DNA of 64,000 nt. Origin: Auanema rhodensis (lineage: Eukaryota > Animalia > Nematoda). Numbering within the stretch: position 1 is the stretch's first letter; every line of letters begins with the position of its first letter. The notes below the pieces were generated by a model. It was not told the origin of the DNA, made no database searches, and saw nothing but the letters and a program-made list of their open reading frames with translations. The stretch covers positions 15,190,001 to 15,254,000 of the forward strand of contig OZ059897.1 in assembly GCA_964057225.1 (NCBI GenBank). The letters run 5' to 3'. The translations under genes and the position numbers were made by a program. Of the stretch, positions 1-64,000 are shown piece after piece.

Positions 1-3000
1 TTTTTGAGAAAAGCGTTCATTCACGGGGCACAACGTGACTACAGCCTGAACTTTTTTGTGAACAAATCTTGTGGATGGTCTCGGTATAAACCCCATTTCC
101 GGAAAAGGCAGAAGTCTTAGCCAAATCTCACTAGGAATTTCAGATTCTACACATCTGAATACTCAACCTCAAACTATTTTTATTAGATTTTAGTGAATGA
201 TTTTTGAGAAAAGCGTTCATTCACGGGGCACAACGTGACTACAGCCTGAACTTTTTTGTGAACAAATCTTGTGGATGGTCTCGGTATGAACCTCATTTCC
301 GGAAAAGGCAGAAGTCTTAGCCAAATCTCACTAGGAATTTCAGATTCTACACATCTGAATACTCAACCTCAAACTATTTTTATTAGATTTTAGTGAATGA
401 TTTTTGAGAAAAGCGTTCATTCACGGGGCACAACGTGACTACAGCCTGAACTTTTTTGTGAACAAATCTTGTGGATGGTCTCGGTATGAACCTCATTTCC
501 GGAAAAGGCAGAAGTCTTAGCCAAATCTCACTAGGAATTTCAGATTCTACACATCTGAATACTCAACCTCAAACTATTTTTATTAGATTTTAGTGAATGA
601 TTTTTGAGAAAAGCGTTCATTCACCGGGCACAACGTGACTACAGCCTGAACTTTTTTGTGAACAAATCTTGTGGATGGTCTCGGTATGAACCTCATTTCC
701 GGAAAAGGCAGAAGTCTTAGCCAAATCTCACTAGGAATTTCAGATTCTACACATCTGAATACTCAACCTCAAACTATTTTTATTAGATTTTAGTGAATGA
801 TTTTTGAGAAAAGCGTTCATTCACCGGGCACAACGTGACTACAGCCTGAACTTTTTTGTGAACAAATCTTGTGGATGGTCTCGGTATGAACCTCATTTCC
901 GGAAAAGGCAGAAGTCTTAGCCAAATCTCACTAGGAATTTCAGATTCTACACATCTGAATACCCAACCTCAAACTATTTTTATTAGATTTTAGTGAATAA
1001 TTTTTGAGAAAAGCGTTCATTCACCGGGCACAACGTGACTACAGCCTGAACTTTTTTGTGAACAAATCTTGTGGATGGTCTCGGTATAAACCCCTTTTCC
1101 GGAAAAGGCAGAAGTCTTAGCCAAATCTCACTAAGAATTTCAGATTCTACACATCTGAATACCCAACCTCAAACTATTTTTATTAGATTTTAGTGAATGA
1201 TTTTTGAGAAAAGCGTTCATTCACGGGGCACAACGTGACTACAGCCTGAACTTTTTTGTGAACAAATCTTGTGGATGGTCTCGGTATGAACCTCATTTCC
1301 GGAAAAGGCAGAAGTCTTAGCCAAATCTCACTAGGAATTTCAGATTCTACACATCTGAATACCCAACCTCAAACTATTTTTATTAGATTTTAGTGAATGA
1401 TTTTTGAGAAAAGCGTTCATTCACGGGGCACAACGTGACTACAGCCTGAACTTTTTTGTGAACAAATCTTGTGGATGGTCTCGGTATAAACCCCTTTTCC
1501 GGAAAAGGCAGAAGTCTTAGCCAAATCTCACTAGGAATTTCAGATTCTACACATCTGAATACCCAACCTCAAACTATTTTTATTAGATTTTAGTGAATGA
1601 TTTTTGAGAAAAGCGTTCATTCACGGGGCACAACGTGACTACAGCCTGAACTTTTTTGTGAACAAATCTTGTGGATGGTCTCGGTATGAACCTCATTTCC
1701 GGAAAAGGCAGAAGTCTTAGCCAAACCTCACTAGGAATTTCAGATTCTACACATCTGAATACTCAACCTCAAACTATTTTTAATTGATTTTAAAAAATGA
1801 TTTTTGAGAAAAGCGTTCATTCACGGGGCACAACGTGACTACAGCCTGAACTTTTTTGTGAACAAATCTTGTGGATGGTCTCGGTATGAACCTCATTTCC
1901 GGAAAAGGCAGAAGTCTTAGCCAAATCTCACTAGGAATTTCAGATTCTACACATCTGAATACCCAACCTCAAACTATTTTTATTAGATTTTAGTGAATGA
2001 TTTTTGAGAAAAGCGTTCATTCACGGGGCACAACGTGACTACAGCCTGAACTTTTTTGTGAACAAATCTTGTGGATGGTCTCGGTATGAACCTCATTTCC
2101 GGAAAAGGCAGAAGTCTTAGCCAAATCTCACTAGGAATTTCAGATTCTACACATCTGAATACTCAACCTCAAACTATTTTTATTAGATTTTAGTGAATGA
2201 TTTTTGAGAAAAGCGTTCATTCACCGGGCACAACGTGACTACAGCCTGAACTTTTTTGTGAACAAATCTTGTGGATGGTCTCGGTATGAACCTCATTTCC
2301 GGAAAAGGCAGAAGTCTTAGCCAAATCTCACTAGGAATTTCAGATTCTACACATCTGAATACTCAACCTCAAACTATTTTTATTAGATTTTAGTGAATGA
2401 TTTTTGAGAAAAGCGTTCATTCACCGGGCACAACGTGACTACAGCCTGAACTTTTTTGTGAACAAATCTTGTGGATGGTCTCGGTATGAACCTCATTTCC
2501 GGAAAAGGCAGAAGTCTTAGCCAAATCTCACTAGGAATTTCAGATTCTACACATCTGAATACCCAACCTCAAACTATTTTTATTAGATTTTAGTGAATAA
2601 TTTTTGAGAAAAGCGTTCATTCACCGGGCACAACGTGACTACAGCCTGAACTTTTTTGTGAACAAATCTTGTGGATGGTCTCGGTATAAACCCCTTTTCC
2701 GGAAAAGGCAGAAGTCTTAGCCAAATCTCACTAAGAATTTCAGATTCTACACATCTGAATACCCAACCTCAAACTATTTTTATTAGATTTTAGTGAATGA
2801 TTTTTGAGAAAAGCGTTCATTCACGGGGCACAACGTGACTACAGCCTGAACTTTTTTGTGAACAAATCTTGTGGATGGTCTCGGTATGAACCTCATTTCC
2901 GGAAAAGGCAGAAGTCTTAGCCAAATCTCACTAGGAATTTCAGATTCTACACATCTGAATACCCAACCTCAAACTATTTTTATTAGATTTTAGTGAATGA

Positions 3001-6000
3001 TTTTTGAGAAAAGCGTTCATTCACGGGGCACAACGTGACTACAGCCTGAACTTTTTTGTGAACAAATCTTGTGGATGGTCTCGGTATAAACCCCTTTTCC
3101 GGAAAAGGCAGAAGTCTTAGCCAAATCTCACTAGGAATTTCAGATTCTACACATCTGAATACCCAACCTCAAACTATTTTTATTAGATTTTAGTGAATGA
3201 TTTTTGAGAAAAGCGTTCATTCACGGGGCACAACGTGACTACAGCCTGAACTTTTTTGTGAACAAATCTTGTGGATGGTCTCGGTATGAACCTCATTTCC
3301 GGAAAAGGCAGAAGTCTTAGCCAAATCTCACTAGGAATTTCAGATTCTACACATCTGAATACCCAACCTCAAACTATTTTTATTAGATTTTAGTGAATGA
3401 TTTTTGAGAAAAGCGTTCATTCACGGGGCACAACGTGACTACAGCCTGAACTTTTTTGTGAACAAATCTTGTGGATGGTCTCGGTATGAACCTCATTTCC
3501 GGAAAAGGCAGAAGTCTTAGCCAAACCTCACTAGGAATTTCAGATTCTACACATCTGAATACTCAACCTCAAACTATTTTTAATTGATTTTAAAAAATGA
3601 TTTTTGAGAAAAGCGTTCATTCACGGGGCACAACGTGACTACAGCCTGAACTTTTTTGTGAACAAATCTTGTGGATGGTCTCGGTATGAACCTCATTTCC
3701 GGAAAAGGCAGAAGTCTTAGCCAAATCTCACTAGGAATTTCAGATTCTACACATCTGAATACCCAACCTCAAACTATTTTTATTAGATTTTAGTGAATGA
3801 TTTTTGAGAAAAGCGTTCATTCACGGGGCACAACGTGACTACAGCCTGAACTTTTTTGTGAACAAATCTTGTGGATGGTCTCGGTATAAACCCCATTTCC
3901 GGAAAAAGCAGAAGTCTTAGCCAAATCTCACTAGGAATTTCAGATTCTACACATCTGAATACCCAACCTCAATCTATTTTTATTAGATTTTAGTGAATGA
4001 TTTTTGAGAAAAGCGTTCATTCACGGGGCACAACGTGACTACAGCCTGAACTTTTTTGTGAACAAATCTTGTGGATGGTCTCGGTATAAACCCCATTTCC
4101 GGAAAAAGCAGAAGTCTTAGCCAAATCTCACTAGGAATTTCAGATTCTACACATCTGAATACTCAACCTCAAACTATTTTTATTAGATTTTAGTGAATGA
4201 TTTTTGAGAAAAGCGTTCATTCATGGGGCACAACGTGACTACAGCCTGAACTTTTTTGTGAACAAATCTTGTGGATGGTCTCGGTATAAACCCCATTTCC
4301 GGAAAAAGCAGAAGTCTTAGCCAAATCTCACTAGGAATTTCAGATTCTACACATCTGAATACCCAACCTCAAACTATTTTTATTAGATTTTAGTGAATGA
4401 TTTTTGAGAAAAGCGTTCATTCACGGGGCACAACGTGACTACAGCCTGAACTTTTTTGTGAACAAATCTTGTGGATGGTCTCGGTATAAACCCCATTTCC
4501 GGAAAAAGCAGAAGTCTTAGCCAAATCTCACTAGGAATTTCAGATTCTACACATCTGAATACCCAACCTCAAACTATTTTTATTAGATTTTAGTGAATGA
4601 TTTTTGAGAAAAGCGTTCATTCACGGGGCACAACGTGACTACAGCCTGAACTTTTTTGTGAACAAATCTTGTGGATGGTCTCGGTATGAACCTCATTTCC
4701 GGAAAAGGCAGAAGTCTTAGCCAAATCTCACTAGGAATTTCAGATTCTACACATCTGAATACCCAACCTCAAACTATTTTTATTAGATTTTAGTGAATGA
4801 TTTTTGAGAAAAGCGTTCATTCACGGGGCACAACGTGACTACAGCCTGAACTTTTTTGTGAACAAATCTTGTGGATGGTCTCGGTATGAACCTCATTTCC
4901 GGAAAAGGCAGAAGTCTTAGCCAAATCTCACTAGGAATTTCAGATTCTACACATCTGAATACTCAACCTCAAATTATTTTTATTAGATTTTAGTGAATGA
5001 TTTTTGAGAAAAGCGTTCATTCACGGGGCACAACGTGACTACAGCCTGAACTTTTTTGTGAACAAATCTTATGGATGGTCTCGGTATGAACCTCATTTCC
5101 GGAAAAGGCAGAAGTCTTAGCCAAATCTCACTAGGAATTTCAGATTCTACACATCTGAATACCCAACCTCAAACTATTTTTATTAGATTTTAGTGAATGA
5201 TTTTTGAGAAAAGCGTTCATTCACGGGGCACAACGTGACTACAGCCTGAACTTTTTTGTGAACAAATCTTGTGGATGGTCTCGGTATGAACCTCATTTCC
5301 GGAAAAGGCAGAAGTCTTAGCCAAATCTCACTAGGAATTTCAGATTCTACACATCTGAATACCCAACCTCAAACTATTTTTATTAGATTTTAGTGAATGA
5401 TTTTTGAGAAAAGCGTTCATTCACGGGGCACAACGTGACTACAGCCTGAACTTTTTTGTGAACAAATCTTGTGGATGGTCTCGGTATGAACCTCATTTCC
5501 GGAAAAGGCAGAAGTCTTAGCCAAATCTCACTAGGAATTTCAGATTCTACACATCTGAATACTCAACCTCAAATTATTTTTATTAGATTTTAGTGAATGA
5601 TTTTTGAGAAAAGCGTTCATTCACGGGGCACAACGTGACTACAGCCTGAACTTTTTTGTGAACAAATCTTATGGATGGTCTCGGTATGAACCTCATTTCC
5701 GGAAAAGGCAGAAGTCTTAGCCAAATCTCACTAGGAATTTCAGATTCTACACATCTGAATACCCAACCTCAAACTATTTTTATTAGATTTTAGTGAATGA
5801 TTTTTGAGAAAAGCGTTCATTCACGGGGCACAACGTGACTACAGCCTGAACTTTTTTGTGAACAAATCTTGTGGATGGTCTCGGTATGAACCTCATTTCC
5901 GGAAAAGGCAGAAGTCTTAGCCAAACCTCACTAGGAATTTCAGATTCTACACATCTGAATACTCAACCTCAAACTATTTTTATTAGATTTTAGTGAATGA

Positions 6001-9000
6001 TTTTTGAGAAAAGCGTTCATTCACGGGGCACAACGTGACTACAGCCTGAACTTTTTTGTGAACAAATCTTGTGGATGGTCTCGGTATGAACCTCATTTCC
6101 GGAAAAGGCAGAAGTCTTAGCCAAATCTCACTAGGAATTTCAGATTCTACACATCTGAATACCCAACCTCAAACTATTTTTATTAGATTTTAGTGAATGA
6201 TTTTTGAGAAAAGCGTTCATTCACGGGGCACAACGTGACTACAGCCTGAACTTTTTTGTGAACAAATCTTGTGGATGGTCTCGGTATAAACCCCTTTTCC
6301 GGAAAAGGCAGAAGTCTTAGCCAAATCTCACTAGGAATTTCAGATTCTACACATCTGAATACCCAACCTCAAACTATTTTTATTAGATTTTGGTGAATGA
6401 TTTTTGAGAAAAGCGTTCATTCACCGGGCACAACGTGACTACAGCCTGAACTTTTTTGTGAACAAATCTTGTGGATGGTCTCGGTATAAACCCCTTTTCC
6501 GGAAAAGGCAGAAGTCTTAGCCAAATCTCACTAGGAATTTCAGATTCTACACATCTGAATACTCAACCTCAAACTATTTTTATTAGATTTTAGTAAATGA
6601 TTTTTGAGAAAAGCGTTCATTCACGGGGCACAACGTGACTACAGCCTGAACTTTTTTGTGAACAAATCTTGTGGATGGTCTCGGTATAAACCCCTTTTCC
6701 GGAAAAGGCAGAAGTCTTAGCCAAATCTCACTAGGAATTTCAGATTCTACACATCTGAATACCCAACCTCAAACTATTTTTATTAGATTTTAGTGAATGA
6801 TTTTTGAGAAAAGCGTTCATTCACGGGGCACAACGTGACTACAGCCTGAACTTTTTTGTGAACAAATCTTGTGGATGGTCTCGGTATGAACCTCATTTCC
6901 GGAAAAGGCAGAAGTCTTAGCCAAATCTCACTAGGAATTTCAGATTCTACACATCTGAATACCCAACCTCAAACTATTTTTATTAGATTTTAGTGAATGA
7001 TTTTTGAGAAAAGCGTTCATTCACGGGGCACAACGTGACTACAGCCTGAACTTTTTTGTGAACAAATCTTGTGGATGGTCTCGGTATAAACCCCTTTTCC
7101 GGAAAAGGCAGAAGTCTTAGCCAAATCTCACTAGGAATTTCAGATTCTACACATCTGAATACCCAACCTCAAACTATTTTTATTAGATTTTAGTGAATGA
7201 TTTTTGAGAAAAGCGTTCATTCACGGGGCACAACGTGACTACAGCCTGAACTTTTTTGTGAACAAATCTTGTGGATGGTCTCGGTATGAACCTCATTTCC
7301 GGAAAAGGCAGAAGTCTTAGCCAAATCTCACTAGGAATTTCAGATTCTACACATCTGAATACTCAACCTCAAATTATTTTTATTAGATTTTAGTGAATGA
7401 TTTTTGAGAAAAGCGTTCATTCACGGGGCACAACGTGACTACAGCCTGAACTTTTTTGTGAACAAATCTTATGGATGGTCTCGGTATGAACCTCATTTCC
7501 GGAAAAGGCAGAAGTCTTAGCCAAATCTCACTAGGAATTTCAGATTCTACACATCTGAATACCCAACCTCAAACTATTTTTATTAGATTTTAGTGAATGA
7601 TTTTTGAGAAAAGCGTTCATTCACGGGGCACAACGTGACTACAGCCTGAACTTTTTTGTGAACAAATCTTGTGGATGGTCTCGGTATGAACCTCATTTCC
7701 GGAAAAGGCAGAAGTCTTAGCCAAATCTCACTAGGAATTTCAGATTCTACACATCTGAATACCCAACCTCAAACTATTTTTATTAGATTTTAGTGAATGA
7801 TTTTTGAGAAAAGCGTTCATTCACGGGGCACAACGTGACTACAGCCTGAACTTTTTTGTGAACAAATCTTGTGGATGGTCTCGGTATAAACCCCTTTTCC
7901 GGAAAAGGCAGAAGTCTTAGCCAAATCTCAATAGGAATTTCAGATTCTACACATCTGAATACCCAACCTCAAACTATTTTTATTAGATTTTAGTGAATGA
8001 TTTTTGAGAAAAGCGTTCATTCACCGGGCACAACGTGACTACAGCCTGAACTTTTTTGTGAACAAATCTTGTGGATGGTCTCGGTATGAACCTCATTTCC
8101 GGAAAAGGAAGAAGTCTTAGCCAAATCTCACTAGGAATTTCAGATTCTACACATCTGAATACCCAACCTCAAACTATTTTTATTAGATTTTAGTGAATGA
8201 TTTTTGAGAAAAGCGTTCATTCACGGGGCACAACGTGACTACAGCCTGAACTTTTTTGTGAACAAATCTTGTGGATGGTCTCGGTATAAACCCCTTTTCC
8301 GGAAAAGGCAGAAGTCTTAGCCAAATCTCAATAGGAATTTCAGATTCTACACATCTGAATACCCAACCTCAAACTATTTTTATTAGATTTTAGTGAATGA
8401 TTTTTGAGAAAAGCGTTCATTCACGGGGCACAACGTGACTACAGCCTGAACTTTTTTGTGAACAAATCTTGTGGATGGTCTCGGTATAAACCCCTTTTCC
8501 GGAAAAGGCAGAAGTCTTAGCCAAATCTCACTAGGAATTTCAGATTCTACACATCTGAATACTCAACCTCAAACTATTTTTATTAGATTTTAGTGAATGA
8601 TTTTTGAGAAAAGCGTTCATTCACCGGGCACAACGTGACTACAGCCTGAACTTTTTTGTGAACAAATCTTGTGGATGGTCTCGGTATGAACCTCATTTCC
8701 GGAAAAGGCAGAAGTCTTAGCCAAATCTCACTAGGAATTTCAGATTCTACACATCTGAATACTCAACCTCAAACTATTTTTATTAGATTTTAGTGAATGA
8801 TTTTTGAGAAAAGCGTTCATTCACGGGGCACAACGTGACTACAGCCTGAACTTTTTTGTGAACAAATCTTGTGGATGGTCTCGGTATGAACCTCATTTCC
8901 GGAAAAGGCAGAAGTCTTAGCCGAATCTCACTAGGAATTTCAGATTCTACACATCTGAATACCCAACCTCAAACTATTTTTATTAGATTTTAGTAAATGA

Positions 9001-9746
9001 TTTTTGAGAAAAGCGTTCATTCACGGGGCACAACGTGACTACAGCCTGAACTTTTTTGTGAACAAATCTTGTGGATGGTCTCGGTATGAACCTCATTTCC
9101 GGAAAAGGCAGAAGTCTTAGCCAAATCTCACTAGGAATTTCAGATTCTACACATCTGAATACTCAACCTCAAACTATTTTTATTAGATTTTAGTGAATGA
9201 TTTTTGAGAAAAGCGTTCATTCACGGGGCACAACGTGACTACAGCCTGAACTTTTTTGTGAACAAATCTTGTGGATGGTCTCGGTATGAACCTCATTTCC
9301 GGAAAAGGCAGAAGTCTTAGCCAAATCTCACTAGGAATTTCAGATTCTACACATCTGAATACCCAACCTCAAACTATTTTTATTAGATTTTAGTGAATGA
9401 TTTTTGAGAAAAGCGTTCATTCACGGGGCACAACGTGACTACAGCCTGAACTTTTTTGTGAACAAATCTTGTGGATGGTCTCGGTATGAACCTCATTTCC
9501 GGAAAAGGCAGAAGTCTTAGCCAAATCTCACTAGGAATTTCAGATTCTACACATCTGAATACCCAACCTCAAACTATTTTTATTAGATTTTAGTAAATGA
9601 TTTTTGAGAAAAGCGTTCATTCACCGGGCACAACGTGACTACAGCCTGAACTTTTTTGTGAACAAATCTTGTGGATGGTCTCGGTATGAACCTCATTTCC
9701 GGAAAAGGCAGAAGTCTTAGCCAAATCTCACTAGGAATTTCAGATT
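1..9746. repeat. 200-bp tandem satellite, about 48.7 copies, open at the left edge of the window
   Basis: The unit TTTTTGAGAAAAGCGTTCATTCAC...TAGTGAATGA recurs at 1, 201, 401 ... 9601 with substitutions only. The last unit is cut at ...TTTCAGATT (9746). Confidence 0.99.
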
Positions 9747-9767
9747 TCTTATCTTAACCGTTTAAAA

Positions 9768-9950
9768 CCACTCAGATGAGCAGATTACAAAAGCTTTCCG
9801 TTGCCGGCTAGCTCGCGGTCATCAACTTCCGAAGAAATTCTTCACGCTCGCAACCTGCTCATTACCCTTTCACCGCGGTCAACATGTGTCGAAGTTTAAA
9901 AGGGAATGTGAAATACAAACTACAGAAATGATTCTGTGTAGTATGATTTC
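9768..9950 (-). ncRNA. U3: U3 snoRNA, copy 1
   Basis: Minus strand shows box A'/A (ATACT...ACAGAATCATTTCTGTAGT), box B GAGCGTGAAG (9840-9849), box C TTGATGA (9819-9825), and box D plus terminal stem TCTGAGTGG followed by TTTT. It also has a 13-bp stem with G.U pairs, and C(UUCG)G and GCAA tetraloops. The 5' end is approximate. Confidence 0.9.
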
Positions 9951-10138
9951 AAAGATTCACTGTTATCTCTGAACTAAAGGAATTGGCTCGCCGTATTTGG
10001 TATGGGATGTATACGCTGCTATACAGCCTGATGTAGCCTGACAGAGCTGGAAGTAGCATGGGGAGTGATGCAAGAAGGTCGAAGAAGTGAATTCCAGTTG
10101 AAACTCTTTCAGTTTCCTTGATGATTAACCGATTAAAA

Positions 10139-10321
10139 CCACTCAGATGAGCAGATTACAAAAGCTTTCCGTTGCCGGCTAGCTCGCGGTCATCAACTTC
10201 CGAAGAAGTTCTTCACGCTCGCAACCTGCTCATTACCCTTTCACCGCGGTCAACATGTGTCGAAGTTTAAAAGGGAATGTGAAATACAAACTACAGAAAT
10301 GATTCTGTGTAGTATAATTTC
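10139..10321 (-). ncRNA. U3: U3 snoRNA, copy 2
   Basis: Same boxes as copy 1, shifted by 371 bp, with one substitution near the 5' end. Confidence 0.9.
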
Positions 10322-10509
10322 AAAGATTCACTGTAATCTCTGAACTAAAGGAATTGGCTCGCCGTATTTGGTATGGGATGTATACGCTGCCATACAGCCT
10401 GATGTAGCCTGACAGAGCCGTAAGCAGCATGGGGAGTGATGCAAGAAGGTCGAAGAAGTGAATTCCAGTTGAAACTCTTTCAGTTTCCTTGATGATTAAC
10501 CGATTAAAA

Positions 10510-10692
10510 CCACTCAGATGAGCAGATTACAAAAGCTTTCCGTTGCCGGCTAGCTCGCGGTCATCAACTTCCGAAGAAGTTCTTCACGCTCGCAACCTGC
10601 TCATTACCCTTTCACCGCGGTCAACATGTGTCGAAGTTTAAAAGGGAATGTGAAATACAAACTACAGAAATGATTCTGTGTAGTATGATTTC
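10510..10692 (-). ncRNA. U3: U3 snoRNA, copy 3
   Basis: Same boxes as copy 1. Confidence 0.9.
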
Positions 10693-10880
10693 AAAGATTC
10701 ACTGTAATCTCTGAACTAAAGGAATTGGCTCGCCGTATTTGGTATGGGATGTATACGTTGCCATACAGCCTGATGTAGCCTGACAGAGCCGTAAGCAGCA
10801 TGGGGAGTGATGCAAGAAGGTCGAAGAAGTGAATTCCAGTTGAAACTCTTTCAGTTTCCTTGATGATTAACCGATTAAAA

Positions 10881-11063
10881 CCACTCAGATGAGCAGATTA
10901 CAAAAGCTTTCCGTTGCCGGCTAGCTCGCGGTCATCAACTTCCGAAGAAGTTCTTCACGCTCGCAACCTGCTCATTACCCTTTCACCGCGGTCAACATGT
11001 GTCGAAGTTTAAAAGGGAATGTGAAATACAAACTACAGAAATGATTCTGTGTAGTATGATTTC
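10881..11063 (-). ncRNA. U3: U3 snoRNA, copy 4
   Basis: Same boxes as copy 1. Confidence 0.9.
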
Positions 11064-11251
11064 AAAGATTCACTGTAATCTCTGAACTAAAGGAATTGGC
11101 TCGCCGTATTTGGTATGGGATGTATACGTTGCCATACAGCCTGATGTAGCCTAACAGAGCCGTAAGCAGCATGGGGAGTGATGCAAGAAGGTCGAAGAAG
11201 TGAATTCCAGTTGAAACTCTTTCAGTTTCCTTGATGATTAACCGATTAAAA

Positions 11252-11434
11252 CCACTCAGATGAGCAGATTACAAAAGCTTTCCGTTGCCGGCTAGCTCGC
11301 GGTCATCAACTTCCGAAGAAGTTCTTCACGCTCGCAACCTGCTCATTACCCTTTCACCGCGGTCAACATGTGTCGAAGTTTAAAAGGGAATGTGAAATAC
11401 AAACTACAGAAATGATTCTGTGTAGTATGATTTC
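11252..11434 (-). ncRNA. U3: U3 snoRNA, copy 5
   Basis: Same boxes as copy 1. Confidence 0.9.
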
Positions 11435-11622
11435 AAAGATTCACTGTAATCTCTGAACTAAAGGAATTGGCTCGCCGTATTTGGTATGGGATGTATACGC
11501 TGCCATACAGCCTGATGTAGCCTGACAGAGCCGTAAGCAGCATGGGGAGTGATGCAAGAAGGTCGAAGAAGTGAATTCCAGTTGAAACTCTTTCAGTTTC
11601 CTTGATGATTAACCGATTAAAA

Positions 11623-11805
11623 CCACTCAGATGAGCAGATTACAAAAGCTTTCCGTTGCCGGCTAGCTCGCGGTCATCAACTTCCGAAGAAGTTCTTCAC
11701 GCTCGCAACCTGCTCATTACCCTTTCACCGCGGTCAACATGTGTCGAAGTTTAAAAGGGAATGTGAAATACAAACTACAGAAATGATTCTGTGTAGTATG
11801 ATTTC
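11623..11805 (-). ncRNA. U3: U3 snoRNA, copy 6
   Basis: Same boxes as copy 1. Confidence 0.9.
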
Positions 11806-11993
11806 AAAGATTCACTGTAATCTCTGAACTAAAGGAATTGGCTCGCCGTATTTGGTATGGGATGTATACGTTGCCATACAGCCTGATGTAGCCTAACAGA
11901 GCCGTAAGCAGCATGGGGAGTGATGCAAGAAGGTCGAAGAAGTGAAGTCCAGTTGAAACTCTTTCAGTTTCCTTGATGATTAACCGATTAAAA

Positions 11994-12020
11994 CCACTCA
12001 GATGAGCAGATTACAAAAGC
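11994..12020 (-). pseudogene. U3 3'-terminal fragment (27 nt, box D only) at the array edge
   Basis: Matches the U3 3' end up to ACAAAAGC, then switches to unique sequence. Confidence 0.85.
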
Positions 12021-12028
12021 CTTCATTC
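12000..12028. other. Candidate programmed DNA elimination break/telomere-addition motif (SFE-like)
   Basis: AGATGAGCAGATTACAAAAGCCTTCATTC has ATGA/TCAT arms and GCC on the gene-proximal side. The bottom strand reads AGGCTT, a permutation of TTAGGC. It lies exactly at the repeat/unique boundary. Confidence 0.5.
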
Positions 12029-12311
12029 ACTATATTGTTTTCCGTATTCTTTTGTCAGTTGATTATAATACAATATACCAATGGGAATAACTGTAGATAT
12101 TCATTAGAAAATAAGTATAAACTTCGATCACAATATTTTTAGAAATTTAGTATTTCAGTTTACTTAAAGTAGTGAAGAATAACTTGATAGGAATGTTTGT
12201 GAGAAAGTGCATACGAAGATAAGCAAAGACTAGAATTAAGCGACTTTTACAAGCACGTATGGCCATTTGGCACACCTTTTTTTGGATAACATCGTATATA
12301 CAGAATAAAGG

Positions 12312-15300
12312 TTAGTTCAAGTTATCTAATAGATGCTTTAGTAGAGTGTCTAATAAAATGTAAGATAATTGCTTATTAAGACGAGGATATTGAAGACAGG
12401 CTACTATCTGTTCAGAGGCTTGTCGCAATTTTTGGCGACCTATTACGCGAACAGCATGAGATGGTATCTGTTCCTGTATAAATTCAAGTAGCCTTCTCTT
12501 CATCAATTCTTCTCGGAGCGATTTCTCCTATAAACATAAATCAATTATGCAGAATTTCATTTTCCAAACCTGTTGAGTAGGAACAGTGCCATCAGAATAG
12601 AAAAGAGACTGTTCTATCATTTGAACTAGTGAAACAAGAGAACCTCCTTCATAAACTTTCCGAAAAAGAGAAGTGAATATCATTTTGATAGCCCGATCAA
12701 TAGTAGTTTTGAATAGTATTCTGAAAAAAGTATCATTATTGTGGTATATGTATCTATCACTACCTAATGCAAGAAAAAATGCAGGACATCCAAGATGATA
12801 CTGGAGAAAGAACATCATGTAAAACAAGCATGCATGCATCGAATGGACTTCTGATATACAAAAATATAATTAGGTATACGAACAAATAAAATAAACCTTG
12901 TCCAAAGTCCCCTATCAGGGATATCTTCATCTGTTAATTTAAGACCCAAGCAGTTATTTCCATAAATTGAACTATAGGCAGATTGAGACAGAGGATCACC
13001 ACCAACACTCATGGAAGAAATACTACTGAATATTAAGAGAATGAATAAAATTACAAAAAATGAATGTTTATGAAAACCTGGATTCAGATGAAATGTCGAT
13101 TTTTTCTTTAAAACTTGCTGGTTTTTCGGGAGGAGCTAAAGTATTAGCTAGCATATTAAGTAAAAATGGTCTCAAGTGTTGCCCTTTCTCTCTACTTAAT
13201 TTTCCTGGCATTTTTTTGACAACCTGATAAAAACTTATGTTCAGAAGTTAGGATAATTTTCAATTCACCTTCCATGGATTTAAGTCACTTAACATTAAAA
13301 TATCTCTAAACTCATCTGGACTTGTAAGGAATGTAAATAAAAGATCTGAACGATACAATAATCTCTGAAATAAAAAAATGAGAAATCAAATCTCATATCT
13401 TAACTTTGAATTACTTGTTTACAAAGTGACGATACGAATGAAGAGAAGACCAAGCGATGTTGTTCTAGATACGCTCGATTTTTGGTTACAAAAGTCTAAA
13501 CATATAATATACAGTCTTATTTTTATATATCTTACCTTTCTAGGTGGTAAAGAGGAAAATCTTAGAGCATCACCGTGAAACTCAATAAGCTTCGCTTCCA
13601 GTACATAAAACTCAGTAAATCTTCTAAAATGAAAAGAAAAGATATATAGTATAATAATATTCATAGATTTCGTTTACCTATAAATACTCCATTGTTTAGT
13701 TTCATGCTCCTGAGCTTCATGTCTCTCCACATCAATAACATATATAAAAATAGTTCTTCCTAAACATAATAATAAATAAAATACCAAGATATCTATTAAT
13801 AATGTTAACCTGTTACATTGTCTCGAGTAGGTATAACTTTACTAATTCCCACTTTCCAACTATTCATGTTCTTAGTTGAATCTTCTATGGTGAGTAGAGG
13901 CTGCTCGGTTGGAGCTACTTCAGCAGAACCAGTACTACTGAACCCATCATCTTCTTCCTGAACAATCATGTAATATCTGTTTACGCTCATAAAGCTTACG
14001 TGATTAACAGAGGATTCAGCACAAGATTCTTCAGGATCTTCGCTGATATCGATAGTAGGAAGGCTAGAACTTGTTGGCATTGAAGAAGTAGAAGTACTCT
14101 ATAATTATAAATGAATACTGTTTGATAAACAGCCAACCTCTGAATATTCATCCTTATCAAATACAGCTGACTTCGACTTTTCTAGCTCATATGGAGTTTG
14201 TAAAGAAGAATATTGCGGATCTACAGAATAATAATAGAATAGTTTACTTATATAAAGAAATTATAACCTATACTATATTCATCACAAACAACTTCTTCAC
14301 CTTCAATGGAGCCTTCTGTTGAAAGAGTAAGTAAACGACGTAATTGAGATCTAAAATCAATACTTTAAGCTGATCGAGAAGTCAACACATGATACCTGAA
14401 CATATTAAAAGAGATAGCACGATCTGTTGTATTAGTTTTTCTAGACAAAGTAGGTTTGTCGATTAGCTCAATGACAGAAACAGGTGGACTTCCACAAAGA
14501 TATCTGTAAAACTTGGTGAGAATCTTCAAAATAATCAAATATTACCCAAGAAAAGAATCCGATTGGCAGAAAGGGATGACATATTGAACTTGGAGATGTT
14601 GATAAACAACTTGATAAGCCTTTTCAATGATTCTATCCAATTCTTTCATATCGTTAGTTTGCATTGTGGTTTTGAAATCCAGTACAATATCAGAATCGAA
14701 CGGGATTTGATCTGGAGCTCCTTCATGGACAAATTGACCGTATAACTGCCAAATATCATAAGAAATTTGAGATGACGACTCTTCCTAAAAAGTTAAATAA
14801 TAAATTAATTAAAATGATTTTCAATCTTAACCTTCTTCTGCATGCTCTCGTGAATACGAGTAGCCTCAGACAAAAAAGTTAGTTCATTCACAGGTCCTTT
14901 GATATCTTGTAAGTACAGGCGAAACATTGAAAACTGTCTAGCGTCTCGTAAAATCTATAAAAACCAATATCTACAAACTTGAAATAACCACTTACTTCAC
15001 TAAGTTTTAGCTGTAGTAAACTATCTGGAACGTTATCAACAGTTTCAGTTAGAGATTTCAAAAACGGAACTCTTGTTTCCTTTAAACATTAAAGTTTTAA
15101 AAATATTTCTTTAAAGAACTAACTGGTAAAACATATTCTACTGGTGACGCATATGAATCAAAAGCTAAAATGATAATATTGTTTAATACATCAGGGTCAG
15201 CAATTAAATCAAGAACTGGCAGAAGTAGGGAATTTACAACAAGTTCTCGGAGAAAATGTCGAGCAGAGTGTGAAGGCCAATTTCTCTATAACAAACGAAT

Positions 15301-16303
15301 AGTATAAAAGAATTAAATTTATTAAATATTACATTAGCACTCGAAATTCCTTTCCCATTTTCAAAATCATCATCATGAGCTCTACCAGATATCTTTGAGC
15401 TATCCACAAATAAGGGGATAATAGCATCAGATACCTTAAGTATCAATATCTGTTAGTTTTTATATAAATGAATCCTACTTGTCTTAAATAATTAATTTCT
15501 GTTTGTCTGCTTTTCATACTGTAATGAAGATCTGGCAATATTGCTTCACAAATACGATTCTCAGCTAGGTTTAATGGAATGTTCTTAAAGTGAATATAAT
15601 CTTTTTGAAAAAAAAAGTAAACGGACTTTATCTGGTAAGTTGTTAACAGCTTGAATGATTTTATGAAGATGTAAAGCAGCAGCTGGGATAGCTTCCTCAC
15701 TCACAATTGTAGGCAAATCAATCTTCAGAAGTTGATTTACAAATTTAGAGCAACCATATCGCAATTGATATCGGATTTCATTTAAAAACGCTCGATCTTG
15801 ACCAATACCGGAAGAATACCACTCAGCTACATATTGGCTAACAACGTGTTCTAATAGACTTTCGAGACTCTCATTCAAATCCGGAGGAACTTCAATATCT
15901 ACAGAAAAAGCTTGGAAATTATTAAGAATGTCTCTAGCATACCTTCCCAGGGCATTTGATGAGCTTCAAATTTAGATGATGATGTTTTCTGCGCATCATT
16001 TGGGAAATCAGGTTGAGCAGCACTCGGTGTTGAGCGCAAAAGCCAACTATCTATAAGACTTGATAAAAATTGGCCATTGGAATCAACTGCTATCCAATTA
16101 GCAAATTGTATTCCCAACAAGAGAGAAAAAATGCAAAGAGTAATTGAGAAGGCCCTGGAAATATTTTGCAAATTGAAAAGAAAAAATAGTTGTTACACAA
16201 ACCCTAATCCAGCCCATATTAGGATTGATATAATTAGAATGGGAATAGAAGATAACCATAGACGGTTGTCAGATTTCAACTTTTCCCATCGATCCCAATC
16301 CAT
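12312..16303 (-). CDS. snx-14: Sorting nexin 14 (TM-PXA-RGS-PX-Nexin_C), multi-exon
   Basis: Start MDWDRWEKLK with N-terminal hydrophobic segments. PXA region VVSQYVAEWYS, PX motif RRFTEFYVLEAKLIEFHG, C-terminal LQYPRLNKQLSYILLD. Confidence 0.9.
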
Positions 16304-16472
16304 TTACTCAATACATTAAGCTATAATGAATCAATTTATATGAAACAGAGTTAACTTTAGAATAGAAAGATACGTTTTGTGGATAAGAAACCATAGTTTA
16401 ACATTTTAAACATTCTTAACATAACAATATTTCTTGTAAAATAACAGATAATAATAACAATAATATAACAAA

Positions 16473-19400
16473 CTATGACTTAAATGACTTTTTCTTATTT
16501 TTAATTGCTTCTGTACGTCTGGTGTTTATAGGGAATTCAATGGGTTTTACCTGAAAATTCAAACATAATGGATTAAAAAATTAAATACTACTAGCCTTAT
16601 AAAATTGAGTTCCAGGTATACGTTTTCCTCTTAATGAGGCTGAGTATGGCAGAATAGGATTTCTCAAAGAAATTCCTTTGCCAGCGGGAGTGAAAACGCT
16701 CAACTTTGCATGAGAATCAGCAGTTGTGACCATCACCCATCCGATAGAAGATAGTACTAAATCCTTGCTTCCCACATCCTAATCGAAATAATTATTCATA
16801 ATGAATTATATAAATTCTTACTTTTATTCCTTTTATATAAAAATCTTTTGATGACAAACCAGGCCAGTTTTTCATACGTTCGTCTGAACCAAAAGGAACA
16901 GAAAGCGTTTTTGTATTCAAATATTTCTCTGTAAACTTTTCAACTTGAGAAGTGTCAACTATGTTTAAAGGTAATTCTTCACTAGCAAAAACAGTTAACT
17001 GAAAAATGATAATTAACAAATTATTGAAATTCTTCTCACATACGTATACACCTCTTTCTCTTTCGGTTTCATTGAGATCGATGCGACCAACTCCACCAAT
17101 GAGTAAAGTTGTTCCTTTATTTAAAAGACAAGTACGAGGAGTAAGAATTTTTCGAGGAAGAACTTTAATCAGTTCATCTAAAGTGAATAATGATGTAACT
17201 TGATCATCTGTGACAGTTCCAGGAGTATCATAACACCAAGTACTTTTTGAAAAAATGGGATCAGTTAAAGACCATCTGAAAAAAATGATTAAATAATAAA
17301 AAAAAACAATTATATATGAAAAGTTTTACTTTTTTTCTTTGTCTATTTCATTTAGGTTATCAATTCCTGCAATTTCTTTCAAAGCAATTGGTTGAAGGTC
17401 ATCTTCTTGATCCTTAAAATGGTAGATAACTTAACAATCATTAATAAAATTACCTTATAAGTATTCTGAATAACTCCTGTCACAACAGCATAGTTATTGT
17501 CACCAGTTTGCTGTAATAAAAGCTTTCTAAATTATAATATTAACAGAAAGCATAAAAGTATATCAAAACCTAGAATACATTTCCTTCTGTTGCCAAGCTT
17601 TTTGTTTTAATAAACGCCTTCTTCGTAATTCTAAGCGATATGGTGAAGGTTTCATTACAGGAAATTTTAAGAGAGAAATCTATGATATTTAAAATTAATG
17701 AATAAATAAGAAATCATATACCGTTGTTCCTGGCCAAAGAGATGTTGTAGCTCTTTCAACAAGATCTACAGCTCTAACTTTGCATAAATCAGATTGTAAT
17801 AAAGCGTTGAATAATGTTCTAGATTGTAAAGAATTCTTAACAAAAGCAACATAAGAAAACTCACGATTTTCCAGCGTTAGTACAGCCCACTAAATACATA
17901 TCACTTCTGAGACCCATTTTGACAGTTGTATAATTCAAGTGAATTTGCTGAATTTCAAAAATCATTTCGTAACTAATTATATATAACATACAGTTATGAG
18001 ATCTTCAATTCCATATCCAGTTTTTGCACTTACTAATGCGGTATGAAGAATGTTAAACTTTTCTCTAAATCCAGCATCCTCGATCGACTGTTGCACGATT
18101 GAGCGGAAATGTTTGAAATAGCCGCACTGAGCATCAGGTGGTAACAAATCAACTTTATTACCTTAACATATTTGTTTAGAGGTAACAACATTATAAAAAA
18201 ACCTACCAATCACTATCATTGGCTTTCGAGTTCCAATGATATTCGGAAGATGAGCATGAATACTTCCAGGGAGATCAGTGACATCTACAACTAATAGAAT
18301 CAAGGATTCATCTTTCAGTTTTAAATGAGACATCATTAATTCGTAATCTACAGGACAAACGTTAACATTCAACTGAAATTCTTTTTAATTATAAACATTC
18401 TCGGAAAAAAAAACGTTTACCAAAAAATTATGATGTTTCAAAAGATAACAGCGACGACATAGAATATTATTTAACATCTTTTTTTTTACTTCCTTATCAA
18501 ACACTTCAACTGGTAAGAAGCCTGGTAAAGAACTATCCTGAAATTTATTCATTCAAAAATAAATTAAAGAAATATTTCATGATACCTTGCAATGAATATG
18601 TGAGCCACATCCCGAGCATGGTTTTTCAGAAGCTGGACGGCTAGGATCAGCAGTACCAAAGTGTTCGGACAAATCTAACGGCTCATTCTCGAACATAGAA
18701 TCTTCCTCTTTCTTGAACAGGATATAGTTTAAGAAACTAAAACTATTATAATTATATAACCTCCTTCAAATTTTGATGTGGTAATTGGAAATCAATGTGT
18801 TCAACAGCATCCGTTGGACCATAAACTGCGCGAGTTGACCTTGAAAAACAATTTTTTTGTTAAGAACTCTATCAAAATTTAAAACAAACATAACAATCTC
18901 ATCGTCAGGAATATCTTCAGCATTTCCAGCAATATACTCATCAACATATGCACCAGCATCAATGAAAAATCCTTTATCATGCCCACAACTTTTATCGCCA
19001 ACTGAACCATAAAACTGGGAAAACGAAAACAAAGGCACAAACCTTCCATATCAGTTGGAACAACGGATTCAACGGATAGTTCTGATGCTTTGACCTGCAT
19101 TCCTTTCAGTGGAAATGAAAAAGATTCCTTTCCTTGGTTTGTAGTTTTTTCTTTATGCTCGTTATCTTCTTCAGCTCTTTTCTCAAGAACTTTATAGAAA
19201 TCTGAGTTTTCTCTAAAAAAATTTGAATCAAATTATTTTTAAATGTATTTTACTTACCTTAAAATCTTTTCTCCTATCATTGAGTCCACATTATAACTAC
19301 TAATTTTCGGTTGTTCTTCTCTCGAGAGTTCCGCTAATCTACGATGGATTTCTCCTACCTAAACTATTCATGAAATAGAGAAGAAATTTTCAAATGCCAA

Positions 19401-19546
19401 TTTTTATGTTTAAAGACCAAGAAAAAATAAGATTAGACTAGACTAAACGAAACCTGTGAACCTCTGGATGGTCCAACAGCATTATAAATTTTTTTTTGAG
19501 CTTTTCTTGAATAACAGCGAAACGTAGAAATAGTTCTAGGAATCAT
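16473..19546 (-). CDS. NOA1: NOA1/YqeH-family circularly permuted mitochondrial GTPase, multi-exon
   Basis: Zn-binding CSGCG/CRRC, VVDVTDLPGS, NKVDLL, GCTNAGKS, WPGTT and DTPG in cpGTPase order. The N-terminus MIPRTISTFRCYSRK is basic and presequence-like. Confidence 0.88.
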
Positions 19547-20119
19547 TTCTTTGCAACTACTGAAAAATACTGATATTCACAACAAAATCCAAAGATTAAC
19601 ATACACTTGCTAATTAATTCTTGTCTTGCTTCTTCAGCAGGGACTCCTTTGAATCCTGCTCTTTCTCCAAAATCGTGCTCAATCACCTGAACAAATGATG
19701 AATCGTGTATTTGAGAAAAAAAACCTACTTCAACACTTTCAAAAACTCTATAACCACGAAAACGAATAATATTAATCCCAAATATAACTGAGACGTAAGT
19801 TAATACTGCAAATGGTATTAGCAAAGGTCCAGCAATAGCCCAATATTTAGCAGGAACGTATGTTATACCTTGAAATTGAAGAGAAAACTGATATAAATTG
19901 TAGACTATACCTAATTTATTCAAGATCGGAGTTGGAACAATAGCCCAAACAAGATAACAAATAAGTAAACACCAAGCCACTATATAAAGAGCGAGACCAT
20001 ATATACCTAAATAAAAATGACAACATTACGACTTTAAAGATTTAAAAACCTCTAGCTGGATGGGGAGCAGGAGTCGGATTTTCTTCAGCAGGTGCTTTGG
20101 AAGTCGATATCTTTTTCAT
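19543..20119 (-). CDS. PIGP: GPI-GlcNAc transferase subunit P
   Basis: PTPAPHPARGIYG...YLVWAIVP...GITYVPAKYWAIAGP, with two TM segments. Confidence 0.88.
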
Positions 20120-20358
20120 CCAATAATAAAATCTATATGAATTATAAATAAATGAGAATTTGTTCATTGGATAAGTAATAGGAAACAACCGTTAAAGAAG
20201 AAAATAGAAGAAAAACAAAATTTATGAAAGATAAAATTTGTGCATGGTACAAAAGTGACAAGACAGAAGCACCCGCTAAATGATCACATAATATTTTGAG
20301 CAAAACTCGAACTTACGAACGAAATTATATACATTGTGAACAGAAAGATAAAAATTAA

Positions 20359-22226
20359 TTAATCCCAGTCTTCATCATCGTTTTCATTAGTTGATAAATC
20401 GTCATCTGCAGGTATCGCAGGAATCAGATCACTCATTCTACCTAAAGCCCCAGTCAGCTTGGCAGGTGCTTCTGATTTATCTGAATTCCCAGATATGGCT
20501 AAAAGACAAATGTATTAAACTAAATAGCGCACGTATACAAACCTTTTCTTCTAGCATTTAGTGCATTTGTCAGAGCAGACATAAGGTCACCACCATCACT
20601 TTTTTTAGAAAGAGCGCTTGTTTCATTTAATGCTTGCTTCTCCTAAAATAGTATTCAATGGTTTCATGAAAATTCCTAACTGTGTTGCCACATAGAGAAA
20701 ATAAAATAAGAACCTTGTTTGGCTTGGATTTAGTTTCTCCTTTCTTGACCGATTTCAGTCTAGCATTTGAAGAACCACCAGCTGCACGAATGGCTGCCAT
20801 TAGATCATTACGGGAATTATCCGTACTAGGAGAAGCAGCAGGTAAAACAGCTGAGATTTATTACATGACTACAAAAAATAAAATAAGCATTACCTGTAGG
20901 TGATGCAACCGGAGCAAAAAGATTAGACGGAGGCGGTGGAGGTGGTGGAGGAGCAGGTGGAGGTGGAATAGAAGTTGATATGCTTGCTACTGTTGTTACA
21001 TTCGACTCAAGCACTACAACTGAGGTGGGCACTGGTGGCGGTGGCGGTGGCGGTGGCGGTGGAGGAGTTGTCAGAGGTGGAGGAGGTGGCGGAGGCGGAG
21101 GAGGATATGTAAGAGATCCTATATTAAGGTCAATAAAATCAGACGATAGATCATCAACATTTGAATCTAATGGCAAGGCTGGTTCAACCAACGAGGATGA
21201 TATATCACTGGTGAATCCAACTAGAGTCAGATCAGAAGCAATATCTAAATTATTTAGAATCGTTTTAAAATAAGAATTGAATTCAAAACCTGGTAGATCG
21301 GGAAGTATATCTGGCAAATCTAAATCTTGCAAAGGAGCTAATTCGTGCTTGTAAGCAAATGGATCATCTTCCTCAACTCTTCTTCCAAATGCAGTAGTAT
21401 CCGGAAGAAGGTCAGAGTCAAGGTCTCGCCTATATTTAGAACAAATATGAAAAATAATGTTTGATCAGAAACAGACTTAGAGGCTATACTTTTCGATTTC
21501 TTTACTTTCTTCTTCAAATCAGCTCCTTCCACACCATCAAATGCAACATCGAACGAGTCGTAGAAGAACAAGTTACAAACAGAGTTCAACTTATCAGATA
21601 CTTTCCTCACTGCAACGGAAGTTTTGATTAAATTAGGAAAAAAAGGTAGATTATGAAAACCTTTATTATGTTCCTTTTGTGCACTTATTAGCTGATTAGG
21701 AGAAAAGAACTGTTTCTTTTCATTTAGAATATATTTTATATCTGCAGCATTAGTTTGTGGTTTTTTCGGTTCATACACATTTGTATTTTCTGAAGTCGAA
21801 CTGAGAGAAATTCTTTAAAAGTTTAAAACCTTCGTCAGCCAATTGTATTCCAATAGAAACTGGAAAAATTGTTTGCGTAGGCTCATATTCTAATGATGGA
21901 AATCTTGATGGAGCTGTTAGGGTGATAAGTTTGTTTGTCTAAACAAATGATTTTGCTAAGATAATTTAGATGAAACATACACTCTGCAATTTCAAAATAG
22001 TTCCTTGTACAGCTTCTGCTCGCTTCTGAATCTGGTCTAAATCGTTACATAATATATTTATTCTCCCATTAACTTTTTCAAAAATGGACTCCGTCACCTA
22101 AATTAAATTAAATTAAAACCAAATTAATAAAAAATAAACTTTTTTGAATTCTTGAACAGATTCTAAAATTCGAAAAATTGATTCCTCCTGCGATAAATCT
22201 GGATTTATCAAAGGTACCCGCAGCAT
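20359..22226 (-). CDS. WASHC1: WASH complex subunit 1 (WAHD, poly-Pro, WH2-C-A)
   Basis: MLRVPLINPDL, LPDILPDLPG, a proline tract, RNDLMAAIRAAGG, GGDLMSALTNALNARRKAISG, and an acidic end DDEDWD*. Confidence 0.9.
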
Positions 22227-22420
22227 CTATGAAAAGAAGTCTTATAAAAGAGAAATAAACTACAAATGTCAATGAAATCGCATGGAAAATACCAACAGGA
22301 TAACACAAAAGAACATGAACTCAATAATTTAATAAATTGCGGAATGATACAAAACATTGTCAGATAAAAACGGATAAAAAACATAATAAAAGAAAGCACA
22401 ATGTTTTACAAAATATAAAT

Positions 22421-25400
22421 TTACTTCAAATTCTTCTGTGAGTTCAGAATGTTCTCGTATGCTCGACGAGATACATTGAGAGGAGCACAAACAGGTCCGA
22501 AACCTGGCTCTCTAAGCAAAGATAAAGCAGCGATAGAGAAATATGTGTGTAAAATATCTGAAGATTAAATAGTTTTTACACATATGGCTCTAATAAAAAC
22601 ATGCCTGATGCAGTTCCAACTTCAGGTACTTTGCAGAAACCACCGAAAAACGTGTTCTGCGATATAAGTAGGAAATTTCGTAGTTTTTCTTGATTGGCAA
22701 GAGGGTGTACATTAAGGATCTAGAATTTATGTTATTCGTACCTTTTTTTAAATGATGCTCACCTCTAAAGTTGCTCCTATCCAAAACGCATAACAGGTAT
22801 CATCCGGCTTATGTGCTCTTCCGTGGAAACCCTCTTCTTGTTTCCATAAAGCCCATTTAATGAGACGCTGGATCTGTTTATTCGTCAAAACAGATTGATC
22901 CCAGAGTTTGTTGGCTAATGCCAACGAAGCAATTGCACAATAAGTTGATCCCCCATGGCTTTCATTGCCTGGAAGTTGTCCTAACCCTCCGTCATAGTTG
23001 AAGGAACTGGTTATGAAATTCCCCAATTTTCCCCAATCAATCGCTGAATCATCGCCAAGAATATGGCAGATTGCAACAGCACAGAAAACAAATCTCATAT
23101 CACTTTCAGATCCGGGCCCCTGACTCCAGAAGCTAAAAAGAACACAGATTATATATGTAAGAATAATATTGCACACCTTCCATCTTCTTTTTGCGATTTT
23201 CTGATAGTTGCTAAGATAGCAGCTCTATCAACATTCTTGAAATCATCTCCTACAATAGCCAAGGATAGTAAAGCACTAAAATATTGGAAAAAGAAAATAG
23301 AAAGATGAAAAGCAAAAATTTGCCTGTAAGTTTGAGCTAAATTAGCAGCATCATATCCGTCGGGAACTGCTTCTCCTTTCTCATTGGAACACCCCAAGCT
23401 ACCTCGAAAACCACAAATTTCAGATCCTGAAATTCATAGTAATAAGTAGATGAAGCTTAACACTCAAAAGCAAGCATATCAAAATCTAAAATAAGGTTTT
23501 ATTTTGAATGAATCAGGTAGAAAGAGAATTAACAATGGCAAAAGCTACTTAAAAGAATTCCACAAAGAAATTATACTATTAGAAATTATAGCTTCGGGGT
23601 GGGGGGGCTGGAGAGGAGGGAAGGAACAGTTCATATGATTGGGTTTGAAATCTAAAGGATGGGAACTGGAGGGATCAAAATCTGTATCCAACTCAGGAAC
23701 CTCAAAATGAACGGAAACCTAAATAACATCTTCAGAAATTAAGTATAAGAAAAAAAATACCGTTTCGCAGAAGTCTTCTTTGTTAATTGATTGGTGGTAA
23801 CGTCCCCAATTTTCCTTTTCATCTCCGCATTCTTCTGCCCATTCGAGGAAGCGTTTTCTACTCCGATGACCAGCTTCAGATGTGCTCGGTTCAGATGCTT
23901 CGCCATAGTGAAGCTTATTATATACGATGGCGCCATCATCTAAGGCACGAAGAAGGACATCAACTTGAGTATTTTTCCGATCCCTATATCCTTGAACAAG
24001 CGCAATAGCTCTGGGAGGATCGCGAGCTTGGTATGTGCAATCAGATAAAGGTGGCCCGAGAACATGAAAAGCATCTTCAGGTGAGGTTAATTGGTGTATT
24101 GGTGAAATAGACGAGAAGAATTCAGATTTGTGCTCATATAGTTTAGAAATCCAAACTCCGGAAAACCCATGATCCAGAATGAAGTGATTGTGAATCAGTC
24201 CCTCAGACGAAGGATCATCAACTGAATTAGAGCATACTACGACATGTCCTCCTTCAGGAATATTATGATCTTGCGTAAGAACATCCTTTCCAGGAACACG
24301 ATTGTCAAAGATATATGTATGCCTTTCAGTAACTGCAAGAACATAATGTTCCTTATTTGGTAGACTTTTCAAGTGCATAATAGGTGACTGAATATATTTG
24401 TCTTTGTCAAAAAGCTATAAAGAAAATTTTAAATGGTGTAGAAAGTATTAATATTTACCGAATGACTAATTCGAGGAACATTAAACAGTAGAGTCATAGT
24501 GTCAATTGTGTCTGCGCGTAAGTCTACAGTTCTTACATGGAAGTCTGCTGCTCCATATATAACACGAGGATGTTCAGATATTGATATCAGCTATAACATA
24601 TGATGTGCTAAGGATTGATAAAAACCATACGTTTAAGGAATCTCCACATTTGTTCTTTGTCCTTCCTAGTCCTTGTTCTAGATCTCCGCTCCAAATCATT
24701 CCAGCAGAATCTATCAACACAACTTCACCTTCCATGTATTTATTTTCTTCAAAAGCTTTCACAGAATTCTGAAGCAATTACATTTTTTTTGGAAACAACT
24801 TAATAACTTACTTGAAAAACAGCAGTGTTATCTTCGAAGTCTTCTTTTGTAATGCATAATTTACGACGCAATCGACACCAAAACGACATTGATAACCAAT
24901 TAGAAGTGCGAAGTTCTTGAATAGGATCGGAAAAGGTAGTTGTTCTTGAAGCCAGAACATCTCGAGAGAGATACCAGTCTTCTGAATCACAAGATTCCTA
25001 TAAACTATAAGCTGATCAGTTTATTTGGCAGTCAAACCTTGGCTATGAATTCTTCTACGATTTTCTTATCTGAGCGTTCATTAACTGTCCATATAACTAA
25101 GCTATCATTATCTTTTCGACAAGCCATCAAATTGTGTTGCCGAAGGTTATCCAAATTTTGATCTGCTCGAAAATGACCAGGTGGTCTGAACCACATTTTC
25201 TGCAAAACAAAAACTTGACATTTGTCTTTTTTCAGATATTAACTTACATCTGGCAAACGGGGGGGAATCAAGCCTTCGATAAAGCCGTAATTAACAACAA
25301 AACTCCTGTTCCAACTTGCGGCCAAGTTGAAATGAGGGACAACGTCACCCCCGGCAGCTATAGCAAGACCACCAAACCCTCTCCAACCCGAGATCATCAT

Positions 25401-25838
25401 CCCAGGGTTAGTAATTTTTGGATCAGCAAATAAGTTACTCATGATAACACAACGAACAAAGTAAGATCAAAGGAAGGGAAAGAGAAAGGGAAAGAAAAGA
25501 GAAAGAGAAAATGCTACAAAACAGAAAGAGAAAACAAAAAAATATGAAAACTCTAAAAAAACAACTGAGCTAACCAGATGCTGAGGTCAATTGTAGTCGG
25601 TATATCCAATCTATTATATTCTTCTGACGCTTTTCAGTGAGTAAAGGATCAAGCTCTCCGAGAATATCAAGAGCAGACAAGCCAAAAAAAAGTAAAGTTG
25701 CTCTAAAAAACTGGTGACTATGAGAAATATTAAAGTATCTTACTGATTAGTTTCTAAAGCCGAATAATATCCAGGGAATACACTGATGTGACGGAGCAGA
25801 AACGATAAGTGCTTCTTGGATATTAAAAAATCGCTCAT
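22421..25838 (-). CDS. PGGT1B: Geranylgeranyl transferase type-I beta subunit; intron 2 (23427-25574) hosts a nested gene
   Basis: Exons 1-2 (...FFGLSALDILG...IDWIYRLQ) splice in frame to GSEICGFRGS. Later motifs are ESDMRFVFCA, ESHGGSTYCAIASL and GRAHKPDDTCYAFW. Confidence 0.9.
23545..25442 (-). CDS. Nested gene, putative TAF1C/Rrn6-like beta-propeller (RNA Pol I initiation factor subunit)
   Basis: Spliced ORF from MSNLFADPK to ...SLWNSFK*. Motifs GEVVLIDSAGMIW, HPRVIYGAADFHVRTVDLR and TYIFDNRVPGKDVLTQDH resemble TAF1C/Rrn6 motifs in order. Gene existence is more certain than family assignment. Confidence 0.6.
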
Positions 25839-26007
25839 CCGACTAAAACTCAAATAAAAATAGTAATGAAATGTTTAAAAAAATTGTATTGGATACAAAC
25901 CACTAGAAAAAAAAATAAAATTTAAGTATAAATATCATAATTCAATCTGATATAACAATGAACAAATCTAATCTGTTTCCTATAAATACATCAAAAATCA
26001 ACAAAAA

Positions 26008-27650
26008 TTAACGATTGAGAAGCAGAGAGGAGAATTTATTAACAGTTTCCATATTTAAATCTTCTACACTTGTTATGTTCTCGTAATATGGTTTAGCCTT
26101 GTATAATTGAATACCTGTGAAATATTTAGAATAAACTGATAGTTACTGAAATACTAACCTTTTTCAATCCATACAATATTTTTGGTAGTGCTTTCACTAG
26201 ATAAATCTAGGGTGTTTAATTGAAAAGCTACAAGATCCAATTTACCATCCACTAGTTGTACACCTTTCACAACCTAGAGGTAGATAATAGACTCTTTACA
26301 ATTTTGAAAGAACTGACCACTGGTGATTTCGTTAAATCTCTTGGGTTTCTCATAGCTTCTGTAATGGCTGCTCCAAACGTATGAAGAATAGCATTAGCAG
26401 CATTTTCTTCTCTGAAAAATACTTTCATCAAATAATACCACAGTTAAACTCTAAACCTTGTCCATGGATATTTTTGATCTTGTTCTCTCGTCCATAAGAG
26501 AGTATGAATGGATAGCTTAGATTGCGGTCGAGATACCACAGCATCTTCATTATATATGTGATCAGATCCAAGATCAATTAAAGGTGAAAGAGGATATATT
26601 TCCGGAATAACTTCATCACTATAAACAGTAGTGTTAATATAAAAAAGAACCTTCAATTAACTTGAATCTTTCTACTTCTTCAGGATTTGCCCAGGGGGTG
26701 ACAGGTTTCTCGCCTTGCAAAGTTATATGAGGTTGGAATCGTAAAACGAAGGGGCTAACATCGAAAGAAGGGGACGATTTTATTAAAGCACTGATAGGCT
26801 CATCTCTATCAATCCTAAATAAAATATTAGATTGATTAAAAGGTGAAAAAAACCTCAAATAATCCTTAACTCGTCCTGAATGAAGACCAGCTAGTGTTAA
26901 ATGTCTTGTCAAATTTTCCAATATGATATTACTTGAAAAAAATAAATATTAAATCAAAATAGATTATATTAAGCTTACTTTTTTTTGATTACAGGAGTGC
27001 CGAACACTCTTGGATGCTTAACCCAGAAAAGTACTGGATCAAATCGACGAGGAAGCTTTTCCAAAGTGGGATCATAACGTTCAGCATGTAAGATAGCATC
27101 GCAAACCTATATAATTATATGAAAAGCATATATATCTTTTAAATTTTGCTTACGTTTTGTTCAGTAAGATCACATCCATGTTGATTGTGTACTACTGTTT
27201 GAGGAAGTCCGTGATGTATAATTGATTTCGAGAGCAGAGCAGCTTGGGCAATTCCATCACTCATTGGCTCAGTACCATCAAAAAGATAACATCTTACAGG
27301 ATGATACAATGGGTGATCCTAAATAAATGCGACTCGGTAAAATAGAAACCAATTAAAGAAACTGAACCTCAATGCTTGGAGCTCTGAAAGCTGGATGGTT
27401 AGTTTTCTCATTTTTGACTATATCATTACTGAAAAACCCTGGACTATTAGGATCATGTACAGGTACTCCTAGAGCCTTAACAATCATGGTCATAAATGAG
27501 TAATTGAACAATTCTCAAAGCTACCTTTACAGCTTCAGGAATTTGAAAAGAAGGTAATTTACGAGCATTACGAGAATTGAGAATTTCTTTGAATATTCGA
27601 GTATCCATCTTTCCCCATTGTTTTACAGCTTTATATTTACGAAACACCAT
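26008..27650 (-). CDS. mrpl-37: Mitochondrial ribosomal protein mL37 (PDCD9/L37 family)
   Basis: C-terminal VQLVDGKLDLVAFQLNTLDL...KNIVW. The start MVFRKYK is inferred. Confidence 0.8.
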
Positions 27651-28264
27651 TACCTTAATAAGGGAAAAGCTTTAGAATGTATAAAATAAAATTTTAAAAT
27701 TTTTGATTCAACTATTGAAGCAGCTGCAGTTAATCGTGCTCCATTTGAAAATAGCATTGGAGCGCGGTTCAACCTAAATTCACTTTCAATTTCCGGTCTG
27801 CGCTGTTTTACACTTTCTTTGTTTATGAACAAAACATTGAAGTAATACGCACGAAATTTTTCTGAATGGGGTTGTCTTAAAGCAACTTGTCTTTCTAATG
27901 AATGATGACCTAATTTTTTTTGTTTTGTATTGGTTACTATTATAAAAGAAACATATATGTTTGAAAAATCTTTATTGATTCCTCTTGTTTTCCGGAGCAA
28001 CTATAGCTTCCTAGGACTCGTCATTTATATTTTTACAGACTATAAACAATTTGTAACATGAAAGCTACACGTAGCAAAAGAAAAATAAAGTAACAATGTA
28101 AAGATGTAAATTCATGCACAGGGTCAAAGAGGAAATTTTAAGAGCACTCGTAACATGAAGAGTAATCGAGAAAACAGCAAGTGGTTTCGTATATTCCTTG
28201 AGAGAAGGTATGAAGTTCTCCAAAATTCAATTAATTTTTAAAAAAAATAGGAGATCGAATATAT

Positions 28265-29277
28265 TCAACCAAATCGTTTTGTTTTTAGTTGTTCGTTCAT
28301 AGCTTCACATATTTGCGACACTACCACTGTTGATGTGTCTCCAGCCACTGATAAACATATGCCCTTTTCTCTACAAGTAAAAATGAAAACATTGTAAGAT
28401 AAGCTTATTACCTGTAATAATCCAAAACTTTTGCTTCAGTTTTTTCATGCACTTCTAGCCGCCTATAAATACTTCAAGGTCATATAAAGGGATAGCTAAG
28501 TAATACCTTCGGACAATTTCGGAAGCATCATCTTCTCGTTTAACGAGTTCTTCGCCAGTGATATCATCTTTACCCTATAAAACAAATACAAATTATTTTT
28601 CTTATAAGAAGAATCGCACTTCTAATTTAGGAGGATTAAAATCTAAATTATAAGACCTTCCTGATCCAGGATGTACCAACTGTTTACTCATTCTATCAAT
28701 AAGAACTTTTTTTGGAACCTAAAATATTTTCGGCTTTTGGTACTAAGATTGGCAAAGTTCGTACTTTTAATTCTACAACAAGGTTAATAGGAGCAACTTC
28801 TTCAATCATTTTCACTTGATGCAATGATCGTGGATAACCTTTAACAAATATTTAAAAATATGATAGCACAGCTAAATTATACCATCTAATATCACTTTAT
28901 TTCCAGATTGAACAACACGTTGTAATAACAATCCATTTAATAAACTATCAGGGATTAGTTCGCCTTTCTTGATAAATGATGATACTCTCTGACCAAAATC
29001 TGTAACCTTATATCTTGCTTCAATTGCCTATAGTTTTTACAAAAAATGAAAACTTGATTTATAAGAATGCCAAAAAAAAGTTCAGAAAATAGTTGTCTTT
29101 GTATATACTACTATTAGAAAAATAACGCAAAAATTGCCAACCTGTGCCTTTTTTCACTTGATCTCTAATGATATCTCCAGCAGAAAAATAATTGAATTGT
29201 TCATACTCTTTAAGAAGCATTCGACATATTGTGCCTTTACCACTTCCAGCAGGCCCTGTTACAAGTAGCCGATACAT
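28265..29277 (-). CDS. AK3: Adenylate kinase, AK3-like GTP:AMP phosphotransferase
   Basis: P-loop [15 protein letters not shown], and LID region [16 protein letters not shown]...[15 protein letters not shown]. Confidence 0.9.
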
Positions 29278-31624
29278 TTGCTGAATATTTATAATAAAGT
29301 TAATAGAATGGTCTGAAAATATATATAATGATATACTGTTTGATAGAGTTAGGGCAGAATATGAGAGTTGTTTATAGGTCAAATGGTATAGTGAAGAACT
29401 AGGCAGTATTCGACAAACGAATAGTGCATGATTCTCAGAATCAAGAAAAAAAGCAGATTTTCGTAGAAATTCGAAAAAGCTTTAGATTAAGAGAAAATAT
29501 TTATTGAAATAGTTTTTTGATATTAACTGTTGCCATTATAAGTTGATATACTAAAGTAATCGTATTTGCAAATTACGAAAGATTACGAACAGATGTTGGC
29601 AAACTACGAAGAACAAATATAGTTCAACTAGAGCTCTTGAGAAAAACAAGTTAATATTCATAATTTGGAACTAAGAATTTTCTTATCGATCTGTTTAAAG
29701 TTTAAGATCAACATTAGAACAAAAAAAAAGTATTGATTGGGTGCGTTCAGATGATGAAATAGAAACAACTATGATTGAATTATTGGAATAGATGAACTAA
29801 AATACAAATAAACTATATTAAAGCTTAAACAATAATTTTAAAACTGAATAAACAAGGTATCGTTCAAGTGGAATATCAATTCTGGCGCGCAACTGTGTAG
29901 AGCAGACGCGGCTCTCAAACACTAAACTTTTTACAATAAAGAGATGATGGCATGTGATTGGGGTTGAAAGTCAGCTGTGGACGAAAAACCAAACGAATCA
30001 CCACACGTGATGTGAGTGGACAACAAAGAATTTTGTGAAAGAAAAGTCTACCAAGAGGAAGTCTTCTCGTTCGAGAAAGTTTGTAGTACTGCCAAAACAA
30101 TAAATACTTAGATTAAGAGATCAACACAAACATTAGTAATAAGTATTTCCTTAGTTTTTTAGGTATAGATTGTTCCAGCTTACTATAGAAAAATTCACGA
30201 TGATGTAAAACTTTGATTAGATAAAGCAATGTCGCGTGAAGCACCTCGTGCAGAACCTCGTGCACCTGATTGACCCAGACTTATCAGATAATTTATAAAG
30301 AATGTTTGCATATATATATTTTTAAAAAAATTAAATAAACTACTATAACGAAAATATATAATGTTTAAGCTGGCATATAAGTTGGATGCGCCAAATGTAG
30401 TTTTGGCACCGATTATTCCAACGTCGATCTGCGTACTTTTTATGTAAAAAGGGCAGCAGCTGCAATATTTTGCAGGATGAACGCTGAATTCGTTTGCAAA
30501 AAAGACCATATCAAGATTGATCGAACGGATTGACTGGACTAATTTACGTGCAAACTGAAGATCGCGCTCACTTTTGATTATATTGCTGATAATGGATAGA
30601 AACAATTAAATGACAATAACTTATGTCGAATATACGAATATTTAAGCCAGTTAATAAGATGAATTGTTCGTAGTAAATCATTAGTATATGTCAGTATTGG
30701 TGTTATTACATATTCGAGAAGTAAATAATATAAATTGAAGATATAGAAGTATGCATACATATAGATATTGACTATATGGAACGGATTCTTTAAAAATTCG
30801 TTCAACTGTTTCTAAAGTATGTCTGCTGTGATAGACAAGATAGGAAGCCACTGTTTGTTCAACGCATTTGCAGGATAACGTAAATTTGCCGACTGCCACC
30901 TGTGAAAGACTAGAACGACCCAGTGTTCTTGTTACAACACTTAAGCAAGGTGATAGCAATGAAAGTTTCAGAAGTTTGCAAATTCTTGACGAGAGTTGAT
31001 GATTATTGCTTTTAATAATGTACCCGAATTCTCGAAAGATTAACACATTCGTACATCGAAATGCTTTTAATATTCTCACTTTATAGATATTATTTGATAA
31101 TGGTCATAAAATCACATCACATTATGTAGAAAAAAAACATTGAAAAAATTTTTATTAACGAAATATTTTTGCGAGCATTCATATAGTGTGATCTCACGTG
31201 AACTTTAGAAACTTTTGATTACGCTTTTGCTGTCGCATTCTACGTAATCACATGAGCTAACTTTGTGAAAGACGAAATAGAGGAATGTGAAATATGCAGC
31301 TATTTTGTTTTTTCCATGATAATTATTTGAAGGTTTTATTATTATTCCTGTTTTTCCTATTAACCATATCAAACTTTTAATTATACGATATAATAATGAT
31401 GTAAAATATTATATTTTTGTGATTTTGAATTAATTTCATACTTCACCCGAAACAAAAAAAAATGAAAAAAAAAACTATAATTTTTATTAAACGTTATTAC
31501 TGATTTTAAAATTTACAAACAATATTAAAACGATAGAACAGAAAAAAAAATACAATCGGGGATAAAAACGGAATGTCTAAATTTTAAATAATTATTTCTG
31601 AAAGAAACATGGATAAAACATGTA

Positions 31625-31631
<7 letters not shown>

Positions 31632-31655
<24 letters not shown>
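31632..31655. repeat. (TA)n microsatellite
   Basis: Visible directly in the sequence. Confidence 0.85.
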
Positions 31656-31656
<1 letters not shown>

Positions 31657-31861
31657 AATACCTGTAGATAAAAAATCATATGAGATGATTATTTGCTTAG
31701 AGATACACCCGAAAAAGGAAAAGTGAGTTTACATCACAGAAAAGCATGAAATGATGATGATTGATAAATAAGCTCTTTAAAAAGAGATTTTAGTTTGACT
31801 AGAGATAAAAATACTTATTTTATATAGTAAAAACCTGTATTGCCATTTACTGTTTTGAATT

Positions 31862-34800
31862 TTATAAGTGTTTCACGGTATGGAAGAACCAATTGGTTTT
31901 AGTTGACCATGAACCATTGAAGGCTTCGTCAAAAATTTCTGAAAAGAATTGACCAGCTTCCTCTCGATTTGAATCATCAACTCTCAATGTCTTCTGAAAA
32001 AACATTCAAAGAAATAAAGAAAACAACTGGAAAAACTGAAATGTACCTTTAGGTGATCGAGATCAGCTTCTGTTGATAATTCAGGTAAGTCCATAGATCG
32101 CATGGCAGTGAATAATGACGAAAAAAGTAATCTCTCCTCCCATAACATTAAATAAGCGTCACCACATAACTGGCGGAATCTTCAATTAAAACATTTTAAA
32201 AGTATCTAAACAAACTATTAGTATACTTTACAACATCATGAGATGACTTTGAAACAGGATTTCCCTTAGCTATGAGGCACAAAAAGTGTTCTGTCAGAAC
32301 AAATGGCACCCGATCTCGTTGAATCCCTAGTTTAGTTTTACCATGACCTAATATATGTCCAAAATCTATGTGTAAAAGTTTTCCATCCCTTGTGAGCATT
32401 ATATTATCATTATGACGATCCTTAAAATATATTTTACAAAAATAACGCATGGAATCCCAAACCTTAATTCCCATAATGAAAGTTGCAACTGAGTATCCAA
32501 CACAAGACATCAAAAATCTATCTACACATTCCAAATAGCTGAAAATATTAGTGTTGGACAAAAATTAACAATCTATTATAGTACACTTTACTATGTACGG
32601 CAATATTTCTAACATATTTATTAAGGAAAGTGGTTTCTAAAGACTTAACGGCTGTTCCCATTTTACCTCCTTCTGATTGAATTTCAAAGATTGTTGAGCA
32701 GTTTGGAACAACACCAATCATTCCCACCTAAAAAACATGTTAGGATCACTTTGATTCAAATATAATTTTACCTTAACTCCTGTAGGTAAAACTGGATAAG
32801 GACTTAAACAACAATCAAGCTGATTTCTTTTCCATACACTATCCATTACTTCTAAAACTTGGAGAACAAGCATATCTTGACGAAGATCTGAAAAAAATTT
32901 AATGAAATATTGTGAAAGAATATCCAAAAATTGTACCGTCTCCATTTTTGAAAATTATCTCATGTACTGGCAAATGATGATCAGACAACGGATTTACATT
33001 TTTCCAACTTAAGCGTAATGGCATCTTAGCACTTCCGAGAACTTTACATTTATCAATACTGAAATAAAATTAAAAACATAGTTTTCATTTTTGCTCATTT
33101 TGTATACATTAGCTCTCCCAAAACATCAGATGGATCAAGAGGAGAATCGATATTTTCCATTAAAATGCAATTTTCTCTTAATTCTTCACGTAATCTCTGG
33201 AAAGACATGAGTTTATAAAGAACTAAAATTACTAAACCTTTGAAGCAGCATCACGATCCTTATACGTCTTGACAACTGAACTAACTTTTGATAGAAATTC
33301 CACCATTTCAATCTGTACATATAAATATATGTATGTATATATATATTAAATTTTTTGTTGATTTTTGATATTTAGATCACATACCTGCTTTAGAATAGTT
33401 GTAATATGCTCATCATTTCCACGGAGATAGGCTTCAATTAATAAAGCGAATCGTTTGAAAAGTTCTGGGTTAGAATGACCAGAAAGACCTTCTCTTAAAA
33501 GCAATGAAAATTATTTGACTAGTTGAAACGTATTTAGCTTACCTAAGTCCAATTAGTTCCGCTCGAAGTAGCCAGAAGCATTTATGTCCTAAACGATAAT
33601 CCGACAGAGATCTTTTCAAGAGAAGATGAGCAACATCAGAATCAGCATACATTTCACATTTGAGAGCCTACAATACATAAGTAAAGCAAAATAATGATGT
33701 ATATGCTTTATTAAACTTACTTGTATAAGTGGAAGAATAAATAAAGCAAAATCATGATTATTGAGTAGAAAATCAATTTGTTGAGCAGCAAATTTTCTAA
33801 TTAATCGATCAGTGCACCTATGAAAAAAAAATGATTAAGTTAACTAAAACAAATATACTTCGAAGATAGAATAGTAATTGCAGCCGGAATACTAAGATCA
33901 CCCCAACCGCCACACATTAGCTTTGTATAAATATCTCCAAAAGCTTCACGAGTTTCCCACATTAAACGAGTTTCCATAAGAAGGAGTAAAGCATCAGGCA
34001 AATGAACAGCTATTAAGTTTCTATAAAATGTCATGTTTCAAACAAACAAATACGAGAAGCATACCGTCGATCCCACACAAATTTTTGTTCCTTCGCTTGA
34101 AGCCCCTCTCCAAGAAACCTCCTCTCTAGAAATTTCTCTAGAACAGGCATAGCCTCAGGATCTTTCTCCTGAAACATCGGAACGTTTTTCTCGTAAGAGT
34201 ACAACAACTAACAGGCTCTTCATCCCTAGTTATTCCACCATGACGAGCATCATAAAATTCTTTCCATTGAATATCATCTACAACTCGACAATGTCGACGT
34301 CCACTTGATTCTCGAGACGTAACAGTGGTTGTCGTTTCGAATGTTAAACGGCATTGGCTAGCTAAAAATTACTGTATATAATATAAATATACTATTCATT
34401 AAATAACCTGAACGACCATGTATTTTTGTATCAATAGCTCCAATTTTGCCATTTGGAGGAGCTTCATAATCACTTGTCCACAAAGCAACTGTGAAATTTC
34501 CTAGCTGCATCTCACCTTGCCAATCATACATCGGGAGATTCACCCATCCAACTTGATTAAAGGGCATTCTCTCCTCCTAAGATGAAAAGGTGAAGATCAA
34601 CCCAAACTTCTTATTGCTACATTATCCTTTGACTTTTTTCCTTTACTTTCCTCCTCGTTTTTCTCTTTCACAAGTTGGAAAAATTCGGGGTAACCACTAT
34701 AAGTATCCTTATTTCCATCAATATCACGACTAAGCGAAACAATTATAGTATTTTCACTTGGCGAAAACTCACTTTTTACCAGCTTCCGCAGGTTTTTTAA

Positions 34801-36751
34801 TTTTATCTCTTCTAAGTTCAAAAACTTGGATACTAAGAATAAGTGATTCAGGTACATCTTTCATATATATACCAGTATATATACCAGGCTGAAATGATGA
34901 CGGAGATATGAGTTTTCAAACTTGACCAATGTAATAAAACGTATTCAAAAAACATACTTCGAACCACCTGGGATTCCTAGGAGATATTTCTCGTGAAGCT
35001 ACTTGAGAGAGAATAACAGAGCCCACGTAGAAAGAAAACGTAACTACAATCTAAAACACATACCTCTTAAATATAGATAAAATAAAACTCACTGTTGAAT
35101 TGTAATCATGATATCCACCCATATTACTATATGTAATAGGTCTTATCAACAAATTTTCATCAACTGTCCATAAACTAGGTAGTGTGTCCTTAGGATCCAT
35201 TTCAGCTCTCGTCTCTTCAGCTAACACATAGTAAGGCTGAGAAAAAAACATATATTATAACTAATGAGTGATTAAACTTTGACAAGAGGACGTGGTTTAG
35301 GATAGTTCTTAAGAACAATACTTTTTCTTCTTAATACAAAAACAGGATCAACATAATTACTTAAGCAGGACCTCACAACCTGAATTTCTAAAATTCATAA
35401 TCATTTTTGAAAAATGAAGGTTACACTAAAAGCCACTAATCTTCGACTTCTCGTAAGAAAGGATTTTCTACCAGCAATTTGAAGAAGGTATTCTTCGTTA
35501 TCATATTGCTAAAAATTAGAAACCAAATCTGGTTTTTTTTTACTTGATACTTACTATTTCTCTCTCTGTAAGCTTCTCCAAAGCTTTAGATATTAATAAC
35601 TGGGGATCAAAATCTTCACAGAAAGGAACTTCTACTGATAAACTATCGGCATCTATTCCTTCTTCTTCAGCATCACGAGATCTGTAGAACAATATGTATT
35701 TCATTTTTGAAGCTGAAACCAATATTATTTTAAGCATAGATTCAACTTGGGCTACCGTTAATCTTTGAAACAAGACGAGATGGACATTCATCTTTAAGAT
35801 CTAACAAGTCTTCTTCAGGAAAAGCGTAGTGATCATATCCACCACTACCTCGGCTTCTGACAGTCTCATTCGTTACCCTCCATAAACTTGCTCTATAAGC
35901 CTTAAGCTCATCAGAGAGATCTTGATCTAGAACATCAACTGAAAGTCCCAAAGCTTGTCCTGGATAATATTATATATGTGACCTAATTTCAATGAGTATC
36001 TTACCAACGCCTCTTGAAAATTCTTTTTCATGACGAGCTCCTTCAGGTTCAAAAAGGAAAAGAAAAGGAAACGGAGTCGTTAAATCAAGTTTGTAAAGTT
36101 CAAACTTTAAATTTTCTAATATTAAAAATACTTTGAAAAAAACAAACATCTTCATTATATAATATTTCTAATTCTCCACTTGATTGACGAAAAGCTCGAA
36201 AAACATAATCTGAAGGCTCCATAGAAAAACTTGAAACGTTCATCCTGAACTTATTAAAAACTTTAAACACATCACTCTGAGAATTAAAAAACCTTTTCAG
36301 TTTTTCAAAAACTTCCGCTTTAAGTTTAACTAAAGTTATTTCTGTACTGCATAGAACTGATACTTGCATCCATGGAAATAACACCTAAGTATATTGTTAG
36401 GCTGTGCTGTATCTTTTTAATTACTGTTATATGCTCAATCTCTTCTTTGTTACAGCCAAGTGGAGATAGATCAATATATTGTACTGGCGTAGACGATGTC
36501 GAGCATAATATTGAAGGACTATCTTCAATATTTAAAACTGGCCTAAAACAGTAAAGCTTAAATGAGAAATATCATCGCAGTAACCTTGGCCGATTCCGAC
36601 ATTCGTTAATCAAAGCTTGTAACGCGAGGTTAATTCCTGCTAATTGACTCGGACGCCTTTCCGAAGGAGCCGGGCTAACAAGTCGTGGTTCAACTCCAAA
36701 AAAATCACAACGCGATGATCCACCCCGGTTACGAGCAATATCATTACTCAT
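31862..36751 (-). CDS. age-1: Class I PI3-kinase catalytic subunit
   Basis: [31 protein letters not shown] and C-terminal [17 protein letters not shown]2/PIK-like segments lie upstream. Confidence 0.93.
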
Positions 36752-36888
36752 GCTTAAAATATTATTTTGGAAGTAAAGGTAAATAATAATTATCAAAAGT
36801 ACTGATGACAATAACATTCCCATCTTAATACACAAAGTCATACATCGAAAGTTTATCAGATATCATACAGTATGAAAATTATAAAATT

Positions 36889-38249
36889 TTATTGTTGTCT
36901 AGAATACGATGAAGATCCACTAGATGATTGGGCTTGACTTTGTCGAGCTCCTCCTGCTTGAGAACCTGCGGGAGCTCGGCTTACGTTTGTATTCCGAAGT
37001 CCTTCTCCGCACATAATTGCTCGAACTAGTTTAACAGTATCTTCTTTATTATGAGAGGGCTAAAAAAAAAGATAAAATTTTCTCGAATAAAATGTTCTAT
37101 AGATTATTATATTGCATGTATGTAACATAATCTCAACATTCCCAATCTCAACTAACAGAGCTTCAGATTAATCTCCTAATCCTCAAGATATACAAGACAA
37201 AAGAATGAGAACTGCGAAAAATCTAATATGAGGCGATTCGTGTTTATCCCATCAGATCTTATCGAAAAGTATCATGATTGATTAGCTGCAAGGTGTAGTG
37301 ATTGCAGTAAGCCTAATCTCATATAAGAAACTTCATCATATGGTGACAACACAAACATACTGCTTTCATCGGAAAGGAGTCAAACCATAAACTATATTTT
37401 CCCAAGTAATCTCTCATACCATCATACTACGGTTCACCTAAATCCAAGTAGAAAACAATACCTTTTCCATTAGACTTTCATAGTTCGCTTTATCAGCAGT
37501 AGGAAAGGAAACTAATAACATATCCACATGCTTGTTAAGGTTTGCTATTTGTCGTCCAACCATTTCATTCTCTGCATTAAGTATATTTAATGATAAAACT
37601 AAATATAGAAAACCAACGCTTAGAAGTTCGTTCCTGTTCAATGCCTAATTCTTCTGTCTCCATTTCAGGAGTATACTTTGTTTTCAAATAGTCTGGTACT
37701 ATGTCATGATTCCAGGCATAAATTCGATGATTAGTCAAATTCTGAAGAAAAAAATATAAGTATAGTATAGAAAGAAATATAGCCAACAATCAATTCCTCA
37801 TCCGGTTCTAATTGCAGTCGTTGTGGAACCATAACATGAGTTCTTAATAATGCTCCATGGTCTTCTTGTCCTTAAGAGAACAATATATTTAAAAACCGAC
37901 AATATTTATTGATTTCCACATACCAGCAAGAATTCCACTTTTTTTAATTAAAGCTTGAATCTGGGTGTATGCAGCTGCGATTGCAGAGAATTTTTCTAAC
38001 ATAACAGGCCTGAAAATTAAACTTATAATAATGAAAAAAAAAAATTTGTACCATGGCACTTTCTCTTGTAGATCCAGCATATATAACAACTCTTCTATAA
38101 CCTTTTTGGCATCTGTGACTTTTTGTTCGATAATTATTAAAGCGTCATTAACCTAAATTTTGAATATTCACTAGTATTACGTTTACTCAAACCTTTTTAG
38201 AATCATTTTGATAATTTGAAACAATTGGAAGGGGAAAAGGTGACGTCAT
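36889..38249 (-). CDS. mdt-8: Mediator subunit 8
   Basis: [26 protein letters not shown] and [17 protein letters not shown]. Confidence 0.85.
37248..37344 (-). ncRNA. Candidate intronic box C/D snoRNA/scaRNA in the last mdt-8 intron
   Basis: Box C ATGATGA (37333-37339), box D CTGA (37252-37255), terminal CCA/TGG stem, D' ATGA, C' ATGATA, and an internal hairpin GATTAG..CTGCAA/TTGCAG.CTAATC. Confidence 0.65.
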
Positions 38250-38395
38250 CTAATAAAGAATATTAAAAATACAGATTTCATTTTCATATCAATAGTTACT
38301 TCGATTAAAACGCAATAAATTTAAAAAAAATTAATAAATATGTTTATAAATGAGATTATTCAAATTATACACGTATATACAGTAGTAATACTTGA

Positions 38396-38879
38396 TTATG
38401 ATTTACGTTTGAGATTTGATCTCTTTTTATTCAAGATATCTTCTTGTTTGCGTATAAAGTCATTTTCATCAAAACTAATTGGTACCAAATCGTCAAAAAT
38501 TGGTCCTTCTCTATTTACCGCAGTTATGGCAGATGATGCTGCCTGAAATAATAGCAAAATAACATTGAAAACATTTAGAGAAACTAACAATTTTAGCAGC
38601 AGCCTCTTTTATTTCGGAATCGACTTTCTTAAGAATTTTCTCACTAATCGTTGAAACTGATGTATTGGGTCTACATGAGTTCGGTTCAGACATTGAACAC
38701 ACTAAACAAATTTGTAATTTTTGTTATAGAAAATAGATAATACCTTTTTCTAAGGGTTGAAAGCTGGGGGTCTCCATCGATATTAGCTTTAAATAAAAAT
38801 TTTCTGGTAACGGAATAGGTTTATGTGAATTGTAATCAAGATATTTATCATCGGTAAAATCAGCATTATATATATCCAT
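38396..38879 (-). CDS. Small uncharacterised protein (3 exons), first gene of the mdt-8/age-1 cluster
   Basis: TTTTCAG lies immediately before the ATG (MDIYNADF). Three ORF segments are joined by short GT-AG introns and end KRKS*. Confidence 0.65.
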
Positions 38880-39446
38880 TACTGAAAAGAGTTTGAGTAC
38901 AGATTCCAACAAAAACAATTGATAAGTTACGTTTGAATAACTAGTTTTCTACTTTATAACTATATTTGAATATAATTTAAGTGAAGCCGTGATCATCGTT
39001 GACGCATTTCACGTTTGGCACAAATTTGGTGAAGTTCTATGTTATTCCTAACAAATGTTTCTTTTTTTTCATGGGAATGCTTAGTCAATGAATTTTTTAT
39101 TTGTATATGTATAAGTATAACTTACTAGCATTTCTCTTATATTTGAATGCTTGATTTTTTTAATTTCATAAGAAAATAAAAGCTATTTCTTTATAATTCA
39201 TTCATAAAATTTTACAATAAAGAAATTTAAAATAATTAAGCTGCTTTGACATAAAAAATCCAAACATGAACTGTATATGAACTTTTTAAAACAACGTGAT
39301 CGTAAAAATTATGTAAATGCTTACTATTCTGAACCATCTCACTCCTAGAAGCTAGCCAAATGTAAATGGTAAAGAATAATATATACATTTACAAAGCATG
39401 AAGATATACAGAACCATATATAATGTAGTAGCTGAAGAGAAGATGT

Positions 39447-42400
39447 TTATTGGATTTGAATTCCGCTGAGTTCAATATCTCCTTGAATTTGGAGCCCAGT
39501 GATGTCGTTGGGATCAGAACGATGAGCAAATGAAGCAAATGGTTCACCGTTGATGTTAATCTAAATTTGTTCTTGAGCATTCTCATTATTGAGACAATGT
39601 TACCTGGAAAGCGTATGGCTCGTTAGTAATAGAAAGATCGAATCCGATTCCTTTCTCGAAAGGCATCTTGCCTTCTTTCTCTTCATTTCCCCATTCGTTG
39701 GCTTGAAGGGCATTTCTAACGACATGCTTAAAATATGTTTTGTGTTTATCTAAGCTTAAAGATTGTCACCTTCTCATCGAAACGAGGATTGAAGTGAAGA
39801 GCGATATCTCCATTTTTGCGGAGGAGGTTGACATTGAATCTAAGTTAAGAGAAAATGAACAACAGTTTTTTATAATTGTTGCAGTACCTCTTGGCCTTCT
39901 TCTCAACAGTTCCGAAGATAAGAAGAGTTTTTCCTACTTCAAATCCAGCAGCAATTCCGCTTTCATAAGGAACTGGGTAATACTTTCCTCCCCAGTGAAC
40001 GTGGTTGAGGTAAAGATCTCCATCAATAGACATATGAGAGACAGCGCTCAATGGAAGACGGTGTTCATAGTCCTTGAATTCTTTATGATCAATGATAATC
40101 TGAATCTTGCTATTGAAAATCTGCTCAGAAACTGAGACCAAACCTGATATCTATCATCATGAGCACGAATTCTGATGTCAAAGGAATCTCCCTTCTTGAT
40201 GGGGTTGGACTTTCTCTCTTCTTTTCCCCATTCTCCATTGTGGAAAGAGTTCAAGACGATCTAATTTAATTGCTCTCTGATTATTTTTACGAAATTGTAT
40301 TAAATACACACCTTTCCTTCATCAAATCTAATAGAAATATGAAGAGGAATATCTTTTCCGGAGAAATCAGCAGCATCGCTGTGCAAGTTGATGGCGAAGC
40401 TAGAAAGAAATACTATTTAAATATAACTTGTCTAGATAGGCGCATAGAAAATAACTCAATTTCCTATTTGGAATGAATTTCTTTTTATAAAAATAGACAT
40501 GACAACTAACCGTTGAGATTCATCAATAGTAGATCCCTTAACAATCAGAGTTTGTCCAGGCTCAATCTTCTCTTGGAGAACGCTACGGTAGGGAACAGGC
40601 TATAAAAGGTTTTCGTTTAGTATAGAAGTGTCGAAGAAATTTCTAAATATTCATCATATTTCTACCTTTTTTTAAAAATATTTTTTGATTATTCATGAAT
40701 GATGTTATCGAACGTAATCAGTAATATCATATCTACTATTTTAAACTGTTAAACTGTCGATACCCAAAAGCTTATCAGGCAAAAAGCTAAATGTCAAAAT
40801 TCAGTTGTAATTATGACGTCACCCGAATAAATTTTATCAATTTCAGATTAGGTCCAACCTCAGTATCTTGGCCTTTCATATGCCATAAGAAAACATCAAC
40901 TAAGGTAAGCATTCCATTTCCAGATTTCTTGACTTCGTCAAAAATTATATTCTAGATATACTTAAAGAATAAAATTTCAAGAAACTGTCTCCAAAAAGAA
41001 CACAGATCTTGTAAAAAAACTGGTTGAATTTGATACTGTTTATATCAAAACAACAATAATTGACTATATAATTTAAGGATAAAAAATGAAAAAAAGTATG
41101 AAACACGGAATGTTTTTGCGTAAAACTAGCTTTTGGCAAGATGTGCAATCATTTCTTGCTAGAGTATAAACGCAATAGGGAGAAAAATAAATCGAAGCTA
41201 TTCAGTTGGCAGCATCTTCTTCAAAATTTCAGAATTCGATTCTGAATTAAAATGAAAATACGATATATTTTTTCGATAAGGCTCTGTATAACCTACATTT
41301 TCTCTTTAGAATACCACTTTCTATTATTATGATCAATGTTTGATACTTTAAAGTATCAAAACTGAAGAAAAGGAGAAACATGAAAAATATCACAAACAAT
41401 TATGAAATTTCAATGTGATAATAGAAATACATATTGCATACTCTACTCTTTTCATGATTTTTTTCCTGAATTACAACATGATTTGAAGAGTTATATCATC
41501 AAAAGGTTGGGAATGAATAAGATATGTATGACAAATCGTAGAATTTTAGTAGTTTGTTTCTGACTAAGGGCTAACTTTGATCGTGACATTTGCAGCAAAA
41601 AAAGCTAGCAAATATCAAAATCAGATATGAAAATCACATATTCAGATTGCGAATCATGGTTTCGTCCTTTACTTTCCAATATCAAGCCCCCAGTGAAAGT
41701 TCTTTCATTTTTGAAAATGTTGTAAATAAAACATTTTCTATATCAATATATCAGAAATGGCAAGGTTTCCTTTTATAAATGGTAATTGTCACACTTCAGA
41801 CAGAATAGTCAAACAATATTGACTAGATATGGCGTGTGGACATGCGAGCAGAATGCTATTGAGAGTGCAGAAGCGAAAACCAAACGATGTATTTCCATGT
41901 TTGACAACATCAAACTTGCAGGTTATGTCCAATCATTGCTCAAACATAGAAACCCTCAAAGAATTTCTCTCAAAAGATACAAAACTCAAAATCGACTTTG
42001 ATCATTTGATTTATAAGTTTAATGAACGACCGTATAAGAATAGGTTAGAACTTAACACCCTAGTAAGGAAAAATTAGCGGCAATTGGTGCCGAGGAAAAA
42101 GAATATCATGCCTTTCGTTGAACTGGATTTCTGAAGGTTGCTACGAATGCATAACTACACACGAAACTTTCGAATATATTGAAGAGTAAAAAACAATTTT
42201 CGATTTGTTGCAGAGATAAGAATACAAAGAAACAATCCGCGAACAAATTGTGTTCATTACCCTTTTCTTGTATCCTATGGGAACGTGATTTGAAAAATAA
42301 ATCAAAGAACTGATTGAAAATATCCTACCTTCTCTTGCTCATACCAACGAACAAAGCTTGACATTGTAAATAGTATATAGTTCAAAATGAAGAAATTTCC

Positions 42401-43424
42401 TTAAATGAAGGAGGGAGAGAAATGGCAGCAACTAACAGCAACTGTTGAGCTGGTTGGAGGGCAGGCCGTCAATTATTTCCTTTTCAACCCTCTTCTCTCT
42501 GTCATTTTCGCTTTCTTTCCTCACTTCTTTTAGAATCTCATCAATTTACATGCTCTCTATTGAGGATACAGAATATAGGAAATATGAATGCAAACTGAGA
42601 GAATCTAAAGTACTAGAGAAGAAATAGAGAATATGTGGTGTGAAAGCATGTTGACGCTACGCCTACAGTTGATGAGTCAGATGGTATGTGCCTTCTGATG
42701 ATCACGAATATCTAACAAACTAATAACACAGTGTATATTTCAAGAAAGGCTTTATGATTCATATCTATTGATAGCCAATTCTAATTTCTATGTTATTCTT
42801 ACGATTTTGCAATAACCATTTCAGCTGTTAAGCAATCACTGATTTCATCAAAGCTTACAGATGCCTTCTAAAAATTTTATAAAACAAACAGTAGCTCGAT
42901 AGAAAAAAGGTTGAGCTTTTTCCATTTACTCTTCTCTATGCCGAAACACACAATGAAGTCACGAAGTATGTATATAGCAAATAAAAAACGATGTGATATA
43001 TCGTCAGTTTTTTAAGGATGCTATTAGGATATGTAATGTATGAAAATCCTTGTCAATATAGAAAACTAAATGAGATTGTTTCCATATGTTGAATGCCATC
43101 TGTTCATTCTTATTAAGAATAACCAAATAGTTTTAGTTTAAAACAAAGCAATCATGATATTGTGATTACCTTTACAGATTCCCTATTTAAAGAGCTAATA
43201 TTCATGTACAAAATCTGGTTCATAAAAAAATCTGGTTTAACAGGTCAATTTCAGAGATTTTGTCCATTTCATATATTTTTCAAAATTGGTTACTGTTTGT
43301 TAATGTTTGAGAATCAGTATTAAACGTTTCCTACAATTCCACCATGGTTCTTTTTTATAATCGTTTTTAAACAGAAGAAACTTGTGAAGGACAAACTTAC
43401 GTAGGATTTTTGTGCAGCAGACAT
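39447..43424 (-). CDS. lec-1: Tandem-repeat galectin
   Basis: A micro-exon MSAAQKSY (43401-43424) splices across about 2.8 kb to PVPYRSVLQEK. Two CRDs follow (WGKEER; HFNPRF...WGNEER) and the protein ends SGIQIQ*. Confidence 0.93.
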
Positions 43425-44380
43425 GGTTGTCAGATTGAAGGTTCACCTGAAAAAAAGTAAATAATTGAAAACGAAATTTCAGATTGAAAAAAGACATAGA
43501 AACTGCAACAAATGAAAGATACACATATAGTGACAAGAAAGCTTGAACAGCAAATACGGAATGAGCGATTATGACTATCTGATTTGGTTGTATCAACTAA
43601 ATCAGATTATGCTTAGGGGCTCGTCATAGACAACTACATCAATTATTTTTGAATATTTCAACAGTTATGTTGATTATATTGTCAACGAAAAAGAAAAATG
43701 CTAGTACTGAAATACTCTATGTTCGTCAAGCAATTTGAAAAAAAAAGAGAGAATAAGCTATGAACAGAAATAAGATCGAATCAGAGCCTTGAAACAGCAT
43801 GTAGTGGGGTTGGCGTGGTTGGAATCACTTTTGTATGAATTATAAAGCGTTTTGTTTTGCAACGTTAGGCAAAAATGATTGCAATTGATCAGACCATTCC
43901 ACTTTAGGTATTTGGATACCAAATTATAAACAAACACTAATTGTAATAATGAATAATGAATGTACTGTTCTGATTTGACTGTAAATAGATCAATTAAATG
44001 GTTTAAACAACTGCCTTTCAAAATTATAATAAAAGAAACATTTCATGTTCAAACGCGAAAAATAGAACAAAATGGAAATAGAAAGGGAGAGCGTGTTTAC
44101 AACCGTTTGCATCTAGTGACAGAGAAAATGGCGAGTGACGTATCATTAAGTGAACTGTGCCACGTAATTGACGTGGAATTGGCGTGGTTCCCTATGCCGA
44201 TTAGGTTATATAAGCTCGGACGTAAATGGAAATATAACAACAAAGCACTGTTAAACATACAAGTTAAAAACGGAGGAGTTAAAGGAACCGCAAAATGAAT
44301 TATATAAGAGAACCACGACTAGATCTATTATAATCAAACACCAACTAAAGTGCAATCTAAACACTTCCTTCAGCAATCAA

Positions 44381-44381
<1 letters not shown>

Positions 44382-44418
<37 letters not shown>
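44382..44418. repeat. (TA)n microsatellite
   Basis: Visible directly in the sequence. Confidence 0.9.
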
Positions 44419-44422
<4 letters not shown>

Positions 44423-47400
44423 ATCTATATATGTATATATGTATATGAATATAAAATGAAGATGTATTATACAAAGAGAGAGCAAAAATAGATACCAAAA
44501 ATGAACGTTGGCTTATGCAAACATACATAAACAGTATTGGTACGTAAAGTTTGAGAAATAGACTTCAATATTTCTCTTTTGCTGACTTATAACCAGATAA
44601 GAAAACGTAAACCGGTCCAATGAAAGGCAATTTGGAATATTAATCTTTAAATAATTTTATATGAATAGTATATTCTTTTGTTAAATCTTTTCTTTGGTCA
44701 ATGAGAACAGAAATAGGTTGAAGCTTTTTATAGATTAGATGCCATTTTGGTCAAATTCAAATAATCTGCAGTAATTGGGGAAATAACTTTGTCTAAGCTC
44801 TAATCTATGATATGAATGTAATATTGTACGAAAAAAAAAATGAGAACGAAAAATACTTACATACTTTGATTATTATTCATATATAAGTCCTTATCTTAAA
44901 CATAAACGCTCTCCTATATTCCTATATTATTGTTTTTACTCCTACGCAATTAATGATACAACTGATAAGAATTTCGCGCTTTAATTCTTATTTCAAAGTA
45001 TTAAGTTAGTTTATTAGTTTTGCAAAAAAAGTATATATTCAAGATGATACTGTGATAGTTGTATTTGAAACGTAGATGAAAAATATTGTATTGATTACAC
45101 AGAAAAAACGAATTTAGTTATCAAAAACATATTCTTTTTCTTATACCTTGAACTAACTTTCTATTTTTGTACGTTTCACTCAAATATAATCAATCAGGGT
45201 TTTTTTTGAAACGTTTGAACAGAAAACTGAACGACTAAATTACGTTCACTGTTCTTCTGGAAAGTGTCGGATATTTGAACCATCAAGGATATATTACACA
45301 TAATCCTTTACTTTTCCCGCAAAAAAAAAGACGACAAATGGCATAGATGTTCATTGATTCGAAATTTCATAACTTCAAAGTTTATCGGTGAGATCCATCA
45401 ATTTTTTTTTCACCGTTGCTTTGTAATTTGAAGATATAATGAATGATCTCTATGACCTTAGATTTAAAAATTAAAGAAAGAAAACAAAATTTTAATAATA
45501 AAGGAATAGCATATAAATATCAATAAATTGAAAAATTTTTTGTTTAAATATAATTGTACATACAATTGTTGGCTCATAAGCTGAAGCTAAATGTCAGGCT
45601 GCGCAAGAGCCAATGCGATGTAAAAGAAAGTTTATGCGTTATCGACTCCACGAAGAAGAGTATCTGATTAGTTGGGAAGGAAATAGAAACACAATAATTG
45701 GAATGAATGAATAATGAGTATAGAGTAAAGAGAGAAAGAATTGTCAGTGCTGGAGAGAGCTAAAGATGAACTGGACTTCGTTCTAGTTTGAGCAATTCCA
45801 ACTGAGCATACTCATCTGGAAAATTTAAAAGCTTTGACATATGTTGTTTACAACAAAGACCTCAGAAAAAATTCGCTAAGTCACAAAAATTGGACGGTTC
45901 AAAGTGAATTCCTTAAAAAGATAACGAGGTCGAAACCGGTCAATGAAATCAAATCAGCAAGCTCTTCACAAAATCGTTTTTCCTTACATTTATGGGAAAC
46001 CTTCGAAGACATAAAGAAGGAAAAAGTAGAAACATGACATTGACAATGCGACGGTACCTATAGTTTAAAAGTATGAACTCAAGGCCAAGGTTCATAAAGC
46101 AGAGGAATATTTCATGAAGCCTTAGTAGTCAAGCCTTACACATTTCAGTTCAACGTCATCACCTAATATGTGCATGAACGCTTAAACTATGGGCTATATG
46201 TTTGAAACCCATTAGAGCTTCATTTTATAGATGAAAAATTGATTTTTCTACTTGGTATAGTTGAAAAAGATCCAAAAATAGAGCATGTAGTATACATAGG
46301 AATATAATATGAAAATAGATGAACGAATAATTTTGACCAGCACTCTAGTTTATTCATATTAGGGATGATCATTGTCATATATGGAAATCTATGGGGACTT
46401 CTAACAATGGGCGGTCATGGAAACAAGGGAAGATTCGATCGGGCCAGAGGATTACGAGAGGTCTGTTTCTCGGTTTTGAACTAACGGTATATGTACATAT
46501 ACATAAATGGAAGTCGAAGAGAAAGATGCATTGGAATACGAATGAAATTGAAGAAAATAGTTTACTGACAACTAGAAATAAAATATGTTGAAACAAAATC
46601 TGGGGTTTTCCCGCACTTCTCTAAAGGAGTTGTATTTGAAAGAGACTTTACTATCTTATTCTAATAAAAAGAGCAGACTTGAACATGCTTTTGATAGATC
46701 TAAACATGTTTCATCTTCCCAGCTGCAAAAAATTTGTTTGAACAATTGATCAGATTCTCAAACATTTAAATAGAAATTTAAAACTTCGGAGTTCAGGTGT
46801 GAATAGAAAGCAACTTGTGTACTTGGTATGTTAGCTAACGATTTCCATTCAAGTTTTAGTACAACGTAAAGGCACTGCCCATTGATTCCATAGTTTTAAG
46901 AAGAAATCACCTTATGTTTTAAGTCAATATTAACATTGTGATTTTGCGCAATCCAGAGATGAAAACTTTTTTTCTTGTAAAACTCAAAGTACTCTGTTGA
47001 AACTATCAAAATATTTCATATGCCGATATTTAGAAATGCTGTTCATACGTAGTAATAATGAAACCCTCTTACCAAGAAAATATAATTCAAATATAAAACA
47101 AAACAGATTTTATAATTGAAAAATAGTAGAAATTGTGGATAAAAATAATGGATACAGTTTACTGAAAAACAGATGAAGGGGGACATAAAAGCAAACTGTG
47201 CTAAACAACAAAAATTGAAAATATGTCTGACCAGAGAGATAAATACAGACAGTTGAGGAGAAAATATGCGTGAGAGTGAGAGAGAGAAGAGAAGAGAAGA
47301 GAAAGTACTGAGATAGAACATACTCTGGGTTAGGACAAACGAAAGACTTTCGTCAAAGAAAATAATAATATTATTGACAATGATAGAAAAGAACATTCCA

Positions 47401-49122
47401 GGTCATACAATTAAAAGTAAAAAAGAAAAAAATAAAAAAATCCAGGTTCCAACGAAAAATATTGTCCTTGGTTAGTATTCGGATGAAATAGCAAGACTTA
47501 CAAGATGAAGGTTGTTAACAAAAGAAGCAACTGTAAGAGAACTACTTGCTACTTCACTATTCTTTCAAAATAAATAGTTGTCAATTCACTTCATACTTTT
47601 GTTAAACTTATTCTGTATTTTACTTCCTTAACTGATTTTATGAATCTTTGCAGATATATGTATTAGTCGATATTAATGGTCGCGAAAACCGAAAAGTTAG
47701 AGAAAACCATGAAACATCGGCATCTCAGATGAGGAGAACCAGATGTGATGACAGAAAGATATAAAATTTGAAAATTTTCACCATATCTTCACTGTTTGGG
47801 ACTCACTTTCCAGTTATCTGACAGGAAAAATCTTTAATCATTGGAAAAGATAGAGCAGATTCAACACTAAGAGCTATAACGACAAAGGGAAATCTTAAGA
47901 AAGACATGATGAAATGATTTTTAAACCAACATTTCTTAAAGAAAAAGAACAGAATTGAAAATTGTTTCAGAATAAAATGCATCTTTATGAAAGAGGAGTC
48001 GGCAAACTGTGGGAGAGCCAGCAGAACAAACATCCCCGATGACTGGACGTCCTCATTGAACAATGGGAATTCCTTTTTTTGTTATTTTTGGATTAATTGT
48101 TAAAAAGTATAAATTACATATCTTTTGAAAGTATAAACAATTGAAAACAAACCGTTGGTAAAGAATAACATTCACTCAGATTCAATCGACAAGCAGCTGT
48201 ATTTTATTTGAAAAAATTTGATTATTATTTATGAGAAAAACAGATCAAAGTTTCGTAGCAACATATAAAGCCAGTGAAACAAGATATAGATAGAAGCATG
48301 TTAGTATTATTAAGGAGGCTAAGAGCAGAGGTTGAAACATACTACATAACGAAGAAAGAGAGACTAGGCCAAAATCGATAAATTGCCCTCAGAGAAGTGT
48401 CCCCTAATAGAATTTTCGAATGTATGAAGAGTTAATGTAATGTATAAAAACGTAATAAAAATTGAACATTTTAAATATGCAAAATCTTAGAAATCCATAC
48501 CATGTTGAGATAATACGATAAAGGCAAGAAGGCTCAATTAAAAAAATAAACAAATGAAAAAAAAAAGAAAAAAATTTTAAAAGATACTATTTTATTCCTA
48601 TTTATTAATTCAAAAAGTATTAAGTATTTAACTATTCTATAGTCATCAGATACCAATAGCCTTAGGGAATTATTTACAATGCATACTTTTCCTTTTTTCA
48701 GTTTCAATATAGACTTGGTGGTTTTACCTTGTCCACCATTTGATCTTAAATTGACATTTCAACGCAATTTTAAAGAAAAAAAATGTTGTTTCGTGCCAAG
48801 AATCGTTTAACTTTATTTTTTAAATTTTCCGCGTCGTTGCAAGACCTTAAACTGTAGAATTCAAAAATGGGGCGGAGCTTGTTTGTTGTTCCCTAGCGCC
48901 TGTCGTACTAGGCACTGCCAATCGGATATTTCCCGAAAGATGGTGCACTCCTGTGGCCTCTGCTCGGTTAGAATAGATGTTGGTGGTCAGATTGTTGAGC
49001 TCTGGTTTTCATTGTGCTTTACAACGTCTTTCAATTTTTAGATTGCTTTCTAGACGTTGTTGCTTTTTTTTTGTTTTGTTTTGTGTCTTGGTTTCTATAT
49101 TTCGAATGTTGCAGTAGTTAGA

Positions 49123-49728
49123 ATGTCCCGCCCATTGGTTTTCTTCGATATCACCATCGAAGGCAAGGCTGCCGGAAGAATTGTCATGGAGGTAGAAAAA
49201 AGTTATATATAGGGTATAAAAGTATATTCAGCTTTTCTCTGATGTTGTCCCCAACACTGCTGAAAACTTCCGTGCTCTCTGCACAGGAGAAAAGGGAATC
49301 GGAAAGTCTGGAAAGCCCCTTCACTACAAGGGATGTGCTTTCCACCGTATCATTCCCAACTTCATGATCCAAGGAGGAGACTTCACCCGTGGAAACGGAA
49401 CCGGAGGAGAATCCATCTACGGAGAGAAGTTCAGAGACGAAAACTTCATCAAGAAGCACGTCGGAGCTGGAGTCTTATCCATGGTACTACACGTATAGAT
49501 AATAACAAGTGTTACCTAAACAATTTTTAGGCCAACGCTGGACCAAACACCAACGGATCCCAATTCTTCCTTTGCACCGTCAAGACTGAGTGGCTCGACG
49601 GAAAGCACGTTGTCTTCGGACAAGTTGTCGAGGGTATGGATGTTGTCAAGGCCGTTGAAAACAGAGGAACCCAATCTGGCAAGCCAAATGTTCGATGTGT
49701 CATTGCTGACTGCGGACAGCTCAACTAA
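49123..49728 (+). CDS. Divergent-loop cyclophilin A (CYN-3/CYN-7 type), 3 exons
   Basis: [10 protein letters not shown]...[25 protein letters not shown]...[15 protein letters not shown]...NGSQFF...[10 protein letters not shown]. Confidence 0.95.
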
Positions 49729-50321
49729 ATTACGGATCTCCTAAACCGTTGTATCCTGCTGGTGATTATATTAATTTATCCAGTTTATACTATGTTCAAG
49801 CATATGCTTTTACTTCGGTAGTTTAAAAATAAACTTTTTTTTAAATATTGTCTTTTTTTTATTTCTGATCAATTTTGCGTGCGTGGCATTTGTTTGTATT
49901 GATGGCCGAATTAGACAATGAACAAGTTATCGAGCAGAAGAAGATTGATTAGTTCTTTGTCAAGGAGAGTGGTATTCTGGTGTTACTTTACGGAGATTCA
50001 TTCACTTCTTATTGATGGAAAGTGAGGATCATCCCGATTTTAATATTGAGCCTTTCAATCTTAAGCTTTTTGTGGACCAATTCTAAAGGCTCAATATTCA
50101 AGACAGTTGAAAACATGCAAGCTATGTTATTGGTACTACACTACGTATTTCATTTTAGATCAAATACTTTGAATGTAATTGTTGTTAATTGTTTTGAATG
50201 TAATTTAACTGAAAAGTTACATACCGTTAAAGATGCGAGAACACGATGTTTTCCTAAAGGAATAGGCGAAGTTCCTGAAGAAAAATAAAAAAGATAGTGC
50301 CCATGTATCTACCTTCATCTG

Positions 50322-50334
50322 GTAACCAGGAAAC
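50322..50334 (+). promoter_or_regulatory. Possible RFX/DAF-19 X-box upstream of the alpha-tubulin gene
   Basis: GTAACC-A-GGAAAC about 130 bp before the ATG, with TATAAA at 50401. Confidence 0.35.
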
Positions 50335-50463
50335 AACTCTGTGGGAGGGTAAGAGAAAGAGCTCTTTAATAACATGCAGTTATGTTCCCCAAACTCCGCC
50401 TATAAATCTCCTCAATTCAAAAGCCTAAGAAATATCTCATACACTATTTAAGGATTCTGCAGG

Positions 50464-53482
<3,019 letters not shown>

Positions 53483-53566
53483 TTTCATAATTCTTTCTTC
53501 TACTTGATCTCATTTTAGTACCAAATAGTTGCACATATATAACGTTTGATTCACAATAAATAATCT

Positions 53567-56064
53567 TTAATACCCGTCTTCAAAACTATCGTACAGTTCA
53601 TTATCAGCTTCTAGATTATCATCGGAATCATCTATTTCATAGTCCTCGTTAGAGTCTACATATAGAAGAGTTCCCGTATCCACGATTGTATCCGGACGGT
53701 GCAACACAGATTTCCCGTCAAAGCTTAATAAAAAAGTAAATTACAAATTACCGACAATATAATATACCTTGTCAAAATTAGAGGACCTTTTGGTAGTTTC
53801 CCCGGATCTTGTTGAGATCGATATATTTTCCACTGTTGATATCCAGCCAACCTCGAAAACGTCATTGGTCGGGATAAGTATGATATGATATCAACTTGTG
53901 AATTATCAATTGATGCTCTTGTCCACGGTAACATTGGAAACACACTAGAAGTATGTAAAATATATATCAAACTTGGATAGAAAACGATACAGTGAAAAGG
54001 CTTCCGCAACATCAACCATGTGAACTGCTTCATAACATAGTTTGAAATTAGCTCTAGCTTCCTTTAGAACATCTCCATATTTAGGTCTTGAAAATGTATA
54101 AGCTCCCGATTTTTTCTCTAAAACAGCATGTCTGAACTGTTAATACCATCACATACCTCTAACTCCATAGTTGTAATACTGTACATTCCGTGCGCAAATC
54201 TTAATTTTTTACTATATAAGAGTTTTTTGTTTTTTTTTTCACCTGGGCTGAGTATTCTTCACTAACATCCCTGACTTCCCAACGACTGGTTATAGCATCG
54301 CAAAGAGAAAAACTATCGAATATCTGTCTCGTAGCTCGGATTGATGGAGAGAAATTAGGCTCATGTTCATGTAGAAAACTAGTGACCTAAACTAAAATAA
54401 TAATTTTGTACGTTAACTGAAACATACCATAGAAGAAGACACATTTGTCATTTCTAAAACTTCATTAGCATCTCTTTTTAAACGAGGTCTATCAGGCAAC
54501 ACATCTGTTTCAAAAGAATCTTCCTTCAAGTCTTCCCTCTTGGCATATAATAAAGATCCAATTTGATGAAAAATCTGAAAAACTTTTTAATTATTTTTTA
54601 CACATGAGGGAAACATACCGAAGAGGTAAAAGATCCTTTATGAATAATCTCCAAATCCTTCACTCCGTTTTCATGGCTCAGTGAAAATTGAATTATATTT
54701 AAAGCAGCACGAATGTCTCCTACAGACGAATAAATAAGATTTTGAACTTTTAGGAGTGTAAAAAAAGTTTTAGAATAGAAGAACGAACCATTGGCAATAC
54801 TAACTGTATCCTTAAGTTTTGTAGTATTTATCTATAAATAATAAGAAAAACAATGATTTTTTGTAATATTTTCTCACCTTTAGTTTTAATATTTTACAAA
54901 TTCTATTTAGTGCTTTCTCCATGAAACGATTTGCAATTGGCAAAAAATTCAAAGATGTTATATTATTTTCCTAAAATTTTAAATTCTCAGATGAATAAAA
55001 ATATTGATGAATATTACATTTAAAAATATGGAGGTAAAAGCAGCTTTATACGAGTGCCAATAATCGCTACTATCATCTGTCAGGCAAAAAACTATAGAAA
55101 ATTTGCAATATTTTAATACTTGCGCTAGTTGAAGTTGAAATTCTCTAAAACTCCTAAAAAAAGAAAACGTGAACTGTACACTTATTAAAACTTCCCATTG
55201 ATTAGTAATTGGTAAAGAATCAATTAACAAAACCACAGGTCGCTCATCACCACAAGTTTTCCTAGGTTTCCGCATGAAATCGAAAAAAGCTTTTGAAGCA
55301 TTTTCCTGTAGACAAGATATTATTGTATTTTATGTTTGTTAGATCTACATGACAAATGCTTCCGTCAAATCCGTTCACTTCATAAAGCAACTCAGCATCG
55401 TAGGTTTGAACAGCAATATCGAGAGACCGACATAACACCTCAACAGATATACTTTTCCCTTCAAACTCAAACAGTTAAACAAACAAAGGAATAACGTTTA
55501 CTTACCAGCACCGGGAGGCCCCGTCAATAGAAGACGCCCATACCCACTTTTAGCTTCTTTTAACCATTGCGTAAGCTATATATATATATATATATAAACG
55601 TATACATATTTATATAAGTAAAATAAGATAAGACTTAAAAGAATGTTCATACCTCTTGAAGTTTTGTAGGATTTACAGCTAACTCAGATGAAGAAATAGG
55701 TCTAAATCGATCAGCGTACGACTGGTTCAGTTCAACTTTTGAATCTAAAAACTGATTATTGCTTTTCTAACTTTACTCTAACTGTACCCGAACTTTGCTT
55801 CGTAAATTCCCTTTGTGTTGTTAGGAAAGACCCTTGAGATTGCTGGGAAGATTTCCTAGTTTGCGAACGAGTTCTTTGAGTTAGAGACTGTGACATACAA
55901 GATCCATTAATTTGATTTAATTTTTTATTAATCTTTTGTGAGACTTGTGTTTTCTGGGAGCATTGTGAAAAAGAAGTTGCTTGTCGCTGAGAATTCATCC
56001 ATAGCCCATCCTCATCGTCCGAAGTCACAACAATAACTCGCTTTCTAGTTACTCGTTGAGACAT
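53567..56064 (-). CDS. hpr-17: RAD17 checkpoint clamp loader
   Basis: ADRFRPISSSELAVNPTKLQE, Walker A LLTGPPGAGKS, GDIRAALNIIQF, FHQIGSLLYAKR, and an acidic tail. Confidence 0.85.
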
Positions 56065-56336
56065 TTCAACACATACTCTTTAATGTGAAAATATGCCTAG
56101 CACAGTAATAAAAGCAAATTGAAACAATAGATTGTTTCAAAATGTTTCAAATTTTCAAAATTAACATACGCAAATGCGCGAATTCTTAATACAACAGGTG
56201 GTGACGTGGGAATGAAAACTTTAAGCTACTGCCCTTCTCGTGTAGTGTATTCTTGAGACAACTCTAAGCTTCTACTTTAAACTCAATTAGCATGTTCAAA
56301 AACTTATTTAACTTTTTTTCTTAGGTTTATGTCATT

Positions 56337-58551
56337 ATGTCAGGAGGTAGTTCGTCTGATGGTCTCCAAGATTTTAATTCAGACTCTGGACAGTCAATAA
56401 GTTATGTTGCTGTAGATACTAAAAGTTCATTACCTAGAGTTCATTCATTTAGAAGTTATTATACTCCATATGCGGTAAAATTGAAAATTAATTTAAATAT
56501 AATTTTTTTTTTAGAATTTACCTCCTAGTCAGTGTTTTCCTAGGAAACGATATATTATCATGCCTCCTAATAATTCCCAAAGAACCGCAGTACGCTGTCT
56601 AAGAACTTTACCTCCACGTGAAGTTAGTGATAAGAAAATTGTAAGTTGTCATTTATTCTAATCTAAATTTTGACGTATTGTTTTTTTCCTTTTCATTCCA
56701 ATTCCATATGCACTTTTGGTGTACGGTTGTGTTTCTTTAATTTGCCATTTAGTCAATTAATTTTTCTCTCTTCAGATTGGTGTGTCATCCAAGCATCAAG
56801 TATGGAATAGCTCAGATTCTCCTGCTTCGTCGTCATCTTCGTCTTCTAGTCGTCCACAATATATTTTAAAAATTAATCGTCCAAAAATTGAGGACATTAC
56901 TTTGTATAAAACATGATGAATTTAAGTTCATTAATCTATTGTTTTTAGAAACTCTAGGAAAGTTGATTTGAATGATTCTCTAAATCATGTAGATAATTCT
57001 ATACCTTTACATATACCTACAGTTCCACCTAGTATGTCAATAGGTGCAGAGTATACGGAAGAAGAAGTAGATGAACAGGAAGATTGTTCAGGTTCGTTTA
57101 TTTTTTTTTCTAATTTAATTTTGTAATCTAGATGTTGTTGATAATTCCTCATATTCATATTTTCCTTCAATAGTTCGTACAAAACCGGAGCAAATGCAAT
57201 ATAAGTAAGTGTCTATTAATGTTTATGCGTATATAAGTAATGTTTCAAGTTGCATGGAACTGGAATGCTTTTGGCGAGGATCTTCCCTAGCCGCCTTGAA
57301 ACGTCACACGAACACAGCTCATCCTTCCAAACAAGTTCAAATGATGTTGGCTAACAAGAAAATTGTTTCAACAGGGGATAAACCGCCATCTAAACCTAAA
57401 GGGGTATGTACTCGTGCACTTTGCAATTTTATTCTGTTTTTATAGGTAAGGTGTAGCGAATGCGATGCTTTGGCATATTCGAGACCTCTTCTCTTAAAGC
57501 ATATGACTAACACACATGGATTTGAAGCACCTTTAATAACTCGAACTTTTGAAAGTAGAGAAGAATTACAGGTAATATTGTACACATATTATGGTTTAGT
57601 TACTAGTGGTATTATAGCAATGGCTCGAAGAACTCAGAACAACACATTCTGTTGAATTTGTTGTGTCATCGGGATCCAAAAAATGGGGATACGGTCTACA
57701 GGTTAGTAATAAAGAAAAATAAATTAACAAATATAATTTTAAGGTGCATTACTTAACTTGTTCACGTAGTGGTGATCAGAAAGAAAGACCTAATAAAAAG
57801 TATGCACGACCACCACGACCATCTATTAAATGCGGTAAAAACTGCATGGCTTATCTAAAGGTTTTTCTAAGGTGAAATAGTTTTACATATACGGTGTTTT
57901 GCAGATTAAACAGAATCCTGTTACTTCTGTCCTTCAAATTGAAGGTTGTTTGTATCATAGTGGTCATCTAATTGATGGAAGCATGATAAAGCTGACTCCT
58001 GCTGAAGTATGATTGAAATATTCTGGAAAACAATTAGAAATATGAGTATTGCAGCAAAGAAAAATAGCTACTATAAAAGAACAATATGAGAGAAATCAAC
58101 TACACTGGGATGCAGAGAATATGTCGGGCGTTAGAGGTATGCTCATTTTTATTGTGCAAAATGCAGAATCATCAAAAAAAGTATTATGTTATATCTAATT
58201 ATTTATTATAGATATTCTTGGTAGTGCTGGACGATTCCGATTGATTGCTGATAATTCTTTGGCTTTATTACTGCACGATTGGATCAAGGATGTAATTTCT
58301 TCTTTTAATTACTCATTTAATCTAATATTTTTAGTTACGTATGAAAGCTGTCGTAAAGGTAGAACCTTCTCCATTTTTCGAAAGTATGTCGCCGCGTGGA
58401 ATGAAGTTTGAAGAAGATACTTTTGATATTTTCTCAAATGATATGGTAAATATTTGAAAAATTGAAAATTTCATAATCTATTCCAATTCAGATTCTGGAT
58501 AGTTTTGGCGATGTGTATAGCGAATCCCCACTGCTATCAGATACTCAATAG
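56337..58551 (+). CDS. C2H2 zinc-finger protein with a WRKY/FAR1-like (MULE N-terminal-like) domain
   Basis: CMELEC...HTNTAH, CSECD...HMTNTHG, and YLTCSRSG...[12 protein letters not shown]...CLYHSGH, with short GT-AG introns. Confidence 0.72.
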
Positions 58552-58800
58552 TATTGCTTGTAAGAAGTTGTATGTGATGTTCATTGTTCTATGCTATTGC
58601 CTTGAGATTTGAGTAGATTTTTAGATAATCCTTAGAGGATAATATATATCATTAGAGCACAGTAAATTTTTACTAGATTTTGTGTCAGAGTATATTGCAC
58701 TGTAATTGTTAATAGATATTTGCTATAATCATAACGTGGGCTAAAGTAGTTTATTACCCTCAAAGATTAATAAATTAAGTCAACAACCATTAAACCTAGT

Positions 58801-60439
58801 TTACTTGTTTTTACCAGTAGTGCTTTGCTTGGCAGGTTCCTTGAAATGAAGGAAAACAACAGAGAACAATACAAGTCCAACCATCATTGAGAAAGAAGAA
58901 GCATAGTAAGGATAGGCAGATGGAATGAAGCGCTCATATTGAGTATGAAGAAGTGGTCGAACAGAAACCTAGATACAAATATAAATACAAGTACTAATAA
59001 TAGAAATACCTGTTGAACATCATAAAGATGAGTATATCCTACTCTTCTATAGTCAACTAAGAACTTGAAAACTCCATAAACGTCAGGAAGTATAAATTTA
59101 ACATATAGTCGGCCATTCTGCGAAAGAGAACCCAAATTTAAATTTAAACATTAAAGCACTTACCTTGTTCTGAAGAACAGTACGGACAAAAGGATCGATT
59201 CGGACGAATTCCAACTGAACATCTTTTCCTTGGAATGGCTCCCATTTTCCATTCTTGAATTCCTCGATTTCAATACTATATTCTACCTCATCGGTTATAG
59301 TGTATTCAGTTGGAACAATGCTGCTTCCAGCCAAATGATGAGTGACCTTCTTAACTCTGATAACTCCAGCCTCCTTAAGCACCCACTTAGACAGTTCAGT
59401 AACAAGTTGAAGATTTCCAGAAGTAGTAGGCCTGAACGTTATTGAATAATTTTATAAATTCAAGAAAAATAAATTATGCATGAAAAAAACATACTTATCA
59501 GCCAAACCAGCCTTGTGAACTTTGGCAGTGATGAACTTGTTGGAGAACATATCTAAAGAACCAGAGAAAACAACTCGAGCGTTTTTACGAGTTTGCAAAG
59601 CTCCAATAAGAAGAGCTTGCTTTCCAGCAACAGTGGGAGTCTAGAATTACACTTTATACTTTGAAGATACGTGAATTATGAGCTAACCTTAGTGATTGGC
59701 TCGGAGGGCTTGTGAGAATAAGCAGTAGATGAAGCATGAAGAACTTCAAGGCGTAAACGATTGTTTTTTCCAGCAACCAAAGCAGCACCCTTAAAAATGA
59801 AAATCAAATGTGCTCAAATATTGTGCGATATACCTTAAAGAGGATAGGGCTCAAGTTCTTGGTTTCTCCAACTATAAGATTTGCTTTGATGAGTTGATCC
59901 TTTTCAGCAACAACAGTGGTATGATAACCATCATCCAAAAGAGCATCAAAGTTATGATGATCAATAAGAGCAGAATCAGTTTCATCGAATTCGAATCCAT
60001 GCTCAACAGCCAACTCTCTGATTCCTTCTCCAAGGTTAGATCCTCCAGCAACAAGAACGTTTCCTCCGTTATCGACAAAGCTAGATATTTCTTTGACATT
60101 TACATTGCCTCCAAACTCTGAAAAAAAAAGCAAAAGTTACAATATTAATTTTCAGAAAAAGTACCGTCAACTGATGGTGCGAAGAGAATCAAATGATCAT
60201 AGACAAGTTCTCCATACTTTTGTAGACTAAGAGAAGTATCATCAGCAGATTTAACAAATACTTGATGACCTCTCTCTATAAATAAGAATAAGTGGAATAT
60301 TCTAGTTCTTCTACATACCTTTTAAAGATTGGAGGAAAATAGAATGAGAATCTTTAACTCCAAGGTTCTCAACTAGAACCAAAACTTTTCCTGCAGATAC
60401 AACTGTAGTAGCTACAAGCAGCAACAAAGTCCAATTCAT
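58801..60439 (-). CDS. ostb-1: Oligosaccharyltransferase 48-kDa subunit (OST48/WBP1)
   Basis: Signal peptide, [45 protein letters not shown], a TM segment, and GKNK*. Confidence 0.95.
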
Positions 60440-60743
60440 TATTGAACCTAATTACTATGCAAAAGCTTACACAGCGATATGATATAATATGCCACGTCCA
60501 TTCAAACTGTTATATTTCTACCGTATTGCAATATTCCAGTCGAGACCTATACTCGCGCAAATATAGTGATAACTGTCTTAGTTTTTGATACCAAAAATGA
60601 AGAGGTATATGTTGAATCAAAAATGTAGTATTTTTCCAATATCTATTATATGAATTAATAATCGAGTAAATAAATTTTTTAATATGAAATACATAATACA
60701 TTATGATGACATTTACATTACAAGTATTTCAAAGAAGTAAGTT

Positions 60744-62047
60744 TCATTTACACAATAAAGCATCAACTTGGCTGACATTGGGTAGAGCCAACATAACTTT
60801 TCGTCTATAACCAGTTCGATCCTGAATATTTAAAATTGATATCAATACAGAGTAATTATGTACCTGAGTGTATATAGGGTTGTGTTCCAAATAAACTGTT
60901 TCTAATTCTGGCAAACTGCTTAAATGTTGCAACTCTTTCCAGTCTTCAATTTTGTTGTTGTTAGCCTAAATAATAAAATGGTAATTACAGTGCTCTTGTA
61001 ATTTTAGAAACCCATATATCCGTCAACTGCTTGAGCTCTTGGAATGCCGACAAAGACTTCAAATCATTAGATGCTATATCAACTATTTTTAGCTTTTTCT
61101 ATATTTTTAATATAAAGAAGGTTAAGAATTTAAAAAAAATACCAAGTTGGACAACGCGTTTATATCGGAAATACCCTGATCACTCAAGTATATCTCCTCC
61201 AATTCTTTCAAATTCTCAATATTTTCAACTTTTACAAGACGATTTCCCTTAAATAGTTAAAGTTTAGTAAGTTTACGTAACAGCCAAAACTGACAGGCAT
61301 GCTCAATAGGGTGACATTAACTAATTCATTTATTCCTTCAATTTGACGAATTTTATTTTTGCCCAGATACAACTCTTTCAGGTTTACCAAATGAGAAATA
61401 TTCTCAATTTTTTTGATTCTACAAATTCCAAACATTGAGACGAGGATGATAGAACAAAATACCTGTTATCTCCCAATTCCAATAATACTAGATTGACTAA
61501 ATTATCCAACCCTTTAATCTCAGAAATTTTGTTATGAACCAAATATAAGTGAGTAAGATGCTTTAAATTATCCAGACCTTCCAGCTCGCGAATTCTGCCG
61601 GTTAAAATATAATTAATATGAATAAAAATTAAAAACCTGTTATAACTCAAGTCAAGATGAACTAAGTTCACTAGTGCGTCCAAGCCTTCAATTTTAATCA
61701 ACTGATTCTCATACAAATCCAGCTCACGTAATTGGGCAGGGAAGCAATCACGATTTATAGAAGTTAGGAGATTGTTTCTCATCGCAATTTCCTAAAGCTT
61801 CAATTTGACAAAAAATGTAAACAGGATTTTCTACCTGTAGTTTTAAAAATCTCTTGAAATCAGGAACATGGTCAGCACGAACATGAGTTAGATCAATTAG
61901 CTAAAGTGTTCATTTAGAAAAAAATCACAAAGAGCTAGCTACTTCTTCATCATCTTTAAAATCGTTGATATCAAATTGATTCTTTTGAACAGGTTCTTGT
62001 TCTTCGATTTGAGCAATTTGCTGTTGTTCTTCTTCAGAATCAGACAT
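60744..62047 (-). CDS. sds-22: PP1 regulatory subunit SDS22/PPP1R7 (LRR protein)
   Basis: SDS22-type LRRs (LRELDLYENQL, LLELGDNR, LYLGKNKI) and the LRR cap LETVYLEHNP...YRRKVMLALP. Confidence 0.92.
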
Positions 62048-62159
62048 TTCTGAAATATTTTATTTTAAGAATAATATAGCAAAAATTATCAACACAAAAT
62101 ACAAAAGAACTGAATAAAATACATAATATATTCTTCAAAGTAAAATCCTATTGTGACGA

Positions 62160-62438
62160 TCATTTCTTCCCAAATGGGTCAGACCACACTCGTTGACTTT
62201 GAGCTAGATCCTCCTTATTAGCCTTTAGAAGAGCTCTTTCTTCTGCTTGAGCTTTTTTATAATAATCATTATGAATCTTTGGATATATGCAGACACCATA
62301 GGCAGCCAGACTCGTGATAATTATGGTGCACGCAACTCCAATAGTTCCCATAGACGGAGCAGAAAGTCGGCCAAAGGCAGGAAATTTATTTTTCACAGAC
62401 AACCAGAATGGAACAGGGGCTCCAGCAGGAACACGCAT
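62160..62438 (-). CDS. SMIM20: SMIM20/MITRAC7-like small mitochondrial membrane protein
   Basis: Single TM segment, IYP...YKKAQ, and C-terminal VWSDPFGKK. Confidence 0.8.
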   Translation of the reverse strand: MRVPAGAPVPFWLSVKNKFPAFGRLSAPSMGTIGVACTIIITSLAAYGVCIYPKIHNDYYKKAQAEERALLKANKEDLAQSQRVWSDPFGKK

Positions 62439-62684
62439 AGTTCTTTAAAAATCTCATATTCATTAGAACAAATCTATTAAACACTTATAAATTATTAAGA
62501 ATAGAAATAAGAATAACATAAACACAAGAAATTAACTTGAATGGAAATTTCAATACTCAATGCTCTAATGCGAAAAACAAAAAATGACCTACTGATAATA
62601 AAATAAAAAGCGAAAAGGCAGTATAGCGTAGACAGAAAACCATATATTATAAGAATAGTTTGATATTAATGACGCATTGTTTCT

Positions 62685-63631
62685 TCACCAATTCATTCCT
62701 AGGTAAGATTTCAGGAATTTTTCATGGATTTCGGAGAAAATCATGTCACAACTTCTTATTTCATATCGTAGCCACTGTAAAATCTGTTATATCAAAGGAG
62801 TTGATTAGTACCTACCTCAGCTTCACTAAGAATACTTTCTCTATCTTCACCCATTTTGCCGAAGTTTTTGCATATCTAAGACAATTAAAATAGAATAAAT
62901 GTTAAGGATTACTCTGTTACTTTAGTTATTATTTCAAATTTGCTTAAAATTATATTGCATAAATGTGCTTCCAAAACAACTCTGTGACCACAAGGTATCT
63001 TTTTTTCCTGAATTATAAAATATAATAAAATAAATTAATAACTGAATCAAGAATTAACTTACCACATGTGCTTCCCAAATATCTAAACCTTGACAAGCTT
63101 TGTCCAAAAGTTCTGTTAGTATATCAAACCTTAAATATATTTATTACAGCATTCCTTGATTTTTTTTGAGAGATACCTCATTTCATTTAAACCTTCTTCT
63201 TTGTTTGGTATATTCATTAAGAGTTCTTCTATCCGCTTTATCTGTTTCTCACATTCAATGAATCGACGTGATATATCCTAAAGTTCAAATTTAACCACTT
63301 TACAAAGGCGGAACTACGGGAATATATTTCTTTGCAACGATTTCAGGGATGTTTTTTTTATCAAAGTAAAATGATAAATTTTGTTTCTGTAAATCAGCAT
63401 AAAACGCTGCATCGTCTGCTTCATAAGCTAAATTAAAATAATAAACAAGGAACAACACAACGTCATACTATCAAGTCCCAACTGTTTTACTTTATCTTGT
63501 ATTGGAAAAGCTGGAGCCTCGGGGAACTTTTCTTCTAATAATTCGTGCATATAATTATCGGCTAACTGAGGAAAAATAGATTAAATACATATTTGATATT
63601 CATTAACTACATTCTTCTTGTTTGAGGACAT
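62685..63631 (-). CDS. Uncharacterised multi-exon protein
   Basis: MSSNKKN|LADNYMHELLEEKF...ICKNFGKM...FLKSYLGMNW*, assembled through GT-AG introns of about 45 nt. The middle exons are less certain. Confidence 0.6.
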
Positions 63632-64000
63632 CAACTGGTATCTATAAGATTTTTAAATAAAATGACCGGTCACGCATTACGTGGAAGAAATGGAATAAAA
63701 AATTTGCATATTTATGAATTGTTAACGAATTATTTAAGTTGACTGTAGTAGTTTAGAGATGTTCAGTTTACAACGCTTAAATAATTAGAACTTATTGACA
63801 CCAGCTCACAGCTAGTTCATTCATCCTCTTTGCATCAAGCATCTCAAAAATCCTTTTCGTCTTTTTCTTATGAAAATTTGAAATATAAAGCTAAATGTCG
63901 AGTTAGCTGCCAACGATGTCGACGACGCTCGTCGTCTTTCAGAAACGAGGCCTACGACACAACTCAAAAGACGATTTATTTGTTTTCTTTGAGCAGCATA

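Follow-up and report, generated by a model that had tools for sequence, protein, structure and literature searches.

A tandem array of intact U3 snoRNA genes in Auanema rhodense, probably kept by somatic cells

Introduction

A 371-bp tandem repeat at the edge of satellite DNA in the nematode Auanema rhodense raises two questions: does it consist of satellite or of genes, and do somatic cells keep it? U3 is a box C/D RNA that guides early cleavages of pre-18S rRNA. It assembles with fibrillarin, Nop56/58, Snu13 and Rrp9 and is required for 18S processing; it is essential for production of the small ribosomal subunit and is needed by every cell. Genomes usually carry one to a few U3 genes in dispersed positions. 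Classic tandem arrays of snRNA-type genes include human RNU2, U1/U2 of sea urchin and Xenopus, and the nematode SL1-5S repeats. The repeat studied here lies in a stretch of 64,000 nucleotides (the window) of the A. rhodense germline assembly, and the original prediction read it as a tandem array of U3 genes that, if an adjacent break site holds, would be restricted to the germline.

Results

The 371-bp repeat consists of U3 genes

Tandem Repeats Finder (TRF) reported 6.1 copies of the unit with 99% matches, and a repeat search in the window placed six copies at a spacing of exactly 371 bp with a mutual identity of 97-100% (Table 1). When the window was scanned with the Rfam model of U3 (cmscan, RF00012), six full-length matches (model positions 1-219; E ~1e-16) were obtained on the minus strand, with scores of 82.1-83.4 bits, far above the gathering score of 34 bits. 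The six near-identical units with a minus-strand U3 that had been proposed are thus present; the proposed length of about 183 nt was roughly right, the actual length being 184 nt. The units are arranged head-to-tail and are very compact, with a spacer of 187 bp between U3 genes. The predicted location at the edge of satellite DNA also held, as the 3' flank of copy 1 joins a 200-bp satellite. At its promoter-side edge the array ends in a truncated seventh unit; the departure from the unit sequence is already seen at base 12021 and unique DNA begins at 12025.

Table 1. Features of the U3 array and its surroundings (positions in the window)
Feature	Position	Strand	Evidence or remark
200-bp satellite, 48.7 copies, running off the window start; abuts the 3' side of the array	1..9746	+	TRF
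Tandem array of 371-bp units, six complete and a truncated seventh	9754..12024	-	TRF, exact spacing
U3 copy 1, variant C114>U = U.G in the UUCG stem	9767..9950	-	RF00012, 83.4 bits
U3 copy 2, variant C6>U = U.G in the 5' stem	10138..10321	-	RF00012, 82.1 bits
U3 copy 3	10509..10692	-	RF00012, 82.9 bits
U3 copy 4	10880..11063	-	RF00012, 82.9 bits
U3 copy 5	11251..11434	-	RF00012, 82.9 bits
U3 copy 6	11622..11805	-	RF00012, 82.9 bits
PSE-like promoter box CCCATACCAAATACGGCG, -56..-39 of copy 1	9989..10006	-	common to dispersed U3 and U1 genes
Same PSE-like box, copies 2-6	10360-10377, 10731-10748, 11102-11119, 11473-11490, 11844-11861	-	
Purine-rich element AAGGAAACTGAAAGAG, +19..+34 past the U3 3' end, copy 3; candidate snRNA 3' box	10475..10490	-	inferred
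Truncated seventh unit, last ~32 nt of U3 and 13 nt of 3' flank	11980..12024	-	98% match, unit positions 327-371
PXA/PX sorting-nexin gene	12093..16171	-	spliced RNA contig; Pfam PXA 1.2e-11, PX weak

In the cmscan alignment the U3 boxes follow the canonical order A'/A, C', B, C, D, with the sequences CAGAAUCAUUUCUGUAGU (A), GGUGAAAG (C', variant), GAGCGUGAAGAA (B), UUGAUGACCGC (C) and UCUGAG (D). Like the U3 of RF00012, the gene combines a 5' pairing domain with a 3' protein-binding domain, and its box A complements the 5' end of 18S; it differs in its length of 184 nt against a 219-position consensus and in its non-canonical C' box, GGUGAA, which has the same form in all U3 paralogues of the genome. 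The consensus fold holds 63 pairs, including a B/C hairpin and a terminal C'/D stem, and its tetraloops cUUCGg and gGCAAc are the UUCG and GNRA loops expected beforehand. The variants C114>U of copy 1 and C6>U of copy 2 each turn a C-G pair into U.G and keep the pairing, as had been claimed for the UUCG stem of copy 1.

Box A of U3 (nt 14-22) forms a perfect 9-bp duplex with nt 9-17 at the start of the species' own 18S; this 18S 5' end was taken from its sole match in the assembly, which lies in a fragmentary context on an unplaced contig. At the place of the Rfam consensus CAGGaAUCA the U3 genes carry CAGAAUCA, and the facing 18S reads GAUUCUG as against GAUCCUG in the universal primer. For the U3 hinge, the best duplex with the sequence upstream of 18S was no better than with shuffles; this upstream sequence holds a second 18S-like fragment and is probably no true spacer. 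The six full-length matches at exact 371-bp spacing confirm that the 371-bp "satellite" is a tandem array of intact U3 snoRNA genes. That a repeat masker would hide it was likewise foreseen correctly, as intact U3 genes sit in a homogenised tandem repeat.

The array belongs to a larger U3 family on one autosome

Scoring of the 180.9-Mb germline assembly with the U3 model gave at least 44 matches. The array-type copies number ~58, all of them on C5 at 14.80-15.20 Mb, where arrays of about 34, 17 and 6 copies and a solo copy lie within 400 kb of one autosome (the 34-copy array at 14.94 Mb, the solo copy at 14.80 Mb). Two diverged single genes were found at C5:8.62 Mb and C4:16.49 Mb. Their identity to array-type genes is 88-89%, in U3 only; they are 11-12% different in the 3' domain, with differences for example at U3 nt 70-98, and four compensatory pairs distinguish the array-type from the singleton U3. 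The singletons thus carry compensatory stem changes, together with the same promoter box as the arrays. The U1 genes of this genome also form arrays, with a unit of 727 bp.

The 200-bp satellite flanks the 34-copy array as well, where its orientation is reversed and its junction differs. A segmental duplication of satellite, array and flank was considered and rejected, because the unique flanks of the other arrays are unlike the window and the satellite junctions differ.

Promoter box and candidate 3' box

Genes of the snRNA type have a SNAPc/PSE site at about -60 to -40 and a 3' box for Integrator-type ends, and their RNAs a trimethylguanosine cap. The sole upstream block common to the array U3 and the two dispersed U3 genes is a PSE-like box, CCCATACnAAATACGGCG, present at -56..-39 in every U3 paralogue; ACCCATAnCAGATACG occupies the same position in the U1 genes of the genome, four of which carry the upstream box at the same distance as the U3 genes. 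Downstream, the purine-rich element at +19..+34 is found at the same offset in copies 2-6 and is loosely conserved behind all U3 paralogues and U1 genes, which makes it a candidate snRNA 3' box. From such sequence features we infer the polymerase and the 3' processing of the array U3 genes.

Variation avoids the U3 RNA and the promoter box

Over 42 units, 38 variable sites fall in the spacer and 5 in U3 (Fisher p=5e-8), and no site varies between -61 and -38, the PSE-like box being invariant. Within the window alone the unit differences also lie mostly in the spacer, as anticipated, with 8 variable sites against 2 in U3, a split that is not significant by itself. Window-specific spacer variants include those at +8 and +46 past the U3 end. 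Units are 97-100% identical within the window and 96% identical to the array at 15.06 Mb, and the consensus of the window array differs from that of each other array at 13-14 sites. The U3 array therefore evolves in concert, homogenised and closer within an array than between arrays, in agreement with the proposed concertedly evolving amplification.

The array family is transcribed

Run X10 is a true RNA-seq data set, as shown by a spliced mRNA contig. Among its contigs is an array-type U3 of 261 nt that includes 74 nt of 3' flank; the ratio of U3 to satellite depth in this run is ~70 times the DNA value. No singleton-type U3 RNA contig was found in X10, though the 85% threshold would have admitted one. 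These data show that the U3 array family is transcribed. The array-type U3 contig has 3 differences from the window copies and fits the larger arrays better. The six copies of the window would be transcribed as members of this family. With its 3' extension, the contig may itself stem from read-through as a by-product.

The better fit of the contig to the larger arrays speaks for another explanation, in which the array is a U3-derived satellite of silent relics and the worm draws its U3 from the dispersed genes or the larger arrays only. The window array, truncated at its promoter-side edge, looks like a secondary offshoot with its own junctions, which fits this explanation too, as does the non-significant 8:2 split in the window. 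We nevertheless consider it improbable: the promoter box is kept in 6/6 copies, their U3 matches the commonest array sequence exactly or with wobble-equivalent changes, variation across the family avoids both RNA and box, and X10 yielded no RNA contig of the singleton type at the 85% threshold. The copies look functional, given the spacer-biased variation, the invariant box shared with U1, the compensatory stems, the 18S pairing and the array-type U3 RNA contig.

The array is probably retained in somatic cells

The original prediction was conditional on a break of programmed DNA elimination, proposed at 12000-12030: the array would then lie on the eliminated side, be present in the germline only and boost ribosomes in germ cells or oocytes. 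Satellites, which the array abuts, make up most of the eliminated DNA of A. rhodense, which also holds 5S, tRNA and U2 arrays (bioRxiv 10.64898/2026.08.27.747507), and the transition from satellite to genes resembles a compartment border. The U3 arrays themselves are unnamed in the preprint text on germline-restricted arrays (bioRxiv 10.64898/2026.08.27.747507). According to the same study, a palindromic SFE of 29 bp, built around a GGCTNAGCC core, marks the border of eliminated DNA and is found at all 28 breaks; sequencing of whole worms gives eliminated DNA a depth about eight-fold lower than that of retained DNA, and telomere-capped reads occur where the two adjoin (bioRxiv 10.64898/2026.08.27.747507).

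Break sites were scanned for with GGC-N3-GCC, 29-mer palindromes, a palindromised SFE and an 8-site weight matrix. The proposed break at 12000-12030 has neither the GGCTNAGCC core nor a palindrome, and the best score in the whole window was 9 bits versus 29-39 bits for genuine-looking sites of the genome. At the example given in the preprint, chromosome 5:16,502,174, the motif was absent on both C5 and C4 of this assembly, so the numbering differs between preprint and assembly. The motif core seen at C5:14,204,133 lacks palindromic flanks and probably matches by chance; with this match set aside, motif-core searches found no site in C5 13.0-16.88 Mb. The sole candidate break between the central eliminated block and this arm, at C5:12,988,340, is a core match only.

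In DNA run X4, the first array-specific word (11991) opens a 19.7-kb contig that extends into the genes and shows no loose end of telomeric type. Depths in X4, taken as per-contig means of assembled contigs and not suited to ranking, were 66.4 for the gene flank, 81.2 for the singleton U3 at C5:8.62 Mb, 68.7 for a diverged U3-unit contig (probably the solo locus at 14.80 Mb), ~47.5 for a second diverged copy and 4111 for the U3 core, which over ~54 assembled copies amounts to ~76 per copy. In run X9 the U3 core had a depth of 1118 versus ~18 for the flank. At this contig level, the arrays have ~1.1-1.2 times the depth of the gene flank per copy in X4 as in X9, and an eight-fold deficit relative to the gene flank or the dispersed U3 genes was not seen in the two independent DNA runs. 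With no SFE-like palindrome at the border or elsewhere in the window, a contig that crosses the border without telomere repeats, array depths per copy that equal the gene flank and the U3 genes elsewhere on the chromosomes, and no motif-core site found on C5 between 13.0 and 16.88 Mb, a germline-only array is very unlikely. As germline restriction is unsupported, the idea of a ribosome boost in germ cells or oocytes loses its basis.

Equal depth would show only a shared compartment if array and adjoining gene block were both eliminated, with the break further right, and 360 genes do lie within eliminated DNA, only ten of them above 3 TPM (bioRxiv 10.64898/2026.08.27.747507). The flank bears on this point. 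It comprises 52 kb of conserved, expressed genes, among them a sorting nexin, PIG-P, a prenyltransferase beta and an LRR protein, none transposon-derived. The sorting nexin is the first gene of this dense conserved block; it is well expressed, its introns are of 40-54 nt (GT..AG), and 68 nt separate the 3' end of its mRNA from the array. Conserved, expressed genes are almost never eliminated, and no gene of the window flank is named among the eliminated genes above 3 TPM (bioRxiv 10.64898/2026.08.27.747507). Moreover, the depth of the dispersed U3 genes at C5:8.62 Mb and C4:16.49 Mb equals that of the array, and U3 that was germline-only everywhere would deprive the soma of an essential RNA: since every cell needs U3, at least one U3 locus must be retained. 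Elimination of array and gene block together is thus very unlikely. All U3 loci have the same per-copy depth. From depth, absence of the motif and gene content, we conclude that somatic cells probably keep the array.

Discussion

The analysis makes it likely that the locus holds self-contained U3 genes of the snRNA type that have been amplified, are under selection, are transcribed as a family and lie in DNA kept by the soma. Each 371-bp unit would comprise a SNAPc-type PSE at -56..-39, the 184-nt U3 and, ~20-35 nt behind it, a purine-rich 3' box. Three arrays and a solo copy would have arisen as unequal crossing-over and gene conversion amplified and homogenised this unit, selection would hold RNA and promoter box constant while the spacer drifts, and transcription of the family would supply U3 for 18S rRNA processing. 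The six-copy array would then be an offshoot of the family that sits in somatically retained DNA, with a 200-bp satellite patch on one side and the sorting-nexin gene on the other.

The copy number is unusual for U3; the mechanism is ordinary, that of a tandemly amplified snRNA-type gene family. As in other tandem arrays of snRNA-type and small-RNA genes, one complete gene with its own upstream box fills each short repeat, the units run head-to-tail and evolve in concert, and the same genome has its 727-bp U1 arrays; the A. rhodense array differs in encoding U3 and in its very compact layout with a 187-bp spacer. U3 is single-copy in trypanosomatids, and Euglena has at least 14 U3 genes that are not in tandem (PMC2784804), in contrast to the ~58 tandem copies of A. 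rhodense. No earlier description of a tandem U3 array was found in the literature searched. With the germline-restricted ncRNA arrays of A. rhodense (bioRxiv 10.64898/2026.08.27.747507) the U3 arrays share the genome, the amplification of a small RNA and the adjacency to satellite, but motif, contig and depth evidence put them on the retained side.

Tentatively, and with more doubt than confidence, the genome may hold two functional classes of U3, in which ~58 somatically retained array genes would meet the bulk demand and the diverged singletons would have a stage- or tissue-specific role. If so, amplification of small-RNA genes in A. rhodense would not be confined to eliminated DNA.

About 58 tandem, promoter-bearing and selection-constrained copies are an unusual organisation for the U3 gene, and U3 joins tRNA, 5S, U1 and U2 among the small-RNA genes amplified in A. 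rhodense. For programmed DNA elimination, adjacency to satellite is by itself no mark of a break. This border between satellite and genes has no break signal, and it appears that the soma retains at least some tandem arrays of ncRNA genes and some patches of satellite. In annotation, masking of repeats would conceal what may be the main U3 genes of the worm.

Six intact U3 genes in tandem

A repeat search of the window identified six copies of the 371-bp unit (a 184-nt U3 snoRNA and a 187-nt spacer), spaced by exactly 371 bp and sharing 97-100% identity. When the whole window was scanned against Rfam at the gathering threshold, only six matches were obtained, all to U3 (RF00012), on the minus strand, covering model positions 1-219 and with scores of 82.1-83.4 bits (cut-off 34). 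In the Rfam alignment, boxes A, C', B, C and D follow one another in this order, C' being of a variant form (GGUGAA), and the array RNA is a bona fide U3. These full-length matches bear out the original prediction of intact minus-strand U3 genes in tandem; the UUCG and GNRA tetraloops that it described were found as cUUCGg and gGCAAc. Within the window U3 varies at two positions: copy 2 has C6>U and copy 1 has C114>U. Each change turns a C-G pair into U.G, as had been proposed for copy 1.

On the side opposite the promoter, copy 1 meets the satellite 13 nt past the U3 3' end. At this junction (9738-9790), the U3 3' flank and the satellite monomer are alike (GGAAACTGAAAG and GAATCTGAAATT, respectively), which suggests that array and satellite may have been joined through microhomology. 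The satellite also supplies a candidate 3' box look-alike for copy 1.

Location of the U3 genes and neighbouring features (plain numbers are window positions; C3, C4, C5 and C7 are contigs of the assembly)
Feature	Location	Strand	Copies	Remarks
200-bp satellite	1-9746			directly before the 371-bp array; Tandem Repeats Finder
371-bp tandem repeat	9754-12024		6.1	99% matches; Tandem Repeats Finder
Partial seventh unit	11980-12024			promoter-side array end; all that is left of U3 is its final ~32 nt
Sorting nexin (PXA/PX)	12093-15285			mRNA end 68 nt away from the array; introns uniformly tiny (39-54 nt)
U3 array of the window	within the window (C5:15,190,001-15,254,000)	minus	6	
U3 array	C5:14.948-14.961 Mb	minus	about 34	flanked by the 200-bp satellite also
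200-bp satellite	C5:14.940-14.948 Mb (fetched stretch L035:1-8311)			beside the 34-copy array; inverted, other junction than at window 1-9746
U3 array	C5:15.062-15.068 Mb	plus	about 17	
Solo U3 unit	C5:14.80 Mb	minus	1	92% identity to the unit
Singleton U3	C5:8.62 Mb	plus	1	88-89% identity, confined to the U3 region
Singleton U3	C4:16.49 Mb	minus	1	88-89% identity, confined to the U3 region
U1 tandem arrays	C3:15.86-16.08 Mb		at least 35 scored	727-bp period
Dispersed U1 copies	C3:5.75-6.15 Mb; C7:16.4 Mb			

The U3 family across the genome

A genome-wide count of U3 loci, proposed with the original prediction, was made over 180,911,798 bases and gave at least 44 scored matches to the U3 model. 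Combined with a DNA search and the retrieved loci, it yielded three arrays, a solo unit and two singletons. As judged from sequence, the window array is a separate offshoot and not a piece of a duplicated block, because its satellite junction is unlike that of the 14.948-Mb array, where the satellite is inverted, and no window match to the unique flanks of the other U3 arrays was found. The edges of the 14.961 and 15.062 arrays have their promoter-side flank in common in opposite orientations, and these two arrays, with 34 copies on the minus strand and 17 on the plus strand, look like the arms of an old inverted duplication. The common flank is ~70 nt long (L036:840-1000 and L037:6900-7060, at C5:14.961 and 15.062 Mb) and contains a variant promoter element, or PSE (see below), CCCATACGACATACGG, which resembles the element of the solo gene at 14.80 Mb.

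The array copies as genes

Five lines of evidence (variation, promoter box, covariation, target pairing and RNA) point to the array copies being genes rather than relics. Firstly, when 42 units are compared in register, the spacer has 38 variable sites and U3 has 5 (Fisher p=5e-8), which upholds the earlier view that differences lie mostly in the spacer; none of the 42 units varies between -61 and -38 (offsets counted from the U3 ends). Secondly, this invariant upstream stretch contains CCCATACCAAATACGGCG at -56..-39. This box is the only upstream block that the array units have in common with the two dispersed U3 genes, whose flanks cannot be aligned elsewhere, and in this genome four U1 genes have ACCCATAnCAGATACG at equal distance upstream. 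By position and conservation, the box fits a SNAPc-bound nematode proximal sequence element (PSE). Thirdly, four compensatory base-pair changes distinguish the 3' domains of array-type and singleton U3, and their 5' pairing domains are nearly identical. Fourthly, U3 nt 14-22 form a perfect duplex with nt 9-17 at the 5' end of the species' own 18S; the array U3 has CAGAAUCA where the Rfam consensus is CAGGaAUCA, and the 18S opposite has GAUUCUG in place of the GAUCCUG of the universal primer sequence.

Finally, the array family is expressed. Run X10 is genuine RNA-seq, with a 3.2-kb sorting-nexin contig from which ~18 GT..AG introns of 40-54 nt are spliced out, and it contains a 261-nt contig carrying the entire array-type U3 and 74 nt of 3' flank. 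DNA carry-over cannot explain this contig because the excess of satellite over U3 depth falls from about 170x in the DNA run X4 to only 2.5x in X10. No singleton-type U3 contig was present in X10, although the 85% threshold would admit one. As the RNA contig differs from the window copies at three positions and fits units of the larger arrays, expression is assigned to the family through these arrays, not to the six window copies. X10 also holds a 229-nt satellite contig with 11 differences, reflecting either low-level transcription or trace DNA.

The 18S 5' end has a single match in the assembly, on an unplaced contig (L043, G000:C12:43666-46685), with a second 18S-like fragment 235 nt upstream; in this assembly, most of the rDNA seems to be either unassembled or fragmentary.

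Each unit is most likely an independent PSE-driven gene of snRNA type, for which likeness to animal U3 leads us to expect transcription by polymerase II. The transcript continues past the T4 run after the U3 gene, and a candidate 3' box lies at +19..+34 after U3, where a purine-rich element is loosely conserved. Maintenance of the arrays is by unequal exchange, as shown by the constant period, by units that resemble those of their own array most closely, and by the 13-14 consensus differences of the window array from each other array. The RNA and promoter box are kept unchanged by selection.

Probable somatic retention of the arrays

The array had been proposed to be germline-restricted on condition that an adjacent break-site hypothesis holds, the break lying at 12000-12030. 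In Auanema rhodense, ~61% of the germline genome (180.9 Mb in the APS4 assembly) is lost from somatic cells, 28 internal breaks each carry an overlapping 29-bp palindromic motif (SFE), and depth is ~236-fold for retained and ~29-fold for eliminated DNA (bioRxiv 10.64898/2026.08.27.747507). At a confirmed break site on the window's contig (C5:17,155,156) the sequence is TTTGCTAAGGCTGAGCCAAAGCAAA, and genome searches recovered a family of similar sites with a GGCTNAGCC core; contig C8 has five break motifs, identical copies 3.5 kb apart, in agreement with the X chromosome of the preprint (bioRxiv 10.64898/2026.08.27.747507). Motif, palindrome and weight-matrix scans of the window found no break motif at 12000-12030 or in the satellite. 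The window maximum on a matrix of eight break sites, themselves scoring 29-39 bits, is 9 bits and lies inside a gene, and the proposed site is thus not upheld. An SFE-like motif occurs at C12:40133, about 5 kb from the 18S 5'-end match.

The core is matched on C5 at 11.52, 12.99, 16.88 and 17.155 Mb, and the interval from 13.0 to 16.88 Mb is free of matches. We conjecture that an eliminated central block at 11.52-12.99 Mb, its 12.99-Mb site being a core match only, would place 14.8-15.25 Mb in the right retained arm. Contig numbers or coordinates here differ from those of the preprint, because the motif is absent on C5 and C4 (16,501,974-16,502,374) at its example break, 'chromosome 5: 16,502,174'.

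An X4 contig of 19.7 kb starts at exactly 11991, where a 31-mer first includes base 12021, which is specific to the junction, and runs into genes without unmatched (telomeric) letters. Depths, all contig means, are 66.4 in X4 and about 18 (14-25) in the DNA run X9 for the gene flank; 68.7 and 16.2 for a contig of a diverged U3 unit that is probably the solo locus at 14.80 Mb; 81.2 and 18.5 for the C5:8.62 singleton, recognised by variants of its own at U3 nt 95 and 98; and about 47.5 in X4 for a second diverged copy. The shared U3 core reaches 4111 and 1118. Its exact word occurs 42-43 times in retrieved sequence, ~54 allowing for two further stretches, and dividing contig means by ~54 copies gives about 76 (X4) and about 21 (X9) per copy. 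This is 1.1-1.2x the gene flank in two independent studies, where germline restriction predicts ~1/8, and per-copy depth (contig means) is equal at all U3 loci. At least one U3 locus must be retained because every cell needs U3.

The C4 singleton (C4:16,487,323) lies 94 kb right of an SFE-core match at C4:16,393,169; its contig depth looks retained-like (about 47.5 versus 66 for the flank in X4), so a compartment border is unlikely at this core match.

The array is flanked by 52 kb of conserved genes, not transposon-derived (PXA/PX sorting nexin, PIG-P, prenyltransferase beta, LRR protein). Eliminated genes number only 360, mostly transposon-like, with only ten above 3 TPM (bioRxiv 10.64898/2026.08.27.747507). 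Combined, motif, contig, depth, essentiality and gene content indicate that the U3 arrays are probably retained in somatic cells. The array structure is real and tidy and its mechanism ordinary; germline restriction is unsupported, with no break motif, a contig crossing the border, depth close to that of the flank and conserved flanking genes. Applied to the 200-bp satellite, the motif and contig evidence would put at least the window's patch of it on the retained side, wherever a break may lie.

Comparison with other RNA gene arrays

U1, U2, 5S and SL RNA genes form classic tandem arrays; the present array is like them in organisation, with U3 as the gene, and U1 is tandem in this genome too. 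Eliminated DNA holds 5S, tRNA and U2 arrays according to the preprint, which counts 19,554 tRNA genes, mentions U2 and not U1, and has no U3 in its account (bioRxiv 10.64898/2026.08.27.747507). Because its ncRNAs were annotated by Infernal (bioRxiv 10.64898/2026.08.27.747507), the annotation probably contains these U3 loci without discussing them. We found no tandem U3 array described in the literature searched; the nearest report concerns Euglena, with at least 14 non-tandem U3 genes, and U3 is single copy in trypanosomatids (PMC2784804). New here are the selection test, the promoter box common to U3 and U1, a two-class picture of U3 (array-type and singleton), and evidence for somatic retention of the arrays, against the proposed break site.
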